Shown piece after piece: positions 1-64,000 of a DNA stretch of 64,000 nt. The stretch comes from Syntrophomonadaceae bacterium (GTDB lineage: Bacteria; Bacillota; Syntrophomonadia; Syntrophomonadales; Syntrophomonadaceae). Positions within the stretch are counted from its first letter, which is position 1, and each line of letters begins with the position of its first letter. The notes beneath the pieces were generated by a model that ran no database searches, had not been told where the DNA came from, and saw only the letters and a program-made list of their open reading frames with translations. The stretch covers positions 3,113-67,112 of the forward strand of contig JBEHWJ010000002.1 in assembly GCA_040217755.1 (NCBI GenBank). The letters run 5' to 3'. Made by a program: the position numbers and the translations under genes.

Positions 1-155
1 GCCAGCTGGCGGAACAGGACCTGGATGAAGCCATGCTGTTGGGATTGGAATCGACCATTTCCTACTGCCTGGAACGCGGCAAATTGCTGCACCCAGCCAC
101 GGTGGAGGCCAGAAATGAATTCCTGCGCCGGTTGAAGGGCCAAGCGGCCGGATAA
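1..155 (+). CDS. C-terminal fragment of a YqeK-like HD-domain phosphohydrolase (5' end outside window)
   Basis: The frame is open from the window edge to TAA at 153-155 and translates ...ISYCLERGKLLHPATVEARNEFLRRLKGQAAG. It lies immediately upstream of rsfS, as yqeK does in Bacillus. Confidence 0.45.
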   Translation, partial: QLAEQDLDEAMLLGLESTISYCLERGKLLHPATVEARNEFLRRLKGQAAG

Positions 156-226
156 ACCACCGCCATGGTGCTCCGGAGCTGGGAAAAAATATTTAAGCTA
201 AGCAGAAAAACAAAGGAGGTATCTGT

Positions 227-580
227 TTGACAACCGAGCAAAACCTGATGCATTTGATCGTGGAGGCCGCGCTGGAGGAAAAAGCGATTGACCTGGTGGT
301 CCTGGATGTGTTTGAAAAGACCATAATCGCCGATTTCTTTGTCATCTGCAGCGGCCGTAACCTGGTCCAGATACACAGCATCGCCGACAATGTTGAGAAG
401 CGCCTGCAGGAAAAGGGTATCCCGGTACTGCGGCGGGACGGTTATCAACAAGGGACTTGGGTGGTGTTGGACTATGGATCCACCATACTGCATATCTTCC
501 GCCAGGAAGAGCGTGACCACTACAAGCTGGAGGATCTGTGGGCCGATGCCCGCAAAGTCACGGTGGAGAAAGGTGAATAA
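227..580 (+). CDS. rsfS: Ribosomal silencing factor RsfS (Iojap family)
   Basis: 117 aa with the typical RsfS core (DLVVLDV...ADFFVICSG...WVVLDYGSTILHIF). AAAGGAGG lies upstream of the TTG start. Confidence 0.9.
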   Translation: MTTEQNLMHLIVEAALEEKAIDLVVLDVFEKTIIADFFVICSGRNLVQIHSIADNVEKRLQEKGIPVLRRDGYQQGTWVVLDYGSTILHIFRQEERDHYKLEDLWADARKVTVEKGE

Positions 581-650
581 CGGCCCGGGGAGATGCAGGG
601 TCCGGAATAAGTATTTTAAAGAGTTTTAGAAAACTGTCCCGCAAAAAGAA

Positions 651-687
651 GCCCGTAATCCATGCTTGTGCCGGTATGGATTACGGG
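651..687. terminator. Bidirectional hairpin between the convergent rsfS and leuS
   Basis: GCCCGTAATCCAT (651-663) pairs with ATGGATTACGGGC (675-687). A-rich and T-rich flanks. Confidence 0.6.
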
Positions 688-725
688 CTTTCATTCCGGG
701 GACACGGCCAAATGGCTATGCAGGC

Positions 726-3206
726 TTACTGCCGGGCGACTACATTGACCAATTTACCTGGTACTACGATCGTCTTGACTATCTGTTTGCCGGCCAGTAA
801 TTCCTGGATCTTGGGCTGAGCCAGGGCCAGCTCCTTCAGTTCTGCTTCACTTATGCCGGTGGGAACCATGATCCGCTCCCTGACTTTGCCGCTGATCTGT
901 ACCGCTATCTCGATCTCATCCTGCACCAGGGCTTCAGCGTCGCAGCGGGGCCAGCTCTGAACGCTGACACTATCCCGGTGCCCGCATATCTGCCATAATT
1001 CCTCGCAGATATGCGGCGAGAACGGGCTTAACAGCACTATCATGGTTTCTACCGCTTCTTTCAGAACCGACAAGTCCTGTTCATCCTGATCGAGGTAGGC
1101 GGTCAGCATGTTGTTCAATTCCATTATCGCACTGATGGCGGTATTGAAGTTAAACCGCAATTCAATATCATCACTGACCTTCTTGATGGTGGCATGGGTC
1201 TTATAGCGGAGCTGGCGGGCTTCTCCCTCGAGCGGGCTGAATTGTGCCGGCGGGCGGATATCCCTGATATAAGCGGCACAACTGTTGACCACCCGCCACA
1301 CCCGGTTCAGGAAACGGGACGAACCTTCTACTCCCTGGTCGCTCCATTCCAGGTCGCGTTCCGGCGGGGAGGCAAACAGGATAAACAGGCGGGCGGTATC
1401 GGCGCCGTAGGTGCTTATTATATCCTCGGGGCTGACCACGTTGCCTTTGGACTTGGACATCTTGGAACCGTCTTTCAGCACCATGCCCTGGGTAAGCAGG
1501 TTGGTGAAGGGCTCATCGCAGGGCAGGAACCCGTGGTCATACAGAAACTTGGTGAAGAAACGGGAATACATCAGGTGCAATATGGCGTGCTCCACCCCGC
1601 CGATATACTGATCCACCGGCATCCAGTAGTCCACGGACTCTTTGCTGAAGGGCAAAGTGTCGTTGTGGGGATCGCAGAACCTATCGAAGTACCATGAGGA
1701 GCAGACAAAAGTGTCCATGGTATCCGTCTCCCGGCGGGCCGGGCCTCCGCAGGAGGGACATTCCGTCTGATAAAAAGACTCCACGTAATTAAGGGGTGAT
1801 TCACCCGAAGGCCGGAATTCAACGTCTTCAGGCAGTATAACCGGCAGGTCAGCTTCCGGGACCGGAAGCAGGCCGCATTGCTCGCAGTAAACCATAGGTA
1901 TGGGACAGCCCCAGTAGCGCTGGCGGGAGATGAGCCAGTCCCGCAGGCGGAAGTTGACTGTTCCCAGGCCAATCCCCTTTTCCCGCATGTAGGTGATCAC
2001 CTTCTGCTTGCCTTCTTCCACCCCCAGACCGTCAAAGGCCCCGGAGTTTACCATGACTCCATCCTCTTCGTAGGCTTCCTGCATGCTGTCCCCCTCCGCA
2101 GGCGAATCGGGGGCCTTGATGACGACTTTTACCGGCAGGCCGTATTTACGGGCAAACTCGAAGTCGCGTTGATCGTGGGCGGGGACCGCCATGATAGCAC
2201 CGGTGCCGTAATCCATCAAGACATAGTTGGCGATCCAGATCGGTATCCGATCCCCGTTCATGGGATTGATGGCATAGGCGCCAGTGAACACACCTTCCTT
2301 TTCGATCTCGGTTGAGGTCCGCTCTACCTCGCTGAGGAATTGTATCCGCTGTACGAATTCCTTCACCTGTTCTTCCTGGGGGGATCCCTGGCTTATCTTT
2401 TCCACCAGCGGGTGTTCCGGAGCCAAGACCATGTAGGTTATCCCAAATACGGTATCCGGCCGGGTGGTGAATACCGTCATAGTTTCACGGCTATTCTCGA
2501 TTTGCAGATCGAATTGGCACCCCTCGCTGCGTCCTATCCAGTTGCGCTGCATGATTTTGACCTTGTCCGGCCATCCCGGCAGTTTGTCGAGGTCGTCGAG
2601 GAGGCGCTGGGCGAAGTCAGTTATCTTGAAAAACCATTGGGCCAGCTTCCGTTTGGTAACTACCGTGTCGCACCTTTCACAGGCGCCGTCCACTACCTGT
2701 TCGTTGGCCAATACGGTTTGGCAGGAGGGGCACCAGTTGACGGCGGCGCTTTTCTTGTAGGCCAGCCCATTATCATAAAGTTTCAGGAACATCCATTGGG
2801 TGAACTTGTAATAGTCGGGTTTGCAGCTGGCCAGCTCCCGGTCCCAATCATAGCTGATACCCAGGGTTTTGAGCTGCGATTTCATATTCTCGATATTGGC
2901 ATAGGTCCAGCGGGCCGGGTGAGCTCCGTGCTTGATGGCGGCATTTTCGGCGGGCAAACCGAAAGCATCCCATCCCATGGGATGCAGGACGTTGAAACCG
3001 TTCATGGATTTGAAACGGGCCACCACATCACCGATGGCGTAATTGCGCACATGGCCCATATGCAGGTTACCGGAAGGATAAGGAAACATCTCCAGATCAT
3101 AATATTTGGGCCGGGCCGGATCCTCGAAAACCTTGAAGAAGCTATGCTGGGCCCAATATTTTTGCCATTTGGGTTCGATCGATTTGAAATCGTAATGGTT
3201 CTCCAT
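726..3206 (-). CDS. leuS: Leucine--tRNA ligase
   Basis: 826 aa with class I motifs HMGHVRNY and KMSKSKGN. Preceded by a Leu-specifier T-box leader. Confidence 0.97.
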
Positions 3207-3234
3207 ATAAGCCTCCTTTTCACTGGTTCAGAAA

Positions 3235-3265
3235 TTAAAAAACCCTCGTCCCAGATAGGGACGAG
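3235..3265 (-). terminator. Intrinsic terminator of the leuS T-box leader
   Basis: Minus-strand RNA reads CUCGUCCC-UAUCU-GGGACGAG followed by UUUUUU. Its 5' arm is shared with the antiterminator. Confidence 0.85.
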
Positions 3266-3307
3266 AGTAATTTTCCCGCGGTGCCACCCATTTTGACAAG
3301 TATAATA

Positions 3308-3383
3308 TGGTGGAGCTAGTGGGATTCGAACCCACGGCCTCTTGAATGCCATTCAAGCGCGATCCCAACTTCGCCATAGCCCC
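3308..3383 (-). tRNA. tRNA-Ala (anticodon GGC), CCA encoded, embedded in the leuS leader
   Basis: Hand-folded 76-nt cloverleaf. Acceptor GGGGCTA/TAGCTCC with G3:U70; D arm GCGA-AGTTGGGA-TCGC; anticodon arm CTTGA-ATGGCAT-TCAAG; T arm GTGGG-TTCGAAT-CCCAC; A73 then CCA. Confidence 0.85.
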
Positions 3384-3562
3384 ACAACTTGACCACTCGT
3401 TATTGTAACGGTACAACCGCCCCAGGCTACTTGGTTCACCTGTGGTGCTCACCGGCGAGTTCGACAATATGCTTGCCACCTCCCACCATATGGTGACTCT
3501 CTGTCGAAGGATTGCCTACTACTCCGGTTCATCGCATGTTCTTTCTTCATTTGACAATTGCC

Positions 3563-3591
3563 ATTATAAAATAACTGTCCTGCAAAGTCAA
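3563..3591 (-). promoter_or_regulatory. Sigma-A type promoter for the leuS leader
   Basis: Minus strand reads TTGACT (3586-3591), 17 nt, TATAAT (3563-3568). Confidence 0.7.
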
Positions 3592-3717
3592 CCAATTCTG
3601 CAGACAAACAATTCCTGGCCAATCCCCGACCAGATCAATGCTAAAAGAGTTGAAACAACTCCTGCATGATAACAAAAAAGGGAATATAAGGGAGATGGCG
3701 AATAAAGGATTTAGGCG

Positions 3718-4335
3718 GTGAGAAAATTGTTTGATCTGGAGAATAAATATATCGGGGCGGTGGCGATATTGGTTTTGGTGCTGGCATTTGGCGCCGGTAT
3801 GAAATACGGTGCTTCCAAGCTCGGAGAAAAGCCGGAAGGGATAGTCATCGAAGAACCGCCCCCGGTGGCGGCGGGAGAGGAAGAACGGGAAACCATTCAG
3901 GTATACGTCATCGGTGCGGTGGCCAATCCGGGAGTGTATAGATTGCCAGCCGAGGCCCGTGTACTGGAGGCGGTTCAAATGGCCCAAACCTTGCCCGAGG
4001 CTGACCTGGAGAATATCAATCTGGCCCAAAAGATGGAGGATGGCGCGGCTATTCGCGTGCCCCGGCAAGGGGAGAATCCGGATCCTAACGTCCCGGGAGG
4101 GATGACGGGGCTGGGTTTTACCGGTTCAGCCCCCACCGGCAAGGTGAATATCAACAATGCCAGCATCCAGGAGCTTGACGACCGGTTGCCCGGTATAGGC
4201 CCCGCCCTGGCCCAAAGGATAGTGGATTACCGCACTCAGCACGGACGGTTCGCCAATATTGAAGAATTAAAGGAAGTCAGCGGTATCGGCGATAAAAAAT
4301 ATGCCGAGTTGCAGGACCTCATAACGATAAGGTAG
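3718..4335 (+). CDS. comEA: Competence protein ComEA (SLBB domain plus helix-hairpin-helix DNA binding)
   Basis: 205 aa. N-terminal TM segment and C-terminal HhH repeat (LPGIGPALAQRIVDYR...VSGIGDKKYAEL). GTG start. Confidence 0.9.
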   Translation: MRKLFDLENKYIGAVAILVLVLAFGAGMKYGASKLGEKPEGIVIEEPPPVAAGEEERETIQVYVIGAVANPGVYRLPAEARVLEAVQMAQTLPEADLENINLAQKMEDGAAIRVPRQGENPDPNVPGGMTGLGFTGSAPTGKVNINNASIQELDDRLPGIGPALAQRIVDYRTQHGRFANIEELKEVSGIGDKKYAELQDLITIR

Positions 4336-4340
4336 ATGCC

Positions 4341-6629
4341 ATGTGGATGTCTTGGCCGGCGATATTGGTCTGTTTAAGCATGGGGATATGCCTGGCTCAT
4401 TTCCAGGCCTGGCTTTGGTCGGCAGCATTAGTGGCCGCAGGGTTGGCCGCGGGTACTATCTGGACTCGATGGCGTCCGCATTTGGCGGTGGGACTGTTAG
4501 CGGTTGGGGTCGGTATCCTGCTCTGCAGTTGGGGCGTTCCGCCCGCTCCGCTTGGCTTGGAGGAGCAATCCCGCTTTGCGGTGTCCGGGCGGATAGAAAG
4601 CATACCTTATTATGATGGGGAAAACACGGTCTTCATTGTGGACACCGACGACAGCTCGCCTTATAAACGCCGGCTAAGGGTGGTATGCCTGTTTGCGGCT
4701 GATTTCCAGCGCGGTGCCCAAGTGCACCTGGAGGGTAAACTCAAGCCGCCCCGGGCCCCCGGCAACCCCGGGCAATTCGATTTCCAGTCTTATCTGGCCA
4801 ACCAAGGGATTTACTACAATCTGCATATAAAGGAAACGACCGGTGTCCGCTTGCTCAGTCCTGCCTCCGGGCTGATAAGGAGGATAGATTGCCAGCGGGT
4901 CCGTGCAGAGAGCCTCACCCGGCAGGTGTTGCCGGCCGAGGAAGCCGCCATCCTTCTGGGAATGATCTGGGGCGGCCGGGCTGGTATGGACGATCAGCAA
5001 TATGAAGACTTTCAAAAGACGGGCATAGTCCATCTGTTTTCCGTAAGCGGCCTGCACGTAGGATTTTTACTGGTGCTGATCAATTGGCTGGTTTCGCTGG
5101 CTGGAGCAGGCCCCCGGGGCAGGTTCATAGCGGGTGTGTCCGGGTTGTTGCTCTATGGCACCATGGTAGGTTGGCCGCCTCCGGTCACGCGAGCCGTCTT
5201 GATGGGTAGCCTGGGATTACTGGCCTACTTGAGCGGCCGCGAAAACGGGCTGCTGAACGCCTTATCCATATCTGGGGTAGTCATGCTGCTGGCGGAACCT
5301 TCATTGTTATTCAACCTCAGTTTTCAACTGACCATGCTGGCTACCGGCGGCCTGGTCTACCTGTTTCCCCAGATGCGGGCCTTTCTCCCCGGGGGAGGCT
5401 GGCTGAAGGACCTGGTCCTGATCCCGCTGAGTGCTGAACTGGCTATTTTACCCCTGGTAGCTTACCATTTCAATATCTTGACGCCAGGTTCCATCGTAAC
5501 CAATATTGCGGCCGCCTACCTGGCCGGAGCTGCGGTAATCCTCGGTTTCATCGCCAGCCTTCTTGCTGGCCTGTCCCCAACCATAGCTTCCGTATTCCTG
5601 TATCCGGCGGGGATGTTCATCGAATGGATCCTGAGCATCGTCGCGGGGGTCAAGGCCCTGCCGGGTGCCTATCTTTATGTGGCCACTCCCTCCGTTACGG
5701 GGGTAAGCCTTTATTACGCGATCATGGCGTTGGTGCTTGTTTCGCTGCGGGTCGAAGCCGGCCGGGTACTGTTCAGACCGGCAGTGGGGCTGCTGTTGAT
5801 CTGGGTAACGATACTGGTGATACCGGCCCAATTTTATGATCGGGGTCAGGCCGAGGTCGTTTTCATAGATGTCGGACAGGGTGACGCCATCCTGGTTAAG
5901 AGTCCGGGCGGCAAGTTTATCCTGGTGGATGGGGGCGGGAGTCAATTTTTCGATGTAGGGGCCGATGTGGTCTTGCCTTACCTGCATCACCGGGGCATCC
6001 GCAAACTGGATATGGTCATCAGCACCCATCCCGATGTCGATCATGTGCAGGGATTGGTCAAAGTCATCGCTGCGATGCCGGTGACCTGCCTGGGATTACC
6101 GGTCTCCCTGGCGGGTGATGAAGACTACCGGGAGCTTAACGATATCGCCGCGAAGCAGCAAATCCAGATTTTATATATGTATGCGGGACAATCGATCAAA
6201 CTGGAGGAAGGCTTCCGCATCGATGTCATCCATCCTCCAAGGGAGACTGGCAGCAGCGATCCCAACCGGGATTCAGCGGTACTCCTGATCAGTTATCAAA
6301 GATTCACGGTCTTGTTGACCGCTGATGTGTCCGCCGCAGACTTGGCTTCGATAGGTGACCGGGTCGGCGGTCCGGTCACGATCCTAAAAATCCCGCACCA
6401 TGGCAGCAAAGGGTCCCTGGGCCGGGATTTCTATGAGCAGGTAAAACCTGCCGCTGCGGTGATTTCCGTGGGAGCCGACAATAACTTCGGGCATCCCCAC
6501 CCGTTGGTCCTGACCGCCCTGGAAGAGACGGGGATCCGGATAATGCGCACTGATCTTCAGGGCCTGGTAGCCATCAGCAGCAACGGCCGCGAATATCAGA
6601 TCCATACTCAGATTTCGAGCCAGCTGTAG
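4341..6629 (+). CDS. comEC: DNA internalization channel ComEC/Rec2 with C-terminal metallo-beta-lactamase domain
   Basis: 762 aa polytopic membrane protein. The MBL-like motif STHPDVDHVQG is present, and it follows comEA. Confidence 0.92.
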   Translation: MWMSWPAILVCLSMGICLAHFQAWLWSAALVAAGLAAGTIWTRWRPHLAVGLLAVGVGILLCSWGVPPAPLGLEEQSRFAVSGRIESIPYYDGENTVFIVDTDDSSPYKRRLRVVCLFAADFQRGAQVHLEGKLKPPRAPGNPGQFDFQSYLANQGIYYNLHIKETTGVRLLSPASGLIRRIDCQRVRAESLTRQVLPAEEAAILLGMIWGGRAGMDDQQYEDFQKTGIVHLFSVSGLHVGFLLVLINWLVSLAGAGPRGRFIAGVSGLLLYGTMVGWPPPVTRAVLMGSLGLLAYLSGRENGLLNALSISGVVMLLAEPSLLFNLSFQLTMLATGGLVYLFPQMRAFLPGGGWLKDLVLIPLSAELAILPLVAYHFNILTPGSIVTNIAAAYLAGAAVILGFIASLLAGLSPTIASVFLYPAGMFIEWILSIVAGVKALPGAYLYVATPSVTGVSLYYAIMALVLVSLRVEAGRVLFRPAVGLLLIWVTILVIPAQFYDRGQAEVVFIDVGQGDAILVKSPGGKFILVDGGGSQFFDVGADVVLPYLHHRGIRKLDMVISTHPDVDHVQGLVKVIAAMPVTCLGLPVSLAGDEDYRELNDIAAKQQIQILYMYAGQSIKLEEGFRIDVIHPPRETGSSDPNRDSAVLLISYQRFTVLLTADVSAADLASIGDRVGGPVTILKIPHHGSKGSLGRDFYEQVKPAAAVISVGADNNFGHPHPLVLTALEETGIRIMRTDLQGLVAISSNGREYQIHTQISSQL

Positions 6630-6688
6630 GTCCAAGCGTACATACTAATCGCCCTCCCGACTTCATACCTTAAGGTAGGAGGGTTGAT

Positions 6689-8104
6689 ATGACGGCCAAT
6701 AACTTCTTACTGGGGGAAAAAGTCGGGCGTTTGATGGTAAGGCTCTCTCTGCCGGCCATATCGGGCATGATCATATTCTCCCTGTTCAGCCTGGTTGACA
6801 CCTTTTTTGTGGCCCAGTTGGGTATACAGGCTCTGGCGGCCGTCACCCTATGTGTGCCGATTGAAATACTGCTGGTCTCGGTAGGGTCGGCAACCGGAGT
6901 AGGGATCACTTCTCTTTTGTCACGCACCCTGGGCCGGGAAGACTATGCCCGGGCTGACAATATCGCCTGGCACGGCCTGATCATCTGTTTGTTGTACGGG
7001 CTTTTGTTCTCCTGGTTGGGCGTGGTCAATGTTGACCGCCTCTTGCAGCTGTTTGGATGCGCCCCGGAACTTTATAACCTGTGCCGCGACTACTTGAGCA
7101 TCATTCTGCTGGGCAGCCTTTTTACATTTATACCGATGACCTGCGGCAATATATTGCAGGGGGAGGGGAATACCTTCCTGCCGATGTATACTGCGCTGGC
7201 GGCCATAATCCTCAACGTCATACTGGACCCCCTGTTAATTTTCGGATGGGGCCCGGTGCCCTCCATGGGCCTGGCCGGTGCCGCCTGGGCCGATGTGGGT
7301 GCTGGGGCGTTTTGCTCGGTGATAGCTTTGGCTACCATGTACCGGTCCCGGGTCTACCTCTCCTGGTCAAGAAGTCATTTTCGTCCGGATATCCTGGTGT
7401 TGGTCGGAATCTACCAGGTCGGATTCCCGGCTTTGCTGATGGAATTGTTCAGCGTAGGGCTGCTGGTGTTTTTCAACAAAATCCTGATGGGATTCGGCAG
7501 TCTGGCCGTAGCCGTGATGGGAATATTCTCGAGGATAAGGTCGCTGTTTTATACCCCCGTGTTCGGATTGACCCAGGGTTCCATGCCCATAATCGGTTTT
7601 GCCTACGGTGCCGGTGATCATGACCGGGTCAAGGAAACCATAATCAAGTCGACCATCGGTTCCCTTATCTTTGTCACCGCCGGATGGCTGGTCATGCAAT
7701 TCAATTCCCAATGGTTGATGCAGTGGTTTACCTCCGACCCGGAGTTGATCGATGCCGGCATTTCCTGCATGCGCCTGGCTACCCTGTGCCTGCCGGTGAT
7801 GGGACCCATAATTATCCTGGGCAGTGTTTTGCAGGCCATGGGGCGGGGGGTCAGCGCCATGGTACTATCCGTGACCCGGCAGGCCATATTCTTCATCCCC
7901 TCGATATTGGTGCTGCCGTATTGGTGGGGTATAAACGGCATATGGGCGGCATTTTCGGTGGCAGAACTCTTGTCGGCCCTACTGGCCCTGGTATTCTTTG
8001 TCCGCCTCTGGCAGGGCCTTTACCCGGCCCGGCGCAGCCCAGGCCCCATGATTCTCACGCCCGGTAATCTGTTGAACCGGATTACTGCCTGGCTGAAGTG
8101 GTGA
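6689..8104 (+). CDS. MATE family efflux transporter
   Basis: 471 aa, about 12 TM segments, with a typical MATE N-terminus (LGEKVGRLMVRLSLPAISGMIIFSLFSLVDTFFV). Confidence 0.88.
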   Translation: MTANNFLLGEKVGRLMVRLSLPAISGMIIFSLFSLVDTFFVAQLGIQALAAVTLCVPIEILLVSVGSATGVGITSLLSRTLGREDYARADNIAWHGLIICLLYGLLFSWLGVVNVDRLLQLFGCAPELYNLCRDYLSIILLGSLFTFIPMTCGNILQGEGNTFLPMYTALAAIILNVILDPLLIFGWGPVPSMGLAGAAWADVGAGAFCSVIALATMYRSRVYLSWSRSHFRPDILVLVGIYQVGFPALLMELFSVGLLVFFNKILMGFGSLAVAVMGIFSRIRSLFYTPVFGLTQGSMPIIGFAYGAGDHDRVKETIIKSTIGSLIFVTAGWLVMQFNSQWLMQWFTSDPELIDAGISCMRLATLCLPVMGPIIILGSVLQAMGRGVSAMVLSVTRQAIFFIPSILVLPYWWGINGIWAAFSVAELLSALLALVFFVRLWQGLYPARRSPGPMILTPGNLLNRITAWLKW

Positions 8105-8196
8105 TGTACGGCCATGCCTGGCCCAGTATCCGATGTTGATGAACTTGGGGGCTCTGGTTTTACCCATCCGCTGGTTAACCTGTATAATAGATTAAT

Positions 8197-9213
8197 ATGG
8201 GTGATCCACTTGCTGCAGGTGAGGTGTTTGAGATAATGGATGGCAAAAAAACATATCTGTTATGGGGGCCGGAGGGTTACCTGATCAACCAAAAAATCGG
8301 GGAGATCGTAGCTGGATTGGCCGCCGCCGGGGAACCGCCGGAGGTGATAAATGTAGATGGCGATGAGACACCCCCCCAGGAACTGGGGCAGATACTGGAT
8401 TTCAGTCCGCTCTTTGCCATGACCCGGGTGATAATCATCAGGAATCCGAATTGGCTGGGCAAATCACCCCGCGGTGCCAAAAAAACCGAGGGGTACCGGC
8501 AGGTATTGGCGGATTACTTCCAGCGGGACTACCCCGGACAGACTTTGGTATTGACTGCCGGGGAAAACAACAGCGCCAACCCGATAACCAAGTTGCTGCA
8601 GAAGGAAGCCCGGGTCATCAATATCAAGCCGCTGACGGCTGCCGATCTGGAAAAATGGAGCCGCCGGGAACTGGAGAAGCGTCAGGTCAGGGTTGCTCCC
8701 GCAGCCTTGGCCAGGATCGCGGCCAGTGGGCAGGATATGTATTATCTGGAGAATATGTTTGAAAAGCTGTCCCTGATAAAACGGGAGGAATTATGGGGCG
8801 CGGCGGAAATCGATGAGCACCTGGACAGCCGCCAGGAGATAAGTGTTTTTAAACTCACCGATGCTTTACTTAATCGCAATGTCAGAACCTCGCTGGATGC
8901 TTTCCGCCAACTGACGGAGCAAGGGCAATCCCATTTCCTCATTCTGGCTATAATCATCCAACAATTTGTGGCCCTGAGCAAGGTAAAGTTCTGTATCGAG
9001 GGTGGTTACGACAGTGCCCGGATAGCTCAGGAGACCGGGTTGAAGGATTTCATGATCAGGAAGATGCGGGATAAAACCACCAGCTTCAGCAGTCAGGAAA
9101 TCCGCCGGGTTTTCGAAAGACTATTGGAAGCGGATACTACCTTCAAAAGCGAAAGCAAAGACCCGCGCGTCGTCATGGAAACCCTTCTGGTGGCCATCTG
9201 CAGCAGTGTATAA
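8197..9213 (+). CDS. holA: DNA polymerase III delta subunit
   Basis: 338 aa. Position after comEC matches Bacillus, with delta-like N-terminus YLLWGPEGYL. The start is ambiguous between 8197 and an SD-preceded ATG at 8236. Confidence 0.8.
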   Translation: MGDPLAAGEVFEIMDGKKTYLLWGPEGYLINQKIGEIVAGLAAAGEPPEVINVDGDETPPQELGQILDFSPLFAMTRVIIIRNPNWLGKSPRGAKKTEGYRQVLADYFQRDYPGQTLVLTAGENNSANPITKLLQKEARVINIKPLTAADLEKWSRRELEKRQVRVAPAALARIAASGQDMYYLENMFEKLSLIKREELWGAAEIDEHLDSRQEISVFKLTDALLNRNVRTSLDAFRQLTEQGQSHFLILAIIIQQFVALSKVKFCIEGGYDSARIAQETGLKDFMIRKMRDKTTSFSSQEIRRVFERLLEADTTFKSESKDPRVVMETLLVAICSSV

Positions 9214-9235
9214 AACAGGCCCCCTTACAACAAAA

Positions 9236-9259
9236 AAACCTGCTCCGACGAGCAGGTTT
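9236..9259. terminator. Bidirectional terminator hairpin between holA and rpsT
   Basis: AAACCTGCTC-cgac-GAGCAGGTTT, flanked by an A-run and a T-rich tract. Confidence 0.65.
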
Positions 9260-9281
9260 AATTATAATCCCTCATTATCTC

Positions 9282-9548
9282 TTATTTTACGATGGCGTTG
9301 AATTTCTTGGTCAGCCGCGACTTTTTCCGGGCGGCGTTATTTTTGTGCAATATTCCCTTGGATACGCTTTTATCTATCAGGGAGGTTGCCTGCAACAGTT
9401 TATCCCTGCTTGCATCCATATCATCACCAGCCAAAGACAGTTCGAATCCCTTGATGCTGGTCTTCAGAGAACTCTTGTAAGCCTTGTTTCTGACCCTGGC
9501 TTTTTCCGCGTTCCTGGCCCTCTTGGCAGGAGTCTTGCTTTTTGCCAC
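9282..9548 (-). CDS. rpsT: 30S ribosomal protein S20
   Basis: 88 aa (VAKSKTPAKRARNAEKARVRNKAYKSS...). The start is adjusted to the GTG 5 nt downstream of AAGGAGGTGA. The ORF-track start at 9614 would include the SD. Confidence 0.92.
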   Translation of the reverse strand: MAKSKTPAKRARNAEKARVRNKAYKSSLKTSIKGFELSLAGDDMDASRDKLLQATSLIDKSVSKGILHKNNAARKKSRLTKKFNAIVK

Positions 9549-9735
9549 ACTTTCACCTCCTTGGATATTTAAAGCTAACAGACATACTATATCACCCCGG
9601 ATTATAATTTGCAATGCTCAGAGCATAGCTTTTTTGGCTGGACATATACTAAGGAGAGAATGTCCGACTCTTGTCCCACATTTTAGTTCTATTTACAATT
9701 GGCTGGAATAAGATTTAACAGCACTGGGCAGAGAG

Positions 9736-10788
9736 GTGGGGACATTGAGAAGACGAAATTTCCTCGCGTTTCTTAAGGGGATTTTGTTTATTCAGATCTT
9801 TTTGGTAGTCATAATAGCCGGTTTAAGTATGGACATCAACCGCAAGTATGTGGAAGGGGTGCAATTATTAAGCCGGGAGCGCATACTTTGGCCTTTCTCC
9901 GGGGTGCAAATCACGGAGCGACAAGCTGAATTTCTGCTGCAGGAGAACAACGTTTTGCTGGCCGGGATCGACAATATCCCGGGCAGGGCGCTGGACGATG
10001 GTTACAGTGCTTCTACCACCCCGGAAAACATGCTTGGCGCCCATATCCAAGCTTTGGCATTCGCCGGGCACTCCCGCAACAACGGCATCGCCGATCCTGA
10101 GGAGGATCTGAGCGGACCCGGGGAAGAGACCGCAGAGATGGAAGAAACAGTGGTGCCCAACGCTGCCGCCTTGGCTCGTCTCCAGAAAAGCCAGGTTTTC
10201 TTATACTGCACCCATGGTGGTGAAACCTACCTCCCCAACAGCGGCACGGCACGGCTGGACGGCAAACGCGGACTTATCAACCAGGTGGCTTCCACCTTGG
10301 AGAAATCATTGCAGGATTCCGGGTTACCGACCCAGTTCATAGACACCATCCATGATGCCGATTATAACAAGAGCTATACCTTATCCCGCCAGACGGTAAC
10401 CAAAATAGTAAACACCAATAAAAATATCATCGGGCTTTTCGATATTCATCGCGACAGTATACCCGGGGAAAGCAAGGCCTCGACTGTGAGTATAGACGGC
10501 AAAAAGTGCGCCCGTATCCTGATCGTGGTCGGCACCGACGAACGTAAACCGCATCCCCGTTGGAAGCAGAATTATGCTTTCGCCGAGAAGATTTACCGGG
10601 AGGGTGAGAAGATGTATCCCGGGCTCATTAAAGGAGTTATCACCAAAGCCGGAACCTACAACCAGGAATATCACCCCCGGGCCTTGGTGCTGGAATTTGG
10701 CAGCGATACCAACAACCTTGACGAGGTAACCCGGAGCGCCCGATTGTTTGCAGAAATACTGGTGGAAGTATTAAAGGAGGTCGAATAG
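9736..10788 (+). CDS. spoIIP: Stage II sporulation protein P (SpoIIP amidase/peptidase family)
   Basis: 350 aa. N-terminal TM segment and conserved SpoIIP core (YCTHGGETYLP...FDIHRDS). Position matches Bacillus. Confidence 0.85.
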   Translation: MGTLRRRNFLAFLKGILFIQIFLVVIIAGLSMDINRKYVEGVQLLSRERILWPFSGVQITERQAEFLLQENNVLLAGIDNIPGRALDDGYSASTTPENMLGAHIQALAFAGHSRNNGIADPEEDLSGPGEETAEMEETVVPNAAALARLQKSQVFLYCTHGGETYLPNSGTARLDGKRGLINQVASTLEKSLQDSGLPTQFIDTIHDADYNKSYTLSRQTVTKIVNTNKNIIGLFDIHRDSIPGESKASTVSIDGKKCARILIVVGTDERKPHPRWKQNYAFAEKIYREGEKMYPGLIKGVITKAGTYNQEYHPRALVLEFGSDTNNLDEVTRSARLFAEILVEVLKEVE

Positions 10789-10790
10789 GA

Positions 10791-11090
10791 GTGATGGTGA
10801 GATTGGGACGAACCTTGCTGGTGCTGGTGGTGGTGGTCCTGGTCGGTTTGGGACTAACCCTGTCCGCCCGGGGCATTAACAGCTTGACATTGGCTCAGCC
10901 GCCCATATTGATGGTACAGGCTGTCGATGATGTTATCACCGTGCAGGCCCTGGGCGAAAGCTGCCGCCTAAGCAAGCACAACATTCAGGAAGCAGGGCAG
11001 GGGATGGGTAGGATGTTGGAGAGGCAGGCCTGGAAGTCCATGGTAAGGATGGGACAGGCCCTGGCCGATTATGCTGGCCTGGTACATTGA
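10791..11090 (+). CDS. Hypothetical small membrane protein (occupies the yqxA position)
   Basis: 99 aa with one N-terminal hydrophobic segment. AAGGAGG lies about 11 nt upstream and it abuts the spoIIP stop. I recognise no family. Confidence 0.4.
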   Translation: MMVRLGRTLLVLVVVVLVGLGLTLSARGINSLTLAQPPILMVQAVDDVITVQALGESCRLSKHNIQEAGQGMGRMLERQAWKSMVRMGQALADYAGLVH

Positions 11091-11112
11091 ATACAGTTTG
11101 ATTCTGAGATCT

Positions 11113-11136
11113 ATCCGACCGGGAAGCCGGTCGGAT
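11113..11136. terminator. Bidirectional hairpin
   Basis: ATCCGACCGG-gaag-CCGGTCGGAT followed by a T-rich tract, between convergent ORFs. Confidence 0.55.
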
Positions 11137-11139
11137 TTC

Positions 11140-11385
11140 TTATTTGCGCCGTTTTATGGTCTGGTACAGGACCAAAACCAGGAAAACGAGGGCACCGGAC
11201 AGTTTTAGAAGTGAAGCTGGGGCGGGATTCCAATTCTCATAAACAAGGCCGCTATAGTATAGCAGTATCCCCAGGCCAACTACCGATTGCTGGATACGGC
11301 TATCCTTGAAATAAGGCCAGTTGAGCCCTATATAAAAACCCACCAGGACTGCGGGCATCAAATAAGTCAAGATTATATCGGTCAT
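11140..11385 (-). CDS. Hypothetical small membrane protein
   Basis: 81 aa from the ATG preceded by AAGGGAGTGA, with three hydrophobic segments. I recognise no family. Confidence 0.45.
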   Translation of the reverse strand: MTDIILTYLMPAVLVGFYIGLNWPYFKDSRIQQSVVGLGILLYYSGLVYENWNPAPASLLKLSGALVFLVLVLYQTIKRRK

Positions 11386-11525
11386 ACCATTCACTCCCTT
11401 GATACTATCCAATCCATGATAGCAGAAGATTAACCAAATGGAAAATCCCCTCCGCCGGTTGATTGTAGACGGTACTTTCGATAGGGTATAATGTAGGGCG
11501 TTACAAAGGACTTCAAGGAATCCTG

Positions 11526-13349
11526 ATGGAGGTTGCCCAATTGCAGGAGCGGATAAGAAATTTCAGCATCATCGCCCATATCGACCACGGCAAATCGACC
11601 CTGGCCGATCGTTTGCTGCAGATCACCGGTGCCTTGAGTGCCCGGGAGATGCGGGAACAGTTTCTGGACAAGATGGATCTGGAGCGGGAAAAGGGGATCA
11701 CCATCAAACTACAGCCCGTCCGCCTCAACTATACGGCCCGAAACGGACAAACCTATATACTCAATCTTATCGATACCCCCGGGCATGTGGATTTTGCCTA
11801 CGAGGTGTCCAGGAGCCTGGCCGCTTGTGAAGGTGCATTGCTGGTGGTGGACGCGTCACAGGGGATAGAAGCCCAAACCCTGGCCAATGTATATATGGCC
11901 ATGGATATGAACCTGGAGATAATCGGGGTGGTCAATAAAATAGACCTGCCCGGCGCCGAACCGGAAGTAGTCAAGCAGGAGATGGAAGATGTACTGGGAC
12001 TGGATAAGGCCGATATCATACCCATCTCGGCCAAATTAGGCATCGGGATCGAGGATGTCCTCGAGGCCATCGTGGAAAAAATACCGTCTCCCAAGGGTGA
12101 TCCGGCCGGAGAGCTGCGGGCTTTGATATTCGACTCCTATTTCGATTCCTACAAGGGAGCGATATCTTACATCCGGGTGGATGCGGGGGAATTACACAAG
12201 GGTGATATGATCCGGATGATGTCCAGCGGCAAGGATTTTGAGGTTACCGAAATAGGGGTACTATCGCCCTTCATGACCACGGTGGAGAGCCTGAAGGCGG
12301 GGGAGGTCGGTTATCTGGCGGCCGCCATCAAGAATGTGACCGACACCAAGGTGGGCGATACCATCACCAGTTCGGAAAGACCGGCCCGGCAGCCGCTGGA
12401 AGGTTATCAGGAGGTCAAGCCCGTGGTCTTCTGCGGTTTATATCCGCTGGAGAACAACGATTTTGAGAGGCTGCGGGATGCCCTGGAGAAGTTGAAATTG
12501 AATGATTCATCGCTGGTATATGAACCGGAGTCTTCCGATGCATTGGGATTGGGATTCCGGTGTGGTTTTTTGGGGTTGTTGCATTTGGAGATCGTCAAGG
12601 AAAGATTGGAGCGGGAGTATGACCTGACCCTGATGGCCACTGCCCCCAGCGTCATCTATCGCTTGATCCTCACTGACGGAACCGAGATATCGGTCCGCAA
12701 TCCCAGCCGCTGGCCGGATCCGCAGCGGATCGACAAGGTTATGGAGCCTTATGCCAAGGCGTCCATAATGGTTCCCAATGATTATGTCGGTACCGTGATG
12801 GAGCTATGCCAGGAGAAACGGGGTCAATTCATAAACATGGAGTACCTGACTCCGCACCGGGTGGTAATAAGCTATAGTCTCCCCCTGGCCGAGATACTGG
12901 TGGACTTTTTTGATGGACTGAAATCGAGAACCCGGGGATACGCGTCCTTGGATTACGATATACGCGGATATGAGGTATCGGATCTGGTGAAACTGGATAT
13001 CATGTTGAACGGGGAAACGGTCGATGCGCTGAGCACCATATGCCATAAGGACAAGGCCTATTACCGGGCCCGGGCTCTGGTGGAGAGGCTGCGCCGGATA
13101 ATCCCCCGGCAGCTTTACGAGGTGGTCATCCAGTCCTCCATAGGCAACCGGGTTATTGCCCGGGAATCTGTAAAGGCCATGCGCAAGGATGTATTGGCCA
13201 AATGCTATGGCGGGGATATAACCCGCAAGAAAAAACTTCTGGAGAAACAAAAGGAAGGCAAAAAACGCATGAAGCAGATCGGCCGGGTGGAAGTCCCTCG
13301 TGATGCCTTCATGTCGGTAATGGAAATAGACGGTGATAAAAAATCTTGA
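11526..13349 (+). CDS. lepA: Elongation factor 4 (LepA)
   Basis: 607 aa with GTPase motifs [15 protein letters not shown] and DTPGHVDF, and a LepA C-terminal domain. Confidence 0.97.
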
Positions 13350-13353
13350 TTCC

Positions 13354-14484
13354 ATGGGGATATATCTACACATCCCGTTCTGCCTGCGGAAATGCAGCTA
13401 CTGCGATTTCTACTCCGTCCCCCGGGCCGATACTGAGCTTCTCGATCGATATACCAGCTGCCTGGTCCAGGAACTGACCCTGCGGGCTGCGGAATGGCGA
13501 CTCCCGGTTGCCAGCATCTACTTTGGCGGAGGCACCCCCAGCCTGCTGGCTCCCCAGCACATAGAAAAAATATTGGCTGTCATATACGAACTCTACCGTC
13601 CGGAGGATGCCGCGGAGATCACGGTTGAGGTGAATCCGGCTACCATCAGCCGGCCGGGTTTGGAAGACCTGCGCCAGGCAGGGGTCAATCGCCTGTCGAT
13701 CGGCGTGCAGAGTTTTATCGATCGGGAACTGAACATCCTGGGCCGGATACATGACAGCCAGCAGGCCGGACAGTGCCTTAATTGGTCTCATCAAGCCGGT
13801 TTTGCCAATGTCAACGTGGATTTGATCTATGGGATACCCGGGCAAAATTGGGATGACTGGCGGACCAACCTGAATCAGGCGATGGATTATGCTCCGCAGC
13901 ATATTTCAACCTATCTGTTACAACTGGAAGCCGGTGTGCCGTTGGCCCGCCGGGTCGCTGCGGGAACCCTGGCCATGTTGACAGATGAAGAGGAGGCAGA
14001 CCTGTACTATCGGGGCCGTGATTGCTTGCTGGAAGCCGGTTACGTTCACTATGAATTATCCAATTATGCCCGGAAGGGCTGGCAATGCCGGCATAATATA
14101 GGCTACTGGGGGGTGGGCGCCTACCTGGGCGTCGGAGTGGGGGCGGTCAGTTTCGACGGACGGCAGCGCCGCCTGAATAGCCCTCCCCTGGAAGAATACC
14201 TGACCGCCCTGTCAGGGGCGGCCCGACCGCATCAGCAGATACTCGAAACCATGGGCCATCGCGAGCAACTGGCGGAAGCTATGGTGATGGGACTGCGGCA
14301 GGTGGCCGGGATTGACAGGAGCACCCTTTGCCGTCGCTTCGGAGCGGATGCCTGGGCGGATTATCAAACGACCATCGACCGCCTGGTATCCCGGGACCTG
14401 TTGGTAGTCAATGACGACCGCGTCTATCTGTCACCCCGGGCATATTTCATCTCCAATGCCGTTCTGAGCGAGTTTTTGGATTGA
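13354..14484 (+). CDS. hemW: Radical SAM heme chaperone HemW (HemN-like, oxygen-independent coproporphyrinogen oxidase family)
   Basis: Radical SAM motif CxxxCxxC (YLHIPFCLRKCSYCDF). The start is adjusted to the ATG at 13354, just after the lepA stop. Confidence 0.9.
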   Translation: MGIYLHIPFCLRKCSYCDFYSVPRADTELLDRYTSCLVQELTLRAAEWRLPVASIYFGGGTPSLLAPQHIEKILAVIYELYRPEDAAEITVEVNPATISRPGLEDLRQAGVNRLSIGVQSFIDRELNILGRIHDSQQAGQCLNWSHQAGFANVNVDLIYGIPGQNWDDWRTNLNQAMDYAPQHISTYLLQLEAGVPLARRVAAGTLAMLTDEEEADLYYRGRDCLLEAGYVHYELSNYARKGWQCRHNIGYWGVGAYLGVGVGAVSFDGRQRRLNSPPLEEYLTALSGAARPHQQILETMGHREQLAEAMVMGLRQVAGIDRSTLCRRFGADAWADYQTTIDRLVSRDLLVVNDDRVYLSPRAYFISNAVLSEFLD

Positions 14485-14493
14485 TACTATGGC

Positions 14494-14522
14494 TTGACAA
14501 GCGATGGTGCAAATGCTATTTT
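14494..14522 (+). promoter_or_regulatory. Sigma-A type promoter of the hrcA heat-shock operon
   Basis: TTGACA (14494-14499), 17 nt, TATTTT, with TG two nt upstream of the -10. Confidence 0.6.
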
Positions 14523-14535
14523 TTAAGAAACCGGC

Positions 14536-14562
14536 TTAGCACTCGATGCGGGAGAGTGCTAA
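14536..14562 (+). promoter_or_regulatory. CIRCE operator (HrcA binding site)
   Basis: Perfect consensus TTAGCACTC-N9-GAGTGCTAA, between the promoter and hrcA. Confidence 0.92.
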
Positions 14563-14578
14563 CAGATTGGGTGAGATT

Positions 14579-15610
14579 ATGCCATTGACGGATAGGCAGA
14601 GACGAATACTGGAGTCGATAATAAAAGACTATGTTTCCACGGCTGAACCGGTTGGTTCCAGAGCGATGGTCAAAAAGCACGGTCTCAATATCAGTGCTGC
14701 CACCGTCAGGAATGAGATGGCCGATCTGGAGGAGATGGGTTACCTGGAGCAACCCCACACTTCGGCGGGCAGGATTCCATCCGAAAAGGGGTTTCGTTAT
14801 TATGTCGACTTCATGATGGAAAACGAAACGCCCAGCGCCGAACAGATGGGTCTGCTCCATCAGGCCCTGGACGACCGGATGCAGGAATGGAATGACTTAG
14901 TCCAGCGGGTTGGATATTTCTTATCCCAGGTGACCAATTATGCCTCGTTTATTATCGTACCATCGGTAAAATTGAGCCAATTTCACAACCTGCAGATCAT
15001 CCCCATCCAGGAAGGGCAGGCTATTGTGCTGGTGGTAACCGACATCGGCATAATACTGCACCGCCGCATCTCGATTCCGCCTTCCATGCATCCCGATGAA
15101 CTTAAGATGATAGGCGACCTGTTCAACCGGGCTTTGAGAGGCAAGAACCTCCATGAGATCAAAAGAGGTGATCTGATGGTCCTGCGCGATGAGATAAAGA
15201 ACCGGCGCAAGGTTATCGACAAAGCCCTGGAGGCTATAGATACTTTGCTGGACCACTCCCAGGATGACCGGGTCGTGATCACCGGCGCCTTAAATATAAT
15301 CAAAGAACCGGAGTTCAAGGATCTGGATAAGTTGCGCAAGGTGCTCACCATATTTGAAGAGGATGGGCAGATCAAAGATATATTGCCGGACCAGATCAGT
15401 GAAGAAGTCGATATCAGGATCGGCAAAGAGAACAAATTGGAGGATATCAGGGAGATGAGCCTGGTTTTTGCCGGCTATAAAACGGCCGGCGAGATGGGCA
15501 AGATGGGGGTAATCGGTCCGGTGCGGATGGAGTATTGGAAAGCAGCCGGTACGGTGGAATCAGTCAGCCGTATTATCGATGAAATTGTAAACCGCTGGGG
15601 ACTGAAGTAG
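14579..15610 (+). CDS. hrcA: Heat-inducible transcription repressor HrcA
   Basis: 343 aa from the ATG at 14579 (MPLTDRQRRILESIIKDYVSTAEPVGS). The ORF-track start at 14546 lies inside CIRCE. Confidence 0.93.
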   Translation: MPLTDRQRRILESIIKDYVSTAEPVGSRAMVKKHGLNISAATVRNEMADLEEMGYLEQPHTSAGRIPSEKGFRYYVDFMMENETPSAEQMGLLHQALDDRMQEWNDLVQRVGYFLSQVTNYASFIIVPSVKLSQFHNLQIIPIQEGQAIVLVVTDIGIILHRRISIPPSMHPDELKMIGDLFNRALRGKNLHEIKRGDLMVLRDEIKNRRKVIDKALEAIDTLLDHSQDDRVVITGALNIIKEPEFKDLDKLRKVLTIFEEDGQIKDILPDQISEEVDIRIGKENKLEDIREMSLVFAGYKTAGEMGKMGVIGPVRMEYWKAAGTVESVSRIIDEIVNRWGLK

Positions 15611-15644
15611 AATCCCGGTCGCCGTCCCGCAGCAAGGAGATATC

Positions 15645-17201
15645 ATGTCCGATAACAGTATCCATAAAGGCGAAATAGACGAGAAGACCCAAGCCCTGTT
15701 GAGCAACGCCAACGCTGCCCGTTTACTTGCCCAGACCATAGAGGGTACCATTGGACCCAAGGGTTTGGACATAATGATGGTCGGAAACCTTGGCGATGTA
15801 GTGATCAGCAACGACGGGGTCACTATATTAAAACTGATGGCGGTTAATCACCCTGCAGCCAGGATGATCATTAACGCTGCCCGGGCCCAGCAGGAACGGG
15901 TTGGGGATGGCACTACCACTGCCACCATCCTGGCAGGGACACTGGTGGCGGAGGGCGCCAACCAGGTTATGAAAGGGGTACCGGTCACCCAGGTAATCGA
16001 GGGGATCAAGCTGGGCGTGGAATGGAGCGTGCAATTAATCGAACAGCACAACCGCAGCGTCGCTTCAGTTGATGATCCAATCCTGTTCAACGTAGCAGTC
16101 ACCGCCGGCCGGGATCAAAGGGATATCGCCGGTCTGGTGCTGGAAGGGGCCAGGATTGTCGGGCGCCAAAAACTGCTGGACCCGGATTACAGGTTCTGTG
16201 ATGCGGTGGTAGCCAGGGAAGGTGCCGTCAGTCAGGTATTTATGGGGACGGTCGTTAACCGCTCCCCCCTCAATAAAGATATGCCCAGGATTTTGGAGGG
16301 TGCCAGGATACTGGTTCTGGATGATGCCCTGGCACCAGAGGACATAGATAATGAATCCAGGCATACCGAAGCAGGTTTTCTGCATTATCTGGAGAACAAG
16401 AAACGCTATGAAGGCAATTTACGCAAGATATGCGCGATGGGCGTAAATATGGTGTTGGCGGACCGCAGTATCGACGATATCGGCGAACAGATCTTCACCG
16501 AAGCCCACATAATGGCGGTCCAAAGGGTATCGCGGCGAGAACTCGATACATTATGCAAGCACACCGGGGCCCGGAAATTAAAGAGGAACGGCCTCAGCCT
16601 CCCTGAAGAGCAGCTAAACGGCTATCTGGGCCGTGCCGCCCGGGTCCAGGCAGATGATAAATTGGGCAGTATATCGGTGCGGGAAGGCGGCGGCTTGCCC
16701 CAGGCCACAGTCCTGGTGGGAGCCGCGACCGAAGAAGTTGCCGGTGAAAAGGAACGTATCGCCCGTGATGCAGCCGCAGCCGTACAGGCGGCGCTCCAAA
16801 AAGGCATCGTCCCCGGCGGCGGGGCCATAGAAGTGTGGACCGCCAGGCAGTTGGATAGGCTGGCTGGCGAAGTGAAAGGGATGGCGGCTTACGGGGTGCA
16901 AGCTGTAAAAGAAGCGCTCTTGCGTCCTTTCGCATGCATAGCTGCCAATGCCGGCTTTAATCCCTTGGAGAAGATAAGCCAGGTGATAGCCGAACAAAAT
17001 CAAAACGAATCGAACAGCATAACGCTTGATTGCGACGATGGCAGTATGATCGACGCTTTTTCATGTGGCATCGTCGACCCGTCCCTGATCAAGATACACG
17101 CATTGAAGACGGCCGGGGAAGTCGCCGCCGCGATTTTAAGAATCAATACCATAATCAAAATGAAAGATGGGGAATGTAATACACAGGATTCGGTAGAATA
17201 G
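15645..17201 (+). CDS. Archaeal-type (group II-like, TCP-1/thermosome family) chaperonin
   Basis: 518 aa with thermosome-like motifs GPKGLDIMMV, NDGVTILK and VGDGTTTATILAG. There is no GroEL signature, and it sits between hrcA and grpE. Confidence 0.85.
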   Translation: MSDNSIHKGEIDEKTQALLSNANAARLLAQTIEGTIGPKGLDIMMVGNLGDVVISNDGVTILKLMAVNHPAARMIINAARAQQERVGDGTTTATILAGTLVAEGANQVMKGVPVTQVIEGIKLGVEWSVQLIEQHNRSVASVDDPILFNVAVTAGRDQRDIAGLVLEGARIVGRQKLLDPDYRFCDAVVAREGAVSQVFMGTVVNRSPLNKDMPRILEGARILVLDDALAPEDIDNESRHTEAGFLHYLENKKRYEGNLRKICAMGVNMVLADRSIDDIGEQIFTEAHIMAVQRVSRRELDTLCKHTGARKLKRNGLSLPEEQLNGYLGRAARVQADDKLGSISVREGGGLPQATVLVGAATEEVAGEKERIARDAAAAVQAALQKGIVPGGGAIEVWTARQLDRLAGEVKGMAAYGVQAVKEALLRPFACIAANAGFNPLEKISQVIAEQNQNESNSITLDCDDGSMIDAFSCGIVDPSLIKIHALKTAGEVAAAILRINTIIKMKDGECNTQDSVE

Positions 17202-17215
17202 AGGTGACGAAAGGT

Positions 17216-17767
17216 ATGGCAGAAAATACCACCCAAAAGGTGAACGGGATTCCGGTGACCGAGGCTGAGGCGGTTGAGAGTAACCCGTCCGCGGAAAAGA
17301 CACGGGAAGAACAGCTTACCGAGGAACTGCTCAAGTACAAGGAAGAAGCGGAAAAAAATTATGACAAATATCTGCGCGCCCTGGCTGAGGCTGAGAACAC
17401 CAGAAAACGCAGCATCCGAGACCGGGAAGAGTATATCAAATACGCCAATGTGGGTATGGTCAAAAAGATTCTCCCCATCATCGACGACCTGCAACGGGCT
17501 ATAGAGGCAGCCAATTCGACCCGGGATATCGAGGCTATGTTGAAGGGTGTGGAAATGATCGCCGGGCGGCTGGATGAGGTTTTGATGGGAGAAGGGGTCA
17601 CTGCTATCGAGAGCGTCGGTAAACCGTTCGACCCTCAATATCATGAAGCCTTGATGGTAGAGGCCAGTGAAGACCATCCACAGAACACGGTTATCGAGCA
17701 ATTTCAGACCGGATATGTGATGCATGATCGAGTAATCCGACCTAGCCTGGTAAAGGTTAGTTCATAA
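17216..17767 (+). CDS. grpE: Nucleotide exchange factor GrpE
   Basis: Acidic coiled-coil N-terminus plus GrpE C-domain ([12 protein letters not shown]...). The ATG at 17216 follows GAGGTGA; an alternative GTG lies at 17204. Confidence 0.9.
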
Positions 17768-17786
17768 TATTTGGAGGTGTCTGGTA

Positions 17787-19604
17787 ATGGGAAGAGTAGT
17801 GGGGATTGACCTGGGTACGACCAATTCCGTCATCGCAGTGATGGAAGGTGGGGAAGCGGTCGTCATCAACAGTATCGAAGGGGAGAGGATAACCCCGTCG
17901 GTAGTCGGTTTTTCCAAGACCGGGGAGAGACTGGTAGGCCGGGTGGCCAAACGTCAGGCGACGACCAACCCGGAGCGAACTGTTTCCTCCATAAAAAGAC
18001 GTATGGGGACTGATTATAAAGTCAGTATAGACGGCAAAAAATATTCGCCGCCGGAGATATCAGCCATGATACTGCAGAAGATGAAATCCGATGCGGAAAG
18101 TTATCTGGGTGAAAAGATCACCAAGGCGGTGATCACGGTGCCAGCCTATTTTACCGATTCCCAGCGGCAGGCCACCAAGGATGCGGGCACCATTGCCGGC
18201 CTTGAGGTATTGCGGATCATCAACGAACCCACTGCTGCGGCACTGGCTTACGGGATGGACAAGGAAGAGAACCAGACCATCATGGTATTTGACCTCGGTG
18301 GAGGCACCTTCGACGTCTCCATATTGGAGATAGGGGATGGCACATTCGAGGTTAAGGCCACCAGTGGCAACAACCGGCTGGGCGGTGATGACTTCGATGA
18401 GAGGATCATAAACTGGCTGGCAGATGAATTCAAGAAGGAGAACGGCGTAGATCTGACCAAAGATAAAATGGCCATGCACCGGCTCAAAGAGTCGGCTGAA
18501 AAGGCTAAGCATGAATTATCCAGTCTAATGAGTGCCGATATAAACATACCCTATATAACAGCCACCCAGGAAGGGCCCTTGCATCTGGAAAGAACCCTGA
18601 CCCGCGCCCGCTTCAATGAGATGACCGCCGACCTGGTGGAAAAAACTGTGGGCCCCATGAAGCAGGCCATGAAAGACGCCAACCTCAAGGCTGCCGATCT
18701 TGACAAGGTCATCCTGGTGGGTGGTTCCACCAGAATACCGGCGGTTCAAGATGCAGTTAAAGCCTACACCGGCAAAGAGCCGTTCAAAGGCATCAATCCC
18801 GATGAGGTGGTTGGCCTCGGTGCCGCCATTCAGGCCGGAGTTTTAACCGGTGATGTAACCGATGTGGTTTTACTCGATGTCACCCCTTTATCGTTGGGGA
18901 TCGAAACCCTTGGGGGAGTTTTCACCAGGATTATCGAGCGCAATACCACCATTCCCGTCTCCAAGAGCCAGGTGTTCACCACCGCTGCAGATAATCAACC
19001 CTCGGTCGATATCCATGTATTGCAGGGGGAAAGAAAGCTGGCCCAGCACAACGTGACCCTGGGTCGTTTCCAGCTGGCTGGAATACCCCCCGCCCCGCGG
19101 GGAATACCCCAGATCGAGGTAAAATTTGATATAGATGTCAATGGTATCGTCAATGTTACCGCTAAAGATCTGGCTACCAATAAAGAACAGAAGATAACCA
19201 TTACCTCTTCCAGCGGCCTAAGTGATGATGAGATCGAGCGGATGGTCAAAGATGCTGAGAAATTCGCCGAAGAAGACAGCCAGCGCTTTAAAGAGATAGA
19301 GGCCAGGAACGCCGCGGACAGCATATTATATCAAGTTGACAAAAACCTGAAAGAGTTTGAAGATAAGATAGACGAAACCGACCGGACCGCTGTCAATAAT
19401 GCCAAAGAGCAGCTGCAGAAGGCCCTGGAAGGTGATGACATAGCCGAGATCGAGCGCTGCACCGGGGAATTGACCCAAGCCATGTATGCATTTACCAGCA
19501 AGATGTACCAGAATGTCAATCCCGAGCCAGGAGGGCCCGGCGGCGCAGACGAGGATATAATCGATGCCGACTATAACATGTCGGATGATAAGGAAGGCAA
19601 ATAG
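17787..19604 (+). CDS. dnaK: Molecular chaperone DnaK (Hsp70)
   Basis: 605 aa with [10 protein letters not shown] and [10 protein letters not shown] motifs. Confidence 0.98.
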
Positions 19605-19632
19605 GTGAGGCTTATCAGGAAGGTGGGGAAAA

Positions 19633-20748
19633 ATGGCCTCCAAGCGAGACTATTATGATGTTTTGGGGTTGAGCAGATCGGCTGCTGCTGAAGAAATCAA
19701 GAAAGCCTATCGGCAGAAGGCGAAAAAATATCATCCCGATGTCAATAAAGAAGACGCCGATGCAGCCGAGAAATTCAAGGAGGTCGCCGAGGCATACGAA
19801 GTCCTCAGCGACCCCCAGAAGCGGGCCGCCTATGACCAGTACGGGCATGATGCCTTCGATCCTTCCCGCATGGGGGGAGGATTTACTGATTTCAGCGGCA
19901 TGGGTGGATTCGGAGATATATTCGACATGTTCTTTGGCGGGGCGGGAGGCCAGCGCCGCCGGGGGCCGCAGCGGGGCGCAGACCGGGAGGTAAGGCTCGA
20001 CATTAGCTTCGAGGATGCCGTCTTCGGAGCTGAAAAAGAGATGGATCTGATGCGGGTGGAGAATTGCGAAAAATGTGACGGAAGCGGTGCTGAACCCGGC
20101 TCGGCGATCAACACCTGCCCGCAGTGCCAAGGCAGCGGCAAGGTCAGAAATGTTCAGAATACGCCTTTCGGGCGTTTTGAGACTACCCACACCTGCAGCC
20201 GATGCAACGGGGAAGGCAGGGTCATCGAGAAACCCTGCACTGCTTGTAAAGGACGGGGCAAAGTCAAACGCAAACGGGCTATCAATGTACGTATCCCGGC
20301 GGGGATAGATACCGGGGCCCGGCTGAGAATACAAAATGAGGGCGAAGAAGGTATACTCGGCGGTCCTCCCGGAGACCTGTATATCGTAGTGGTGGTCAAA
20401 AATCACCCTCACTTCAAGAGAGACCGTTATACCTTGATCTGCGACCTGGATATAAATATGGTACAGGCTGCTTTGGGGGCAGAGGTGGAAATACCGCTGC
20501 TCAGGGGTGACAGCCATCTGTTGCATGTTCCGGAAGGAACTCAACCCGGGGATATATTGACGGTGAAGAATAAGGGCATACCTCACCTGCAGGGAAGCCG
20601 TAACGGGGATCTGAAGGTTCGGATAAATGTAAAGATACCTACCCGCCTCAACAAAAGGCAGAAGGAACTCCTGGCCTCCCTTTTCGAAGGGGAAGACAAG
20701 GAGACCAAGAAGGGTTTGTTCGATAAATTGAAAGACGCTATGGGTTAG
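19633..20748 (+). CDS. dnaJ: Molecular chaperone DnaJ
   Basis: J domain (DYYDVLGL...HPD), a G/F region and four CxxCxGxG zinc motifs. Confidence 0.97.
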
Positions 20749-20760
20749 GGGTCAGACTGT

Positions 20761-21681
20761 ATGAATTGGAAGGAATTCAGTGTACTCACCGAGGGGGTTT
20801 GTGTCGAGGCCATCGCCGGTATTTTCCACAGCATGGGCTCCGGCGGGGTGATAATCGAAGACCCCCAGGCGGCCAGGAAATATATCAGTGAGAGATGGAA
20901 GCCGGAATCAGTTTCCGAGGATTTTCTCAACCATGAGTTTGTAGTCGTGAAAGCCTATTTTCCCGAGGACCGTGATGTCTTCGCAGCCTTTTCCCAATCG
21001 ATAGAATTGGTGGAAGCCAATTTCCGGGTAAAATGTTCGGTCTTTATCGACGACGTCCGCAACGAAGACTGGGAGGAGAATTGGAAGAAATATTACCATA
21101 CATTCAAGGTGGGCGAACGCCTGGTTATAAAACCGTCCTGGGAAGACTATGATGCCCGGGAAGGGGAAGTCATAGTCAATATCGATCCGGGGATGGCCTT
21201 CGGCACCGGTATCCACGCTTCTACCCGCTTTTGCCTCCGGTTTTTGGACCAATATGTCCACGGGGGCGAGAGTATTATAGATGCGGGATGCGGTTCAGGA
21301 ATATTGTCGATCGCCGCCGTTAAATTAGGGGCGGCCGGCGTTTTCGCCATGGACATCGATGAACTGGCCGTGCGGATAGCCAGGGAAAACATAGCCCTGA
21401 ACGGATTGACGGATAAGATCGAGGTACAGGCCGGGGACATAGTGGCCAACCTCCGCGCCCGGCAGGTGGACATGGTGCTGGCCAATATCACTGCCGAGGT
21501 GGTGGTCGAACTCATACCTGAGGCGGCGGGGGTAATAAAAAGCGGGGGATACCTGTTTGGTTCCGGGATTGTCGACAGCCGTTGGCCATTGGTGCAGAGG
21601 GCTTTGGAAGAAAGCGGTTTTGTGATCGAACAGGTCTTGCAGGACGTGGACTGGATCGGGGTGGCCGCTCGCCGCCGCTAG
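20761..21681 (+). CDS. prmA: Ribosomal protein L11 methyltransferase
   Basis: 306 aa with SAM motif DAGCGSGILSIAA. Position after dnaJ is conserved. Confidence 0.92.
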   Translation: MNWKEFSVLTEGVCVEAIAGIFHSMGSGGVIIEDPQAARKYISERWKPESVSEDFLNHEFVVVKAYFPEDRDVFAAFSQSIELVEANFRVKCSVFIDDVRNEDWEENWKKYYHTFKVGERLVIKPSWEDYDAREGEVIVNIDPGMAFGTGIHASTRFCLRFLDQYVHGGESIIDAGCGSGILSIAAVKLGAAGVFAMDIDELAVRIARENIALNGLTDKIEVQAGDIVANLRARQVDMVLANITAEVVVELIPEAAGVIKSGGYLFGSGIVDSRWPLVQRALEESGFVIEQVLQDVDWIGVAARRR

Positions 21682-21771
21682 GGTACTGCGTTACACTCGC
21701 GGGCTATGCTTATTGATGAATCACGGGAATTCGATACGTTGCATTTAAACCAAGATCAGCAGGGAGATAAT

Positions 21772-23079
21772 TTGAAGAGGATATCTTTTTGTACCCTGGG
21801 CTGCAAGGTCAACCAGGTGGAAACCGAACAAATGACAGAGGATTTCTTAAGGCGGGGTTACCAGGTAGCGGACTATGGTGACCCTGTTGACGTTTGCATC
21901 ATAAATACCTGTACCGTCACCCACATAAGCGACCGCAAGTCCAGAGCCATGCTGAGAAGGGCGATACGCACTAACCCAGCTGCGCTGGTAGTGGCTACCG
22001 GTTGCCTCGCGCAGGTAGACGCCGTTCAGATCGGTGCAATGGAAGGGGTGGGCCTAGTAGTCGGCAACCGGGCCAAGGAGCACATCGCTGCAATAGTGGA
22101 AACCTGCCTGGCCGGGGAGGGGCCCGGTCAATCGTTGTGGCTGGAACCGCCCTGCCCGCAGCAGGGATTAAGGCCATCCCTTTATTCCAGGCCCCACAAG
22201 CGCACCCGGGCCTTTGTCAAAATCCAGGACGGCTGCCAGAGCTTCTGCTCTTACTGTGTGGTCCCGTATGCCCGGGGGCAGGTTCGCAGCAAGAGACCGG
22301 ATGATGTGGTGGCGGAGATAGTTCAATTAAGGGAACTGGGTTACAAGGAGATGGTTTTGACCGGGATCCACACCGGACAATACGGAAGGGATCTTGAGGA
22401 TTGGGATGTTACCCGGTTGCTCGATTATATTTTAGGTCAAGTTACTGGTGATTACCGCATCCGTTTAAGCTCCATAGAACCTCTTGAGGTGACTGATCGG
22501 TTACTGGCGATGATGGCCACCGACCCCCGTATTTGCCGGCACTTGCACATCCCCTTACAGAGTGGCAGCGATCAGATTTTAACCTCCATGGGGCGGCATT
22601 ATACGCGGGACTATTATCGGCGATTGGTGCTCAAAGCAGCGGCTCTGCTCCCCACGGCGGCATTTACCGCCGATGTTATGGTGGGATTTCCCCGGGAAAC
22701 CGACACCGACTTCCAGGCTACCTACGATCTGCTTGCGGAACTCCCTGTATATGATCTGCACGTTTTCAAGTATTCCCAACGGGCAGGTACGCCGGCGGCC
22801 AATATGACCGGACAGGTGGAAGCGACGGTCAAGCAGCAGCGCAGCCAGGAATTGCTGGCCTTGGCCAATAGCAAGAAAAGGCAGTTTATAGCGAAGCAGG
22901 TGGGTCAGGCGGTGCCGGTCGTAATCGAAAAAATGTTATCGGCCGGTATATATACGGGTCTCAGTGATAATTATATTGAAGTACACTTACCCGGCCGGGG
23001 TGATATGGTGGGTGAACTGGTTACGGTGGTGATCGATGCAGCCCATCCCGATCTTGCTACCGGTCATGTGGTAGGTTAG
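21772..23079 (+). CDS. mtaB: MiaB-like radical SAM methylthiotransferase (tRNA t6A37 methylthiotransferase MtaB-like)
   Basis: UPF0004 N-domain, radical SAM CQSFCSYCVVPYARG and a TRAM-like C-terminus. The TTG at 21772 follows AGGGAGA; the frame is open from 21706. Confidence 0.85.
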   Translation: MKRISFCTLGCKVNQVETEQMTEDFLRRGYQVADYGDPVDVCIINTCTVTHISDRKSRAMLRRAIRTNPAALVVATGCLAQVDAVQIGAMEGVGLVVGNRAKEHIAAIVETCLAGEGPGQSLWLEPPCPQQGLRPSLYSRPHKRTRAFVKIQDGCQSFCSYCVVPYARGQVRSKRPDDVVAEIVQLRELGYKEMVLTGIHTGQYGRDLEDWDVTRLLDYILGQVTGDYRIRLSSIEPLEVTDRLLAMMATDPRICRHLHIPLQSGSDQILTSMGRHYTRDYYRRLVLKAAALLPTAAFTADVMVGFPRETDTDFQATYDLLAELPVYDLHVFKYSQRAGTPAANMTGQVEATVKQQRSQELLALANSKKRQFIAKQVGQAVPVVIEKMLSAGIYTGLSDNYIEVHLPGRGDMVGELVTVVIDAAHPDLATGHVVG

Positions 23080-23430
23080 GGCCAGGTCCTACCATATATG
23101 AGGTCGATTAATGGGGGACGATATACAAACTTCTTTTGTTTGAGGCCGCTTCATCGATCTGGTCACGTCTTGGCATCGACCCAACCCCTGCCTTATAGAG
23201 CAGTTGTTTTATATCTGCACCGGCCCAACAGGCAATAAGCCGAGCAGTATGGACTGAGCAAGTTTTTTGGCCGGACCATGGTGCCGCACATGGATAAGTT
23301 TTACACGTGCCTCTTGTAATAGGGCCATTATCTGATAAAATGAAGGATGTAACGCTGTTATCGCTGTTAATTGCCTTTACCGTCTTATAAGACAATAGAT
23401 AAGCTTGTTACAAGAGGGAGGTGACATACT

Positions 23431-23781
23431 GTGACTGCACCCGATTGCCTATTTTGCAAGATCGCGGCCAGGGAAATACCTGCGGATGTGATATATGAAG
23501 ATGATCAGATGATCGCTATCCGCGATATCAATCCAGCGGCACCGGTCCATTTTTTGATAATTACCAAATCCCATGTCGCCTCGTTAGTGGATGCAGGCCC
23601 GGAACATACGGAGTTGCTGGGGAGCATACAGTTACTGGCCTCTCGCTTGGCCCGTCAGGAAGGTATTGCCGAACAGGGTTTTCGCCTGGTGAATAATTGT
23701 GGTAAATGGGGGGGGCAGTCCGTGTTCCACCTGCATTATCATGTGCTGGGCGGCAAACCGATGGGTTGGCCTCCCGAATAA
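23431..23781 (+). CDS. HIT family protein (histidine triad nucleotide-binding)
   Basis: 116 aa with the HxHxHxx motif FHLHYHVLGG. GTG start after GGGAGGTGA. Confidence 0.9.
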   Translation: MTAPDCLFCKIAAREIPADVIYEDDQMIAIRDINPAAPVHFLIITKSHVASLVDAGPEHTELLGSIQLLASRLARQEGIAEQGFRLVNNCGKWGGQSVFHLHYHVLGGKPMGWPPE

Positions 23782-23783
23782 TC

Positions 23784-23813
23784 TTGACTCGAAGCCATTA
23801 AGAAATGTAGAAT
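23784..23813 (+). promoter_or_regulatory. Candidate promoter of rpsU
   Basis: TTGACT (23784-23789), 18 nt, TAGAAT (23808-23813). Confidence 0.5.
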
Positions 23814-23856
23814 ATAATGGCGTCTATCAGCCCGGTCAGGTGAGGGGAGGGATATA

Positions 23857-24033
23857 ATGAGCGAAGTCAAAGTTGGAAAAAACGAATCCCTGGACAGTGC
23901 TCTTAAGCGGTTTAAGCGTACTTGTCAGAAGTCCGGGGTTATGCAAGATATCAGAAAACATGAACACTATGAGAAGCCCAGTATTCGTAAGAAAAAGAAG
24001 TCTGAAGCAGCCCGTAAGAAGAAAAAATTCTAA
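23857..24033 (+). CDS. rpsU: 30S ribosomal protein S21
   Basis: 58 aa ([58 protein letters not shown]). It is below the ORF-track size cut-off. GGGGAGGG lies upstream. Confidence 0.93.
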
Positions 24034-24130
24034 GATCAAGTTAAGATAATGCAGAATCAAAAGTCTGGTGGGTGAAAAGCTTGCCAGGCTTTTTGTTAAA
24101 CCGGTTTGGGAGGGGTATCGAGTGTCGTTC

Positions 24131-24238
24131 ATGAATAAAGGGATGCAGAACAGGAAACAGAGAAAGGCCATGGTGGTGATCGTGGGATTGGTTTTGCTCT
24201 CCTTTGTGCTCAGCATCGTAGCCGTGGGTATCTGGTAA
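24131..24238 (+). CDS. Possible 35-aa membrane micro-protein
   Basis: MNKGMQNRKQRKAMVVIVGLVLLSFVLSIVAVGIW: a basic N-terminus followed by one TM segment. A terminator follows directly. There is no homology evidence. Confidence 0.3.
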   Translation: MNKGMQNRKQRKAMVVIVGLVLLSFVLSIVAVGIW

Positions 24239-24275
24239 TTTTCTCGGGAACAGCAGAGATCAGCCAACCGGGAAC

Positions 24276-24306
24276 AGAGTGTCGGTCCAACCGGCACTCT
24301 TTTTTG
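24276..24306 (+). terminator. Intrinsic terminator
   Basis: AGAGTGTCGG-tccaa-CCGGCACTCT followed by TTTTTTG. Confidence 0.6.
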
Positions 24307-24471
24307 TGGTTTTTCGAGAACGATAGGGGCGTCGACGTATAGGCAAGCATTTAGCAGCTTTGCCAAGCATATATTTATGTTGATACGTATATATCGCTAT
24401 GAATTCGCTAAGTTGGCAGATAAACAAGTTTTGATCAGGAGTGCGGGTGTTGGGAAGAGGAGGGTAAATCG

Positions 24472-24750
24472 ATGGAGAATAAGCGGGAAGCGTTCAGCAA
24501 AGCCGTGGCTGATTTTTTGGAGATACCTGCAGACATAGTACTGGACTTGCCCAAACTGACCATTACCGGCAGGAATGAATTATACCTGGAAAATCACAAA
24601 GGGATTATAGAATATTCCACCTCCCGGATGAGGATCAATCTAAGCCGGGGATACCTGGAGGTAAGCGGAGATAACCTGGAGATTCAGGCCTTGATGCCGG
24701 ATGAAATGAGGGTAATAGGCGACATCAGCAGTGTCAGGTATTTGGATTGA
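24472..24750 (+). CDS. yqfC: Sporulation protein YqfC (YabP family)
   Basis: 92 aa with a typical YqfC sequence (LDLPKLTITGRNELYLENHKGIIEY). Paired with yqfD. Confidence 0.9.
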   Translation: MENKREAFSKAVADFLEIPADIVLDLPKLTITGRNELYLENHKGIIEYSTSRMRINLSRGYLEVSGDNLEIQALMPDEMRVIGDISSVRYLD

Positions 24751-24762
24751 TCGGAGGTACTT

Positions 24763-25977
24763 ATGGCTGGCAGGTTTTCCGACCAGATAGGGGGATTCAT
24801 ATCGCTCCGTTTGAGAGGTCAGCACCAAGAGAAGATTATCAATTTGGCTCTGGTCCGGGGAATATACATTTGGGATATTAAACGGGACGGCGATTATCTG
24901 TATTTGAAGGTTAGAAACAGCGGTTATGAAGCATTCAAGGTCATAGCCGAAGAACATGACTTCGAACTGGAGGTCCTGAAAAGAGACGGACTCCCCTTCT
25001 ACAAAAAAATCCTTAAGCGACGAGTGGGATTATTGGGGGGGGCTGCCCTGTTCATCGCTGCCCTCTATCTGATCTCCTCATTTGTGTGGTTCGTCGATGT
25101 CAGCGGCAATCAAAAGGTAGAGGGCGCCCGGATCCTGGCTTCCGCCGCCCGTAATGGCGTCTACCCGGGAGCGGGGAAATGGAGCTTCAGCCGCATAGAA
25201 GCCGAAGAAGCCATGCTGCGGGAGTTGAGCGAGCTTACCTATGTCGAGTGTGATATCAAGGGAGTAAGAGCCAACATTAAAGTGGTAGAAAAGATTCTGC
25301 CTGATCCGCACGTAACCGGACCCTGCGACATCGTCGCCGAACGGGATGGACTGGTGGAAGAGGTACTGGTGCTTAATGGCCGGGCCAATGTTCAAAAAGG
25401 AAACGTTGTAGTCAAGGGAGATGTATTGATATCCGGCATTTTCGTTCCTACTCCGCCGCTGGAAGGCCTGCCCCCGGACCCCAACGCGGTTACCGAACCG
25501 ACCTTGGTCCGGGCCCGGGGCCATATAAAGGCCAGGACCTGGTATGAAGGGTACGGTGAGGCGAAAAGAATACAAGAAGATACCGTACTGACCGGGGAAA
25601 AGTACCTGCGCTTGGCTGTTAAAACCCCCTGGCGGGTGATGACGGTGATCGGAAAAGGGGATATTCCTTTTTTGTCCTATGAGCAACGGGAGAGAGGCTG
25701 GGCCGGTCCCGGTGACTGGGGTCTGGGTTGGACCGAATACCGCGAGCAAAAGGTAGAGACTACCCAATTCAGTGAAAATGAGGCGGTTGAAACGGCGCGG
25801 CAGACGGCAATGGCCAACCTTAAGGCAAAAATGGAGGGCGATGTTAAAATAGTAGATTCACGCCTGGAAGTATTGTCCTCGCCCAGCGATCCTATCGTGA
25901 GGATAAAGGTATTTGTGGAAGGGCTCGAAGACATCGGGATGCCTCAAGCCGTCGAGGCCGGGGAAATTAGTAGATAA
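24763..25977 (+). CDS. yqfD: Sporulation protein YqfD (stage IV sporulation-like)
   Basis: 404 aa with a single central TM segment. The order yqfC-yqfD-phoH is conserved. Confidence 0.88.
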   Translation: MAGRFSDQIGGFISLRLRGQHQEKIINLALVRGIYIWDIKRDGDYLYLKVRNSGYEAFKVIAEEHDFELEVLKRDGLPFYKKILKRRVGLLGGAALFIAALYLISSFVWFVDVSGNQKVEGARILASAARNGVYPGAGKWSFSRIEAEEAMLRELSELTYVECDIKGVRANIKVVEKILPDPHVTGPCDIVAERDGLVEEVLVLNGRANVQKGNVVVKGDVLISGIFVPTPPLEGLPPDPNAVTEPTLVRARGHIKARTWYEGYGEAKRIQEDTVLTGEKYLRLAVKTPWRVMTVIGKGDIPFLSYEQRERGWAGPGDWGLGWTEYREQKVETTQFSENEAVETARQTAMANLKAKMEGDVKIVDSRLEVLSSPSDPIVRIKVFVEGLEDIGMPQAVEAGEISR

Positions 25978-26036
25978 ACCTGTTTTTATGCTATACTTAT
26001 CAGCAAATATGGTAATGGCCGGGAGGTTTATGGCGT

Positions 26037-26999
26037 TTGGCCGAAAAAGAAAGTAAATATGCCATTAGGAACAACCAACATGCCGCCATCTTTTTTGGGA
26101 CGGGAGATGAAAACTTCCGCTATCTAAAGGAAATCAGCGGTGCTGATATGTCTGCTCGCGGAGCAGACATTTATGTACGTGGGCCTGAAGAACAGGTGGA
26201 CTATTCCCTGCAATTGATATCCGACTTGATGGAGATCGTCGAGAGGGAAGGGCAACTGAACATCAACGATATCGGTTATGTGGACAAACTCCTCAAAAAA
26301 GGGGAGAAGCCGAGTTATCAGGCTATAGTGTCCGGGACTCTTATAACGACAGCCCGCGGTAAGGCCATCAAAGCCAGGACCATGGGCCAAAAGAGATATG
26401 TGCAGGCTATCCTCAAGGACGATGTCGTGTTTGGCATCGGCCCGGCCGGAACCGGGAAGACCTATCTGGCGGTAGCCATGGGGGCTCGGGCGTTACGCAA
26501 TAAAGAAGTCGAGCGGATCATATTGGTCCGGCCGGCGGTCGAGGCGGGCGAAAAACTGGGCTTCCTGCCCGGGGATTTGATAGAAAAGGTCAATCCCTAT
26601 CTGCGGCCGCTGTATGACAGCTTGTTTGACATACTGGGAGTAGATATCACCCAGCGGTATCTGGACAAAAATATTATCGAGATCGCTCCCTTGGCCTATA
26701 TGCGGGGGCGGACCTTGAACAGCGCTTTCATTATTCTTGACGAGGCCCAGAACACCACGCCCCAGCAGATGAAGATGTTCCTGACCCGGTTGGGTTTCGG
26801 GTCGCAAACGGTCGTAACCGGCGACATCACTCAGGTAGATTTGCCCAAGGAGGAATATTCAGGTTTAATCGAGATTCAGAAGATCCTGAGCGGAATCAAG
26901 GGGATATCGTTCGAGTACCTGGGTAAAGAGGATGTAGTGCGTCATCCCTTGGTGCAAAAGATCATAAACGCCTATGAGGTTCATGAAGCCAGGCAATAG
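26037..26999 (+). CDS. phoH: PhoH-like ATPase
   Basis: 320 aa with Walker A GPAGTGKTYLAVA and the PhoH core (IILDEAQNTT). Confidence 0.93.
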   Translation: MAEKESKYAIRNNQHAAIFFGTGDENFRYLKEISGADMSARGADIYVRGPEEQVDYSLQLISDLMEIVEREGQLNINDIGYVDKLLKKGEKPSYQAIVSGTLITTARGKAIKARTMGQKRYVQAILKDDVVFGIGPAGTGKTYLAVAMGARALRNKEVERIILVRPAVEAGEKLGFLPGDLIEKVNPYLRPLYDSLFDILGVDITQRYLDKNIIEIAPLAYMRGRTLNSAFIILDEAQNTTPQQMKMFLTRLGFGSQTVVTGDITQVDLPKEEYSGLIEIQKILSGIKGISFEYLGKEDVVRHPLVQKIINAYEVHEARQ

Positions 27000-27022
27000 G
27001 CTGGCTTTTCGAGGAGAATGAG

Positions 27023-29218
27023 ATGAAGTTCGCCAACATCTTCAGGTATTTTTTAGAAGGGAAAACCAGACATATCTGGAGAAATCCCAGAGTTGTCAAA
27101 CTGGTAGCGGTTTTTGCTTTGATCGCCATCATCACTGCTACTTTGTTCAGCGCTTCCAATCCGCAGCAGGTTTCACTGCGCCTGGATGAAGTGGCCAAAC
27201 GAAACATCGTCTCCGAGACCAATGCGGTAGTGGTGGATGAAAAGCGGACCGAGGAACTGCGCGAGCAAGCGGCCGCCAAGGTGCAGAAATCGTACCAGGA
27301 GGACCGCGAAGCTTTGAATAGCGCGCGGGCTCAGGTGAACGGCATATACGATGATTTCAAGATGGTTCTGGCCTCCGCCACTCCTGATAAAAGAACACCG
27401 GTACGGAGCAAGCTGCAAGAGCTGGTCAGCAGTAAGGACGTCAATAGCGGTTACAACCTGACCACTTTGACCAACTATCTGTTGACTACCAGCCCTGAGG
27501 ATCTGGAAAAGATGCGGCAAGCCAGTCTGGGAATCCTGGATAAGGCGATGGGCAAGCCGGTTACCCAGGAAGCTCTGGCCAGCATCTATGGAGAGGTCCG
27601 CAGTGAAGCTGGCAAAATAGCCTTTAATCCAGCCGCCGTGGAGATAATCCAGATAATCACTATCGATGCTATCCGCCCCAACCTGATCTATAACCAGCAG
27701 GCTACCGAAGCTGCCATTGAGCAAGCCAGGAATGCGGTTGAACCGGTACGCAAGAACGTATTGGCCGGCGAGGTCATCGTCAGGGAAGGCGACCGGGTCA
27801 CCGCTGAGCAGATCTCTGTACTGGAGCAACTAGGGATTCAAAGGACGGAAAGCTATGCCCTGGTTTTGATAGGATTGGCCGGCTTCGTTCTTTTGAGTAT
27901 TTGGCTGGTGCGGGAGTACCTTAAACGCTACCACCGGGATATCCTGCAGAACGACAAGCTGTTGCTGCTGCTGGGTTTGATCGTGGTGATGGTGGTCTTG
28001 CTGGCCCGGGTCGTGACCGCGGTGAAAATAGCTGAGCGGCCGGAGATAAACGTTATGGCTGGTTATCTTGCCCCGGTCGCGTTCGGTTCGATGCTGATTG
28101 CTATTTTGATCGACAACCGCCTGGCCTATTTCATCACCATGATAATGGCGCTTTTTGTGGGGCTGCTCACCGAGAACAACCAGCTGGCTTTGATAACGGT
28201 GGCCTTCGTCAGTGGAACAGTGGGTGTCTACCGGGTGACCCGGTTAAGCCAAACCGGCGACCTGGCCCGGGCCGGATTTTTCATCGCCACCGCCAATGTG
28301 GCGGCGATACTGGCGGTGGAGTTGATATCCGGCAGCGTCAACATAAGCGTGGCTTTGGCGGGCATAATGCTGGGTGTCATCAGCGGTATTCTTTCCGCGG
28401 TATTGACCATCGGTGCGCTGCCTTATCTGGAGAGCGCCTTCTCCATCACAAGTATGATCAAGCTCCTGGAAATATCCAATCCTAACCATGAACTTCTCAA
28501 GCGGCTTCTGATCGAAGCCCCCGGGACTTACCATCACAGCTTGATGGTGGGTAACCTGGCTGAAGCCTCGGCGCAGGCGGTGGGAGCCAATCCCCTGCTG
28601 GTCCGGGCCGGGGCTTACTTTCACGACATCGGTAAAATCAAGCGGCCGGAATATTTCGTCGAGAACCAACGCGGTTTTGACGAACCCCATAACAAGATCG
28701 CCCCGGCGCTGAGCGCCCTCATCATTATCTCCCATGTGAAAGAAGGGGTGGAATTGGCCCGGGAAGCCCGTTTACCCCAGGTAATAATCGATTTCATAGC
28801 CAGCCATCACGGTACCAGCCTGGCCAAGTATTTCTATACCCAGGCTATAGCCGAGGAAGGTGAAGGCATGGTCAGCGAGGATAGTTTCAGATATGAAGGG
28901 CCCAAACCCCAGACCAAGGAGGTAGCCCTGGTGATGCTGGCCGATGCGGTGGAGGCGGCGGTACGTTCCCTGCCCAACCCCAACATGGATAATATCCGGA
29001 TAATGGTCAGCAAGATTATCCGGGATAAACTAAATGATCACCAGTTGGATGAATGCGACTTGACGTTCAAGGATCTGGACGTACTGGGCAACAGCTTTTG
29101 CAGTGTTCTCGGCGGTGTGTATCACAAGCGTATAGAATATCCCGACATTGTCCAGGAATTTACCGTGAGGAGGGCCCCCGTTGGAAACGATGATAACCAA
29201 CCAGCAGACCAGGGTTGA
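27023..29218 (+). CDS. 7TM-receptor HD-domain phosphohydrolase (YqfF/PgpH-like; the Listeria PgpH homologue is a c-di-AMP phosphodiesterase)
   Basis: 731 aa. Extracellular N-domain, 7 TM segments, and an HD domain with HHSLMVGNLAE and YFHDIGK. Confidence 0.88.
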   Translation: MKFANIFRYFLEGKTRHIWRNPRVVKLVAVFALIAIITATLFSASNPQQVSLRLDEVAKRNIVSETNAVVVDEKRTEELREQAAAKVQKSYQEDREALNSARAQVNGIYDDFKMVLASATPDKRTPVRSKLQELVSSKDVNSGYNLTTLTNYLLTTSPEDLEKMRQASLGILDKAMGKPVTQEALASIYGEVRSEAGKIAFNPAAVEIIQIITIDAIRPNLIYNQQATEAAIEQARNAVEPVRKNVLAGEVIVREGDRVTAEQISVLEQLGIQRTESYALVLIGLAGFVLLSIWLVREYLKRYHRDILQNDKLLLLLGLIVVMVVLLARVVTAVKIAERPEINVMAGYLAPVAFGSMLIAILIDNRLAYFITMIMALFVGLLTENNQLALITVAFVSGTVGVYRVTRLSQTGDLARAGFFIATANVAAILAVELISGSVNISVALAGIMLGVISGILSAVLTIGALPYLESAFSITSMIKLLEISNPNHELLKRLLIEAPGTYHHSLMVGNLAEASAQAVGANPLLVRAGAYFHDIGKIKRPEYFVENQRGFDEPHNKIAPALSALIIISHVKEGVELAREARLPQVIIDFIASHHGTSLAKYFYTQAIAEEGEGMVSEDSFRYEGPKPQTKEVALVMLADAVEAAVRSLPNPNMDNIRIMVSKIIRDKLNDHQLDECDLTFKDLDVLGNSFCSVLGGVYHKRIEYPDIVQEFTVRRAPVGNDDNQPADQG

Positions 29219-29648
29219 ATTTGACCAGCATTTGGAAGATACCATAATAGCGGTGGCGAACGCTGCCGCCCGCATGCATGATCTCGGACCGGACACCGAG
29301 TTGAGTATCTTATTGGTGGATAATGAGTATAGCAGGAAACTCAACTCTTTGTACCGGGGTCAGGATACGGCTACCGATGTGCTCTCCTTCGCCATGAATG
29401 AGCTGGGTGAAGATGAACCCGCTTATCAATCGGAGGAGACCAATATTCTGGGCGACATAGTAATTTCACTGGAAAAGGCGGCGGAACAAAGCAAGGAATA
29501 CGGGCACAGTCTGGCCCGCGAGGTAGGATTTCTGACTGCCCACGGTCTGCTGCACCTGCTGGGTTTCGAACATGACACCGAATCCGGAGACCGGGATATG
29601 CAAGCCTGGCAGGAAAAGATATTGCAGAGTACCAACCTGGAAAGGTAG
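29181..29648 (+). CDS. ybeY: rRNA maturation endoribonuclease YbeY
   Basis: Zinc motif HGLLHLLGFEHD. The TTG start is 6 nt after GGAGGG and overlaps the upstream gene. Confidence 0.92.
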   Translation: METMITNQQTRVEFDQHLEDTIIAVANAAARMHDLGPDTELSILLVDNEYSRKLNSLYRGQDTATDVLSFAMNELGEDEPAYQSEETNILGDIVISLEKAAEQSKEYGHSLAREVGFLTAHGLLHLLGFEHDTESGDRDMQAWQEKILQSTNLER

Positions 29649-29654
29649 ACTGAG

Positions 29655-30014
29655 ATGAAAAGGCTGAGCGGCAGTTTCTCCTGTGCTATTCAAGGGATAT
29701 ATCACTCCGTGGCCAGCAGCCCCAACATGAGGATACACCTTCTGGCGGCCGCGGCAGTGATTGGCTTGGGATATGCGGTCGACCTGACCAGGATCGAATG
29801 GGCGTTGCTCAGCCTGACTGTCTTCATGGTACTGGCGGCGGAGACGGTCAACAGTGCCATAGAAAAAACCGTGGACCTGGTCGGCCCGGAGCGGCACCCG
29901 TTGGCCCGACTGGCTAAAGACATGGCGGCCGGGGCAGTATTGCTGACAGCGCTCAATGCGCTGGTTATGGCGGTGCTTTTGTTCGGTCCGCATCTGCAGA
30001 GACTAGTAGATTGA
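29655..30014 (+). CDS. dgkA: Diacylglycerol/undecaprenol kinase (DgkA family)
   Basis: 119 aa with three TM segments and the NSAIE motif (ETVNSAIEKTVD). Confidence 0.88.
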   Translation: MKRLSGSFSCAIQGIYHSVASSPNMRIHLLAAAAVIGLGYAVDLTRIEWALLSLTVFMVLAAETVNSAIEKTVDLVGPERHPLARLAKDMAAGAVLLTALNALVMAVLLFGPHLQRLVD

Positions 30015-30028
30015 CGGGGGATGACGGC

Positions 30029-30418
30029 ATGCAACCAAAAGACCTGTTAACCGCAGCTCGTAAGGCCCAGGAGATGGCCTATGCGCCTTATTCCCATTAT
30101 CGGGTAGGAGCCGCTCTTTTAACGACCGGGGGCAAGCTCTTCACCGGTGCCAATATAGAAAATGCTTCTTACAGCATGACCATTTGCGCGGAGCGGGTGG
30201 CAGTCTTCGGTGCCGTGATGGCAGGGGAGACAGAATTTGAGGCCCTGGCTGTCGCCAGCAGCGGCAGCGAGCGGGTCATGCCGTGTGGAGCCTGTCTTCA
30301 GGTTTTGGCCGAATTCGCCCCCGGAATCCGGATAATAACCAGCGACGCCAAAGGTGAATTGAAGGAATATAGCTTGAAAGACTTGCTGCCCTGCGCATTT
30401 ACCTGGCAAGCCAAATAA
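30029..30418 (+). CDS. cdd: Cytidine deaminase
   Basis: Zinc-binding motifs CAERVA and PCGACLQ. The start is adjusted to the ATG at 30029 after GGGGGA. Confidence 0.92.
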   Translation: MQPKDLLTAARKAQEMAYAPYSHYRVGAALLTTGGKLFTGANIENASYSMTICAERVAVFGAVMAGETEFEALAVASSGSERVMPCGACLQVLAEFAPGIRIITSDAKGELKEYSLKDLLPCAFTWQAK

Positions 30419-30502
30419 GAACCTTGGATTGGTTTGGTAATGAGTGGGGTAATTTATTATTATGCGGTCGCGGCTAATTCCAAGCAGGAGGGTAAAATTA
30501 AT

Positions 30503-31384
30503 TTGAAGTCCGGATTTGTAAGCATCATCGGCCGGCCCAATGTGGGTAAGTCGACCCTGATAAACAAGCTGATAGGTTCCAAAATCGCTATAGTATCAGA
30601 TAAACCGCAGACTACCCGGACCAGGATCCAGGGTATTCTGACCCTGGAGCAGGGACAGATAATTTTTATCGATACCCCCGGCATGCACAAGCCCAAGCAT
30701 CTCCTGGGCGAATATATGATGAAGGTGTCCACCCAGAGCCTGCAAGAAGTAGACCTCATCTATTATATTACCGATGTAACCCATCCCTTTGGACCAGGAG
30801 AACAATACATCATCGATCAACTAAGAAATACTGAGGTCCCGGTATTTCTGCTGTTGAACAAGGTCGACCTGGTGGACCAGGAGTTAATCCCCCGGTTCAT
30901 GCAGCCGTTCTGCCACCAGATGAAATTCACGGAATGCATACCGATCTCAGCCTCCCAAGGTATCAACCTGGACAGGTTGTTGCAGGCTACTTTTGAATAT
31001 TTGCCGGAAGGACCGCAATACTATCCGGAAGATGATTTGACCGATCAACCGGTGTCTTTTATCGTGGCGGAATTGATACGCGAGAAGGCCTTGATTTTGA
31101 CCCGGGATGAGGTGCCTCATTCGCTGGCAGTAGAGATAGAGGAATTCAAGCATCAAGGCCCTGGCAAGGTCTATATAAGAGCGGTCATCAACACCGAACG
31201 GGATTCGCAAAAGGGCATAATCATCGGTAAAAAGGGACAAATGCTTAAAAAAATAGGGGAACAGGCGCGCACCGATATAGAAAGAATGATGAACGCCTCG
31301 GTCTACCTTGACCTTTGGATAAAGGTGAAGAAAAACTGGCGTGATAACCAGAACAACCTCAACCAATTGGGCTATCGCACGTAG
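30503..31384 (+). CDS. era: GTPase Era
   Basis: G1 GRPNVGKSTLIN, G3 DTPG and a KH domain at the C-terminus. The TTG at 30503 lies 9 nt after AGGAGGG; the frame is open from 30434. Confidence 0.93.
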   Translation: MKSGFVSIIGRPNVGKSTLINKLIGSKIAIVSDKPQTTRTRIQGILTLEQGQIIFIDTPGMHKPKHLLGEYMMKVSTQSLQEVDLIYYITDVTHPFGPGEQYIIDQLRNTEVPVFLLLNKVDLVDQELIPRFMQPFCHQMKFTECIPISASQGINLDRLLQATFEYLPEGPQYYPEDDLTDQPVSFIVAELIREKALILTRDEVPHSLAVEIEEFKHQGPGKVYIRAVINTERDSQKGIIIGKKGQMLKKIGEQARTDIERMMNASVYLDLWIKVKKNWRDNQNNLNQLGYRT

Positions 31385-31433
31385 GGACGGTTGGGGGTGA
31401 AGGCCGAAATACGGGGAGAGGGACATTACAGGC

Positions 31434-32099
31434 ATGATCGATTTGGCTTCATATATAGACAGCACCAATTTAAAACCGGAGGCCCGGCAGATCGATATTG
31501 AGGAGTTATGCCGGGAAGCGCTCGAGCATCATATGGCAGCGGTATGCGTGCATCCATATCGGCTGCCCCTCGGCCGCCGCTTACTGGCCGGGACCACGGT
31601 GCATCTTTGTACTGTGGTGGGGTTCCCGCTGGGTGCCGATGGCCTGGCCAGCAAGGCTTACTCGGCCTCGACCGCCCTGGGAGAGGGCGCCGATGAGCTG
31701 GATATGGTCATCAATATCGGGGCGGTCAAGGACCGGGATTACCGTACGGTGGGCAAGGAGATCGAGGTGATAGCGGCCCTTAAGCAGGAATACCGGTTCA
31801 TCCTCAAGGTGATCATCGAAACCGCTTATTTAAATCATGAAGAGCTGGCTGAACTCATCAGGTTGATAAACCAAACCGAAGCCGATTTCGTTAAAACATC
31901 GACCGGATTTGGGCCTCGGGGGGCCAGCCTCGAAGATATCACCAACATCATCAAATACAGGAGACCGCCTCTCAAAATCAAGGCATCGGGAGGAATCCGG
32001 GACCTGGATCAGGCTTTGGCGATGATCGAGGCCGGAGCGGACCGGCTCGGCACCAGCAGCGCCGGTCAGTTGTTAAAGGAGTACCGGGCCGCCCGATAA
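31434..32099 (+). CDS. deoC: Deoxyribose-phosphate aldolase
   Basis: 221 aa with Schiff-base Lys context FVKTSTGF, and IKASGGIR. Confidence 0.9.
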   Translation: MIDLASYIDSTNLKPEARQIDIEELCREALEHHMAAVCVHPYRLPLGRRLLAGTTVHLCTVVGFPLGADGLASKAYSASTALGEGADELDMVINIGAVKDRDYRTVGKEIEVIAALKQEYRFILKVIIETAYLNHEELAELIRLINQTEADFVKTSTGFGPRGASLEDITNIIKYRRPPLKIKASGGIRDLDQALAMIEAGADRLGTSSAGQLLKEYRAAR

Positions 32100-32149
32100 T
32101 GCCTGCCTCCCCAATAGAACGAGGAACCAGAATAATTAAGGAGCCATGC

Positions 32150-32908
32150 ATGTATTACCGGAGTCGTTCCATCATCTTACGGACCCGTGATCTGCGGGAG
32201 AGCGATCAATTGATCACGGTCTTTACCGAGAAAGAAGGTAAATTGACGGCGGTTGCCAAAGGGGTCAAAAAACCCAAAAGCAGCCTGCGCGGTTGTGTCC
32301 AGCCCTTCTGTCACTCCCTTCTGTTTTTCAGCCAGGGGCGCGAGTTGGATCTGATAACCCAGGGGCGTATGCTCGATTTCTTCGGTAATTCCCGGGAGGA
32401 CCTGAGCAGGACCCTTTACATCATGTACATGATGGAGATTCTGGACAAGAGCTTGATGGACAGGATGCCGCTGCCGCAGCTATACCTGGCTTTGGTGGCG
32501 GTACTTGAACTGCTCGACCAAGAGGGCTTTAACCCGATGCTGGTGCGCTATTTTGAAAGCCAGCTATTGATAAATCTGGGGTATAAACCGGTTCTGGACC
32601 GTTGCGTGCAGTGCGGCGGCCGAATTATCCATGGGTACACCTTCAGCCTGGCCGACGGTGGTCTGCTGTGCAATAATTGCCAGGCCGGCGGCCACCACCA
32701 GATGAATCTGCGGGGAGATTGCCTGGCCCTGCTGCGATTGCTGTCGGAGGGCACCCTGCAGGCGATCCGCCGGGTCAAGCCTTCCCCGGAAGCAATGCGG
32801 CAGCTGGAGTATTTTCTGGAGCTTTATCTGGAATACCATGTGGAAAGGAAATTCCGGGTCAAGAATACTATCCGTTGGCTCAAGCAGGCTATGCCGGTTT
32901 CCATTTGA
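32150..32908 (+). CDS. recO: DNA repair protein RecO
   Basis: OB-fold N-terminus plus zinc motif (CVQCGG...CNNC). The start is adjusted to the ATG at 32150 after GGAG. Confidence 0.9.
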   Translation: MYYRSRSIILRTRDLRESDQLITVFTEKEGKLTAVAKGVKKPKSSLRGCVQPFCHSLLFFSQGRELDLITQGRMLDFFGNSREDLSRTLYIMYMMEILDKSLMDRMPLPQLYLALVAVLELLDQEGFNPMLVRYFESQLLINLGYKPVLDRCVQCGGRIIHGYTFSLADGGLLCNNCQAGGHHQMNLRGDCLALLRLLSEGTLQAIRRVKPSPEAMRQLEYFLELYLEYHVERKFRVKNTIRWLKQAMPVSI

Positions 32909-32952
32909 CAAGGGTTTTGGCGGTTGATAAACTATCAGTGAAATTAATAGCC

Positions 32953-33141
32953 ACACGATGATGAAAAGGAGTAAGGTAAGCAGTCCCCTCCCAGAAAGCC
33001 GGGTAGGATGGGAACCGGCAGGGGCTTTATCTGAAGGCGTTTCGGAGTAATGGTCAGCAAAGAGGTGGGCCACGTGTCAAGCAGGGTGGAACCGCGGGTT
33101 TTAGTCCCGTCCCTGTTGGGTAACGGGCATTTTTGTTTTTG
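32953..33141 (+). promoter_or_regulatory. T-box riboswitch leader of glyQS (GGC Gly specifier)
   Basis: K-turn ACGAUGAUGAA, specifier GAA-GGC-G (GGC at 33036-33038), and T-box GGGUGGAACCGCG at about 33083-33095 (UGGA matches U73 of tRNA-Gly). The terminator at 33106-33140 is followed by a T-run. Confidence 0.87.
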
Positions 33142-33239
33142 GGATTCAAATAACTATATCGACCGCAAATGTTTGCGTTGTTAGGGGAATCTAATAAAGG
33201 GTCATGATTGATAAATAAAAACACACAGGGGGTCAGGAA

Positions 33240-34154
33240 ATGAATTTCCAGGAGATCATCATGAATCTGCAGGAATATTGGGGACAACAAGGTTGTATCA
33301 TCCAACAGCCGTACGACCTGGAAAAGGGCGCCGGTACCATGAATCCGGCCACTTTCCTGCGTTGTTTGGGACCCGAACCGTGGAAGGTCGCCTATGTTGA
33401 ACCATCCCGGCGGCCCACTGACGGGCGCTATGGAGAAAACCCCAATCGTTTGCAGCATTATTATCAGTTCCAGGTTATCCTGAAACCTTCTCCCGACAAC
33501 GTGATCGAACTATACCTGGAGAGCTTGCGGCGGTTGGGGATAGAACCGGAGAAGCACGATATAAGGCTGGTGGAGGACAATTGGGAATCCCCTACCCTGG
33601 GAGCCTGGGGATTGGGTTGGGAGATCTGGCTGGACGGGATGGAGATCACCCAATTCACCTACTTCCAACAGTGCGGGGGATACGATTGCTATCCGGTGAG
33701 CGCCGAGATAACTTATGGTCTCGAACGTATCGCCATGTATATACAGAACAAGGAGAGTGTTTTTGACGTAGAGTGGGTGGGTGACATCAGTTATGCTGAC
33801 GTCCACCATCAGGCGGAAGTAGATTATTCCCATTACAACTTTACCGCCGCCGACGTACCTACTTTGACTGCCATGTTCAACCTGTGTGAGGAGGAAGCGC
33901 GGCGGGTAGCGGACCTTAAACTTCCGCAACCAGCCTATGACTATGTCCTGAAGTGCTCGCATCTTTTCAACCTACTCGACGCCCGAGGGGCTATCAGTGT
34001 TACCGAACGTACCGGTTATATAGGCCGGGTCCGCAACCTGGCCCGCACCGTGGCCCGTGAGTACCTGGAACAGAGGGAGAGGATGGGTTACCCGTTGATA
34101 AAGGATGAGAAACTAAGGGCAGAACTGTTACAAACAAAGGAGGTCCAAGGGTAA
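33240..34154 (+). CDS. glyQ: Glycine--tRNA ligase alpha subunit
   Basis: 304 aa, highly conserved GlyQ sequence ([19 protein letters not shown]...). Confidence 0.97.
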
Positions 34155-36229
34155 TGAGCCAAGACATGCTTCTCGAAATAGGGGTCGAAGAGATACCTTC
34201 GGAATTGATGCCAGGAGCTCTGGAAGGCCTTAGAACCATGGCGGCCAACAAACTGCAGCAAAGCCACCTGGAATTTGGGGAAATCACCACCTTGGGCACA
34301 CCTCGTCGTCTGGTTTTGCACGTCAAAGGCCTGGGGGAAAAACAAAAGGATACGGTTATTGAAAACCGGGGACCCAAGCAATCCAGCGCCTTCAACCAGG
34401 ATGGCACCCCCAGCAAGGCGGCCCTGGGTTTTGCCCGCAGCCAGGGCATCGATGTAGATGAACTGGAAATAAGGGATGTGGGCGGGGTTGAGTATGTTTA
34501 TGCGGTCAAAAAGGAATCGGGAGGCCGCACGGTGGAACTGCTCCCCACCCTATTGACCGAGATTATCAAATCTATGAACTTTCTCCGTTCGATGCGGTGG
34601 GGATATTTCCAAACCAGATTTGCGCGGCCCATCCGCTGGCTGCTGGCTTTTTTCGGAGACCAGTTGTTATCGATCAGGATCGAGAATATAGAGAGTGCCG
34701 ACTGGACCATGGGACACCGTTTTCTATCCTCCGGTCCGCTCAAAGTAGCCGGCATCGACGAATATTATGACGCCCTGCGCAATAATTACGTCATCGTCGA
34801 TCAACTACAGAGGAAAGACATGATTTGGTCCCAGGTCAGGGAGGCAGCCACCCGGGTTGGTGGTACTGCCATGGAAAACGAGGATTTGTTAAATGAAGTA
34901 TCTTATCTGGTGGAGTATCCCACTGCCTTTTATGGAGAGTTCTCCAAATCCTATCTGGATGTCCCGGCCGAGGTTTTGACCACCAGTATGATTTCCCATC
35001 AGAGGTATTTCCCCCTCTTCGCCCCCGACCAGAATTTGATGGCCGGGTTCATCGGGGTCAGGAACGGCACCGATTATTGTCTGGATCTGGTCAAGGCCGG
35101 CAACGAGAGGGTGTTGAAAGCCCGCCTGGAAGACGCCCTTTTCTTTTGGAAAGAGGATACCTCCAAACCCCTGGCTGATTCCGTCCCGGGGTTAAAGGAT
35201 GTCCTGTTCCACGAAAAGTTGGGCAGTATCCTGGATAAAGTAGAGTGTCTGCGAGACCTGGCCGTATCGATTGGTGAAAACCTGGGCTTGAGCGACAAGG
35301 ATAATCTTGATCGGGCTGCCTTCCTGTGCAAAGCTGATCTGCTCAGCAGTATGGTCTACGAGTTCCCCGAACTGCAGGGAATAATGGGCCGGTACTATGC
35401 CCGGCGGGGCGGAGAGAACAATGAGGTGGCCGAAGCCATCCTGGAGCATTACCTGCCCAAATTTGCGGGCGACCGTCTGCCCGCTTCGGCGACCGGAATC
35501 GTTCTGGCTTTGGCCGAAAAACTGTTTAATCTGACGGCGTTTTTTGCCATGGGCATCAAACCTTCCGGCTCTCAGGATCCGTATGCCTTAAGACGCCAGG
35601 CCTTGGGGGTCGTATACATGATCATCGACCTCCAATTAACAGCCCGCTTGCGCGTATTGATTACCGAGACCCATGCAGTCATGACCAGGTTCGGTTTCCA
35701 ACTGAAACTAGATGCCGCGGAAACCGCGGAAGAGCTTATGGAATTTATTCTGCAGCGGATGCGTGGTGTAATGCTGGACCGGGGTTACACATATGATTTG
35801 ATTGACGCGGTGTTATACCAGGGGCTGGATGATTTGCGGCAGATTGTGGGCCGGGCGGATGCGATAAAGCTCTTTAAGGAAAGCCAGTCTTGGGAAGACT
35901 TCATGGTAGTGTTCAACCGCTCCCATAACCTATCCAAAAAGTGGCTGAGTGCTGAGGTGCGGGCCGAGTCTCTGGTGGACGTGAGCGAAAAGACCCTGTA
36001 TACCCTTGTCGACCGTATCAAACCGGGAGTGGAGGCAGCTTTCCGGGAATACCGGTATGAGGAAGGCTTGGCGATGCTGGCGGAGTTGCGCCCGGCGGTG
36101 GATAATTTCTTCGAGGCGGTCATGGTGATGGTCGACGATCAAGATTTAAGGGGGGCGCGACTGGGATTATTGAAATTGATCGCTGATTTGGGTAATTCCC
36201 TGGCTGATTTTACGAAAATCTTACAATAA
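34154..36229 (+). CDS. glyS: Glycine--tRNA ligase beta subunit
   Basis: 691 aa. Its ATG overlaps the glyQ stop (TAATG). Confidence 0.95.
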   Translation: MSQDMLLEIGVEEIPSELMPGALEGLRTMAANKLQQSHLEFGEITTLGTPRRLVLHVKGLGEKQKDTVIENRGPKQSSAFNQDGTPSKAALGFARSQGIDVDELEIRDVGGVEYVYAVKKESGGRTVELLPTLLTEIIKSMNFLRSMRWGYFQTRFARPIRWLLAFFGDQLLSIRIENIESADWTMGHRFLSSGPLKVAGIDEYYDALRNNYVIVDQLQRKDMIWSQVREAATRVGGTAMENEDLLNEVSYLVEYPTAFYGEFSKSYLDVPAEVLTTSMISHQRYFPLFAPDQNLMAGFIGVRNGTDYCLDLVKAGNERVLKARLEDALFFWKEDTSKPLADSVPGLKDVLFHEKLGSILDKVECLRDLAVSIGENLGLSDKDNLDRAAFLCKADLLSSMVYEFPELQGIMGRYYARRGGENNEVAEAILEHYLPKFAGDRLPASATGIVLALAEKLFNLTAFFAMGIKPSGSQDPYALRRQALGVVYMIIDLQLTARLRVLITETHAVMTRFGFQLKLDAAETAEELMEFILQRMRGVMLDRGYTYDLIDAVLYQGLDDLRQIVGRADAIKLFKESQSWEDFMVVFNRSHNLSKKWLSAEVRAESLVDVSEKTLYTLVDRIKPGVEAAFREYRYEEGLAMLAELRPAVDNFFEAVMVMVDDQDLRGARLGLLKLIADLGNSLADFTKILQ

Positions 36230-36318
36230 AAAATTTATCCCTTGCCAAACAGGATTTTTTTAGTCTATAAAGTATATGTAATTGAAGTGGTTGAACCCAA
36301 ACAGTATAGCATAATTGG

Positions 36319-36966
36319 GTGGTGGAAAAGATCGAGCTCAATGAACGGCAAGAAAAGATCCTGGATATCGTAAAAAGCCAAGGACCCATTACCGGTGAAA
36401 ATATAGCGGAAATACTGGAAGTTACCCGGGCTGCCCTCCGCCCTGACCTAGCGGTTTTGACCATGTCAGGTTATCTGGAAGCCAAACCCAGGGTAGGCTA
36501 CACATATAAAGCCGACGGTTTCAACACCAAGATTAAAAAGATTCTTAATCAATACAGGGTCAAGGATATCATGTCCCTACCAGTGGTAGTAAAAGAGAAA
36601 TGCAGCATTTATGATGCCATCGTAACCCTGTTTCTGGAGGATATAGGTTCCATCTTCGTGGTAGAGGATGATAACTGCCTGACTGGTTTGGCTTCCCGCA
36701 AGGACCTGCTTAAGGCCACTATGGGGCAGGTTGACATTCATAAGGTACCGGTCAGTGTGATCATGACCCGTATGCCTAATGTTATTACCGCCGATATTGA
36801 AGATACAGTGGTGGAAGCGGTTAAAAGATTGGTGGAGCATGAGGTTGATTCCCTGCCGGTAGTTAGAAGGATCACAGGCGGCTCCGGCAAAGAGAGCCTG
36901 GAAGTGGTGGGCAGGATTACCAAGACCAACATAACCCGGTTATTCCTGGACTTGGCCTTGAGATAA
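36319..36966 (+). CDS. ccpN: CcpN-like transcriptional regulator (winged HTH plus two CBS domains)
   Basis: 215 aa with an N-terminal HTH and CBS pair. It is followed by the DUF299 kinase, as in the Bacillus ccpN-yqfL pair. Confidence 0.8.
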   Translation: MVEKIELNERQEKILDIVKSQGPITGENIAEILEVTRAALRPDLAVLTMSGYLEAKPRVGYTYKADGFNTKIKKILNQYRVKDIMSLPVVVKEKCSIYDAIVTLFLEDIGSIFVVEDDNCLTGLASRKDLLKATMGQVDIHKVPVSVIMTRMPNVITADIEDTVVEAVKRLVEHEVDSLPVVRRITGGSGKESLEVVGRITKTNITRLFLDLALR

Positions 36967-36983
36967 AGAGGAGGTACAGTATT

Positions 36984-37805
36984 TTGGCTGGTCATTTACC
37001 CGGAGTTTTCATTGTTTCGGATTCCATCGGTGAGACGGCGGAAATGGTCGTGAGAGCAGCCGCCAGTCAATTCAATTCCGGTACTATGGAGATACGGCAG
37101 ATACCGAATATAAGCGACAAGGATACTATAGCTGAAGTCATCCACCAGGCGATGGAAAACCATTTTATGATCGCTTACACCCTGGTTTTGAATGAATTGG
37201 CGGAATTCCTGCGCCAGGAGGCGCGCCGGGCCGGGGTGGTCTGTGTTGATATACTGGGGCCTATAATATCGGCCTTCGAGGAGGCCAGCCAAATGACCCC
37301 TAAGAGAGAACCGGGGTTGTTGCGCAGGGTCGATGAGATGTACTATCGCCGGGTTGAGGCGGTGGAATTCGCCGTCCGCTACGATGATGGCAAAGACCCC
37401 AAGGGGATAACTTTGGCAGATATCGTTCTGGTGGGCGTATCCAGAACCTCCAAGACACCTCTCTCCATGTACCTGGCCCACAAACGGGTCAAGGTCGCCA
37501 ATGTGCCGCTGGTACCGGAGGTGACTCCGCCAGAAGAGCTGTTTCTGTTGGATCGGGGCAAGGTTATCGGTTTGGTGATAAAACCGGAATTACTGAACAG
37601 CATCCGGATTGAGAGGTTAAAAACCCTGGGATTGACCGGACAGGCCAGCTACGCCAACTATGAGCGGATCATAGAGGAGTTGGAGTATGCCGATACAATA
37701 ATGAAGAGACTGGGGTGCCCGGTAATCGATGTAACCAACCGTGCCGTTGAAGAGACAGCCAGCAAAATACTTGAAATCTACTATAGGAGGTTAAGCAATG
37801 TCTAG
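36984..37805 (+). CDS. Pyruvate, phosphate dikinase regulatory protein (PDRP, DUF299 bifunctional kinase/pyrophosphorylase)
   Basis: 273 aa with P-loop-like VGVSRTSKTPLS. Immediately upstream of ppdK and overlapping it. Confidence 0.88.
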   Translation: MAGHLPGVFIVSDSIGETAEMVVRAAASQFNSGTMEIRQIPNISDKDTIAEVIHQAMENHFMIAYTLVLNELAEFLRQEARRAGVVCVDILGPIISAFEEASQMTPKREPGLLRRVDEMYYRRVEAVEFAVRYDDGKDPKGITLADIVLVGVSRTSKTPLSMYLAHKRVKVANVPLVPEVTPPEELFLLDRGKVIGLVIKPELLNSIRIERLKTLGLTGQASYANYERIIEELEYADTIMKRLGCPVIDVTNRAVEETASKILEIYYRRLSNV

Positions 37806-40443
37806 TAAGAAGTGGGTCTACCTGTTTGAAGAAGGGAATTCGAACATGCGTATGATCTTGGGCGGAAAGGGTGCGAATCTAGCGGAGATGACCAATATCG
37901 GCTTACCGGTGCCGCCAGGGTTCACGATAACTGCCGAGGCGTGCAACGAATATCTGTCTTTGAATCAGGATTTCCCGGAAGGATGCCTGGAACAGACATT
38001 TGCGGCCCTGGCCAAACTGGAGGATAGGACCGGTAAGACTTTCGGAGACAAGGACAATCCGCTGCTGGTGTCGGTAAGGTCGGGTGCGGCCGTATCCATG
38101 CCAGGGATGATGGATACCATTTTGAATCTGGGGCTTAATGACGAATCAGTGCAGGGACTGGCCAATCTATCCGGAGATGAACGGTTTGCCTATGATTGTT
38201 ATCGCCGCTTCATTCAAATGTTTGGGAATGTTGTGCTGGAGATGGAACATTCTCATTTTGATGATATCATCGAGAGGTACAAACGGAAATTAGGCCTGAT
38301 ATTCGATTATGAAATACCGGCCGGGGAACTGAAGGAAATAATCAATGAATATAAAGCCCAGGTGAAACGGGATAAGGCCATCGATTTTCCTCAAGACGTG
38401 CGGGGGCAGTTGATCATGGCCATCAAAGCTGTCTTCGGTTCATGGAACAACCAAAGGGCCATCGTCTACCGGCGGATCAACAAAATCCGGGACGACCTGG
38501 GCACGGCCGTCAATGTACAGTGTATGGCGTTCGGCAATCTTGGTGAAGATTGCGGCACCGGCGTGGCCTTCACCCGCAGCCCGTCGACCGGGGAACGAGA
38601 GTTGTACGGTGAATTCCTGGTCAACGCCCAGGGAGAAGACGTGGTGGCTGGCATCAGGACGCCCTTGCCCATATCCAATCTCAAAGAAAATCTCCCTTCG
38701 GTGTATGAGCAATTCATCGATACCTGCAACAACCTGGAGAAGCATTACCGCGATATGCAGGACATAGAGTTTACGGTGGAAAAGGGAGTCTTGTATATGC
38801 TGCAGACCAGGACCGGTAAAAGGACTACCAAGGCAGCGGTAAAAATCGCAGTGGATATGGTAAGCGAAGGACTGATCAACAAGAAAGAAGCCTTGATGAG
38901 AATCGATCCCGAACAGATCGATCAGTTATTACATAGACAGATAGACACCACCATGCACTTGGAGCCTATCGCCAAGGGACTGCCGGCATCCCCCGGGGCA
39001 GCCAGCGGCAAAGTGGTTCTGGATGCCGACCTGGCTGAGAAACTGGGGGAAGCCGGTGAGAGGGTCGTATTGGTCCGCAATGAAACCGCGCCTGACGACA
39101 TCCACGGAATAGTTCATTCGCAGGGAGTTTTAACCGCCCGCGGCGGCATGACTTCGCATGCGGCAGTGGTGGCACGGGGCATGGGTAAACCGTGTGTGTG
39201 CGGATGCGAGAGCATCAAGATCGACTTCGGTTCCAAATCGTTCACCGTCAACGGGGTTACGGTCAAGGAAGGGGACATAATTACTTTGGACGGTTCAACC
39301 GGCAACGTCATGCAGGGAGAAGTGCCCATGATCGAACCCACTCTTTCTGACGAATTTCAGACCCTCCTGCAGTGGGCGGATGAGGTGAAGAAACTGGGTG
39401 TCAGGGCTAATGCGGATACTCCCGAAGATGCCATGAAGGCCAGGGAATTTGGCGCTCAAGGGATAGGTCTGTGCCGGACCGAGCACATGTTTATGGCCCA
39501 GGATAGGCTGCCCAGCGTCCAGGAGATGATACTGGCTGACAACCTGACCGACCGGCAAGCGGCGCTGGCCAAACTGTTGCCGTTCCAACGGGATGACTTT
39601 TATGGCATTCTTAAGGCTATGGCTCCATACCCGGTAACCATAAGACTGCTTGATCCGCCCCTGCATGAATTCCTGCCCGACCATGAGTCGTTGATGCTGG
39701 AGATTGCCGACATGAAATACCGGAAAGCCAATCCCTACGATATCTTTGCCAAGGAACAAATGGCCAAGAAGGTACATGCATTGTCGGAATCCAATCCGAT
39801 GCTGGGTCATAGGGGATGCCGATTAGGATTGACTTATCCGGAGATATACATGATGCAGGCCCAGGCCATTTTCGAGGCTATGTACCTGCTGCAAAGTGAG
39901 GGCGTGAAAATCCTGACCGAGATAGAAATACCCCTGGTCATGGATCAGATGGAATTCACCCTGTTGCGGGAGGATATTTTGAAAGTCTATGCCGAGCTTA
40001 AGCAGGTTCACGGCCAGGAACTCGATTTCGTTTTGGGAACCATGCTGGAACTGCCGCGCGCCTGTATAGTAGCCGATGAAATAGCTGAGCAGGCAGAATT
40101 CTTCTCATTCGGGACCAACGATCTGACCCAGACCACGCTGGGATTCAGCCGGGATGATGCGGAAGGTAAGTTTATACCGGTATATCTGGAGCGCAAGATT
40201 ATAAAAGATAATCCTTTTGCGGTCCTGGATCGCAAAGGGGTAGGCAGTCTGATGAAGATAGCGGTGGAGAAGGCCCGCAAGGCACGTCCGAACATCTTAT
40301 TGGGCATCTGCGGCGAGCACGGAGGTGAGCCCAGTTCGGTGGAATTCTGTCACCTCATCGGGCTGAATTATGTGAGCTGTTCACCTTACCGCATCCCGGT
40401 TGCCCGCCTGGCAGCGGCTCAAGCCGTGATAAAGAACGATTAG
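37798..40443 (+). CDS. ppdK: Pyruvate, phosphate dikinase
   Basis: 881 aa with catalytic His context GGMTSHAAVVARGMGKPCV and a PEP-utilising C-domain. Confidence 0.97.
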   Translation: MSSKKWVYLFEEGNSNMRMILGGKGANLAEMTNIGLPVPPGFTITAEACNEYLSLNQDFPEGCLEQTFAALAKLEDRTGKTFGDKDNPLLVSVRSGAAVSMPGMMDTILNLGLNDESVQGLANLSGDERFAYDCYRRFIQMFGNVVLEMEHSHFDDIIERYKRKLGLIFDYEIPAGELKEIINEYKAQVKRDKAIDFPQDVRGQLIMAIKAVFGSWNNQRAIVYRRINKIRDDLGTAVNVQCMAFGNLGEDCGTGVAFTRSPSTGERELYGEFLVNAQGEDVVAGIRTPLPISNLKENLPSVYEQFIDTCNNLEKHYRDMQDIEFTVEKGVLYMLQTRTGKRTTKAAVKIAVDMVSEGLINKKEALMRIDPEQIDQLLHRQIDTTMHLEPIAKGLPASPGAASGKVVLDADLAEKLGEAGERVVLVRNETAPDDIHGIVHSQGVLTARGGMTSHAAVVARGMGKPCVCGCESIKIDFGSKSFTVNGVTVKEGDIITLDGSTGNVMQGEVPMIEPTLSDEFQTLLQWADEVKKLGVRANADTPEDAMKAREFGAQGIGLCRTEHMFMAQDRLPSVQEMILADNLTDRQAALAKLLPFQRDDFYGILKAMAPYPVTIRLLDPPLHEFLPDHESLMLEIADMKYRKANPYDIFAKEQMAKKVHALSESNPMLGHRGCRLGLTYPEIYMMQAQAIFEAMYLLQSEGVKILTEIEIPLVMDQMEFTLLREDILKVYAELKQVHGQELDFVLGTMLELPRACIVADEIAEQAEFFSFGTNDLTQTTLGFSRDDAEGKFIPVYLERKIIKDNPFAVLDRKGVGSLMKIAVEKARKARPNILLGICGEHGGEPSSVEFCHLIGLNYVSCSPYRIPVARLAAAQAVIKND

Positions 40444-40461
40444 ATCCTAGGATTGACTGGC

Positions 40462-40490
40462 AGGGGTCCTGGATAACAGGACCCCTTTTG
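40462..40490 (+). terminator. Intrinsic terminator after ppdK
   Basis: AGGGGTCCTG-gataa-CAGGACCCCT followed by TTTTG. Confidence 0.75.
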
Positions 40491-40810
40491 ATTTGATAGA
40501 CATGGTTATACACATCCCCGCCAACCTGCAATTATTTTTAAAGGAATTGGAATCTTGTTGTAGTATATGAAGTTATAGAAAGTATTTCTGTCTGGCAGCG
40601 TATTACGTTTGTTCACTAAGAAGCGGGTAATAATTTATCCTGCCAGTCCGGGCGTCAAAATATAGAACAAAATACGCGGACCGCGTTGGGGAGAATTGGT
40701 CGGCTAAATATGGAGAGAACCGGCCAGATATGGAATTGGGCAGAAATGATCTGCCGATAAGGGGATATCCCTCTCAACCATTGGGATGGATATATCTCTA
40801 ACTGCAAGGG

Positions 40811-41881
40811 GTGAAGATAGTGATAGTCAGGGAGGAAATAGAGACCCGGGAGGCGGCCGGATTGAGCCGATTTGCGGTCAAGTCCAGGGATTCATCCGGA
40901 CGGCAAAAACGTGAAGACCCCGACCCTATCCGCACCTGTTTCATGGTGGACCGGGATCGCGTGATACATTCCAAGTCTTTCCGGCGCTTGAAACATAAGA
41001 CCCAGGTATTTGTGGCCCCGCCGGGCGATCATTATCGTACCCGGCTTACCCATACCCTGGAAGTAAATCAGATTGCCCGGACTATCGGAGCGGGATTAAA
41101 CCTCAATCTGGATCTTATCGAAGCCATCGCCCTTGCCCACGATGTGGGCCATACCCCGTTCGCCCATTCCGGGGAGCAGATATTGAACGAGATAACCAGC
41201 GGTCACTTCCGGCACAGTGAGAACAGCGTAAGGGTGCTCACCAGGGTCGAACAGCACAAAGGGGGCAGCGGGCTTAACTTATCCGGGGAAGTCCTGGACG
41301 GGGTCCTGCATCACAGCGGCTATGGGCAGGGAGGTGCTTGTGCATCCACCCTGGAAGGGCAAGTGATCCGCATCGCCGACAAGATCGCCTATGTTCAGCA
41401 TGATATAGATGATGCGATCCGGGCTGGGCTATTGACCCTGGACCAGATTCCGCCCCGATTCCTTGAAGTTCTGGGGATCACCCACAGCCAGCGGATAGCT
41501 ACTCTGGTGATAGATACCATCGAACATACCCGCAAATTGATGGGCTCCGGCCAACCGCTGTCGGTGGAACCGGGCCATGAAGTGGAGCGGGCGCTATGGG
41601 GGTTGCGGGAATTTATGTTTGAGACCATATATCGCGGTCCAGTATGTCAGGAAGAGCGTAACCGGGCTATGTTCATAATATCCAGCCTATACGATTACTA
41701 CATGAAAAACCCCGGCAAAATGAGCCCCCTATACATTCAGATCGCGGAAGAAGAAGGTCTGGAGAGAGCAGTCCTGGATTATATATCCGGCATGAGCGAT
41801 GCTTACTGCATCAACCTCTTTAAAGATATTTACATCCCGCAATCCATGGTACCGGATACCAGGCGGATCTTTAGTCACTAA
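40811..41881 (+). CDS. dgt: dGTP triphosphohydrolase-like HD-domain protein
   Basis: 356 aa with HD motif HDVGHTPFAH. Position upstream of dnaG is conserved. The start is ambiguous between GTG 40811 and GTG 40820. Confidence 0.87.
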   Translation: MKIVIVREEIETREAAGLSRFAVKSRDSSGRQKREDPDPIRTCFMVDRDRVIHSKSFRRLKHKTQVFVAPPGDHYRTRLTHTLEVNQIARTIGAGLNLNLDLIEAIALAHDVGHTPFAHSGEQILNEITSGHFRHSENSVRVLTRVEQHKGGSGLNLSGEVLDGVLHHSGYGQGGACASTLEGQVIRIADKIAYVQHDIDDAIRAGLLTLDQIPPRFLEVLGITHSQRIATLVIDTIEHTRKLMGSGQPLSVEPGHEVERALWGLREFMFETIYRGPVCQEERNRAMFIISSLYDYYMKNPGKMSPLYIQIAEEEGLERAVLDYISGMSDAYCINLFKDIYIPQSMVPDTRRIFSH

Positions 41882-41959
41882 AAGCATGGATAGAAAGTTT
41901 CGTTTTTTTTCTACATTAAAAAGGGATTTCTCGAAGGATATCGAATAGTAGGTTGAGTC

Positions 41960-43744
41960 ATGGCTTATTATGATGATGATCAGAAAATACAACAGATACA
42001 ATCCCAGCTGGATATTGTGGAGCTGATTTCCGAATCGGTCCAGCTCAGCCGCAAGGGCAACAATTATTGGGGCCTGTGCCCCTTCCACGGGGAAAAGACG
42101 CCGTCTTTCAGTGTGAGCCGGGATAAGCAGATGTTTTACTGTTTCGGCTGCCATACCGGTGGCAACATCTTTACCTTCCTTATGAAAAGGGATGGGCTGG
42201 AGTTCAGAGAGGCCCTGGAGATGCTGGCGGCCAAAGCAGGAGTCGATATCAGCCGACCCAGGGACCGCAGCCGGGTTGATCACCAGAAGTCGATCATCAA
42301 TATAAACAATACCGCGGCCCAGTTCTATCACCAAAAACTGCTGTCTGCATCGGGAAGTGACGCCCGCTCATATTTGAGCCAACGTGGGATCAGCGAACAG
42401 ACGATGGACCGCTACCGGTTGGGGTATGCCGGTGATGACTGGCAGGAGTTGACCAATTACCTGTTGGGGCGGGGTTTTAGTCCGGAGGCTCTGAAGGCTT
42501 CGGGGCTGGCCAAAAGAAGTGATAACCAGAGCCGCTTCTATGACCTGTTCCGGCATCGGATCATGTTTCCGATAATGCTTTACAATCAGGATGTTATAGG
42601 ATTTGGGGGCAGAAGCCTGGGGGATGCACAGCCGAAATATCTGAATACCCCGGAAACCGAAATCTTTTCCAAACGCAAAAATTTATACGGGTTAGCTCAG
42701 GCCCGTGAGGCCATTCGACAGAATAATAATGCATTCCTGGTGGAAGGGTATATGGACTGTATAAAACTTCAGCAGACGGGCATTATGAACGTGGTAGCCT
42801 CGTTAGGGACGGCCTTGACCGAGGAGCATGCCCGGTTGCTGCACAGATACGCGGAAAAAGTGACTATCGTTTACGATGGTGATGAAGCGGGCCAGAATGC
42901 CACTCTCCGCGCGGCCGATGTATTGCGCGGAGCGGAGATCAAGGTGGAGGTGATCAGTCTCCCGCCGGGTCAGGATCCGGATGATTTAATAGGATCCTTA
43001 GGGAAAGAGGGATTTTGGCATTATATCGAGAATAATGTATGTGGTGATATCGAATTTAAATTAAACCGATTAATCCGCACCGCTCCTGCATTGGATCTGG
43101 AAGCCAAGATACGAATTATCAACGTCCTTAAAGAGGACATCGAACGACTCAGCAGTGTAGTGGAGCAGGATGCTTATATCAAAATGCTGGCCCGCAAACT
43201 TAAAATGGAAGAGAACCTTATTTATCAGGAATATCGCCGGGGCTATAAACGCGAGATCAGCGGGCGGTACAAGAATAATAATGGAATAAACAGGGATAAT
43301 ATTAAATACGGCAAATATGGTCTGCAGGAGAAAATTCTGGCAGCCATGCTGAAAGACCCGGAATTATATGACAAGATCAAGTCCCGCATCGGCATAAATT
43401 TCTTCGCCGATGACAAATACCAGGACTTCATCAGGGAATATGACCGCTTGGAGGGCAACCGGGATGAGAAACTGAATCGGATGATCTCCGCCCATCCCTC
43501 TGATAACACCGTGTCGACTTATGCCCGGGTGGCAATGTTGATAGGGGAAGAGGATACCGATCTGGACATAGAACTGGAAGAGTTTATTATGAGGGTGGAA
43601 AAAAAGAAGAACGAGAGCCAATGGCAAAGGATATATGACCAGGTAGAAAAGCTGGCCGACCAAGGCGATTTCCAATCAATAATCCGGTTTATGGTAAATA
43701 TAGATAAAGCCGCCCATTTTGGCCGGGAAGGGGGTTCACTGTGA
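41960..43744 (+). CDS. dnaG: DNA primase
   Basis: Zinc-ribbon [13 protein letters not shown]...CFGC and Toprim EGYMDCI. Confidence 0.95.
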
Positions 43745-44823
43745 AAGATAACAAGATTGCAGAAAGTGTAAGTAGTCTGGCTGAAAAAGGCAAGAAAAAA
43801 AAGAATCTTACTTATGAAGAGATCATGGAAGAATTGCAGCACTACAGCCTGGAACCGGATGTGATGGACGACATACTCGAGCATCTGCAGACACTGGGTA
43901 TTACTGTGGGCCCGGACGGCGAGCATGAAGAAGACGCGGAGGATGCCGAACCGGAAAGCATCGAGAATGAAAAAGTAATGGTGCCCGAAGGGGTAGAGAT
44001 AGATGACCCGGTCCGCATGTACTTGAAAGAGATCGGGCGGGTGAGGTTGCTTACGGCCGATGAAGAGATAGAACTGGCCTTGTTGATCGAGAACGGTGAC
44101 GAGGAGGCCAAGCGCAAACTGGTGGAGGCGAACCTCAGGCTGGTGGTCAGCATCGCCAAGCGTTACGTTGGCCGGGGTATGCTCTTTTTAGACCTGATTC
44201 AGGAAGGCAATCTGGGGCTGATGAAGGCGGTAGAAAAATTCGACTACCGCAAAGGCTTCAAGTTCAGCACCTATGCAACATGGTGGATAAGGCAGGCCAT
44301 AACCAGGGCCATCGCCGATCAGGCCCGCACCATCCGAATTCCAGTCCATATGGTGGAGACCATCAACAAATTATCCCGGGTACAGCGAAGTCTCCTGCAG
44401 ACACTGGGGCGTGAGCCGACTCCGAGTGAAGTGGGCGAAGAGATGGACATATCGGTGGAAAGGGTCATCGAGATCATGAAGGTCGCCCAGGAACCGGTTT
44501 CCCTGGAGACACCTATTGGTGAAGAGGATGATAGTCATCTAGGTGATTTTATCACTGATGAGGAAGCCGAATCTCCAGAAGAATCAGCATCGTTTGTTCT
44601 TCTGCGGGAGCATATGGACGGCATCCTGAACACTCTTACCGATCGGGAAGAGAAGGTCTTGAGGCTGCGTTTCGGTCTGGATGACGGACGACCTCGGACT
44701 CTGGAAGAGGTAGGGCAGGAATTCGGGGTCACCCGGGAACGGATAAGACAGATAGAAGCAAAAGCTCTGCGCAAACTGCGTCATCCTTCCCGCAGCAAGA
44801 AGCTCAAAGACTATATTGAATAG
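43741..44823 (+). CDS. sigA: RNA polymerase primary sigma factor (SigA/RpoD)
   Basis: 360 aa with region 2.4 [13 protein letters not shown] and region 4 HTH. The GTG start overlaps the dnaG stop. Confidence 0.96.
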
Positions 44824-44867
44824 CATACACCCGTTAAATGGGGTGTATCTATGATGGGAATGGCTTA

Positions 44868-44896
44868 TTGACAGAGCTCATTAATGATTATATAAT
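44868..44896 (+). promoter_or_regulatory. Consensus sigma-A promoter for tRNA-Asn
   Basis: TTGACA (44868-44873), 17 nt, TATAAT (44891-44896). The tRNA begins 18 nt downstream. Confidence 0.75.
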
Positions 44897-44913
44897 TAGC
44901 TTCGTTGAGTCCT

Positions 44914-44988
44914 TCCTCGATAGCTCAACGGTAGAGCATCCGGCTGTTAACCGGAGGGTTGTAGGTTCGAATCCTACTCGGGGAGCCA
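44914..44988 (+). tRNA. tRNA-Asn (GTT)
   Basis: 75-nt cloverleaf with anticodon loop CTGTTAA, G73 discriminator and encoded CCA. Confidence 0.9.
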
Positions 44989-44999
44989 TGAAAAAAACA

Positions 45000-45029
45000 G
45001 CGGTAAACGGTTAATTTACCGCTTTTTTT
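45000..45029 (+). terminator. Intrinsic terminator after tRNA-Asn
   Basis: GCGGTAAA-cggttaa-TTTACCGC followed by TTTTTTT. Confidence 0.75.
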
Positions 45030-45068
45030 ATTGCCGTACTACACTCATCAGTATTTGTTTTCTGACTA

Positions 45069-45097
45069 TTGCTTTTTGCATACATATTATATATACT
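45069..45097 (+). promoter_or_regulatory. Candidate promoter of the three-tRNA unit
   Basis: TTGCTT, 17 nt, TATACT. Confidence 0.5.
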
Positions 45098-45125
45098 AAC
45101 TCTTGCGGGGTTTTTAGAGACCTCC

Positions 45126-45201
45126 GGGCCTATAGCTCAGTTGGTAGAGCTACCGGCTCATAACCGGTTGGTCCCAGGTTCGAATCCTGGTAGGCCCACC
45201 A
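45126..45201 (+). tRNA. tRNA with CAT anticodon (elongator type; resembles lysidine-dependent tRNA-Ile2 more than the initiator)
   Basis: 76-nt cloverleaf with paired G1:C72 (so not an initiator), anticodon loop CTCATAA and encoded CCA. Met versus Ile2 cannot be decided by eye. Confidence 0.88.
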
Positions 45202-45205
45202 TCAT

Positions 45206-45281
45206 GGCCCCTTGGTCAAGCGGTCTAAGACACCGCCCTTTCACGGCGGTAACGGGGGTTCGAGTCCCCCAGGGGTCACCA
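45206..45281 (+). tRNA. tRNA-Glu (TTC)
   Basis: 76 nt with anticodon loop CTTTCAC. Close to Bacillus tRNA-Glu, with encoded CCA. Confidence 0.9.
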
Positions 45282-45357
<76 letters not shown>

Positions 45358-45368
45358 GATTAAAAATA

Positions 45369-45397
45369 GGATTTCCTCGAAGGGGAATCCTTTTTTT
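45369..45397 (+). terminator. Intrinsic terminator after the tRNA cluster
   Basis: GGATTTCC-tcgaag-GGGAATCC followed by TTTTTTT. Confidence 0.7.
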
Positions 45398-45491
45398 ATT
45401 GGTTCAAGAATATACTTAGGATATGGCCAGGAAAACTTATGTTATATTAAGTAACAACTGGAAGGTATATGGCAAGAAAGGGGAATTAGGG

Positions 45492-46382
45492 ATGAGACTG
45501 ACCGACAACGTGCTCTGTATGGGCAACCAGCATTTCCGCCATTATATAGTTGGACAGGAAAGGGCGGCGGTAGTCGAATGCGGGGTCAGTGGGAGCATAG
45601 TCAGCTTTCGCCGGCAGTGGATGCCTTTACAAAACAAGCCGCAGGTCGAGTATCTGCTGGCATCACACGCCCATTTCGACCATGTATGCGGCATCCCCGC
45701 CCTGCGGGAACTGTTTCCTCAGGCTCAATTGGTGGCCAGCGCCGAAGCTAAAAAAGTGCTGTCCAATCCCAAAATCCTGAGGAATTTCTTCAGCCAGGAC
45801 GAGAGGATGACCGAGCTGCTGTTGGGTGAAGGCATGATCGATGAGGACATAAAGACACCCTTACCGGAGCAGATCACGGTCGATACCGTGGTAGGGGGGG
45901 GTGATGTGCTGGACCTGGGCCGGGGGTTGATGCTGGAGGTTATCGATGTGCCTGGTCACAGCCCCTGCAATCTTGCATTTTATCTGCCCGCGGACCAAGT
46001 TATGTTTTTATCGGATACAGCTGGATTTCAAACCTCAGACGAGTTGATCTTCCCCATCTTTTTCTCCGATTTCGAAATGTACATGGACAGCATCCGCCGC
46101 CTGATGAGCTATCCTACCAAAGTTCTGGCCATCCCCCATGAAAGGATCTGGGTCGATGAGGAAGTACCCCGGTTCTATCAACGGGCCCTGGATATCGCCC
46201 AGAACGCCTACGATATTATTAAAGCCATGCTCGATAAAGGATTGGATGACGAAACCATAAAACAGAATCTTTTTGAGCTTTACTATCGTGACAAGCTGAG
46301 AATCTATGTCCCCGAGAACATCACTCTATGCGTGGAACTACTTTTGCGCCGGGTAAAGCAAAGTCTTCGAGGTCAGGCCTAA
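45492..46382 (+). CDS. MBL-fold metallo-hydrolase
   Basis: HxHxDH motif SHAHFDHVCG. The start is adjusted to the ATG at 45492 after AAAGGGGA; the frame is open from 45423. Confidence 0.85.
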   Translation: MRLTDNVLCMGNQHFRHYIVGQERAAVVECGVSGSIVSFRRQWMPLQNKPQVEYLLASHAHFDHVCGIPALRELFPQAQLVASAEAKKVLSNPKILRNFFSQDERMTELLLGEGMIDEDIKTPLPEQITVDTVVGGGDVLDLGRGLMLEVIDVPGHSPCNLAFYLPADQVMFLSDTAGFQTSDELIFPIFFSDFEMYMDSIRRLMSYPTKVLAIPHERIWVDEEVPRFYQRALDIAQNAYDIIKAMLDKGLDDETIKQNLFELYYRDKLRIYVPENITLCVELLLRRVKQSLRGQA

Positions 46383-46385
46383 GAC

Positions 46386-46910
46386 CTATTGCCACAGGGG
46401 CTCGAGGGTAAGGTGGGATATTTTCCAGTGCCCGCCACAATTACGAGCCGCTATTATGTAACAGTACCGGTCTCCGGGTTGGTAACAATCATCATAATAA
46501 CGGTGGATTACGACTTTCTCAGGGGATATATACTTCACCTGCAGGTAGGGCAGGTCAGCAGCGCCGATCATGGGGATGAATTCAGCGGGGATTACTGCCA
46601 TCCGGTCGGTATCGGGTACGTACATCAGCAAAAAGGCAGCCAAATCGCGAGCTAGATCCGGTTCAAAACCGCCACCAAGATAGACCGCGGCCGATTCCAA
46701 ATCCGTGAATTTATCGGTTATAAAATGGTCTCCGTAAGGCTCTGTACTTCCCCATACTGAAGCCAGAATTTCGAAATCCGCCACTATGTCGGTCAGTACC
46801 GCGGTGGCATCGGCTTCGGCAGGGGTGACCTCCAAGGCGGGAGCTTGGATGGGAGAAGTCATAAAGAGCATGATTATGGCGGTCAGGATGATCAAGGGCA
46901 ATCTCGACAT
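46386..46910 (-). CDS. Hypothetical secreted protein
   Basis: Signal peptide MSRLPLIILTAIIMLFMTSPIQAPA. The start is adjusted to the ATG after GGAGA. I recognise no family. Confidence 0.55.
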   Translation of the reverse strand: MSRLPLIILTAIIMLFMTSPIQAPALEVTPAEADATAVLTDIVADFEILASVWGSTEPYGDHFITDKFTDLESAAVYLGGGFEPDLARDLAAFLLMYVPDTDRMAVIPAEFIPMIGAADLPYLQVKYISPEKVVIHRYYDDCYQPGDRYCYIIAARNCGGHWKISHLTLEPLWQ

Positions 46911-47093
46911 ATTGAAAAGTCTCCACATAGTAGTGTGAGACCATTATAACTTGCTGGGAAAAAATAGGATACGATTAAATTCAGCCCCGATGTCCCCATT
47001 TACGCGCTTTTGCAGCAGGATTACCTGAACATCGCTATTATCTTGTGCCAAGCCGGCACTTCTGCGACTGAAGGCGGCAGAAAGCCTGGATTT

Positions 47094-47936
47094 CTATGGC
47101 TCATAAAAACAGACCGCCAGCAAGCCCGGACCGGTATGTACCCCCAATGCGGGACTGATATCGGAGAATATCAACTCCTTTAAATTAGGCATCTGGCCAA
47201 ATTTGGCGGCAATCCTCTCGCCGATATCCCGGGCTCCGCCGTGCATTACAGCCAGGTTGAAGGGGCGATTGCCGACTGTCTCGGTAACCAAATCCATCAG
47301 CTTCTCGATGGATTTGGCCCGACCCCGGACCTTGGCATGGGTATAGTATATACCTTCCTCGTTGACCCCGATGATCGGTTTGAGATTCAGGAATTCCCCC
47401 AGCATGCCAGCCACTAACCCGATACGGCCCCCCCGGCGCAGGTAATCCAGGGTTTCTATCACATAATAAGCTCGCACCTTGGGCTGCAAAGCGGTCAGTC
47501 TTTCCATGACCTTGGCGAAGCCCAGTCCGGCCATAATGTTGCGGGCAGCATCCAGAACCATCCAACCGGTGGCCATCGATAAGGTGCGGGTATCGAATAC
47601 CTTGATGGTGATGTCTTCGAAGTCGCGGGCCGCCAATTCCATCGCCTGGAACGTACCCGACAACCGACTTGAAAGGGCGATAGCCAGTACGTGGGTGAAT
47701 CCATCCTGCCGACATCGCTCAAAGACAGTCTTGATCTCCTGCAGGCTTGGCTGGGAGGTTTTAGGCACCTCACCGGGCATCCGCCGATAGACCTCCTCGG
47801 GCTGGATATCCTCCCGGTCAGAGTATTCGCCATCCGGGTAGATCACCTTCAAAGGGAGGATTTTGATGTCATACTGCTCCACTAAGTCTTGGGGCAGGTC
47901 GCACGCGCTGTCGGCTACCAGGGCTATCTTCTCCAT
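47094..47936 (-). CDS. DegV family fatty-acid-binding protein
   Basis: 280 aa with a typical DegV N-terminus (KIALVADSACDLP) and fold signature. Confidence 0.9.
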   Translation of the reverse strand: MEKIALVADSACDLPQDLVEQYDIKILPLKVIYPDGEYSDREDIQPEEVYRRMPGEVPKTSQPSLQEIKTVFERCRQDGFTHVLAIALSSRLSGTFQAMELAARDFEDITIKVFDTRTLSMATGWMVLDAARNIMAGLGFAKVMERLTALQPKVRAYYVIETLDYLRRGGRIGLVAGMLGEFLNLKPIIGVNEEGIYYTHAKVRGRAKSIEKLMDLVTETVGNRPFNLAVMHGGARDIGERIAAKFGQMPNLKELIFSDISPALGVHTGPGLLAVCFYEP

Positions 47937-48049
47937 AATCGTCCACCCTCCAACAAATCGATTGAGTTGTTAATTTACAAAAACAATTGTATTGTATTTT
48001 GGATACGAAAGCAAAGAAGAGTCGTTTTCCCAATTCCTGCTCGCCGAAC

Positions 48050-48078
48050 TTGACATCACCGCCGCAAAGAAATAAAAT
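48050..48078 (+). promoter_or_regulatory. Sigma-A type promoter of ylxM-ffh
   Basis: TTGACA (48050-48055), 17 nt, TAAAAT (48073-48078). Confidence 0.65.
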
Positions 48079-48121
48079 CGTTTAGTAAAGCAAAAAAGCT
48101 TTACATGAGGGGGTAGGCCTC

Positions 48122-48463
48122 ATGCTGGAGAAAGTCAGTCAGGTTGTTCTGCTTAAAGACTTCTATGGTCCGTTATTGACCGCCAAACAACAAGATGTCT
48201 TGAATATGCATTATGAAGATGACTGGTCGTTGTCCGAGATCGCCAATTCCATGAATACCAGCCGGCAGGCAGTCTACGACCTGGCCAAACGGGCCGAGGG
48301 CATACTGCAGGAATATGAGGATAAACTGGGACTGGTGGCGAAATTCCAGCGCATCGGGCAGAACCTGGATGAATTGAGATTGATCCTGGAGGATGCCAAG
48401 GTTGATAATCCCAGGCTGAGTCAAGCGGTCAGCCTGATTGAAGAAATATGGGGACTACTTTAG
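48122..48463 (+). CDS. ylxM: UPF0122 protein YlxM (putative HTH, SRP-associated)
   Basis: 113 aa with a conserved partner position upstream of ffh (LLKDFYGPLLTAKQQDVLNMHYEDDWSLSEIA). Confidence 0.88.
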   Translation: MLEKVSQVVLLKDFYGPLLTAKQQDVLNMHYEDDWSLSEIANSMNTSRQAVYDLAKRAEGILQEYEDKLGLVAKFQRIGQNLDELRLILEDAKVDNPRLSQAVSLIEEIWGLL

Positions 48464-48479
48464 GCAAAGGAGGGATAGT

Positions 48480-49826
48480 GTGGCTTTTGAAGGTTTATCC
48501 GATCGACTGCAGGAAGTCTTCCGAAAACTGCGCGGCAAAGGCAAGATAACCGAGGAAGACGTCAAGCAGGCTATGCGCGAAGTCCGCCTGGCTCTCCTCG
48601 AAGCTGACGTTAATTACAAGGTGGTCAAGGATTTTGTAGCCAATGTAAGCCAGAGGGCGGTAGGGCATGATGTTCTGCAGAGTGTTACGCCGGGACAGCA
48701 GGTTATAAAAATCGTCCACGACGAGATGACCAGGCTGATGGGCGAAGCCGAGAATAAACTGACTATAGCCCCCAAACCACCTACCGTATTTATGGTGGTG
48801 GGATTGCAGGGGGCCGGCAAAACCACGACGGTCGCCAAGTTGGCCAAGAGCCTTATCAAACAGGGGAGGAGACCGGTGCTGGTGGCCTGCGACGTTTACC
48901 GTCCCGCAGCTATAAAACAGCTGCAAGTGCTGGGAGAACAGGTCGGAGCGCCAGTGTTCTCCATGGGACAGGAAAATCCGGTCGACATCGCCCCCGCGTC
49001 CCTGGAGTTTGCCCGCATCAACAACCGTGATGTGGTGATCATCGATACCGCTGGGCGATTGCACATCAACCAAGAATTGATGGATGAGTTGGCAGAAATT
49101 AAAGATAGGGTAAGTCCGCAGGAGATCCTGTTGGTAGTCGATGCCATGACCGGGCAGGATGCAGTCAACGTAGCCGAGGCGTTTAATAATGAGTTGGCGC
49201 TGACCGGGGTCATCCTGACCAAACTGGACGGGGATACCCGTGGTGGTGCTGCCCTGTCGGTAAAGGCGGTCACCGGCTGCCCAGTCAAGCTGGTGGGTAT
49301 GGGTGAGAAGCTGGATGCTTTGGAGGTCTTCCATCCGGATCGGATGGCTTCACGAATCCTGGGCATGGGAGACATATTGACCCTGGTAGAAAAAGCCCAG
49401 GATAATTTTGACCAGAATCAGGCCCGCGAGATGGAAAGAAAAATCCGCCAACAGGAATTCACCCTTGATGATTTCCTGCAGCAGATGCAGCAGGTCCGGT
49501 CCATGGGACCCTTGGAAGACCTGTTGGGCATGATCCCGGGCATGGGCAAACACATGCAGTCGATGAAAGGTGAGATAGACGAGAAAGAGCTGGCCCATGT
49601 GGAGGCTATCATCAAATCCATGACATTTGAAGAGAGAAGGAATCCGCACATTTTAAACGGCAGCCGCAAGAAACGGGTGGCCCGGGGAAGTGGAACCAGG
49701 GTACAGGATGTAAACCGTTTGCTCAAACAATTTGAAGATGCCCGCAAATTGATGAAGCAATTAACCGACATGACGGGCAAAAAGGGTAAACGAACAGGAT
49801 TTCCCAATCTCAAGTTCCCCTTCTAG
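48480..49826 (+). CDS. ffh: Signal recognition particle protein Ffh
   Basis: GTPase motifs GLQGAGKTTT and DTAGRLH, and a Met-rich M domain. The GTG start at 48480 follows AGGAGGG. Confidence 0.96.
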   Translation: MAFEGLSDRLQEVFRKLRGKGKITEEDVKQAMREVRLALLEADVNYKVVKDFVANVSQRAVGHDVLQSVTPGQQVIKIVHDEMTRLMGEAENKLTIAPKPPTVFMVVGLQGAGKTTTVAKLAKSLIKQGRRPVLVACDVYRPAAIKQLQVLGEQVGAPVFSMGQENPVDIAPASLEFARINNRDVVIIDTAGRLHINQELMDELAEIKDRVSPQEILLVVDAMTGQDAVNVAEAFNNELALTGVILTKLDGDTRGGAALSVKAVTGCPVKLVGMGEKLDALEVFHPDRMASRILGMGDILTLVEKAQDNFDQNQAREMERKIRQQEFTLDDFLQQMQQVRSMGPLEDLLGMIPGMGKHMQSMKGEIDEKELAHVEAIIKSMTFEERRNPHILNGSRKKRVARGSGTRVQDVNRLLKQFEDARKLMKQLTDMTGKKGKRTGFPNLKFPF

Positions 49827-49926
49827 ATAAAGCGGTCGACTTATAGACTTGGGGGCGACATCCGGATGGTTGTACCTGGTGTCCAACCGGTTTTCATAAG
49901 TGAACATATACTAAGGAGGTGAAAAC

Positions 49927-50193
49927 ATGGCAACAAAGATTAGATTGAAAAGGATGGGGGCCAAAAAGAACCCGTTTTACCGGGTAGTGGTGGCCGATTC
50001 CAGGACCCCGCGTGACGGCAGGTTTATCGAAGAGATAGGTTATTATGACCCGGGGACCAATCCTGCAACCATCAACATAGACGAGGAGAAGGCCCTGAAG
50101 TGGCTGGCTACCGGTGCCAAACCGTCTGACACCGCCAAATCTCTCTTGCAGAAGCAAGGTATAATTAGTAAGTTTGCGGCATCCCGCAAATAG
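49927..50193 (+). CDS. rpsP: 30S ribosomal protein S16
   Basis: 88 aa ([26 protein letters not shown]...). Confidence 0.95.
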
Positions 50194-50220
50194 TGGGAGG
50201 AAAACCGGGGGGTGTAACCT

Positions 50221-50451
50221 TTGAAAGAACTGGTTGAATATATTGCCCGCTCACTGGTGGATAAACCGGAAGAGGTTGAGGTAATCGAGACGGAGAGTGA
50301 AAGATCCGTGGTCCTGGAGATCCGGGTAGCTCCAGAAGATATGGGCAAAGTAATCGGCAAGCAAGGCAAGATCGCCAAATCTATCCGAACCCTGACCAAA
50401 GCGGCGGCCGCCAAAGCCGGGAAAAAAGTCGCGGTGGAGATAATGCGGTAA
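50221..50451 (+). CDS. KH-domain RNA-binding protein (YlqC family)
   Basis: 76 aa with the GxxG motif in MGKVIGKQGKIAKSIR. Position between rpsP and rimM is conserved. Confidence 0.88.
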   Translation: MKELVEYIARSLVDKPEEVEVIETESERSVVLEIRVAPEDMGKVIGKQGKIAKSIRTLTKAAAAKAGKKVAVEIMR

Positions 50452-50488
50452 GTAGTCCAAGGTCACTTGAGGGGAGGCCGATACCGAA

Positions 50489-51010
50489 ATGGACCCCAGG
50501 GAATTGATAAAAGTAGGGAAGATAGTCGGCACTCACGGGTACAAAGGTTCTGTCAAAGTGCAGCTCTTGACCGACTTTCCCGAACGCTTCCAACCCGGGC
50601 AAAGATACCTGGTGCTGCGGGAAAAAGAAGCACTGGAGTTGACCCTGGACCATTGTTCGTCCCACGGGGGACCGATGCTGATGAAATTCCACGGCATCGA
50701 CGACCGGGAATCGGCCGAAAAATTGCGCAACCTATTCCTCCATGTGACGATAGATCAGTTACATCCTCTCCCAGAGGGGAGTTTCTATCACTTTCAACTT
50801 ATAGGCATGCGGGTAGAGGATGTGGACAAGGGATATTTAGGACGATTGGCCGAGGTTTTGGAGACCGGCGCCAACGACGTTTATGTGGTTAAATCCGATG
50901 TTTATGGAGAAATACTGATTCCGGCCATCAAACAAGTGGTGATGGCGGTAGACGTACCTAATCAACGGCTTACCGTTAAGCTGTTGGATGGTTTGCTGGG
51001 AGAACAATGA
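50489..51010 (+). CDS. rimM: 16S rRNA processing protein RimM
   Basis: 173 aa with the RimM N-domain ([16 protein letters not shown]) and PRC barrel. Confidence 0.92.
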
Positions 51011-51747
51011 TGAAGGTAGATATCCTCACCCTTTTCCCCGCCATGTTCACCGGACCATTTGAGGAGAGTATCGTCGGCCGGGCCCGGCGACGGGGCTTGT
51101 TGGATATCAATATCACCAATATACGGGATTATGCCCTGGATAAGCACCAGCAGGTCGATGATTACCCGTATGGAGGGGGAGCGGGGATGGTCATGAAGGC
51201 CGATGTTGTCTGCCGTGCCATCGATGCGGTTAGGCGACCTGATGCCCATCTGGTTTATCTGTCACCCCAGGGGCCCAGGTTGGTGCAGTCGACAGCAGCC
51301 CGCCTGGCGGAGAAGCCGCACCTTGTCCTGCTGTGTGGCCACTATGAAGGTATTGATGAAAGAGTCATGGACGAGGTGGATGAGGAACTGTCAATCGGCG
51401 ATTTCGTGCTCAGCGGCGGTGAGTTGGCGGCCATAGTGGTGGTGGATGCGGTAACTCGCCTTATCCCTGGTGCGCTCGGTGATGAGAAGTCAGTGCAGGA
51501 GGAGTCATTTGTGCAGGGTTTGCTGGAGTACCCCCATTACACCAGGCCCAGAATTTTCAGGGACATGGAAGTCCCAGAGGTGTTGCTATCCGGGCATCAC
51601 GAACATATTCGCCGCTGGCGGAAGAAACTGAGCCTTGAACGCACCCTTATGAAGCGCCCCGATTTGTTGTTGGGCCGCCATTTCGACCATGAAGAGAAAC
51701 AGATTTTGGAAGAGATATTGTTTAACGGGGAGAAACGGGTCCAGTGA
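51007..51747 (+). CDS. trmD: tRNA (guanine37-N1)-methyltransferase
   Basis: 246 aa, conserved TrmD sequence ([21 protein letters not shown]). Confidence 0.96.
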
Positions 51748-52322
51748 GACGCTCCAGAGTATATATCGCTTTGCTGCACTATCCTATGTACAATAAAAAC
51801 ATGGATATAGTCACCACCTCAGTAACCAATTTGGATATCCACGATATCACCCGGGCCGCCAGGACTTATGATGTGGACGGCTTTTATATAGTTCATCCAT
51901 CCGCCAGTCAGCAGAAATTAATCCGGGATATCCTGGCGTACTGGCAGGAGGGATATGGAGGTACATATAATAGTGACCGCCAGGAGGCTTTCCGACTGCT
52001 GAGGCGGGCAGGGGATTTCCCGGAGGTGCTGGAAGGCATCCGTAAAGAGACCGGGCAGGAGACCATTACCATTGTAGCTACTGATGCCCGCCAATACTGC
52101 AACACCGTCACGTATCGCGGATTGCGGCGCGACATTGCCGAAACGGAGCGGGTATTCCTGCTCTTGTTCGGAACTGGATGGGGAATAGGTCAAGAATTGA
52201 TGGAACGATGTGACTATATACTCGAACCCATATCCGGAGCCAGTGTTTATAATCATCTCTCCGTGCGTAGTGCGGTGGCCATCATATTGGACCGGCTATT
52301 GGGGGCAACCTGGTATAATTAA
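51744..52322 (+). CDS. Uncharacterised protein, putatively a SPOUT-like RNA methyltransferase (family assignment from memory)
   Basis: 192 aa. The GTG overlaps the trmD stop. The sequence ([28 protein letters not shown]...FGTGWG) resembles the family of predicted RNA methyltransferases often found next to trmD. Confidence 0.6.
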
Positions 52323-52332
52323 GAGCATTTTC

Positions 52333-52429
52333 TTGAGATAGCCATCAAGCTGTGTTAGAATAGGTTTGTTCTGTATCAAAGGCGGTATATGGCTGGGTCA
52401 GCCCGCCTGCAGAAAGGAGGTAAGATATT
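52333..52429 (+). promoter_or_regulatory. Promoter plus structured rplS leader (possible L19 autoregulatory leader)
   Basis: TTGAGA (52333-52338), 17 nt, TAGAAT (52356-52361). A nested hairpin GGCGG..GGCTG-ggt-CAGCC..CCGCC follows, just before the SD. Confidence 0.45.
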
Positions 52430-52786
52430 TTGCAAGACATAATCCGTTCTGTCGAAGAGGAACACTATAGAAAAGACCTGCCCGCATTTGGCCCGGGTGA
52501 TACGGTGAAAGTACACACCAAAGTCGTCGAAGGTACGAGAGAGAGAATCCAGATGTACGAGGGTGTGGTTATTAAGATCAGGGGTGCCGGCCTATCCAAG
52601 AATTTCACGGTTAGAAGGGTGACCTACGGGGTTGCGGTGGAAAGGACCTTCTTGCTCCATTCACCCAAGATCGCCAAGATCGAAGTAACCAGGCGAGGAA
52701 AGGTGCGCAGGGCAAGACTCTTCTATCTGCGGGGCCTGACCGGCAAAAAGGCTCGGGTTAAGGAAAAGGGCCGTTTTTCCAGATAA
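52430..52786 (+). CDS. rplS: 50S ribosomal protein L19
   Basis: 118 aa ([29 protein letters not shown]). TTG start after AAAGGAGG. Confidence 0.95.
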
Positions 52787-52798
52787 AGTCGCTAAGAG

Positions 52799-52827
52799 GA
52801 GAATACTTGAGGGTATTCTCTTTTTTA
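52799..52827 (+). terminator. Intrinsic terminator after rplS
   Basis: GAGAATAC-ttgagg-GTATTCTC followed by TTTTTT. Confidence 0.75.
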
Positions 52828-52864
52828 TTACCAGGACCATTTTCGGAAGGGTAAAGAAAGAGGG

Positions 52865-53707
52865 ATGACATTGGCTATCAATTGGTATCCCGGCCATATG
52901 GTTAAAGCCAAACGGGAAATACAGCAGAACATCAAATTGGTCGACATTGTCGCCATTTTGCTGGACGCCCGGGCGCCTTTCTCCTGCCGCAATCAGGATC
53001 TGGAAAACATGAGCAGCCGGAAAAGGTTGCTGTTCGTGCTCAATAAAATGGACCTGGCCGATCCAGAGGTTACCCGGCGGTACCTGACCCGTTTGCGGCA
53101 GGATGGGATAGCAGCGGTGGCCATGGACTCGACCAGCGGCAAGGGACTCAAGGAGACTATCCAAGCCCTGAAATTATTGTTTCAGCCCCAAGCCGAAGAG
53201 ATGGTCCGCAAAGGCCGCCGGGTCAGGCCGATGCGGGTCATGGTGGTGGGGGTGCCCAATATCGGCAAGTCCACTTTCCTGAACTGCCTGGTGGGCAAGA
53301 AGATGGCGGTCACCGGCGCCAAACCCGGCATAACCAGAGGCAAGCAGTGGGTAAGGGTGCGGGAGGACATAGAATTGATGGATACGCCAGGACTTATGTG
53401 GCCCAAGGTCGAAAATGACGAACAAGGTCTGAAACTGGCCCTGCTGAGCATCGTCGGTGAAAATGCCTACCAGGAACAGGAGGTAGCCTTGTACCTGCTG
53501 GAAGTCCTTAAGTCGAGGTCGCCGGAAATCCTCAGGGATAGACTGAAAGTGGCGGACGTCGACCGCCCGGCCCTCGAATTGCTGGAACAGGTCGCCCGCC
53601 AGCGCGGTCACCTGCTCAAAGGTGGGCAGTTGGATCTGGGGAAAACCTGTAAGGCCCTGCTGCAGGATTTTCGCAAGGGCAATCTAGGCCGCCTGAGCCT
53701 GGATTAG
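52865..53707 (+). CDS. rbgA: Ribosome biogenesis GTPase A (YlqF/RbgA)
   Basis: Circularly permuted GTPase with NKMDLAD preceding GVPNIGKSTFLN. Confidence 0.92.
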   Translation: MTLAINWYPGHMVKAKREIQQNIKLVDIVAILLDARAPFSCRNQDLENMSSRKRLLFVLNKMDLADPEVTRRYLTRLRQDGIAAVAMDSTSGKGLKETIQALKLLFQPQAEEMVRKGRRVRPMRVMVVGVPNIGKSTFLNCLVGKKMAVTGAKPGITRGKQWVRVREDIELMDTPGLMWPKVENDEQGLKLALLSIVGENAYQEQEVALYLLEVLKSRSPEILRDRLKVADVDRPALELLEQVARQRGHLLKGGQLDLGKTCKALLQDFRKGNLGRLSLD

Positions 53708-54073
53708 ACCGCTGCCGCAGGTTTTCGCCAGCTGTGGGTTTAATAGTGGTAGTATCTCATCCATGGGTATGCAGATCGACGCTGCCATCCAGCGCCTCTT
53801 GGCTTTGCCTGAGCCCCAAGTACTTGGTCCAGTCCCAAAATGCCATTTCCCCTAATTTTGGCTATCGCCACCTCCCCCTGCCTTGGGTGTGAATTGGTAA
53901 CCATGGCCACAATTCCATTGCCTCAATAAGCCGGCCGGAAACACGGTCTCCGGGCTGGTTTTGCGCAGGAGGAGGGCCAGGCCTTAAATAGCAGGTGTTT
54001 ATTATTGGTAGAAAAGCGGGGGACGGTCAGATATAATACAAAATATGCGGCAAATGGTCAGGGAGGATGGAGG

Positions 54074-55411
54074 ATGGACCTCAGGGATATTTATCAAAGC
54101 AAATTGATATTGGCATCTGCTGCTGCCGGTTTAGTGAAGTCAGGAGATTGGATCGATTACGGTGTGGGCGTTTCTCATCCGGTCGCCTTTGACCAGGCTT
54201 TGGCGGCGCGGGCAGGGGATTTGCAGGACGTTAAAGTCCGGGGGGCCTTTACCCTTTGGATGCCGGCCATTTTCCAGATAGAGAATCCGGGCCAACACTT
54301 CTGTTGGAACTCATGGCATTTCACTGCCATTGACCGCCAGATCATGGAGATGGGGTGCGGATTCCACTCCCCCATGAGCTTCTGCGAACTTCCCCGCTAT
54401 TACGGCGAAAACTTGGAACCTATATCGGTTTCGGTCTGCCAGGTAGCACCGATGGACGGGGAGGGGTACTTCAGCTACGGTACCTCGCCTTCCTATCAGG
54501 CGGCAGTTTCTGCCCAAGCGGAAATCAAGATAGTCGAAGTTAATCACAATATGCCCCGGACACGGGGGAGCAGTGATATCAATATACATATATCCCAGGT
54601 CGATTTTGTGATCGAGGGTCCCAATGGGGATATAGCTGAGGTTGAACCAGGCCCACCCGATGATATTGACCGCCGGGTGGCTAACTTTATCGTCGAAGAG
54701 ATACCCAACGGCGCCTGTTTGCAGCTGGGTATCGGGCGCATGCCCAACGCAGTTGGAAGCCTCATAGCTGATTCGGATTTAAAGGATTTGGGAATTCATA
54801 CCGAAACCTATGTAAATGCTATTATGGATATAGCTGCCCGGGGAAAGATCAACGGTTTAAACAAGTCCATCGACCGGGGACGCCAGGTGTACTCCTACGT
54901 GCTCGGTTCCCGCCAACTATATGAATTCGTCCATGAAAATCCTGATCTGATGGCGACAACCATAGATTACAGTAACGATCCCAGCATAATTGCCCGGTTG
55001 GATAATTTCATCTCCATTAACAATGCCATCGAGATAGATCTATTCGGACAAGTGACTGCGGAATCCAACGGCCTCAGGCAGATAAGCGGTGCCGGCGGAT
55101 TCTTGGGCTTTGTCATCGGAGCCTATTGGTCCAAGGGGGGCAAAAGCATCGTATGCCTTTCCTCCACTTATGGTCACTCCGAGCAAAGAAAGTCACGGGT
55201 GGTGGCCACTCTATCCGCGGGCACAATAGTAACCAGCGGCCGCACCCTGACCCAATGGGTGGTGACCGAATATGGCAAGGCCAACCTGAAAGGTATGAGC
55301 ACCTGGCAGCGGGCTGAAGCGCTGATAGCCATGGCCCACCCTGATTACCGCGAGGACCTGATAAGAGACGCCGCCCGGATGGGGATCTGGCGCCGGAGCA
55401 ACCAAAGATGA
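54074..55411 (+). CDS. Acetyl-CoA hydrolase/transferase family protein (CoA-transferase, substrate unknown)
   Basis: About 445 aa from the ATG at 54074 after GGGAGGA. Family-typical segments are LQLGIGRMPNAV and ESNG...ISGAGGFLGF. The frame is open from 54005. Confidence 0.82.
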   Translation: MDLRDIYQSKLILASAAAGLVKSGDWIDYGVGVSHPVAFDQALAARAGDLQDVKVRGAFTLWMPAIFQIENPGQHFCWNSWHFTAIDRQIMEMGCGFHSPMSFCELPRYYGENLEPISVSVCQVAPMDGEGYFSYGTSPSYQAAVSAQAEIKIVEVNHNMPRTRGSSDINIHISQVDFVIEGPNGDIAEVEPGPPDDIDRRVANFIVEEIPNGACLQLGIGRMPNAVGSLIADSDLKDLGIHTETYVNAIMDIAARGKINGLNKSIDRGRQVYSYVLGSRQLYEFVHENPDLMATTIDYSNDPSIIARLDNFISINNAIEIDLFGQVTAESNGLRQISGAGGFLGFVIGAYWSKGGKSIVCLSSTYGHSEQRKSRVVATLSAGTIVTSGRTLTQWVVTEYGKANLKGMSTWQRAEALIAMAHPDYREDLIRDAARMGIWRRSNQR

Positions 55412-56094
55412 GCTACAGCCAGGATAACTTGAGCGAGGAAAAGCAGCGGCACCGGAAACTGAAAAGATATGAGAACCGTGCCTACCGGGAAGGTTTTCGC
55501 TGTATTGCGGGGCTCGATGAAGTCGGCCGGGGTCCTATCGCCGGACCGGTAATGGCGGCAGCGGTAATACTGCCCCGGAATTTCTTTTTGCCGGGGGTGA
55601 ACGATTCCAAACGGGTAAACCCCATCCGGCGGTTGGAAATGGCGGCGGAAATTAAGCAAAGGGCGATAGCCTGGGTGGTCGCGGCGGTATCATCACAGCA
55701 GATCGACCGGAAAAACATACTGCAGTGCACCCGTGAAGCCATGCGCATTTGTGTCGATGAGCTGACGCCCCGGCCGGATTTCCTCCTTATCGATGCAGTA
55801 AATTTGCCCAATCTGGAGATGGAGCAATATCCAATCATCAAAGGAGACAGCCTGAGTATTTCCATAGCCTGCGCATCCATATTGGCCAAAACGGAGAGAG
55901 ATGCGGTTATGGAGTCATACGATAAACTATACCCGGGGTATGGTTTTGCGCAGCACAAAGGATACGCGACCCGCGAGCATTGTATAGCTGTGGAGAGTTT
56001 GGGGCCCTGTGTCATTCACCGTTGCAGTTTCGAACCGGTTAAAAGTCTGATGAGCGGTCAAGACTGGATTCAACCCGGTCTTTTCGATACATAA
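55408..56094 (+). CDS. rnhB: Ribonuclease HII
   Basis: Catalytic motif GLDEVGRGPIAGPV. The ATG overlaps the upstream stop. Confidence 0.93.
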   Translation: MSYSQDNLSEEKQRHRKLKRYENRAYREGFRCIAGLDEVGRGPIAGPVMAAAVILPRNFFLPGVNDSKRVNPIRRLEMAAEIKQRAIAWVVAAVSSQQIDRKNILQCTREAMRICVDELTPRPDFLLIDAVNLPNLEMEQYPIIKGDSLSISIACASILAKTERDAVMESYDKLYPGYGFAQHKGYATREHCIAVESLGPCVIHRCSFEPVKSLMSGQDWIQPGLFDT

Positions 56095-56152
56095 ATGCAT
56101 CCTGCGCTTCTGGGCGCAACTACCGGAAGGGCCAGATGGATTGGAGCAGGGC

Positions 56153-56500
56153 ATGAAGAAGAAACTCGGTCTTAAGGGAGAAGATTTGGCGGCTTCATAT
56201 CTACAGGAACAAGGCTACCGTATTCTGCAAAGAAACTATCGCAGCAAGAGTGGGGAGATAGATATAATCTGTTCCAGGGCGGGAGTAATCGTATTCGTTG
56301 AGGTCAAGACCCGCACCAGTAAGATCTTTGGTACCCCGGAAGAGTCTATAACCTGGCGGAAACGCGACCACATCCGGAGGGTGGCTCTCGATTATCTGGC
56401 CGCCTGCCGTCAACCCTTCAAGGAATTGAGGTTCGATGTGATCGGTATCATGGTGGAACAGGGCATTCCCAAGATAAACCATTTGGAGGGAGCTTTCTAG
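56153..56500 (+). CDS. yraN: YraN family endonuclease-like protein (UPF0102)
   Basis: Typical sequence GEDLAASYLQEQGYRILQRNYRSKSGEIDIIC...VFVEVKTR. The start is adjusted to the ATG at 56153. Confidence 0.85.
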   Translation: MKKKLGLKGEDLAASYLQEQGYRILQRNYRSKSGEIDIICSRAGVIVFVEVKTRTSKIFGTPEESITWRKRDHIRRVALDYLAACRQPFKELRFDVIGIMVEQGIPKINHLEGAF

Positions 56501-56565
56501 TTTTCCTCCTGGGGTTTTTACCTGGTATAGATAAACATGTTTGAAAGGATTGGAAGAGTAGGCCG

Positions 56566-57414
56566 ATGATGATTTATGGGAAGGAAATAAGAGACCGGTT
56601 GAAATCAGAATTGAAAGAGGCGGCTTCCCGGGGCGGAATGGTGATGACGATTGTGCAGGTAGGGGAGGAAGGACCTTCGACTGCATATGTAAATGGAGCG
56701 AAGCGATTCGCCCGGGAAATAGACTGTGATTTAAGAATAATGCAGCTTCCTTGTGATATAAGCGAATCCGAATTGTTGGGTAAAGTGGAATCCCTAAACC
56801 GGGACCCGGAAATCACCGGCATCATGATCCAGAAGCCCTTGCCCGGCCATATCAATTCCGATGCGGTGGTAGAAGCCATGGATTACCACAAAGATGTGGA
56901 AGGAATCCATCCTTACAACCTGGGGCGCCTGTTGACCAAGGAACCGGGCATACGCCCCACCACTCCCAAAGCGGTCATCCGGATGCTGAAGGAACACAAT
57001 ATCGATATCGACGGACGCAAGGTGACGGTAGTGGGGCGCAGCAGCATCCTGGGAGGACCGGTAGCGGTAATGGCCATAGCCGAAAATGGTACGGTGACCG
57101 TTTGCCATACGCACACCCGGGACTTGGCTGCAGAAACCAGGAATGCTGATATAATCATCGCCGCAGTAGGGAAATCCCACTTTATAACCGCAGATATGGT
57201 CAGGGAAGGCGCGGTTATCATAGATGCCGGGATCAACTTCGATGCCAACGGCAAAATATCCGGTGATGTACATCCCGATGCCTGTGCCAGGGCGAGTTAT
57301 GCCAGCGCCGTCCCGGGTGGGGTAGGAATGATAACCACCGCCGAGCTGTTCGACAACCTGCGCATCCTGGCCGAGATGAAGAATATTCCCTCGAATTTTT
57401 GCATAAGATATTAG
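56566..57414 (+). CDS. folD: Bifunctional methylenetetrahydrofolate dehydrogenase/methenyl-THF cyclohydrolase
   Basis: 282 aa with GRSSILGGPVA and PGGVG motifs. Confidence 0.95.
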   Translation: MMIYGKEIRDRLKSELKEAASRGGMVMTIVQVGEEGPSTAYVNGAKRFAREIDCDLRIMQLPCDISESELLGKVESLNRDPEITGIMIQKPLPGHINSDAVVEAMDYHKDVEGIHPYNLGRLLTKEPGIRPTTPKAVIRMLKEHNIDIDGRKVTVVGRSSILGGPVAVMAIAENGTVTVCHTHTRDLAAETRNADIIIAAVGKSHFITADMVREGAVIIDAGINFDANGKISGDVHPDACARASYASAVPGGVGMITTAELFDNLRILAEMKNIPSNFCIRY

Positions 57415-57470
57415 AAAATACTGGACAAAAATGATAAATTGTGATTTAGTATAAGAACAATCTCTTGAAT

Positions 57471-57550
57471 AAAGGCAAACTCGTTGAAAGACGAAGACGC
57501 AAAGCCACGGGTCTAAGGACAGCAATGTCTATGACAGCCGGGTTGCCTGG
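57471..57550 (+). promoter_or_regulatory. c-di-GMP-I (GEMM-I) riboswitch aptamer, plus arm, copy 1
   Basis: GGCAAAC...UGAAAG...GACGCAAAGCCACGGGUCUAAGG...AGCCGGGUUGCC matches the GEMM-I core as I remember it from Vc2. Confidence 0.85.
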
Positions 57551-57571
57551 AGCAGATATAGTATTATCCGA

Positions 57572-57605
57572 CCTGCCAGCAACTCGCTGAGCAGGTTTTG
57601 TTTTT
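57572..57605 (+). terminator. Intrinsic terminator (expression platform of copy 1)
   Basis: CCTGCCAGC-aactc-GCTGAGCAGG followed by TTTTGTTTTT. Confidence 0.75.
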
Positions 57606-57649
57606 AATTGAATAATTCAGGACGGCGGGGCCAAGAGCCCCTCACCGAT

Positions 57650-57730
57650 AATAGCAAACCTGTCGAAAGGCGGGGACGCAAAGCCACGGGTCTAAGGACG
57701 ATTGGTCTACGATAGCCGGGTTGCCGAAGG
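57650..57730 (+). promoter_or_regulatory. c-di-GMP-I (GEMM-I) riboswitch aptamer, plus arm, copy 2
   Basis: AGCAAACCUGUCGAAAGGCGGGGACGCAAAGCCACGGGUCUAAGGACG...AGCCGGGUUGCCGAAGG. A T-run lies at 57746-57751, but I could not resolve a clean terminator stem. Confidence 0.88.
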
Positions 57731-57791
57731 AGGATCTGGTACCTGCCTTTTTTCTTGCGGGCCGTCCAGTTATGAAAGGGGTTAAGGCTCA

Positions 57792-58781
57792 ATGTTGGCC
57801 GGCAGGAAACGCCTAGGATTATACATCGCGCTCATAGTTACCTTGATTCTTACCCAAACGCCTATGGTCGCGGCAGAAAGCAACCATCCCAGTTTAACGC
57901 CGGATCACCATTCTGGTCTAGCGAACAGCGACTATTACATTCTCCAAAACAATGTGGTAATCGAGAATTCAGGTTCGGAACCAGCCACCAGGGTGAGGTT
58001 GGAGGTGCCCTTGATGGCAGACCTGGATTCACCTTACCAGGATGTGGTGAAAGAAGAGTTTTCGCCCCAACCTACCGAGATAAGAAAAATGGGCGACGGC
58101 ACCCGTACCGGGGTATTCAGTTTCGAAGACATCGCTCCCGGTACATGTACTGTTCTGACACAAAAATATACGGTCAGGTTAGACGGGAGCAACTGGCTTA
58201 ATAATGGCGGCGGCGAGATTCTGATTGACCCCCGGGCATATTTAGGACCGGCTGCCAAAATAGAATGCGCCGACCCCCGCATCCAGGCTGTGGCGCTACG
58301 CATCAATCCCAATGGCGACATCGATGATCTTGGTGTGGCCCAGAAAGCCTTTGAATTCACCCGCAGCACGCTGACTTACAACTCGTATTCTCCATCTGCC
58401 AACCAGGGAGCATTGGCGGGTTTGCAGGCCGGGAGCGGATGTTGTGAAGAATACGCATCATTGTTCGTGGCCGTGTGCCGGGCTTCAGGAATTCCAGCCC
58501 GGATAGTGAACGGGTATGCCAATGACCGAGACGAGTTGGCCGAGGATGAGACGCTGATAAATATGACTGGCCGCCGGCATCAGTGGGCCGAATTCTACCT
58601 GGATGGTAAGGGATGGATCCCCGTTGATCCCACCCTATCCATTGATATGCGCCCGGTATTCGGGCAACTCCCGACCGGATGTTATGTGGCAGAGAACTAT
58701 GGTGACCGGCAGGTCACTGGTAAATACCGCGGCGGTAAACTGGCGATTCAGTTCCAGGACCAAGTAGCCCGAGGATATTAA
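57792..58781 (+). CDS. Secreted transglutaminase-like (papain-fold Cys-His-Asp) enzyme
   Basis: Signal peptide MLAGRKRLGLYIALIVTLILTQTPMVAAES. Core motifs are GCCEEYASLFVAVCRASGIPARIVNGY, HQWAEFY and WIPVDPT. Confidence 0.88.
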   Translation: MLAGRKRLGLYIALIVTLILTQTPMVAAESNHPSLTPDHHSGLANSDYYILQNNVVIENSGSEPATRVRLEVPLMADLDSPYQDVVKEEFSPQPTEIRKMGDGTRTGVFSFEDIAPGTCTVLTQKYTVRLDGSNWLNNGGGEILIDPRAYLGPAAKIECADPRIQAVALRINPNGDIDDLGVAQKAFEFTRSTLTYNSYSPSANQGALAGLQAGSGCCEEYASLFVAVCRASGIPARIVNGYANDRDELAEDETLINMTGRRHQWAEFYLDGKGWIPVDPTLSIDMRPVFGQLPTGCYVAENYGDRQVTGKYRGGKLAIQFQDQVARGY

Positions 58782-58819
58782 GTCGGAATAAATGTCAAGA
58801 TTACGGAGGTGTTGAATTA

Positions 58820-59572
58820 ATGAAGAGAAGAATCCTGGTCACGTCCATTGTCGTATTCCTGACTGCGATAACCCTCATCAATGTCGAGCCGGCAGGGATT
58901 ACGGCAGAAGAAAAGGCGATTACCGCCATGCAGGATGTCATTACATCGCCGGAACCGCAGCCGGCAGCAAATCAATCGACAGCTTTTGATGCTGCCGCCG
59001 CTCCCCAGGCCGAGGCCAAAGCACCCGACCAAACTGTACCGACTCGGCCAGTCGCTGCAACAGATATCGAGTCGAAGATATCTCCGGAAGGTAACATCCA
59101 AACCGAAGCAACCACCAGTCCACCCAAATCCAGCCCCAGTAAAGAAACCAAACAACCGCCGACGGTTCAGCCGCCTGCCACCGCAACCACCTCAGCCACT
59201 GCCCAGCAGAAGGAAATGTTGGGATACATCAATGCCGCGCGGGCCCAGGCCAACCTTGCCCCCCTGGTCCTGGACAGCAAGCTTTGCAACGGAGCCTATT
59301 TAAAATCCCAGGACATGGCCGTGAACGGGTATTTCAGTCATACTTCCCCTACATACGGCACTCCCTTTGAAATGATGAGAAGTATTGGCATTACCTATCG
59401 GACAGCCGGGGAGAATATTGCCAGGAACCATAGCGTTTTGGCAGCATATAATGCTTTCATGAATTCCAGTGGTCATCGGGCCAACATCCTTAACCCGGCA
59501 TTCAACAAAATAGGGTTAGGGTTCTATCAGCGGGGCAGCGATCTGTTTGTAACCCAATGGTTCACCAATTAA
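58820..59572 (+). CDS. Secreted CAP/SCP/PR-1 domain protein (YkwD-like) with Pro/Thr/Ala/Gln-rich linker
   Basis: Signal peptide, a low-complexity linker, then CAP motifs GYFSHTSP, GENIA and SSGHRANILNP. Confidence 0.85.
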   Translation: MKRRILVTSIVVFLTAITLINVEPAGITAEEKAITAMQDVITSPEPQPAANQSTAFDAAAAPQAEAKAPDQTVPTRPVAATDIESKISPEGNIQTEATTSPPKSSPSKETKQPPTVQPPATATTSATAQQKEMLGYINAARAQANLAPLVLDSKLCNGAYLKSQDMAVNGYFSHTSPTYGTPFEMMRSIGITYRTAGENIARNHSVLAAYNAFMNSSGHRANILNPAFNKIGLGFYQRGSDLFVTQWFTN

Positions 59573-59609
59573 GCCATGCCTTCTTCTTGACTAAATACAG
59601 TAGGCGTGA

Positions 59610-59638
59610 GAAAAGCAGAGCTGTGAGCCCTGCTTTTC
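59610..59638. terminator. Hairpin between the convergent operons
   Basis: GAAAAGCAG-(11 nt)-CTGCTTTTC, a perfect 9-bp stem. The A and T tracts lie inside the stem, so it could act in both directions. Confidence 0.45.
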
Positions 59639-59703
59639 ATAATTCCCGGATATTTACGATAATGGATACTAAAAACCCAAAATGTGGCTGGGCATCTCGA
59701 GAC

Positions 59704-60324
59704 TCACTCAGTTTGGCGGGCCCGCACAATCAGTCTCTGCGTCACATTGCCAGGGGGGTCGCAAGTGGTTAAGGTCAGGGCCCGGTAATTAGTGGGTGCT
59801 ACCACCGACCAATCGTTCTCCGCCACGATGTAAACCTTTTCTACTGAGTACTCATAGTCTCTGCCCTGGTAGGATATGCTTATCCTGTCCCCGGGTTCCA
59901 ACCGGTTAAGATACCGGAACCAGGAACCAAATACATTGCGGTGACCAGCAATGGCGACGTTGCCTTTATCACCGGGCAAGGCGCTGTCAGGATATAAGCC
60001 GGGCCCCATACTAAGATCCCGGGAGGTAACTCCTTGAACTACTGCAGTTTTTAGATTTAATTTGGGGATGCTTAAAACCATTACCGCCTTTATAGTTGGC
60101 TTGGATTGTGCGGCAGGAGTCGGGCCAGGGGTTATCGCATTTGATGCCGTCGGTAAGCCTGCAACCCCAGTTCCGCTCGTCTCTTCAGGGGTTTGAGGAT
60201 ACGCCTGTTCAACGGCTTCCAACAGTTGACGCTGCATATATATGCTATATCCATTCTTAATAAGGGGGCTCAGGATCAACAATAATCCCCCTATAATCAT
60301 CACCCAACTGAAAACCCGGCGCAC
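59704..60324 (-). CDS. Sortase family transpeptidase (membrane-anchored)
   Basis: Catalytic His (IAGHRN), TLxTC motif (LTLTTCDP) and Arg (RLIVRA). The start is adjusted to the GTG at 60324, 5 nt after AAAGGGGUGA, giving MRRVFSW followed by a TM segment. The frame is open from 60357. Confidence 0.87.
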   Translation of the reverse strand: MRRVFSWVMIIGGLLLILSPLIKNGYSIYMQRQLLEAVEQAYPQTPEETSGTGVAGLPTASNAITPGPTPAAQSKPTIKAVMVLSIPKLNLKTAVVQGVTSRDLSMGPGLYPDSALPGDKGNVAIAGHRNVFGSWFRYLNRLEPGDRISISYQGRDYEYSVEKVYIVAENDWSVVAPTNYRALTLTTCDPPGNVTQRLIVRARQTE

Positions 60325-60348
60325 CCGGTCACCCCTTTTCTTATAGAA

Positions 60349-60374
60349 AGAGACCACCCTGGAGGGTGGTCTCT
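60349..60374 (-). promoter_or_regulatory. Intercistronic perfect hairpin between the poly-Asp gene and the sortase
   Basis: RNA reads AGAGACCACCCU-CC-AGGGUGGUCUCU followed by UUCUAUAAG: 12 complementary nt on each side. Confidence 0.55.
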
Positions 60375-60410
60375 ACAACATACTAACATTCTTCAGGGAT
60401 ATATGTCAGG

Positions 60411-61502
<1,092 letters not shown>

Positions 61503-61595
61503 CCTAAACACCTCCTTTTCATTAAGTTGCACCTGTCCAGCTGCTACTGGTTATTTGCCATATCACCACCTTAAATAATTTACCGGTTATTCGAT

Positions 61596-61631
61596 TAAAA
61601 AAACCTGATGGGGTATATACCCCAGCAGGTC
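61596..61631 (-). terminator. Intrinsic terminator (expression platform of the proximal minus-arm riboswitch)
   Basis: RNA reads ACCUGCUGGGG-UAUAUA-CCCCAUCAGGU followed by UUUUUUU. Confidence 0.8.
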
Positions 61632-61644
61632 GATAAATCCTCTA

Positions 61645-61727
61645 TTTCGGCAACCAGGCTGTCATAGACTAATCGTCCTTAGACCCTTGGCTTTGCGTCC
61701 CCGCCTTTCGGCGGGTTTGCCTTTGTC
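61645..61727 (-). promoter_or_regulatory. c-di-GMP-I (GEMM-I) riboswitch aptamer, minus arm, proximal copy
   Basis: RNA reads GGCAAACCCGCCGAAAGGCGGGGACGCAAAGCCAAGGGUCUAAGGACG...AGCCUGGUUGCCGAAAU. Confidence 0.88.
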
Positions 61728-61837
61728 GGTGAGGGCTTACAGCCCTGCATCAGAATAAGGAACTAAATGTAAACAGTCTACCTTATACATATATATACGA
61801 ACTCGGAAACAGATAACCGTGGCAAAAATGTTATTAA

Positions 61838-61866
61838 AAAAAAATACTTAGCCGAATGCTAAGCAG
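61838..61866 (-). terminator. Intrinsic terminator (expression platform of the distal minus-arm riboswitch)
   Basis: RNA reads UGCUUAGC-AUUCG-GCUAAGUA followed by UUUUUUUUU. Confidence 0.65.
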
Positions 61867-61881
61867 GTGTTTCTGTCTGCT

Positions 61882-61960
61882 CTCTGCAACCCGGCGGTCA
61901 TGACCTTGCGGCGTTAGACCCGTAGCTTTGCGTCCCCGCTTTTCAACGGTTTTGCCCTTA
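61882..61960 (-). promoter_or_regulatory. c-di-GMP-I (GEMM-I) riboswitch aptamer, minus arm, distal copy
   Basis: RNA reads GGGCAAAACCGUUGAAAAGCGGGGACGCAAAGCUACGGGUCUAACG...CCGCCGGGUUGCAGAG. Confidence 0.82.
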
Positions 61961-61991
61961 AGAGAAAATCGATTGCAATTATCTTATGCTT

Positions 61992-62020
61992 ATTCTATGC
62001 AATTTATCTTGGGATTACAA
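61992..62020 (-). promoter_or_regulatory. Candidate sigma-A promoter of the riboswitch / poly-Asp / sortase transcript
   Basis: Minus strand reads TTGTAA (62015-62020), 17 nt, TAGAAT (61992-61997), about 30 nt upstream of the distal aptamer. Confidence 0.55.
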
Positions 62021-62080
62021 TATCTTGCCAAAGATGGATGAGGAAAAATACCGGGACGTTGATGAATCGAATGGACCTCG

Positions 62081-63250
62081 TCAAGACTGCGGAGCGAAGA
62101 GATGGACCGTAACCGATACAATCTCCGGCCGGTTGCCGACCCTGATCGGAGGGCCCCAGGTTCCATATCCGCTGGAGACAATCAGCTGCAGGTGACCTTT
62201 GCGCAGGTAACCCCAATCCTGCTCATAAAGGGCTGCGGTTACCAAATTGTTGGGAAAAAGCTGGCCAAGGTGGGTATGACCGGAGAATTGAAGATCGACA
62301 CCGGCTGCGTCAGCTGCCTGCAGGTCTGCCGGCTCATGGTCCATGAGTATTACCGGCAGCCGTCCCGGATCGATTCCAGTCAATAGCTGATCCAGAGCCA
62401 GCCGGGCGTTTCCGCCCCAACGGTGCCGGGAACCATCGTCGCGGCCAGCTATATAACATACATCCTCTATCTCGAGCCACTGATCGCGCAGCACTGTGAC
62501 CCCATTCTGGTTGAGGAAACCTACGGCTGTTTCAGTCTGGCCGCTTATATATTCGTGATTGCCCAGTACTGCAAAGGTTCCCAACCGAGGATGGAGGGCG
62601 TGAAGTACGGCAGGCATTTCCGCCTCTGCGGTCAGGTCTACGCCTTCATCGATTATGTCGCCGGTCAGCAGTACTACATCAGGATCCAGTTGGTTAATCG
62701 ACTCTGTCATCTGCCGCAGGCGGTCGATCCCCACGATCCAGCCCAGGTGAATGTCGGAAACCATCGCTATCTTTATGGTTTCAAGTTTACTGGCCTTACG
62801 GTCCACCCACAACTCATAGTTGCGGATCACCGGGTGGCGGGCATTCCAGGTTCCGTATACCAGCAAGACGGCAACCACGCCCATAACCGCTACGATAAGC
62901 AACGGGAATTTACCTCTAAAACCAATGGGTAAGAAGCCAAATACCCGGTTGCAGATTCTCAACAAATCACAGAAAATGAATATCAGGAAAAGATAGTAAA
63001 GGGCGGCTAGCCAATAAGAGCCAATGTGAATCAAGACCTTGCCCAAGTAATGGGGTACATAATTTGAAACCATGCGCCCGACTGGGTATGAGACCGCCAT
63101 CAGGGCCACCAGGACCGCCCAGTACCATGCCCAGCAGCCGGATGATAACATATTACGGAGGGCAAGCCAGCCCCGCCAGGCGATATAGTAGTTGATCAAG
63201 CCGTATATTGTCATAAACGATCCTACGAAAAGTGTCGTTTGCCAGCTCAT
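62081..63250 (-). CDS. Membrane-associated metallophosphoesterase (calcineurin-like)
   Basis: N-terminal TM segments plus motifs MVSDIHLG, LTGDIID, GNHEY and SGHTHLGQ. The start is adjusted to the ATG at 63250 after GGAAGGA; the frame is open from 63277. Confidence 0.85.
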   Translation of the reverse strand: MSWQTTLFVGSFMTIYGLINYYIAWRGWLALRNMLSSGCWAWYWAVLVALMAVSYPVGRMVSNYVPHYLGKVLIHIGSYWLAALYYLFLIFIFCDLLRICNRVFGFLPIGFRGKFPLLIVAVMGVVAVLLVYGTWNARHPVIRNYELWVDRKASKLETIKIAMVSDIHLGWIVGIDRLRQMTESINQLDPDVVLLTGDIIDEGVDLTAEAEMPAVLHALHPRLGTFAVLGNHEYISGQTETAVGFLNQNGVTVLRDQWLEIEDVCYIAGRDDGSRHRWGGNARLALDQLLTGIDPGRLPVILMDHEPADLQAADAAGVDLQFSGHTHLGQLFPNNLVTAALYEQDWGYLRKGHLQLIVSSGYGTWGPPIRVGNRPEIVSVTVHLFAPQS

Positions 63251-63579
63251 ATTCATGTCCTTCCGATAAAACGGCACGTAAAAATGCCATTGGGAGCGGA
63301 GTGTGTGCAGGGTATCAACAAAATTTATTGAATACTGCGGGTGAGACCCCGGTTATCAATTATCCTTGCGTTTTATTGTAAATGGTTCCGGGGCAGAAGT
63401 GAATGGATTACCTGCCCCGATTGTTGGTAAGTTTCAGTGCCCCTGCCGATTGAGAGGGTTTGAACCAGCGAGCGAATAGAAACAGCGAGTTGATTGTTCG
63501 GCAGTTCGACCTATGGTGGCCGCTGCCAACAATGCAGCCTGACCGGCCGATGGTATTATCTCCGAAAGGAATAGAATCA

Positions 63580-64000
63580 GTGGGCATTCTGAGTAAGAAG
63601 ATCTGGCGTTATATCGTCCGCAACCTGGGGCAGTTTATAGCAGCGGCCGCGGTGGTCATGGGCGGGATAATGGTTTATGTTTCCATGAGCAGTGCGTACT
63701 ATAACCTAGGGCAAGCCCGGGATAATTTCTACCGGGAAAATAGATTTGCCGATTACTACTTTCATCTGGTAAAAGCGCCGGAAGGAGTGATCAAACAGAT
63801 TACGATGCTGGATGGCGTTAAAAGCGCCACCGGCAGGATACAAAGGGATCTTTCCGTAATCAAAGAAAATGACGAGCGGGCTACCGCCCGGGTGGTGAGC
63901 TATGACCTGCCCATGGAAGAAGGGCTGAATCAGTTATCGATAGTGGAGGGGCGCTCGTTCGAAGAAGAAAACGGCAGCGAATCTGCAGAAGTGGTCCTGG
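63580..64000 (+). CDS. N-terminal part of an FtsX/MacB-like ABC transporter permease (3' end outside window)
   Basis: The frame is open from GTG 63580 to the window edge. VGILSKKIWRYIVRNLGQFIAAAAVVMGGIMVYVSM is a TM segment, followed by an extracytoplasmic domain typical of large FtsX-family permeases. Confidence 0.6.
   Translation, partial: MGILSKKIWRYIVRNLGQFIAAAAVVMGGIMVYVSMSSAYYNLGQARDNFYRENRFADYYFHLVKAPEGVIKQITMLDGVKSATGRIQRDLSVIKENDERATARVVSYDLPMEEGLNQLSIVEGRSFEEENGSESAEVVL

Follow-up and report, generated by a model that had tools for sequence, protein, structure and literature searches.

A tRNA-Ala(GGC) gene nested within the leucine T-box leader of leuS

The leader of leuS in the window (the whole 64-kb stretch of DNA analysed here) raises the question of how a tRNA gene can lie inside a T-box riboswitch, and whether both elements are intact. 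A preliminary description of this DNA had reported a complete tRNA-Ala(GGC) gene in the middle of the leader. Our analysis confirms that tRNA-Ala(GGC) is nested within the leucine T-box of leuS. The order of elements given in that description, namely promoter, Stem I with specifier CUC, Stem II and IIA/B, tRNA, T-box sequence, antiterminator/terminator and leuS, holds in all of its structural claims. All features described below are on the minus strand.

Architecture of the leuS leader

The Rfam T-box model RF00230 spans the tRNA and exceeds its gathering score (111.7 bits versus 93, E = 7.4e-24). The match covers 3254-3541 and is complete over model positions 1-219, with the tRNA aligned as an insertion of ~85 nt in the Stem III loop. 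Stem I (3447-3535) is aligned with high posteriors and contains the GA/K-turn motif, AGUA, an AGAGA bulge, the distal loop and the specifier loop. The minimum free energy (MFE) fold agrees with this assignment, and for the full leader it consists of Stem I, a helix-enclosed cloverleaf and a terminator. Based on the sequence and the Rfam alignment, the specifier codon is CUC (Leu, 3457-3459), with GAA on its 5' side and the purine G3456 on its 3' side (GAA-CUC-G at 3462-3456). The specifier amino acid matches the downstream gene leuS (726-3206), an open reading frame for a leucyl-tRNA synthetase of 826 aa with the Pfam domains tRNA-synt_1, LeuRS editing domain and Anticodon_1, and with a GGAGG Shine-Dalgarno sequence at 3216-3212. 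We rejected pairing of the nested anticodon with the specifier because GGC and CUC are not complementary and the CUC codon fits leuS. Stem II (3444-3421) and the Stem IIA/B region (3419-3405), together occupying 3405-3444, align to model positions about 106-150.

The discriminator domain is complete in the window, with an RRRxG string, Stem III, AA and helices A1/A2. The RRRxG motif of the T-box discriminator has been defined previously (PMC7778990, PMC7583486), and as read from the sequence it corresponds here to the purine string GAGUG at 3394-3398. Among the matches listed, 94 of 109 related loci have a string of the form [AG]AGNG-G. Stem III is formed by GUCAAGU (3387-3393) and ACUUGUC (3295-3301), assigned from the Rfam structure line and from an analysis of flank duplexes (-6.4 kcal/mol). 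Positions 3393-3387 pair with 3301-3295 with one mismatch, and the helix is flanked by GAGUG and by AAAA (3294-3291) on its 3' side. The placement of the tRNA at the position of Stem III in the preliminary description can be refined: the helix persists and carries the tRNA in its loop, and is not replaced by it. That description had also argued that the insertion should be structurally tolerated, and this is supported by the conservation of the flanking helix in spite of its varied sequence. Across the loci listed Stem III covaries, with many different complementary sequences, and the mean energy of the flank duplexes is -12.1 kcal/mol for native pairs versus -8.4 kcal/mol for cross-locus pairs. 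We noticed no sequence conservation in the tRNA flanks outside Stem III in these loci. From the 3' end of the tRNA to GGUGG the spacing is 19 nt in the window and 9-33 nt across the loci listed; the earlier figure of seventeen nt to the T-box sequence is in rough agreement and depends on the starting point. In many of the listed loci Stem III ends 0-2 nt from the acceptor stem, and such a paired 5' leader on the nested tRNA could slow RNase P.

The T-box sequence AAAAUGGGUGGCACCGCG (3277-3294; sequence and Rfam alignment) includes the acceptor-binding bulge UGGC at 3286-3283. The antiterminator (3258-3289), based on the sequence and the Rfam structure line, consists of helix A1 (GGG/CCC), the 7-nt bulge UGGCACC and helix A2 (GCGGG/CUCGU). 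It competes with an intrinsic terminator (3236-3268) made up of an 11-bp stem (3268-3242) and a U-tract, the 5' arm of which overlaps the antiterminator 3' strand at 3265-3258. Of 108 related loci among the matches listed, 100 have an equivalent terminator. The variable base of the bulge is C in the window and its two closest relatives, and U (UGGU) in 105 of the 109 loci listed. UGGC mismatches the A73 expected for tRNA-Leu, which makes the efficiency of antitermination in this species uncertain. The tRNA-Leu(GAG) of the window's own genome does not lie in the 64 kb; that of Ktedonobacter has A73, a match to UGGU. Self-antitermination, with the ACCA end of the nested tRNA on the UGGN bulge, was considered and rejected because 23 of the 109 loci listed lack an encoded CCA and the bulge of the window is UGGC.

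A sigma-70-type promoter lies at 3563-3591, with TTGACT (3591-3586), a 17-nt spacer and TATAAT (3568-3563), matching the consensus at 11 of 12 positions. It is the sole promoter-like site 5' of the tRNA in the window. Among the matches listed, a promoter-like site is found 5' of Stem I in 65 of 99 loci and between the specifier and the tRNA in 0 of 99; these scans used the sigma-70 consensus only. In the window, the stretch from specifier to tRNA is taken up by conserved T-box elements, from Stem II and IIA/B through the purine string to the 5' strand of Stem III. Upstream, comEA/comEC point away from the leader, and there is no same-strand gene from which transcription could enter it. These observations uphold the earlier statement that the tRNA has no separate promoter, and by consensus scan the composite appears to be a single transcription unit.

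Recurrence and conservation of the nested tRNA

The nested gene itself, 76 nt in length (3308-3383), is called as tRNA-Ala(GGC) by ARAGORN and matches RF00005 with 66.2 bits (gathering score 29, E = 3.6e-12). It has G1-C72, G2-C71, G3:U70, A14, G18G19, A73 and an encoded CCA, an anticodon loop AUGGCAU and a T-loop UUCGAAU. It thus carries the AlaRS identity set of G3:U70 and A73, and the canonical tRNA claimed for 3383-3308 in the preliminary description is recovered by both predictors.

We scanned species-representative genomes for the T-loop GGTTCRANTCC of any tRNA followed by a T-box sequence within 47 nt, and obtained at least 120 matches. ARAGORN calls tRNA-Ala(ggc) in 108 of the matches listed, and a further 3 are partial copies at the edge of a locus. 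The composite of tRNA-Ala(GGC) and T-box is therefore present in at least 111 species-representative genomes, and this recurrence is not attributable to chance. The matches listed include 58 Chloroflexota and 31 Bacillota, as well as Armatimonadota and Coprothermobacterota, and the cultured carriers include Thermosyntropha lipolytica DSM 11003, Desulfofundulus thermosubterraneus DSM 16057 and Desulfitispora alkaliphila DSM 22410. Syntrophomonas spp., Ktedonobacter racemifer and the closed MAG chromosomes OY970217.1 and OY969424.1 are carriers too. Candidates for other nested tRNAs were set aside as chance matches, a tmRNA-like 3' end (judged by eye) or plain T-boxes (L007, L020, L031, L034, L067, L069, L095, L096 and L099). 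This verdict on non-Ala tRNAs is limited to the matches listed, and rarer nested classes are possible.

LeuS is encoded downstream in at least 108 loci, at times behind ilvE-like or other genes. We considered a link to alanine by way of these intervening genes, one of which might for instance encode an AlaX-type editing protein, and rejected it: upon inspection of the translations only, one reading frame resembles an ilvE-type aminotransferase, another a GNAT acetyltransferase and another an acyl-CoA synthetase. All 105 listed loci with enough upstream sequence have GAACUC[GA] or a close variant of it in the specifier region. Each of the 19 loci tested gave a full-length Rfam T-box match across the tRNA; 9 of them reached the gathering score and the other 10 scored 57-86 bits. 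The 10 sub-threshold loci, mostly Chloroflexota or unassigned to a phylum, fall below the gathering score in an E-value re-search too. Based on these sequence patterns, the T-box appears to be kept functional around the nested tRNA.

The tRNA is equally well preserved. Across 58 distinct homologues among the matches listed, 1218 of 1218 pair cells of the cloverleaf are paired, and 15 of the 21 pairs show compensatory change. In these sequences G3:U70 is invariant (58/58), as are the anticodon columns G34, G35 and C36, U8, A14, G19 and the T-loop. A73 is found in 108 of the 109 loci listed, and the lone exception looks like a position-73 offset in the script. The nested tRNAs score 62-70 bits, within the normal range for tRNAs. 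Among the matches listed, all 32 Bacillota copies (the window included) but 37 of 58 Chloroflexota copies encode CCA, so its encoding is lineage-dependent. No second copy of tRNA-Ala(GGC) was seen in any of the 8-kb loci. We attribute the conservation pattern to tRNA-type selection on the nested gene; drift of the nested copy is already contradicted by these comparisons.

Several variant layouts occur. In some loci of an Anaerolineae type the order is promoter, tRNA-Ala(CGC), Stem I/II, tRNA-Ala(GGC), discriminator and leuS. A promoter of the type TTGACA-17-TATACT lies ~11 nt 5' of tRNA-Ala(CGC) in 10 of 11 such loci, and in those 10 loci tRNA-Ala(CGC) immediately precedes Stem I and the spacer has no promoter. 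Similarity of tRNA-Ala(CGC) and tRNA-Ala(GGC) within the same genome was uninformative as a test of co-evolution (0.85 within versus 0.82 between genomes). In two loci, L122 and L148, Stem III of the leuS T-box is plain, and a third, L175, has tRNA-Ala(GGC) and a terminator 5' of leuS with no T-box; in a LeuS tree all three are placed among nested Bacillota. Thus, the two functions are separable. On the same tree the nested state requires 8 changes, compared to about 57 with shuffled labels. The nesting probably had a single ancient origin, followed by inheritance and the occasional loss of either partner.

A proposed mechanism and its alternatives

We consider it probable that one transcript does two jobs here, as a working leucine T-box and as a working tRNA-Ala(GGC) gene, the nested tRNA being released by processing. 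RNA polymerase would start near 3556 from the consensus promoter and would produce Stem I and Stem II of the leucine (CUC) T-box, and then the complete tRNA-Ala(GGC), which would fold by itself into a cloverleaf capping Stem III. Synthesis would then go on through the 3' strand of that helix and the T-box bulge to the antiterminator/terminator switch. Uncharged tRNA-Leu(GAG) bound to Stem I would stabilize the antiterminator and permit readthrough into leuS, and with charged tRNA-Leu the terminator would form. The tip of Stem III is probably a permissive site, allowing the two functions to coexist.

Two consequences that the preliminary description had put forward follow from the anatomy of the leader and textbook tRNA maturation. 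Because the tRNA lies 5' of the terminator, every initiated transcript, whether terminated or read through, would contain a pre-tRNA-Ala. The supply of tRNA-Ala(GGC) would then be set by the promoter alone and leuS would remain responsive to leucine. RNase P would release the 5' end of the tRNA, and its 3' end would be formed by exo- or endonucleases where CCA is encoded, or by RNase Z and the CCA-adding enzyme where it is not. Excision would cut the sensing domain off the leuS mRNA. The sequences themselves show the anatomy of the leader, its conservation and covariation and the lack of internal promoter-like sites; we infer co-transcription in vivo, processing by RNase P and RNase Z, aminoacylation and use of the tRNA in translation.

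Three other readings deny that both elements work together, and the comparative data weigh against each of them. If the tRNA had its own promoter within the leader and the T-box parts merely flanked it, the two would be independent units. This is extremely improbable, given that none of the 99 listed loci has a sigma-70 consensus site between specifier and tRNA, that conserved T-box elements fill this stretch in the window, and that the T-box sequence would be non-functional without Stem I, which is located 5' of the tRNA. It is just as hard to credit that the nested element is unused in translation, being a pseudogene or a structural module with a tRNA-like fold. The D-arm of the clade of the window is indeed unusual (A13-U22, D-loop AGUUGGGA), but this D-stem pair is itself a double, compensatory change, and the invariant anticodon, G3:U70, A73, U8, A14, G19 and T-loop, the fully paired stems with their compensatory changes, the normal scores and the lineage-wise encoding of CCA (all Bacillota and 37/58 Chloroflexota listed) all speak for a decoding tRNA. 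The converse possibility, that the T-box is a decayed relic, the remaining unit being a tRNA gene plus terminator with leuS expressed separately, has a precedent in L175, which shows that such a state is possible, and would accommodate the mismatch between UGGC and A73 in the window. We regard it as very unlikely. The T-box of the window is above the gathering score over 219 positions, and the specifier, purine string, covarying Stem III and antiterminator/terminator overlap are kept in about 100 of the loci listed. In addition, the distance from the T-box match to the LeuS match is ~80 nt in the window and 57-150 nt in many loci, leaving no room for a terminator and a separate promoter.

A different question is whether the tRNA, as a working gene, is a passenger or an integral part of the riboswitch whose benefit kept the nesting in place. 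The benefit could come from built-in excision, which would sever Stem I after the decision, free tRNA-Leu and leave a leuS mRNA with a hairpin-protected 5' end. Alternatively, ~85 nt of extra RNA could delay synthesis of the terminator and so lengthen the time in which tRNA-Leu can dock. Persistence in at least two phyla and more than 100 species at a constant position, and the strong clustering of the nested state on the LeuS tree, would be consistent with an integral role. The T-box leader of Bacillus subtilis thrS, in which cleavage 5' of the terminator stabilizes the mRNA, offers a precedent. However, L122 and L148 control leuS with a plain Stem III and L175 keeps the tRNA with no T-box, so neither partner needs the other. 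The flanks vary in length, the distance between the tRNA and GGUGG being 9-33 nt, and show no conserved sequence that we noticed beyond Stem III. Persistence could also stem from the difficulty of relocating an essential single-copy gene. An integral role is, in our judgement, rather unlikely.

The reading we prefer, a functional T-box and a functional tRNA gene on one transcript, can be extended to a self-dismantling riboswitch. Excision of tRNA-Ala(GGC) by RNase P and the 3' processing enzymes after the co-transcriptional decision would part the tRNA-Leu-bound sensor from the leuS mRNA, and the coupled benefit, not just hitch-hiking, would have held the nesting since before the leuS leaders of Chloroflexota and Bacillota split. 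We put this forward tentatively, as a possibility that falls well short of our confidence in the two jobs themselves. If true, it would imply resetting of the sensor, a hairpin-protected mRNA 5' end and the conversion of otherwise wasted terminated leaders into product. The Anaerolineae layout would then represent a T-box that serves as both spacer and trailer of a tRNA operon.

Comparison with known systems

We know of no other reported case of a functional gene inside a structural hairpin of a riboswitch. This one is ancient and widespread, with at least 111 species-representative genomes. The preliminary description was not aware of any account of such an arrangement, and our literature search agrees. 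No description of a tRNA nested in a T-box was found in the full-text literature searched, including TBDB, Wels 2008, Zhang 2020, a review of tRNA recognition and a Deinococcus RNA-seq paper, although a passing mention elsewhere is possible. The composite raises the questions of whether a T-box can make the correct decision while a cloverleaf folds within its sensing domain, whether cutting of a riboswitch leader by RNase P is a normal step of its life cycle, and whether terminated leaders are a deliberate source of tRNA.

In Stem I, the leader shares the K-turn, the specifier loop and the distal platform with the canonical T-box (RF00230; Bacillus subtilis tyrS, glyQS and leuS). Also common to both are Stem II and IIA/B, the RRRxG-Stem III-AA order, the UGGN bulge, an antiterminator and a terminator that exclude each other, and a downstream gene for an aminoacyl-tRNA synthetase. 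The leader differs in the loop of Stem III, which normally has a few nucleotides and here holds a 76-nt tRNA gene with a specificity for Ala as opposed to Leu. The insertion puts the tested loci beyond the core Bacillota (mostly Chloroflexota) below the Rfam gathering score. Since many real leuS T-boxes are lowered in this way, standard pipelines would show just a tRNA.

Insertions in T-box discriminators have been reported in Stem III or Helix A2, as well as Stem Sa in staphylococcal glyS, and were termed 'curious insertions' of unknown function (PMC7583486). The nested tRNA accounts for one class of them. Like these lineage-specific insertions, it is extra RNA tolerated in the 3' aminoacylation-sensing domain; unlike them, it is an independent gene with its own signature of selection.

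The Escherichia coli thrU-tyrU-glyT-thrT-tufB operon combines tRNAs and a translation-factor mRNA under one promoter, parted by RNase P and other processing. The tRNA-mRNA co-transcript is thus similar, but the tRNAs of that operon merely precede the mRNA, whereas here the tRNA is inside the riboswitch element and 5' of a regulated terminator, and some Anaerolineae have the sensing domain as the spacer that separates a pair of tRNAs. The B. subtilis thrS leader resembles the leuS composite in that an endonucleolytic cut 5' of the terminator parts the sensor from the mRNA. No tRNA marks the site of that cut, nor does a second gene product arise from it, and the cleavage in the composite is one we infer. 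In MALAT1 mascRNA and in mitochondrial tRNA punctuation, a tRNA fold in a longer transcript is a processing signal that sets the ends of its neighbours. An embedded tRNA fold is common to these systems and to the leuS leader, where processing by RNase P and RNase Z would likewise apply. However, they are eukaryotic or organellar and involve no riboswitch, and mascRNA is not a decoding tRNA.

Anatomy of the leuS leader

On the minus strand, a TTGACT-17-TATAAT promoter (3591-3563; 11/12 consensus matches) precedes a T-box at 3541-3254 that matches the Rfam model RF00230 over 219/219 model positions (111.7 bits, gathering score 93, E 7.4e-24). Within it, at 3383-3308, both ARAGORN and Rfam (66.2 bits, E 3.6e-12) call a tRNA-Ala(ggc). 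By sequence reading, the specifier CUC in GAA-CUC-G lies at 3459-3457 and the T-box sequence AAAAUGGGUGGCACCGCG at 3294-3277. Next comes a terminator of 11 bp with a U-run (3268-3242), which overlaps the 3' strand of the antiterminator, and leuS follows at 3206-726. The tRNA, the T-box spanning it, and the order of promoter, specifier, tRNA, T-box sequence, terminator and leuS are all recovered as the preliminary description had them.

That description had placed the tRNA where a Stem III hairpin normally sits. The position holds, but Stem III is not replaced: the covariance-model alignment of the window puts the inserted tRNA into the loop of Stem III. Around the tRNA a short helix is kept (GUCAAGU/ACUUGUC, 3393-3387 with 3301-3295, one mismatch), with the purine string GAGUG on one side and AAAA on the other. 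RRRxG-Stem III-AA is the signature of the T-box discriminator domain (PMC7778990, PMC7583486), and GAGUG-Stem III-AAAA is, as read from the sequence, that signature. The minimum free energy fold of the whole leader contains Stem I, a helix-enclosed cloverleaf and the terminator. The element has the characters of the T-box family in all but the variable bulge base, and at the sequence level the nested tRNA passed all tests for a bacterial tRNA-Ala (G3:U70, A14, G18G19, anticodon loop AUGGCAU, T-loop UUCGAAU, A73, encoded CCA).

Other RNAs in the window are c-di-GMP-I riboswitch aptamers in two tandem pairs, each aptamer above its gathering score, at 57464-57550 and 57643-57728 (plus strand) and at 61645-61730 and 61882-61966 (minus strand; one aptamer matches the GGC variant model RF03167), and a plus-strand tRNA cluster at 44914-45357, Asn(GUU), Met(CAU), Glu(UUC) and Val(UAC), the last three 0-4 nt apart.

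Recurrence and transcription of the nested arrangement

The scan covered 185,579 species, each by a single genome, and looked for the T-loop GGTTCRANTCC followed by GGTGGNACCGCG within 17-47 nt, a pattern based on a generic tRNA T-loop that leaves alanine unspecified. The scan listed at least 120 matches, and the locus counts below are among the matches listed. ARAGORN found a tRNA at the match in 108 loci; 108/108 were tRNA-Ala(ggc). Three further loci (L018, L038, L045) have the same arrangement cut through by the locus edge, and the other nine of the 120 are chance matches. LeuS was found downstream in 108 of the loci listed. In some Chloroflexota, ilvE-type, GNAT or acyl-CoA-synthetase-like genes precede LeuS (translated ORFs, by inspection).

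By record titles, the carriers listed include 58 Chloroflexota from several classes, 31 Bacillota (Syntrophomonadaceae, Peptococcaceae, Thermacetogeniaceae, Desulfofundulus, Desulfitispora) and a few Armatimonadota or Coprothermobacterota. The window is nearest to Syntrophomonas, its LeuS being 85-87% identical to those of loci L100 and L118. Five carrier MAGs (L008, L027, L032, L068, L092) are labelled Proteobacteria, Methylocystaceae, Bacteroidales or Solirubrobacterales. In the LeuS tree L008 and L068 fall inside the large, mainly Chloroflexota clade and L092 inside a Bacillota clade; such carriers probably reflect mis-binning of contigs and not a genuine presence of the arrangement in the labelled phyla.

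Using sigma-70 criteria identical to those of the scanning tool, a promoter-like site was found between specifier and tRNA in 0/99 loci listed and upstream of Stem I in 65/99 (41 of the 65 matching at least 11/12 positions), in agreement with the earlier failure to find a separate tRNA promoter. In the window no same-strand gene lies upstream of the leader; comEA-like (HHH_3, SLBB; 3718-4335) and comEC-like (Competence, DUF4131, Lactamase_B; 4341-6629) genes diverge from it on the plus strand, and the intergenic region shared with comEA is only ~125 nt. Among the matches listed, 11 loci of Anaerolineae, Caldilineae or Thermoflexales type (L032, L033, L049, L052, L060, L063, L072, L074, L080, L088, L110) carry a same-strand tRNA-Ala(CGC) that adjoins Stem I upstream, 183-357 nt from the nested tRNA. 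A near-consensus TTGACA-17-TATACT-type promoter ends ~11 nt before it in 10/11 of these loci, and no promoter lies in their Stem I/II spacer. In such loci the T-box sensing domain thus separates the two tRNAs of a predicted operon, ordered promoter, tRNA-Ala(CGC), Stem I/II, tRNA-Ala(GGC), discriminator and terminator, leuS.

Selection on, and separability of, T-box and tRNA

The sequence patterns indicate that both the T-box and the nested tRNA are under selection. Among the matches listed, the CUC specifier is present in 105/105 loci with enough upstream sequence, a terminator follows in 100/108, and the acceptor-binding bulge is UGGU in 105/109, matching A73 as found in Ktedonobacter tRNA-Leu(GAG). 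The window has UGGC (3286-3283, minus strand), with C also in its two closest relatives listed; this C mismatches the A73 expected for tRNA-Leu. UGGC was recorded for L100, L118 and L052 beside the window, and no tRNA-Leu(GAG) gene was found within the 64 kb. The tRNA-flanking helix is built from varied complementary sequences (GGACCGA/TCGGTC, GGATAGG/CCTATC, GGGTAAAGTTAT/ATAACTTACC), with a mean duplex energy of -12.1 kcal/mol for native pairs versus -8.4 for cross-locus pairs.

For the tRNA, 58 distinct nested sequences gave standard pairs in 1218/1218 pair cells and compensatory change in 15/21 pairs, with G3:U70, G34G35C36 and A73 invariant. Even A13-U22, the odd pair of the window's clade, is a double, compensatory change. 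Encoding of CCA differs by lineage: among the copies listed, every one from Bacillota encodes it, compared with only 37/58 from Chloroflexota.

The comparison of leuS leaders in relatives suggested earlier drew on 80 metagenomic LeuS relatives, 72 with enough upstream sequence: 2/72 had the nested arrangement, 5/72 a leuS T-box with plain Stem III (L122 among them, 67-69% identical to the window's LeuS) and 65/72 no T-box. One of the last, L175, lacks both Stem I and a T-box sequence but has at ~1355-1500 a tRNA-Ala(GGC), then a T-box-like terminator (CTCGTCCCTAAGGGATGAG and a T-run), immediately upstream of leuS; its upstream ORF looks rsfS-like by eye. L175 seems to be a derived form in which the riboswitch was lost and the tRNA retained. 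The functions of tRNA and T-box are thus separable. In a neighbour-joining tree of LeuS N-terminal sequences, 8 changes account for the nested state versus ~57 with shuffled labels, and L122, L175 and the plain-Stem-III relative L148 fall among nested Bacillota. Such a pattern is consistent with one ancient origin followed by occasional loss of tRNA or T-box, with the caveat that the nested and comparison sets were sampled differently.

Function, annotation and relation to known T-boxes

We consider it quite probable that the leader serves a dual purpose. Its promoter would fire constitutively and Stem I would read tRNA-Leu(GAG), while the tRNA-Ala cloverleaf would fold independently at the tip of Stem III, which faces the solvent; the stem and loop of Stem III vary among T-boxes (PMC7583486). 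Stem III would close, and the discriminator would then sense tRNA-Leu charging. Because the tRNA precedes the terminator, terminated and read-through transcripts alike would yield pre-tRNA-Ala. Release of a tRNA by RNase P and 3' maturation is textbook tRNA biogenesis; here it would also split sensor from mRNA, with RNase Z and CCA addition acting on copies lacking an encoded CCA. We infer the processing steps, aminoacylation and co-transcription in vivo.

The main rival, that excision itself is selected, whether as a reset, for mRNA stability or as a timing spacer, seems to us rather improbable, as relatives with plain Stem III or no T-box argue that excision is not required. A separate tRNA promoter is unlikely given the 0/99 count among the matches listed. 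That the tRNA is a non-decoding mimic is unlikely in view of its standard pairing, its compensatory changes and the invariant G3:U70, GGC and A73; a relic T-box is unlikely given the conserved specifier, the terminators and the covarying flank helix of the loci listed.

Full-length Rfam T-boxes span the tRNA in 19/19 tested loci: nine reach the gathering score of 93, and ten leuS T-boxes (L001, L006, L010, L011, L017, L033, L044, L049, L062, L102) score 57-86 bits. These low scores are largely due to the nested tRNA, and gathering-score annotation would therefore miss such T-boxes and, for most loci beyond the core Bacillota examples, report the tRNA alone. Searches in E-value mode also gave sub-threshold matches of the nested tRNA to the tRNA-Ala-like domain of tmRNA.

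The combination of T-box and tRNA-Ala appears to be new. As the preliminary description supposed, no account of it was found in full-text literature searches or in the TBDB paper (PMC7778990), Wels 2008 and the Zhang 2020 review (PMC7583486), although a passing mention in older key papers is possible; that review counts puzzling insertions in each T-box domain among open questions. In the Coprothermobacterota copy of L062 (~2087-2325), Stem I is very short and lacks the distal platform, AGUAGUAGGCGGAAUGCC running directly into GAACUCG; Stem I is probably short in L114 as well. The L062 Stem I is reminiscent of the truncated form in actinobacterial ileS T-boxes, yet L062 has a hairpin past the T-box sequence.

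Follow-up and report, generated by a model that had tools for sequence, protein, structure and literature searches.

The locus lies in a window, the whole stretch of 64,000 nucleotides that was analysed, matching a metagenome-assembled genome of an uncultured, syntrophic member of the Clostridia from the family Syntrophomonadaceae. Between folD and a metallophosphoesterase gene, two operons converge, each behind two c-di-GMP-I aptamers (Table 1). Two genes make up the plus-strand operon, one for a transglutaminase-core protein that has a Cys-His-Asp triad and one for a CAP/YkwD protein; the minus-strand operon encodes an LPQTG protein carrying 145 consecutive aspartates and a sortase. Profile searches matched all four open reading frames (transglutaminase core, CAP, sortase, and LPXTG anchor), and all four products are exported or membrane-bound, as an earlier sequence-only reading had claimed.

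That reading also placed the block in Bacillus-like synteny and called it unrelated to its surroundings. The gene order is in fact that of Syntrophomonadaceae, and the block is neither compositionally nor syntenically foreign: its composition is flat (GC of 0.50 vs 0.52 window-wide), and at least four related lineages (L014, L096, L009, and L094/L098) have these genes in the same slot, between folD and the metallophosphoesterase gene. A foreign island is ruled out by the flat GC and the shared slot. With moderate confidence, the module may be regarded as a vertically inherited cell-surface unit of this Syntrophomonadaceae bacterium, composed of two riboswitch-read operons.

Table 1. Features of the convergent operons (window positions)
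Feature	Position	Strand	Evidence
c-di-GMP-I aptamer W+1 (G20, A47, C92), enzyme arm, first unit	57464..57550	+	RF01051, 85.6 bits
W+1 stand-alone intrinsic terminator, ACCUGCCAGC...GCUGAGCAGGU + U-run	57571..57606	+	hairpin, -15.5 kcal/mol
W+2 5' flank: outer-helix strand GGACGGC + hairpin H0 (GGGGC/GCCCC)	57620..57641	+	read from sequence
c-di-GMP-I aptamer W+2 (A20 at nt 57653), enzyme-gene-proximal	57643..57728	+	Rfam, 83.7 bits
W+2 expression platform: P1-extension strand GGAGG, CCUGCC, U6, GCCGUCC	57729..57767	+	folding
Secreted transglutaminase-fold protein, 329 aa	57792..58781	+	PF01841, 86.9 bits, 1.3e-24
CAP/SCP-domain (YkwD-like) protein	58820..59572	+	PF00188, 1e-18
Terminator-like hairpin where the operons converge, just 3' of the sortase stop	59676..59701	-	consensus scan
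Sortase with membrane anchor	59704..60357	-	PF04203, 3.3e-32
Wall-anchored LPQTG protein	60411..61502 (ORF to 61532)	-	TIGR01167, 22.7 vs cut-off 15.9
Asp run, exactly 145 codons (82 GAC, 63 GAT)	60582..61016	-	translation
W-2 terminator, CCUGCUGGGGUA...UACCCCAUCAGG + U7	61597..61630	-	-18.2 kcal/mol; in alifold consensus
W-2 conserved linker AUAGAGGAUUUAUCGA	61631..61644	-	P0 duplex, -15.9 kcal/mol
c-di-GMP-I aptamer W-2 (G20, A47, C92)	61645..61730	-	RF03167, 78.8 bits
W-2 hairpin H0, GCAGGGC UGUAA GCCCU	61732..61748	-	sequence, consensus fold, energy
W-1 terminator, UGCUUAGC AUUCG GCUAAGUA + U9	61836..61865	-	consensus scan, hairpin folding
c-di-GMP-I aptamer W-1 (G20), anchor arm, first unit	61882..61966	-	Rfam, 72.0 bits
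Promoter-like TTGTAA-17-TAGAAT, ending 25 nt before W-1	61992..62020	-	sequence scan

Surface proteins of the two operons

The transglutaminase-fold enzyme consists of a signal peptide, a beta-sandwich, and a core containing Cys218-His263-Asp279, a triad conserved in 23 homologs. Foldseek searches with its AF2 model (pLDDT 87.7) returned 3isr and TgpA, with LapG at rank 30. The fold fits transamidases and peptidases alike and cannot separate them; the enzyme is most likely a peptidase or isopeptidase. In Firmicutes, one or more aptamers precede the enzyme gene in 45 of 46 loci of this family (two in 23 and three in one, together 24 of the 45), compared with none of the 29 loci of more distant transglutaminase-like genes. 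The family is thus an almost obligate c-di-GMP-I target. Its neighbor, the CAP protein, combines a hydrophobic segment at its N terminus with a linker rich in Pro, Thr, and Ala, and scores 150.5 with the YkwD model TIGR02909, under the cut-off of 171.

The LPQTG protein likely starts at the ATG at 61502, which follows AAGGAGG. A signal peptide, an N-terminal domain of about 130 residues, the D145 stalk, a VQGIKDEP linker, the LPQTG motif, a hydrophobic segment, and an RRK tail succeed one another. The N-terminal domain belongs to an unnamed family with 37 matches in an exhaustive phmmer search. Codons of the aspartate run form repeated GAY patterns with a nested 9/33/75-nt periodicity, and its exact length rests on one assembly, since contigs built for this organism from short reads break off at the run. 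In orthologs, the D145 run is replaced by D17, (DDDN)n, (DDDSDS)n, or (TD)n, and the acidic-stalk LPXTG family is also found behind c-di-GMP-I aptamers in distant lineages. The sortase has the catalytic motifs AGHRN, TLTTC, and RLIVRA. It is nearest to class E/D while falling under every class cut-off (108.5 vs 160 for NCBIfam class E); an identical protein carries the NCBI name class E sortase.

Tandem aptamers and their expression platforms

Aptamers were called with Rfam at gathering thresholds and scored a second time with a covariance model of our own, which gave 93.6 bits for W+1 and 102.6 bits for W-2. The four GEMM-I aptamers of the sequence-only reading are real by this measure: all exceed the Rfam cut-offs, two per operon, and each is a bona fide c-di-GMP-I aptamer with its own expression platform. 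The best Rfam model for W-2 is the GGC-variant RF03167, but the canonical A at position 47 makes it an ordinary c-di-GMP-I aptamer. W+2 has an A in alignment column 11; A20 is found in W+2 of the window and, in L014, L009, and L096, in the unit that opens the anchor arm. These three relatives also have triple tandem aptamers. The promoter hexamers upstream of W-1 recur at the same distance from the first anchor-arm aptamer in L014 and L096, and comparison of the relatives' leaders revealed no conserved promoter between units. The window's units represent three architectures with different predicted polarity, and all four would act on transcription termination.

In the enzyme arm, the antiterminator of W+1 is formed by the aptamer 3' strand and an AGCAG linker, which are complementary to the 5' arm and loop of the terminator. 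Across nine homologous units of type A, pairing reaches 92% in the terminator and 90.7% in the antiterminator, against 19-52% in slid controls; the terminator loop is conserved and complementary to the aptamer 3' strand. A ligand-bound W+1 aptamer would withhold the antiterminator strand, so that the stand-alone terminator forms (OFF).

W+2 is built differently, as its U6 run (57748-57753) is preceded by a long-range closing helix and not by a stand-alone terminator hairpin. CCUGCC closes onto an upstream GGCGGG, and GCCGUCC pairs with GGACGGC. This closing duplex amounts to -13.2 kcal/mol, compared to -3.4 for the local hairpin, with an ensemble pairing probability of 0.8. Hairpin H0 (-10.0 kcal/mol) shares bases of its 3' arm with the P1 extension's 5' strand, and the flanking element is kept in L014, L015, L009, L011, and L096. 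For enzyme-proximal units overall, closing helices range from -11 to -21 kcal/mol and local hairpins only from -3.4 to -7.7; pairs of the closing helix vary between G-U, A-U, and G-C across lineages. Ensemble predictions for this unit disagree between near-identical orthologs. At distal loci, the P1 extension reaches at least 4 bp in 66 of 73 aptamers (12% in the control) and is immediately followed by a U-run in 49 of 73. Ligand binding to W+2 would close the long P1 extension and place a stable helix directly against U6 (OFF). From this anatomy we infer that c-di-GMP shuts the enzyme arm through two OFF units, which would confine its expression to low c-di-GMP.

In the anchor arm, stand-alone terminator hairpins follow both W-1 and W-2, in agreement with the earlier description of a terminator for each aptamer. 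W-1 is built like W+1 and is predicted to be OFF; its unconstrained fold favors the antiterminator by 5.5 kcal/mol. In W-2, a closing helix termed P0 pairs the linker and the first terminator bases with the whole 5' flank, where the 5' arm of H0 matches the terminator 5' arm and the 3' arm overlaps the P1 extension. With the terminator 3' arm unmade, P0 is the minimum free energy partner of the terminator 5' arm in four of five units when unconstrained and in all five with the aptamer fold enforced. P0 is 84% paired vs 35-45% in slid controls; the close relatedness of the sequences leaves a single compensatory pair. Once closed by ligand, the helix would sequester the 5' arm of the terminator that follows (ON). 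Since the terminator beats P0 by about 14 kcal/mol at equilibrium, the ON call requires kinetic control. For an independent acidic-LPXTG homolog in L100, the two units are of the classical ON type, with the aptamer 3' strand serving as the terminator 5' arm. The anchor arm thus appears to pair an OFF unit with an ON unit, and this combination may act as a band-pass, with expression peaking at intermediate c-di-GMP or responding at two thresholds. To our knowledge, no leader has been described that combines OFF and ON units for one ligand.

A proposed attach-and-remodel module and its alternatives

The reading we favor, with moderate confidence, is a convergent-operon module in which an OFF+OFF enzyme arm and an OFF+ON anchor arm have coupled roles in attachment and remodeling. 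In the c-di-GMP-positive state, the sortase would place an acidic, cation-binding brush on the wall; as c-di-GMP falls, the enzyme, with the CAP protein, would remodel material at the surface or set it free. Such a low-c-di-GMP release step would parallel those of ZmpI in C. difficile and LapG in Pseudomonas.

Whether the two operons are partners bears directly on the presumed substrate. The four genes do not always stay together, a point that the sequence-only reading missed. Among 49 loci with enough downstream sequence, a sortase gene adjoins the enzyme gene in seven and a CAP gene in four; a neighboring CAP gene is lacking in 45, and with no neighboring sortase in 42, the substrate need not be a neighbor. 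It is conceivable, if somewhat unlikely, that the operons belong independently to a large Syntrophomonadaceae c-di-GMP riboswitch regulon and are no more than neighbors. The same aptamer class precedes many further surface or biofilm genes in these loci, for Tad-type ATPases, TasA/SipW-type proteins, and kinases, and the enzyme would then target, for instance, peptidoglycan, matrix proteins, or the wall of a partner methanogen; the pseudomurein endoisopeptidase PeiP is a weak structural match to the model (rank 42). Against this reading, the convergent enzyme-sortase layout recurs in seven loci at 38-74% enzyme identity, and the near clade keeps or loses enzyme and acidic protein jointly. The acidic protein accompanies the enzyme in all six enzyme-bearing loci of that clade, while the L094/L098 lineage has lost both by deletion but retains the enzyme-arm aptamers along with the CAP and sortase genes. 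This joint loss represents one lineage with one common deletion junction.

Other alternatives concern the signal. Four OFF units would turn the whole module into a planktonic coat made at low c-di-GMP, with the stalk as an anti-adhesive, repulsive layer. Same-ligand tandem units are normally alike in polarity (PMC12452182), and the class-I units of C. difficile were all OFF switches, one of them ahead of a calcium-binding putative adhesin (PMC6200980). The consensus fold of the second anchor-arm units also holds aptamer and terminator together, and the terminator is present in full-length minimum free energy structures. This simple co-repression is nonetheless unlikely: no antiterminator released in the ligand-free state was found for W-2-type units, the only conserved partner of the W-2 terminator 5' arm is the 5' flank, freed when P1 closes, and the distant L100 homolog has a clear ON architecture. 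The opposite scheme, in which c-di-GMP induces both arms and the enzyme acts as a transglutaminase, fixing the brush or matrix by cross-links as a biofilm forms, is the least probable. Class-I ON switches Bc3-5 and Bc2 precede anchored surface proteins (PMC4759541), the four W+2 segments can also be read as a classical ON unit in which the P1 3' strand GGAGG pairs with CCUGCC before U6, and TgpA, deposited as a protein-glutamine gamma-glutamyltransferase, is the enzyme's best sequence match among solved structures. However, the first units' terminators stand well apart from the aptamer and face a conserved antiterminator drawn from its 3' strand, an OFF design; the local hairpin that an ON reading of W+2 requires is merely -3.4 kcal/mol, and distal loci have the U-run directly after the closing helix. 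Improbable too, though less so than general induction, is that A20 units sense 3',3'-cGAMP and each leader integrates two cyclic dinucleotides. A20 with C92 retained is the GEMM-Ib signature, Vc2 G20A binds cGAMP (120 nM), and an A20 aptamer that occurs naturally in Clostridium beijerinckii is bispecific; yet G20A still binds c-di-GMP at 53 nM (PMC6140456). Moreover, the first anchor-arm unit has G in the window and A in three relatives, while W+2 has A and its counterparts in L096, L015, and L009 have G. Such toggling at homologous units of close relatives is better explained by tuning of affinity than by a switch to another ligand.

Comparison with known systems

Staphylococcal Sdr and Clf proteins consist of an N-terminal functional domain, a long acidic Ser-Asp stalk that traverses the wall, and an LPXTG anchor. 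We know of neither riboswitch control of Sdr proteins nor a tie to a dedicated sortase. The LPQTG protein shares this plan, and the L009 ortholog even has a (DDDSDS)n stalk, but its N-terminal domain is unrelated and its stalk is pure aspartate in the window.

The earlier statement that no described system has this combination was too broad. For Bacillota, a significant association of tandem c-di-GMP-I riboswitches with the COG1305 transglutaminase-like genes behind them is already on record (PMC12452182), and our loci reproduce it (45/46 with an aptamer). This is a statistical table entry only, with no platform anatomy, sortase/acidic-LPXTG link, or functional proposal. Riboswitch-controlled sortase substrates are likewise known from C. 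difficile (PMC6200980) and B. thuringiensis (PMC4759541).

In P. fluorescens, LapG is a transglutaminase-like protease active at low c-di-GMP (PMC3032545). The LapD-LapG-LapA system and the module have in common a transglutaminase-like Cys-His-Asp enzyme, a surface adhesin as target, and activity at low c-di-GMP, the latter two predicted here. LapG is a periplasmic BTLCP-family protease controlled post-translationally by the protein receptor LapD, whereas a riboswitch would act here at the level of transcription. Unlike LapG, the enzyme belongs to a Gram-positive-type host, has an N-terminal beta-sandwich, and matches PF01841 rather than the LapG family.

The B. thuringiensis Bc3-5 triple-tandem c-di-GMP-I riboswitch precedes cspABCDE, and Bc2 precedes cap/cbpA (PMC4759541, PMC4933901). 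As in Bc3-5, complete class-I tandem units with their own terminators lie ahead of wall-anchored surface-protein genes. All Bc units are ON switches that hardly differ from one another, in contrast to the three architectures and differing predicted polarity of the window, and neither a transglutaminase-like nor a CAP gene is present in the Bc3-5 operon.

The C. difficile adhesin/protease circuit, invoked by the sequence-only reading, is a fair functional analogy. There, the adhesins CD2831 and CD3246 and the protease ZmpI (PPEP-1) are under c-di-GMP riboswitch control (PMC6200980, citing Peltier et al. 2015); class-I units behaved as OFF, and the release protease ZmpI is repressed (PMC6200980). 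In both Clostridia hosts, sortase-anchored proteins and a secreted enzyme are each placed under c-di-GMP riboswitches acting by termination, with a class-I OFF switch (predicted in the window) repressing the enzyme. C. difficile adhesins depend on class-II ON switches with a single riboswitch per leader, whereas four class-I units occur here in tandem. The C. difficile enzyme is an M34 Pro-Pro metalloprotease; its counterpart here has the transglutaminase fold, a Cys-His-Asp triad, and a CAP protein as partner. The cargo is a collagen-binding adhesin in one case and an acidic low-complexity stalk in the other, and, unlike in C. difficile, the sortase is encoded within the module itself.

Class-I c-di-GMP aptamers in both leaders

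The block between folD and the metallophosphoesterase gene is very likely a surface module under the control of c-di-GMP riboswitches. It consists of two convergent operons, an enzyme arm (a transglutaminase-fold gene and a CAP gene) preceded by aptamers W+1 and W+2, and an anchor arm (an LPQTG poly-Asp gene and a sortase gene) preceded by W-1 and W-2. The sequence-only reading had recognized these leader elements, and scanning the window with Rfam at gathering thresholds (35 bits for RF01051) returned c-di-GMP-I aptamers at all four places, above the gathering score. Each carries a GAAA loop, the GNRA tetraloop on P2. With numbering fixed from the GGC-variant consensus, in which the first A following CGC is A47 and the base preceding the P2-opening G-C pair is G20, the ligand-contact nucleotides are G20/A47/C92 in W+1, W-1, and W-2 and A20/A47/C92 in W+2.

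The best model for W-2 is RF03167 (c-di-GMP-I-GGC), a clan member of RF01051 distinguished by a G replacing A47 (consensus CGCGAA versus CGCAAA). A GGC variant with altered ligand is ruled out for this unit since it reads GACGCAAAGCC, with A at position 47; the better score stems from other columns of the model, and W-2 is by its sequence a normal class-I c-di-GMP aptamer.

A20 with C92 kept is the signature of GEMM-Ib (3',3'-cGAMP or bispecific) riboswitches, and within the window it is carried by W+2 only (AAUAGCAAACC, nt 57653). In the Vc2 aptamer, the G20A change weakens c-di-GMP binding from picomolar affinity to 53 nM and allows cGAMP to bind at 120 nM, and bispecificity is documented for a natural A20 aptamer of Clostridium beijerinckii (PMC6140456). 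Among the loci compared with the window (designated by L numbers), units homologous to W+2 have A20 in L014, L094, and L098 and not in L096, L015, or L009; in L014, L009, and L096 the first anchor-arm unit carries A20, as against G in the window. Close relatives differ between G and A at homologous units, a toggling that looks like threshold tuning, and a second ligand for the A20 units is possible.

Coordinates of features in the window and in the compared loci
Feature	Locus	Coordinates	Strand	Remarks
c-di-GMP-I aptamer W+1	window	57464-57550	+	Rfam scan, 85.6 bits
c-di-GMP-I aptamer W+2	window	57643-57728	+	Rfam scan, 83.7 bits
c-di-GMP-I aptamer W-1	window	61882-61966	-	Rfam scan, 72.0 bits
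Aptamer W-2	window	61645-61730	-	RF03167, 78.8 bits; own covariance model, 102.6
Likely start (ATG) of LPQTG gene	window	61502	-	behind AAGGAGG
Asp run	window	60582-61016	-	145 residues
ORF over Asp tract	window	60403-61155	+	repeat by-product
ORF over Asp tract	window	60489-61115	+	repeat by-product
ORF over Asp tract	window	60461-61030	-	repeat by-product
leuS	window	726-3206	-	
T-box leader	window	3254-3541	-	before leuS
tRNA-Ala(GGC)	window	3308-3383	-	Rfam, 66.2 bits; ARAGORN
Four-tRNA gene cluster	window	44914-45354	+	
A20 c-di-GMP-I aptamer	L014	6853-6938		
A20 c-di-GMP-I aptamer	L014	11399-11483		
A20 c-di-GMP-I aptamer	L009	13945-14030		
A20 c-di-GMP-I aptamer	L096	6401-6485		
A20 c-di-GMP-I aptamer	L094	9820-9905		
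A20 c-di-GMP-I aptamer	L098	9968-10053		
Other c-di-GMP-I-led gene	L021	9207-12215		
Other c-di-GMP-I-led gene	L035	1828-4638		
Other c-di-GMP-I-led gene	L026	5937-8230		
Other c-di-GMP-I-led gene	L045	7651-9248		
Other c-di-GMP-I-led gene	L048	7976-9725		
Other c-di-GMP-I-led gene	L056	3376-4199		
Other c-di-GMP-I-led gene	L050	4415-5142		
Other c-di-GMP-I-led gene	L019	3603-5582		
PAS/HD-GYP-type protein	L094	1-263		
PAS/HD-GYP-type protein	L098	1-1389		
GUCGGUC past aptamer and U-run	L018	1613-1720		example of distal enzyme loci
GUCGGUC past aptamer and U-run	L029	5886-5990		example of distal enzyme loci
LPFTG protein	L011	4495-9516	-	1673 aa
LPFTG protein	L011	12497-15892	-	1131 aa

Class-I aptamers also precede other genes in related Syntrophomonadaceae/Bacillota loci, encoding CpaF/T2SSE-type ATPases with long acidic C-terminal extensions, acidic-tailed receiver-domain proteins, TasA/SipW-type secreted proteins, and sensor kinases. 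This variety suggests an extensive c-di-GMP regulon based on riboswitches. In the related loci L094 and L098, a protein with a PAS domain and an HD-GYP-type domain (PF13487), possibly a c-di-GMP phosphodiesterase, is encoded some 6 kb past the metallophosphoesterase gene; the equivalent place falls beyond the window end. Elsewhere in the window lie a four-tRNA gene cluster and, before leuS, a T-box leader whose long stem III-antiterminator insertion holds a complete tRNA-Ala(GGC). T-box leaders do not usually contain a tRNA gene.

Expression platforms and their predicted polarity

The block contains 13 terminator-like hairpins against 4.3 expected. A promoter (TTGTAA-17-TAGAAT) lies 25 nt upstream of W-1 and is conserved in the relatives L014 and L096. 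The inter-unit spacers, compared with those of relatives, contain no conserved promoter, and an internal promoter splitting the anchor-arm units is rejected for want of a conserved -35/-10 pair there. Each arm is thus read as one leader, with two units in tandem and a terminator or U-run after each. Three architectures are built on the one aptamer, one of them with the ligand-closed helix itself as predicted terminator stem and one forming part of a possible OFF and ON series. This makes the leaders compact material for riboswitch studies in vitro.

Type A comprises W+1, W-1, and first units elsewhere, and has a stand-alone terminator 12-20 nt past the aptamer. The terminator's 5' arm and loop (GGCAAC) are complementary to the aptamer 3' strand GGUUGCC and the linker AGCAG. 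Over nine units the terminator is 92% paired and the antiterminator 90.7%, compared with 19-52% for registers slid by 1-3 columns; in the free fold of W-1 the antiterminator is favoured over aptamer plus terminator by 5.5 kcal/mol. This textbook OFF design is probably just that, in agreement with the class-I units of Clostridioides difficile, which are uniformly OFF (PMC6200980).

Type B, represented by W+2, the unit nearest the enzyme gene, has four alternating segments, a (GGCGGGG), b (GCCCCUC), c (GGAGG), and d (CCUGCC, then U6). Pairing of a with b gives a local hairpin in the 5' flank, H0 (-10 kcal/mol). Pairing of b with c extends P1 and covaries across lineages (CCUC/GAGG, CUUC/GAAG, CCCGU/ACGGG, CCUG/CAGG), and pairing of a with d closes the whole unit beside the U-run at -11 to -21 kcal/mol, through G-U, A-U, and G-C pairs in different lineages. 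A classical ON switch, with a local hairpin of c and d as terminator, is possible; this hairpin reaches only -3.4 to -7.7 kcal/mol, and in W+2 (GGAGG...CCUGCC, -3.4 kcal/mol) it is judged too weak to terminate. In distal loci, flanks that extend P1 by 4 bp or more occur in 66 of 73 aptamers, compared with 12% in a control, and a U-rich run follows immediately in 49 of the 73. Together with the strong closure beside the U-run and the weak local hairpin, these features favour, by a modest degree, an OFF reading in which the ligand-closed helix would be the terminator stem and H0 the antiterminator.

Type B', found in W-2 and in second and third anchor-arm units elsewhere, shares H0 and the P1 extension with type B, but here d opens a complete terminator (-18 kcal/mol). 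Over its whole length (a, the H0 loop, and b), the 5' flank complements d together with the conserved linker, at -15.9 kcal/mol in the window and -23.5 kcal/mol in L009. Before the terminator 3' arm is transcribed, the flank is the predicted partner of d in four of five units without constraint and in all five with the aptamer fold enforced. This closing helix is 84% paired over seven units, against 35-45% in slid controls, with one compensatory pair only. Because the ligand-favoured helix would hide the terminator 5' arm, type B' is read as ON, with about the same leaning as for type B. A further outer helix in the window fold of W-2, UCCUUAUU/AAUAGAGGA, is not conserved in orthologs and is treated as chance.

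In distal enzyme loci (L017-L065, L086), a conserved GUCGGUC past the aptamer and U-run complements GACCGAC in the 5' flank and adjoins a strong hairpin, GUCCCUC...GAGGGAC. The hairpin sequesters the Shine-Dalgarno sequence immediately upstream of the start codon, which suggests a second, translational layer of control.

Encoded proteins and inheritance of the locus

Translation and profile searches agree with the sequence-only description of the four ORFs. The enzyme (329 aa) matches the transglutaminase core PF01841 at 86.9 bits (cut-off 23), and among 23 aligned homologs all have C218 and H263 and at least 90% have D279. An AF2 model (pLDDT 87.7) comprises a signal peptide, a beta-sandwich, and the core. 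Its Foldseek matches are 3isr (an uncharacterized putative cysteine protease from Cytophaga), TgpA of Pseudomonas aeruginosa, and animal transglutaminases, with weaker matches to LapG (rank 30) and the pseudomurein endoisopeptidase PeiP. The transglutaminase fold is thus confirmed at the level of the model, and the modelled fold says nothing on cutting versus cross-linking. Membership in the LapG/BTLCP family is rejected, as Pfam gives PF01841 only and LapG comes no higher than rank 30 in the fold search; the relation to LapG is one of analogy.

The CAP protein (250 aa) matches PF00188 at 68.7 (cut-off 21.1) and is YkwD-like, with TIGR02909 at 150.5, under its cut-off of 171. The sortase (217 aa) matches PF04203 at 111.3 bits (cut-off 26.6), and its translation contains the catalytic His, Cys, and Arg motifs AGHRN, TLTTC, and RLIVRA. 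It scores 108.5 with the class E model NF033747, under the NCBIfam cut-off of 160, and 92-104 with class D models, under their cut-offs; an identical protein is named class E in NCBI despite this sub-cut-off class score. The identical NCBI entries for both the enzyme and the sortase are products of "MAG: Syntrophomonadaceae bacterium".

The poly-Asp protein ends in LPQTG-ANNLPSIMSGLMMIAGGMLV-RRK, an LPXTG motif with hydrophobic stretch and basic tail, scoring 22.7 with TIGR01167 (cut-off 15.9) and 16.5 with PF00746, under the cut-off of 20. Its Asp run is encoded by nested 9/33/75-nt repeats of GAY codons, and the length of exactly 145 residues is known from one assembly, short-read contigs of the same organism ending at the run. 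Long poly-Ser, poly-Ile/Val, and poly-Thr/Met ORFs overlapping the tract in other frames, including those on the opposite strand, are by-products of the GAY repeat and not genes.

The N-terminal domain has no match in a Pfam search, and its AF2 model, from a two-sequence alignment, has a pLDDT of 39. Exhaustive phmmer was required to find 37 homologs, a word-indexed search having given one match only; they share the signature ...GGL.DPVVWHF(V/I)LN...QHFY(I/V)GT...LVLSHV. The homologs are LPXTG or LP(F/Y)TG proteins with varied acidic stalks (E-rich, EPPGE, PVDPED, D-rich, EPEP). Near-clade stalks are D145 in the window, D17 in L096, (DDDN)n in L014, (DDDS/C/N)n in L001, (TD)n in L015, and (DDDSDS)n in L009/L016, where low-complexity sequence replaces the N-terminal domain. 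The stalk charge, the anchor, and a short [IV]-K-[DN]-E-P linker directly before it are conserved. An unnamed family of sortase-anchored proteins is thereby defined, whose conserved trait is a fast-evolving, hyper-acidic stalk of 17 to 145 Asp or of DDDN, DDDSDS, TD, or EP repeats. Stalks of this kind lend themselves to cation bridging, mineral binding, or electrostatic spacing, and stalk chemistry prompts the conjecture that one of these, or binding of partner cells, is their role. Among distant members, L100 has two plainly classical ON c-di-GMP-I units before its acidic LPQTG gene, which fits c-di-GMP induction of the family, and L101 has a sortase 1 kb away and a c-di-GMP-I aptamer before the intervening gene.

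The enzyme family is tied closely to c-di-GMP riboswitches. Through the 23-homolog alignment, 80 loci were fetched from species-representative genomes and searched with a covariance model built from 14 aptamers. Of the 46 Firmicute family loci whose upstream sequence was long enough, 45 have at least one aptamer preceding the enzyme gene (one in 21 loci, two in 23, and three in 1), and the same search found none before more distant transglutaminase-like genes of Calditrichia, Cytophagia, and others (0/29). In a table of a 2025 survey, COG1305 transglutaminase-like enzymes of Bacillota show enrichment for c-di-GMP-I arrangements that are double (94%) or triple (6%) (PMC12452182); the table agrees with this count, so the tie was already on record, as a statistic only. 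It provides a lead on an uncharacterized enzyme family almost always placed behind a c-di-GMP riboswitch in syntrophic Clostridia, and points to a role in switching between attached and free-living states in organisms that need to aggregate with methanogens.

The block had been taken as unrelated to its surroundings, a view now refuted. Its GC content is 0.50, compared with 0.52 in the rest of the window, and in relatives its slot likewise lies between folD and a membrane metallophosphoesterase gene. Horizontal transfer of an island is ruled out on these grounds, and the block is, on this comparative evidence, an old, vertically inherited, modular locus.

Of the relatives, L014/L007 (enzyme 74% identical) and L096 have all four genes. 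In raw counts uncorrected for phylogeny, a sortase gene converges on that of the enzyme in seven of the 49 loci (the window, L014, L015, L011, L018, L027, and L030) and a CAP gene is beside the enzyme gene in 4 of 49. The seven span enzyme identities of 38-74% and have differing LPXTG substrates beside the sortase. L009/L016 are without the sortase and L015 is without the CAP gene. At L011, where the enzyme is 43% identical, two very large LPFTG proteins with repeated Ig-like modules flank the enzyme gene, a sortase and a Big_9 protein lie alongside, and only the enzyme gene has an aptamer. Anchor-arm aptamers are restricted to the near clade (two in the window, three each in L014, L096, and L009), whose sequences, like all those compared, come from MAGs and metagenome contigs and are too alike for strong covariation statistics.

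Enzyme and acidic LPXTG protein occur together in 6/6 near-clade loci and were jointly lost in one lineage. There, L094/L095 and L098 have retained the two enzyme-arm aptamers along with the genes for the CAP protein and the sortase; a 72-aa C-terminal piece of the enzyme persists in L098 and a 3' piece of the LPXTG gene in both L094 and L098. These two loci share one deletion junction, by which independent losses are downgraded to a single event, so that the pattern weakly suggests a functional link between the two proteins.

A reciprocal model and its known counterparts

In the proposed mechanism, two successive OFF units would make the enzyme arm a sharp low-pass filter, with enzyme and CAP protein made at low c-di-GMP only. 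The anchor arm, with an OFF unit often of the lower-affinity A20 form followed by ON, would be expressed within an intermediate c-di-GMP range. Carried further, the anchor-arm leader would be a natural single-messenger band-pass filter, its OFF unit having the lower affinity (A20 in three of four lineages) and standing in series with one or two ON units that share the aptamer class and bind with high affinity. Only intermediate c-di-GMP would then allow synthesis of the polyanionic wall-anchored brush, and as c-di-GMP falls the enzyme of the convergent two-stage low-pass arm would strip or cross-link it at the conserved K-D/N-E-P linker. This full scheme is improbable as a whole, and that the acidic protein is the enzyme's substrate is in itself doubtful, if a little less so. 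If true, the leader would be the first same-ligand OFF and ON tandem riboswitch, and the module would parallel the LapG/LapA release system in a Gram-positive setting, with RNA in control. Should the polarity model fail, the locus still adds a clean new case of surface genes under tandem c-di-GMP control, though not a surprising one.

Already known are tandem class-I c-di-GMP riboswitches, sortase substrates under riboswitch control, and the statistical link with transglutaminase-like genes. As far as the searchable literature shows, new features are the combination with a sortase encoded in the module and a family of hyper-acidic LPXTG proteins, the riboswitches on both convergent arms, the predicted closing-helix-as-terminator design, and, probably, mixed polarities in one leader. 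The C. difficile circuit of adhesin and PPEP is a functional analogy only: the module has neither a PPEP (M34) metalloprotease nor a Pro-Pro cleavage motif beside the anchor, where the linker reads VQGIKDEPAVGP. In C. difficile, adhesins are ON and the release protease OFF (PMC6200980), and LapG, the transglutaminase-like protease of Pseudomonas, is active when c-di-GMP is low (PMC3032545). The module as modelled would reproduce this reciprocal logic with one aptamer class.

Follow-up and report, generated by a model that had tools for sequence, protein, structure and literature searches.

Two differently built c-di-GMP-I riboswitches in series, predicted to have opposite polarity, ahead of a poly-aspartate surface protein and sortase operon in Syntrophomonadaceae

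Results

A tandem c-di-GMP-I leader in front of a surface protein and sortase operon

The leader described here lies on the minus strand of a 64-kb window (the whole stretch of Syntrophomonadaceae DNA that was analysed), 5' of an operon encoding a poly-Asp LPQTG surface protein and a sortase. In the direction of transcription, its promoter, aptamers and genes are as follows:

61992..62020, minus strand: candidate promoter from a pattern scan, -35 TTGTAA 62020-62015, 17-nt spacer, -10 TAGAAT 61997-61992
61882..61966, minus strand: aptamer of unit 1 (upstream, distal), RF01051, 72.0 bits, E 3.6e-12
61645..61730, minus strand: aptamer of unit 2 (downstream, proximal), full-length clan match, 78.8 bits, E 4.7e-17
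60411..61502, minus strand: regulated gene 1, secreted LPQTG-anchored protein of 363 aa
59704..60357, minus strand: regulated gene 2, sortase, class D/E-like, Pfam Sortase 3e-32

Gene 1 starts at the ATG at 61502, preceded by the Shine-Dalgarno sequence AAGGAGG (61517-61511), and its product contains 170 Asp residues, 145 of them in one uninterrupted run (~61016-60582). The N-terminal domain of this protein is rare and was found in L001, a single genome locus from an uncultured Syntrophomonas MAG, plus one protein match among 5.8 billion; the L001 orthologue is 66% identical and lies in the same synteny. The product of gene 2 has a 100% identical NCBI entry titled 'class E sortase [Syntrophomonadaceae bacterium]'.

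A preliminary description of this DNA had placed a series of two complete c-di-GMP-I riboswitches, both equipped with a terminator of their own, between the TTGTAA-17-TAGAAT promoter and the poly-Asp/sortase operon. The covariance-model scan bore out both aptamers, the start signals and the operon downstream were correctly read, and the coordinates given were right to within a few bases. The promoter is present as described, a 9-of-12 pattern match of a kind that occurs in the region at chance level (10 matches against 9.8 expected), though an alignment shows the hexamers at a conserved position in three orthologous leaders, namely those of L001, L017 (with TACAAT) and L007. Transcription is inferred to start near 61985, and the pattern scan of the region returned no second promoter between units 1 and 2.

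In the whole window, cmscan at Rfam gathering thresholds detected four aptamers of the c-di-GMP-I clan, two on the minus strand and two on the plus strand. The plus-strand pair, at 57464-57550 and 57643-57728, lies ahead of a transglutaminase-core gene and carries A at position 20 in its downstream unit. COG1305 transglutaminase-like genes of Bacillota are specifically enriched for c-di-GMP-I doublets (PMC12452182), and the plus-strand pair (57464-57728) is exactly this catalogued type of association (Sherlock et al. 2022, PMC9481103; PMC12452182).

Both aptamers carry the c-di-GMP signature

Unit 1 scored 72.0 bits against a gathering threshold of 35 and covered model positions 1-87 in cmscan. 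Its ligand-contacting bases are G20 (g61956), A47 (a61929) and C92 (c61886), and its P1 is formed by UUUUCU (61968-61963) with AGAGAG (61885-61880). The corresponding bases of unit 2 are G20 (g61721), A47 (a61694) and C92 (c61650). cmscan labelled unit 2 as RF03167, the 'GGC variant', an assignment that we rejected: position 47 is A (a61694, within GACGCAAAG) and not the G of the variant (GACGCGAA), and the alignment of unit 2 to RF03167 has its mismatch exactly at the variant-defining column. The label results from clan competition, since the RF03167 model includes P1. With A at the defining position, unit 2 is thus a canonical G20/A47/C92 aptamer, and orthologues near-identical to it score 81-90 bits as RF01051.

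Both units have a GAAA tetraloop of the GNRA kind, which in type 1 aptamers belongs to P2 and docks to a receptor in P3. The tetraloop receptor of unit 2 is the canonical CUAAG/UAUG and that of unit 1 is CUAAC/CAUG, which creates a C·C pair; a non-canonical C·C or C·U pair within the receptor recurs in upstream-type units and, speculatively, might lower their affinity for the ligand. Each aptamer is followed within ~50 nt by a hairpin and a U tract. As judged from sequence, both units are almost certainly genuine c-di-GMP-I transcriptional switches.

Unit 1: an aptamer and a terminator that can coexist

The expression platform of unit 1 comprises two elements:

61851..61895, minus strand: predicted antiterminator of unit 1, from folding and comparison
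61836..61865, minus strand: terminator T1, stem UGCUUAGC/GCUAAGUA 61865-61845, U9 61844-61836

T1 has a folding energy of -9.3 kcal/mol, three G-C pairs and a z of -4.0, and it is kept with substitutions in L001 and L017. It begins ~20 nt past the aptamer, without overlap between the two. The predicted antiterminator totals 15 bp and joins GCCGGGU (61895-61889), GC (61887-61886) and GAGCAG (61882-61877) on the 5' side to CUGCUU (61866-61861), GC (61859-61858) and AUUCGGC (61857-61851) on the 3' side, thereby consuming C92 and the 3' strands of P1 and P3 of the aptamer. The minimum free energy structure of the 63-nt segment 61900-61838 is this antiterminator (-18.6 kcal/mol) and not T1 (-9.3 kcal/mol). 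In the full-length minimum free energy structure T1 is missing, and it appears only once the whole aptamer, P1 included, is enforced.

The pairing recurs in other distal-type units as a complementarity between the aptamer 3' strand (GGUUGCC together with the 3' strand of P1) and CNNGGCAAC, a segment that covers the terminator 5' arm in its inner half and the first loop bases. Those loop bases complementary to the aptamer, AA(C/U), are conserved in the transglutaminase-type units though the remainder of the loop varies. In the upstream unit of L017 the pairing is retained, but other loop bases serve it (ACCCG with CGGGU). Across 12 transglutaminase-type units, 89.5% of the cells of the homologous antiterminator are paired, compared with 26-65% in slid registers, and two positions show G-C to A-U compensation (GAG/CUC in L015, AAG/CUU in L011); measured against column shuffles, the covariation in these 12 units is not significant (59/500). 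The duplex energy of the unit 1 antiterminator beats that of shuffled sequences modestly (z -1.2, 66/500; distal-unit mean z -1.3). An MFE test of the partner of the terminator 5' arm discriminated weakly for unit 1, with shuffled 3' tails pairing upstream in 62/300 cases, and was given no weight for this unit.

A helix between the 5' and 3' flanks that could hide the terminator once ligand is bound, as in an ON-type platform, was absent from 13 distal units (mean z +0.34). One candidate pairing that would have made unit 1 an ON switch, between GCAUAAG near the start site and CUUAGC, was discarded, since neither L001 nor L017 keeps it and the flank test came out negative.

Since the aptamer and T1 can coexist while the antiterminator takes an aptamer strand, unit 1 is predicted to be an OFF switch. 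Its layout is that of Cd1, the OFF switch in the flgB leader of Clostridioides difficile, in which aptamer and terminator are likewise compatible and the antiterminator is likewise built from the aptamer 3' strand and the terminator 5' arm (PMC9262584); for unit 1 the shuffle significance of this arrangement is modest. Cd1 differs in being a single switch before flagellar genes, whereas unit 1, of predicted polarity, precedes a second switch and an adhesin-like gene.

Unit 2: a predicted outer helix that would compete with a 5' hairpin and the terminator

Unit 2 has a different platform, with elements on both sides of the aptamer:

61732..61748, minus strand: 5' competitor hairpin H0 and antiterminator 5' strand, from folding and comparison
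61625..61642, minus strand: 3' strands of the outer helix P0, from folding, shuffles and covariation
61597..61631, minus strand: terminator T2, GACCUG-C-UGGGGU / ACCCCA-U-CAGGUU 61631-61602, U7 61603-61597

T2 is a hairpin of -18.8 kcal/mol (z -4.7); with T1, it substantiates the earlier claim of one terminator per aptamer. H0 (AGGGC-UGUAA-GCCCU, 61746-61732, -8.4 kcal/mol) adjoins the 5' side of P1 in nearly all proximal-type units examined, distant single switches included, with energies of -8 to -11 kcal/mol across these units, and it is preserved in the transglutaminase-type units through an inserted C that changes an A-U to a G-C pair. P0 consists of an extension of P1, GAGG (61642-61639) with CCUC (61734-61731), and of an antiterminator, in which CCUGC (61629-61625), from the beginning of the T2 5' arm, pairs with GCAGG (61748-61744); some further pairs lie between these two segments. 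The two structures share strands: GCAGG overlaps the 5' arm of H0, and the 3' arm of H0 overlaps the 5' strand of the P1 extension, an overlap that was always seen. The mismatched C61625 inside T2 serves the antiterminator, and the C mismatch is conserved in units B and C of L001 and in the third unit of L017.

The P1 extension covaries and exists in four versions, CCUC/GAGG, CCUG/CAGG (L038, twice), CCCG/CGGG (L033) and CUUC/GAAG (L011), its pairs having been called by per-sequence duplexes and not by alignment columns. The flank-to-flank duplex of unit 2 has an energy of -18.6 kcal/mol (z -2.5), with shuffles as good in 7/500 cases, and in seven of eight proximal-type units the z of the flank duplex lies between -2.2 and -3.9 (mean z -2.6). 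Pairing between the terminator 5' arm and the upstream flank was seen in six of the eight and not in the other two. The classical ON design, in which the 3' strand of the P1 extension is itself overlapped by the 5' arm of the terminator, occurs in L038:4070 and the transglutaminase-type units.

Before the 3' arm of T2 is transcribed, the minimum free energy structure of unit 2 is the nested P0 around an intact aptamer (-49.6 kcal/mol), with the H0 state at -48.8 kcal/mol. At full length T2 is favoured (-63.9 kcal/mol), and enforcing the P1 extension still leaves the T2 state (-59.7 kcal/mol) slightly ahead of the antiterminator state (-58.0 kcal/mol). These structures predict unit 2 to be an ON switch, with GCAGG/CCUGC pairs in P0 continuous with P1; the antiterminating helix is only 5 bp and T2 is thermodynamically favoured, so in the window ON behaviour would need kinetic trapping by this 5-bp outer helix.

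A different pairing had been proposed in the preliminary description, in which GCCUGGU, assigned to the P1 3' strand, mimics the ACCUGCU of the terminator 5' arm. GCCUGGU is in fact the P3 3' strand. Its U covaries with A in the P3 5' strand (CCAAGGG vs CCACGGG), and in units B and C of L001 the strand reads GCCGGGU, a change that disrupts the pairing suggested with the terminator 3' arm; the mimic was rejected on both counts.

Two unit types in a fixed order in related loci

Additional leaders were collected by a pattern scan of metagenome DNA, from the contigs of sortase and transglutaminase homologues, and by Rfam scans of those loci. The acidic-LPXTG operon was recovered from five lineages only, most sortase-bearing contigs breaking inside the acidic repeat. 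This operon is preceded by two switches in the window and in L007 and by three in L001, L017-L020 and L011, and in L021, L022 and L024 the surface-protein gene and its switches have been lost together. The convergent transglutaminase/CAP operon has two switches, or three in L011, and the distant transglutaminase homologues L033, L036, L037 and L038 have a single switch that is always of the downstream type.

The cores of units 1 and 2 are 77% identical to one another. Unit 1 is closer to the upstream units of L017 (96%) and L001 (88%), and unit 2 to the downstream units of L017 and L001 (96%, 93% and 91% identity). The order is fixed, with the distal type first and the proximal type last, in the five acidic-LPXTG lineages (window, L001, L017-20, L007 and L011) and in at least eight transglutaminase operons, and the minus-strand pair of the window is built from the same two unit types as its plus-strand pair. 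Where triplets occur, the additional copy is a duplicate of the downstream type (L001 B/C, L017-2/-3) and in one case of the upstream type (L011+). By sequence comparison, the pair is thus shown to be an old heterotypic pair and not a duplication. If the predicted polarities are correct, an OFF-first/ON-second cassette would be conserved before two operon families in Syntrophomonadaceae.

This conservation bears on the reading that a single unit regulates the operon, the other being decaying or constitutive because T1 is leaky and irrelevant or because T2 always terminates. T1 is indeed weak (-9.3 kcal/mol, three G-C pairs), T2 is thermodynamically dominant in every modelled state, and Bc1 provides an example of a conserved c-di-GMP switch that can be functionally silent (PMC11218506). 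Both aptamers are nevertheless far above threshold and keep all ligand-contacting bases, and both unit types, with their platform elements, are conserved in fixed order in at least five lineages, which makes regulation by one unit quite improbable.

Position 20 is A in the upstream unit of the acidic-LPXTG operon in L001, L017, L007 and L011. A20 confers cGAMP or bispecific binding (PMC6140456, PMC9481103), and the leader could accordingly be conceived as a two-input gate, with the upstream OFF-type unit mainly reading 3'3'-cGAMP or both dinucleotides, or having a much higher threshold, such that the output would be 'c-di-GMP AND NOT other signal'. The C·C or C·U receptor pair of the upstream units, which might reduce affinity, would fit the same reading. 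In the window itself, unit 1 has G20, A47 and C92, the c-di-GMP signature, and at this locus we regard the two-input gate as improbable; in the relatives, the G20/A20 swaps may produce a c-di-GMP/cGAMP two-input gate.

Discussion

Predicted logic of the pair

Folding and sequence comparison would make unit 1 an OFF switch and unit 2, in series with it, an ON switch for the same ligand, an assignment of opposite polarities to which we give an even chance of being correct. Without ligand, C92 and the 3' strands of P1 and P3 in unit 1 would base-pair with T1, in its 5' arm and loop, and RNA polymerase would read through; with ligand bound, P1 and P3 would retain those bases, T1 would form and transcription would stop. 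In unit 2 without ligand, H0 would hold CCUC and GCAGG and T2 would form. Ligand binding would stabilize P1, extended by CCUC/GAGG, so that H0 opens and GCAGG is released; by pairing with CCUGC, GCAGG would occupy the beginning of the T2 5' arm, block T2 and allow read-through. Full-length mRNA would then be made only when unit 1 is empty and unit 2 occupied.

For a single ligand, such a series gives expression only if the two thresholds differ, and the output would be band-pass provided that unit 2 is more sensitive than unit 1. Both aptamers of the window carry the c-di-GMP signature, and a band-pass output would therefore follow, on the same proviso, if both polarity predictions hold. That the leader is a natural single-ligand RNA band-pass filter, with the operon transcribed only at intermediate c-di-GMP, is a tentative proposal, for which we judge the chances to be clearly below even. 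In relatives with A20 in unit 1, the same arrangement may be a NOT-X AND c-di-GMP gate.

The main competing reading is that of a pseudo-cooperative tandem, in which units 1 and 2 share one polarity (ON/ON) and make the activation by c-di-GMP steeper and more digital. Genes for adhesin-type proteins are usually simply ON at high c-di-GMP, which counts against an OFF-ON series, and the cargo here, a cell-wall-anchored surface protein, is typical of ON control; the statistics of the unit 1 antiterminator are also weak. The published precedent, and what is generally assumed of c-di-GMP-I tandems, also favour like polarity (PMC4759541, PMC9481103, PMC12452182). Against this stands the construction of unit 1, in which T1 lies ~20 nt beyond the aptamer without overlapping it, has no upstream strand to sequester it and forms once the aptamer is enforced. 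The shared platform logic of a like-polarity tandem of the Bc3-5 type was not found, the computed mean z of the flank helix being -2.6 in proximal and +0.34 in distal units, and the partners of the terminator arm differ between unit types; nor are the units near-identical repeats, as those of Bc3-5 are. We consider the ON/ON reading unlikely. The 'steeper, more digital' response expected in the preliminary description presumes like polarity, and with differently built platforms that predict opposite polarities this expectation is probably wrong. Predicted c-di-GMP switches may in any case behave unexpectedly, as exemplified by Bc1 (PMC11218506).

Relation to known tandems

The tandem precedent in Bacillus thuringiensis named in the preliminary description is real (PMC4759541): Bc3-5, in the cspABCDE leader of strain CT-43, is a triple-tandem c-di-GMP-I riboswitch of near-identical ON units (Zhou et al. 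2016, PMC4759541). The leader described here resembles it in its series of complete units, all of them ending in an intrinsic terminator, ahead of an operon for a cell-wall-anchored surface protein, and triplets also occur in relatives of the window. In Bc3-5 the 5' arm of the terminator is the aptamer's own C92/P1/P3 strand and all units are ON, whereas two platform designs are found here, and against its near-identical repeats the units of the window are 77% identical, with opposite polarity predicted.

The architecture had also been called uncommon, which it is not, c-di-GMP-I being the riboswitch class with most known tandems (347 doublets and 12 triplets; PMC9481103). These tandems have been interpreted as pseudo-cooperative, 'more digital' devices (PMC9481103), and in the tandem surveys they were taken to be of like polarity, with platform polarity not analysed unit by unit (PMC9481103, PMC12452182).

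The closest functional counterpart of the predicted OFF-ON series is an engineered TPP tandem with band-pass behaviour (Muranaka & Yokobayashi 2010, as cited in PMC10265488). As described in that citing source, it likewise joins two switches that respond to a single ligand, one ON and one OFF, in series and gives output only at intermediate ligand, but it is engineered, acts on translation and senses TPP. No natural same-ligand ON/OFF tandem riboswitch was found in the literature searched.

Implications

The tandem architecture of this leader is in itself ordinary and belongs to a well-known kind, and should the polarity prediction fail, the locus would be just another c-di-GMP-I tandem of the usual sort, followed by an adhesin-like operon. 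Tandem c-di-GMP switches are the most frequent riboswitch tandems and have been uniformly read as response sharpeners. If a conserved subset of them does combine an OFF with an ON unit, the polarity of the catalogued doublets would need checking unit by unit, and identical components would serve as a concentration-window or NOT/AND device, which so far has been achieved only synthetically. Such pairs would provide a simple RNA-level route to outputs specific for intermediate c-di-GMP.

A second riboswitch tandem

Convergent with the operon of the poly-Asp LPQTG protein and sortase, the window carries a transglutaminase-core and CAP/YkwD operon led by its own c-di-GMP-I tandem:

57464-57550, plus strand, first aptamer of this second pair (85.6 bits)
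57643-57728, plus strand, second aptamer (83.7 bits)
57792-58781 and 58820-59572, plus strand, transglutaminase-core and CAP/YkwD operon

The order, distal-type followed by proximal-type, is that of the minus-strand pair. The expression platform of the plus-strand proximal unit is a weak GAAGGAGG/CCUGCCUU hairpin with U6, enclosed by a GGACGGC/GCCGUCC outer helix.

Leader and stalk of the surface protein

Between the terminator of the downstream minus-strand unit (T2) and the real start codon of the poly-Asp protein gene lies a mini-ORF, MANNQ*, with a strong SD-like motif; this motif occurs at the equivalent place in the related loci L001 and L017, with different mini-ORFs.

61572-61544, minus strand, SD-like AAGGUGGUG, then AUG and 5-codon mini-ORF

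All riboswitch-controlled LPXTG-type proteins (window, L007, L011, L001 and L017-L020) share an extremely acidic low-complexity stalk, whose lineage-dependent composition is 145 consecutive Asp (window), (TD)n, (DDDSDS)n, or short poly-D plus (NGNGHD)n. Stalk length differs (381-431 aa) between samples with identical sortase, and the stalk is a frequent break point of assemblies.

Window 61016-60582, minus strand, 145 consecutive Asp
L007 2156-2983, acidic-stalk protein
L011 8765-7689, minus strand, acidic-stalk protein
L001 4001-4849, acidic-stalk protein

In the relatives L021, L022 and L024, read between the metallophosphoesterase and sortase genes, the surface-protein gene and all its riboswitches are gone and the sortase is retained; in L021 and L022 the transglutaminase gene is missing too, and its two switches still precede CAP.

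A tRNA gene within a T-box leader

Embedded in the leuS T-box leader, on the same strand, is a complete tRNA-Ala(GGC) gene flanked by Stem III on one side and the antiterminator/terminator on the other. The arrangement is unusual, the tRNA being non-cognate to its host leader (Ala versus Leu).

3541-3254, minus strand, T-box leader scoring 111.7 bits, with a Leu specifier region (GAA-CUC)
3383-3308, minus strand, tRNA-Ala(GGC) (G3:U70, encoded CCA)
3206-726, minus strand, leuS, leucine-tRNA ligase

Ligand-contacting position

The plus-strand proximal unit has a57653 at the G20 position, a cGAMP/bispecific signature. Such G20-to-A20 changes are common in this clade and tied to unit position: in the acidic-protein operon, four of five lineages have A20 in the upstream unit; in the transglutaminase operon, the window, L002/L017, L021 and L024 have it in the downstream unit.

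Aptamers with G20-to-A20: L001 3342-3426; L017 2039-2123; L007 1446-1530; L011 9375-9460; L015 2891-2976

The pattern of these substitutions suggests that the clade combines c-di-GMP and cGAMP sensing.
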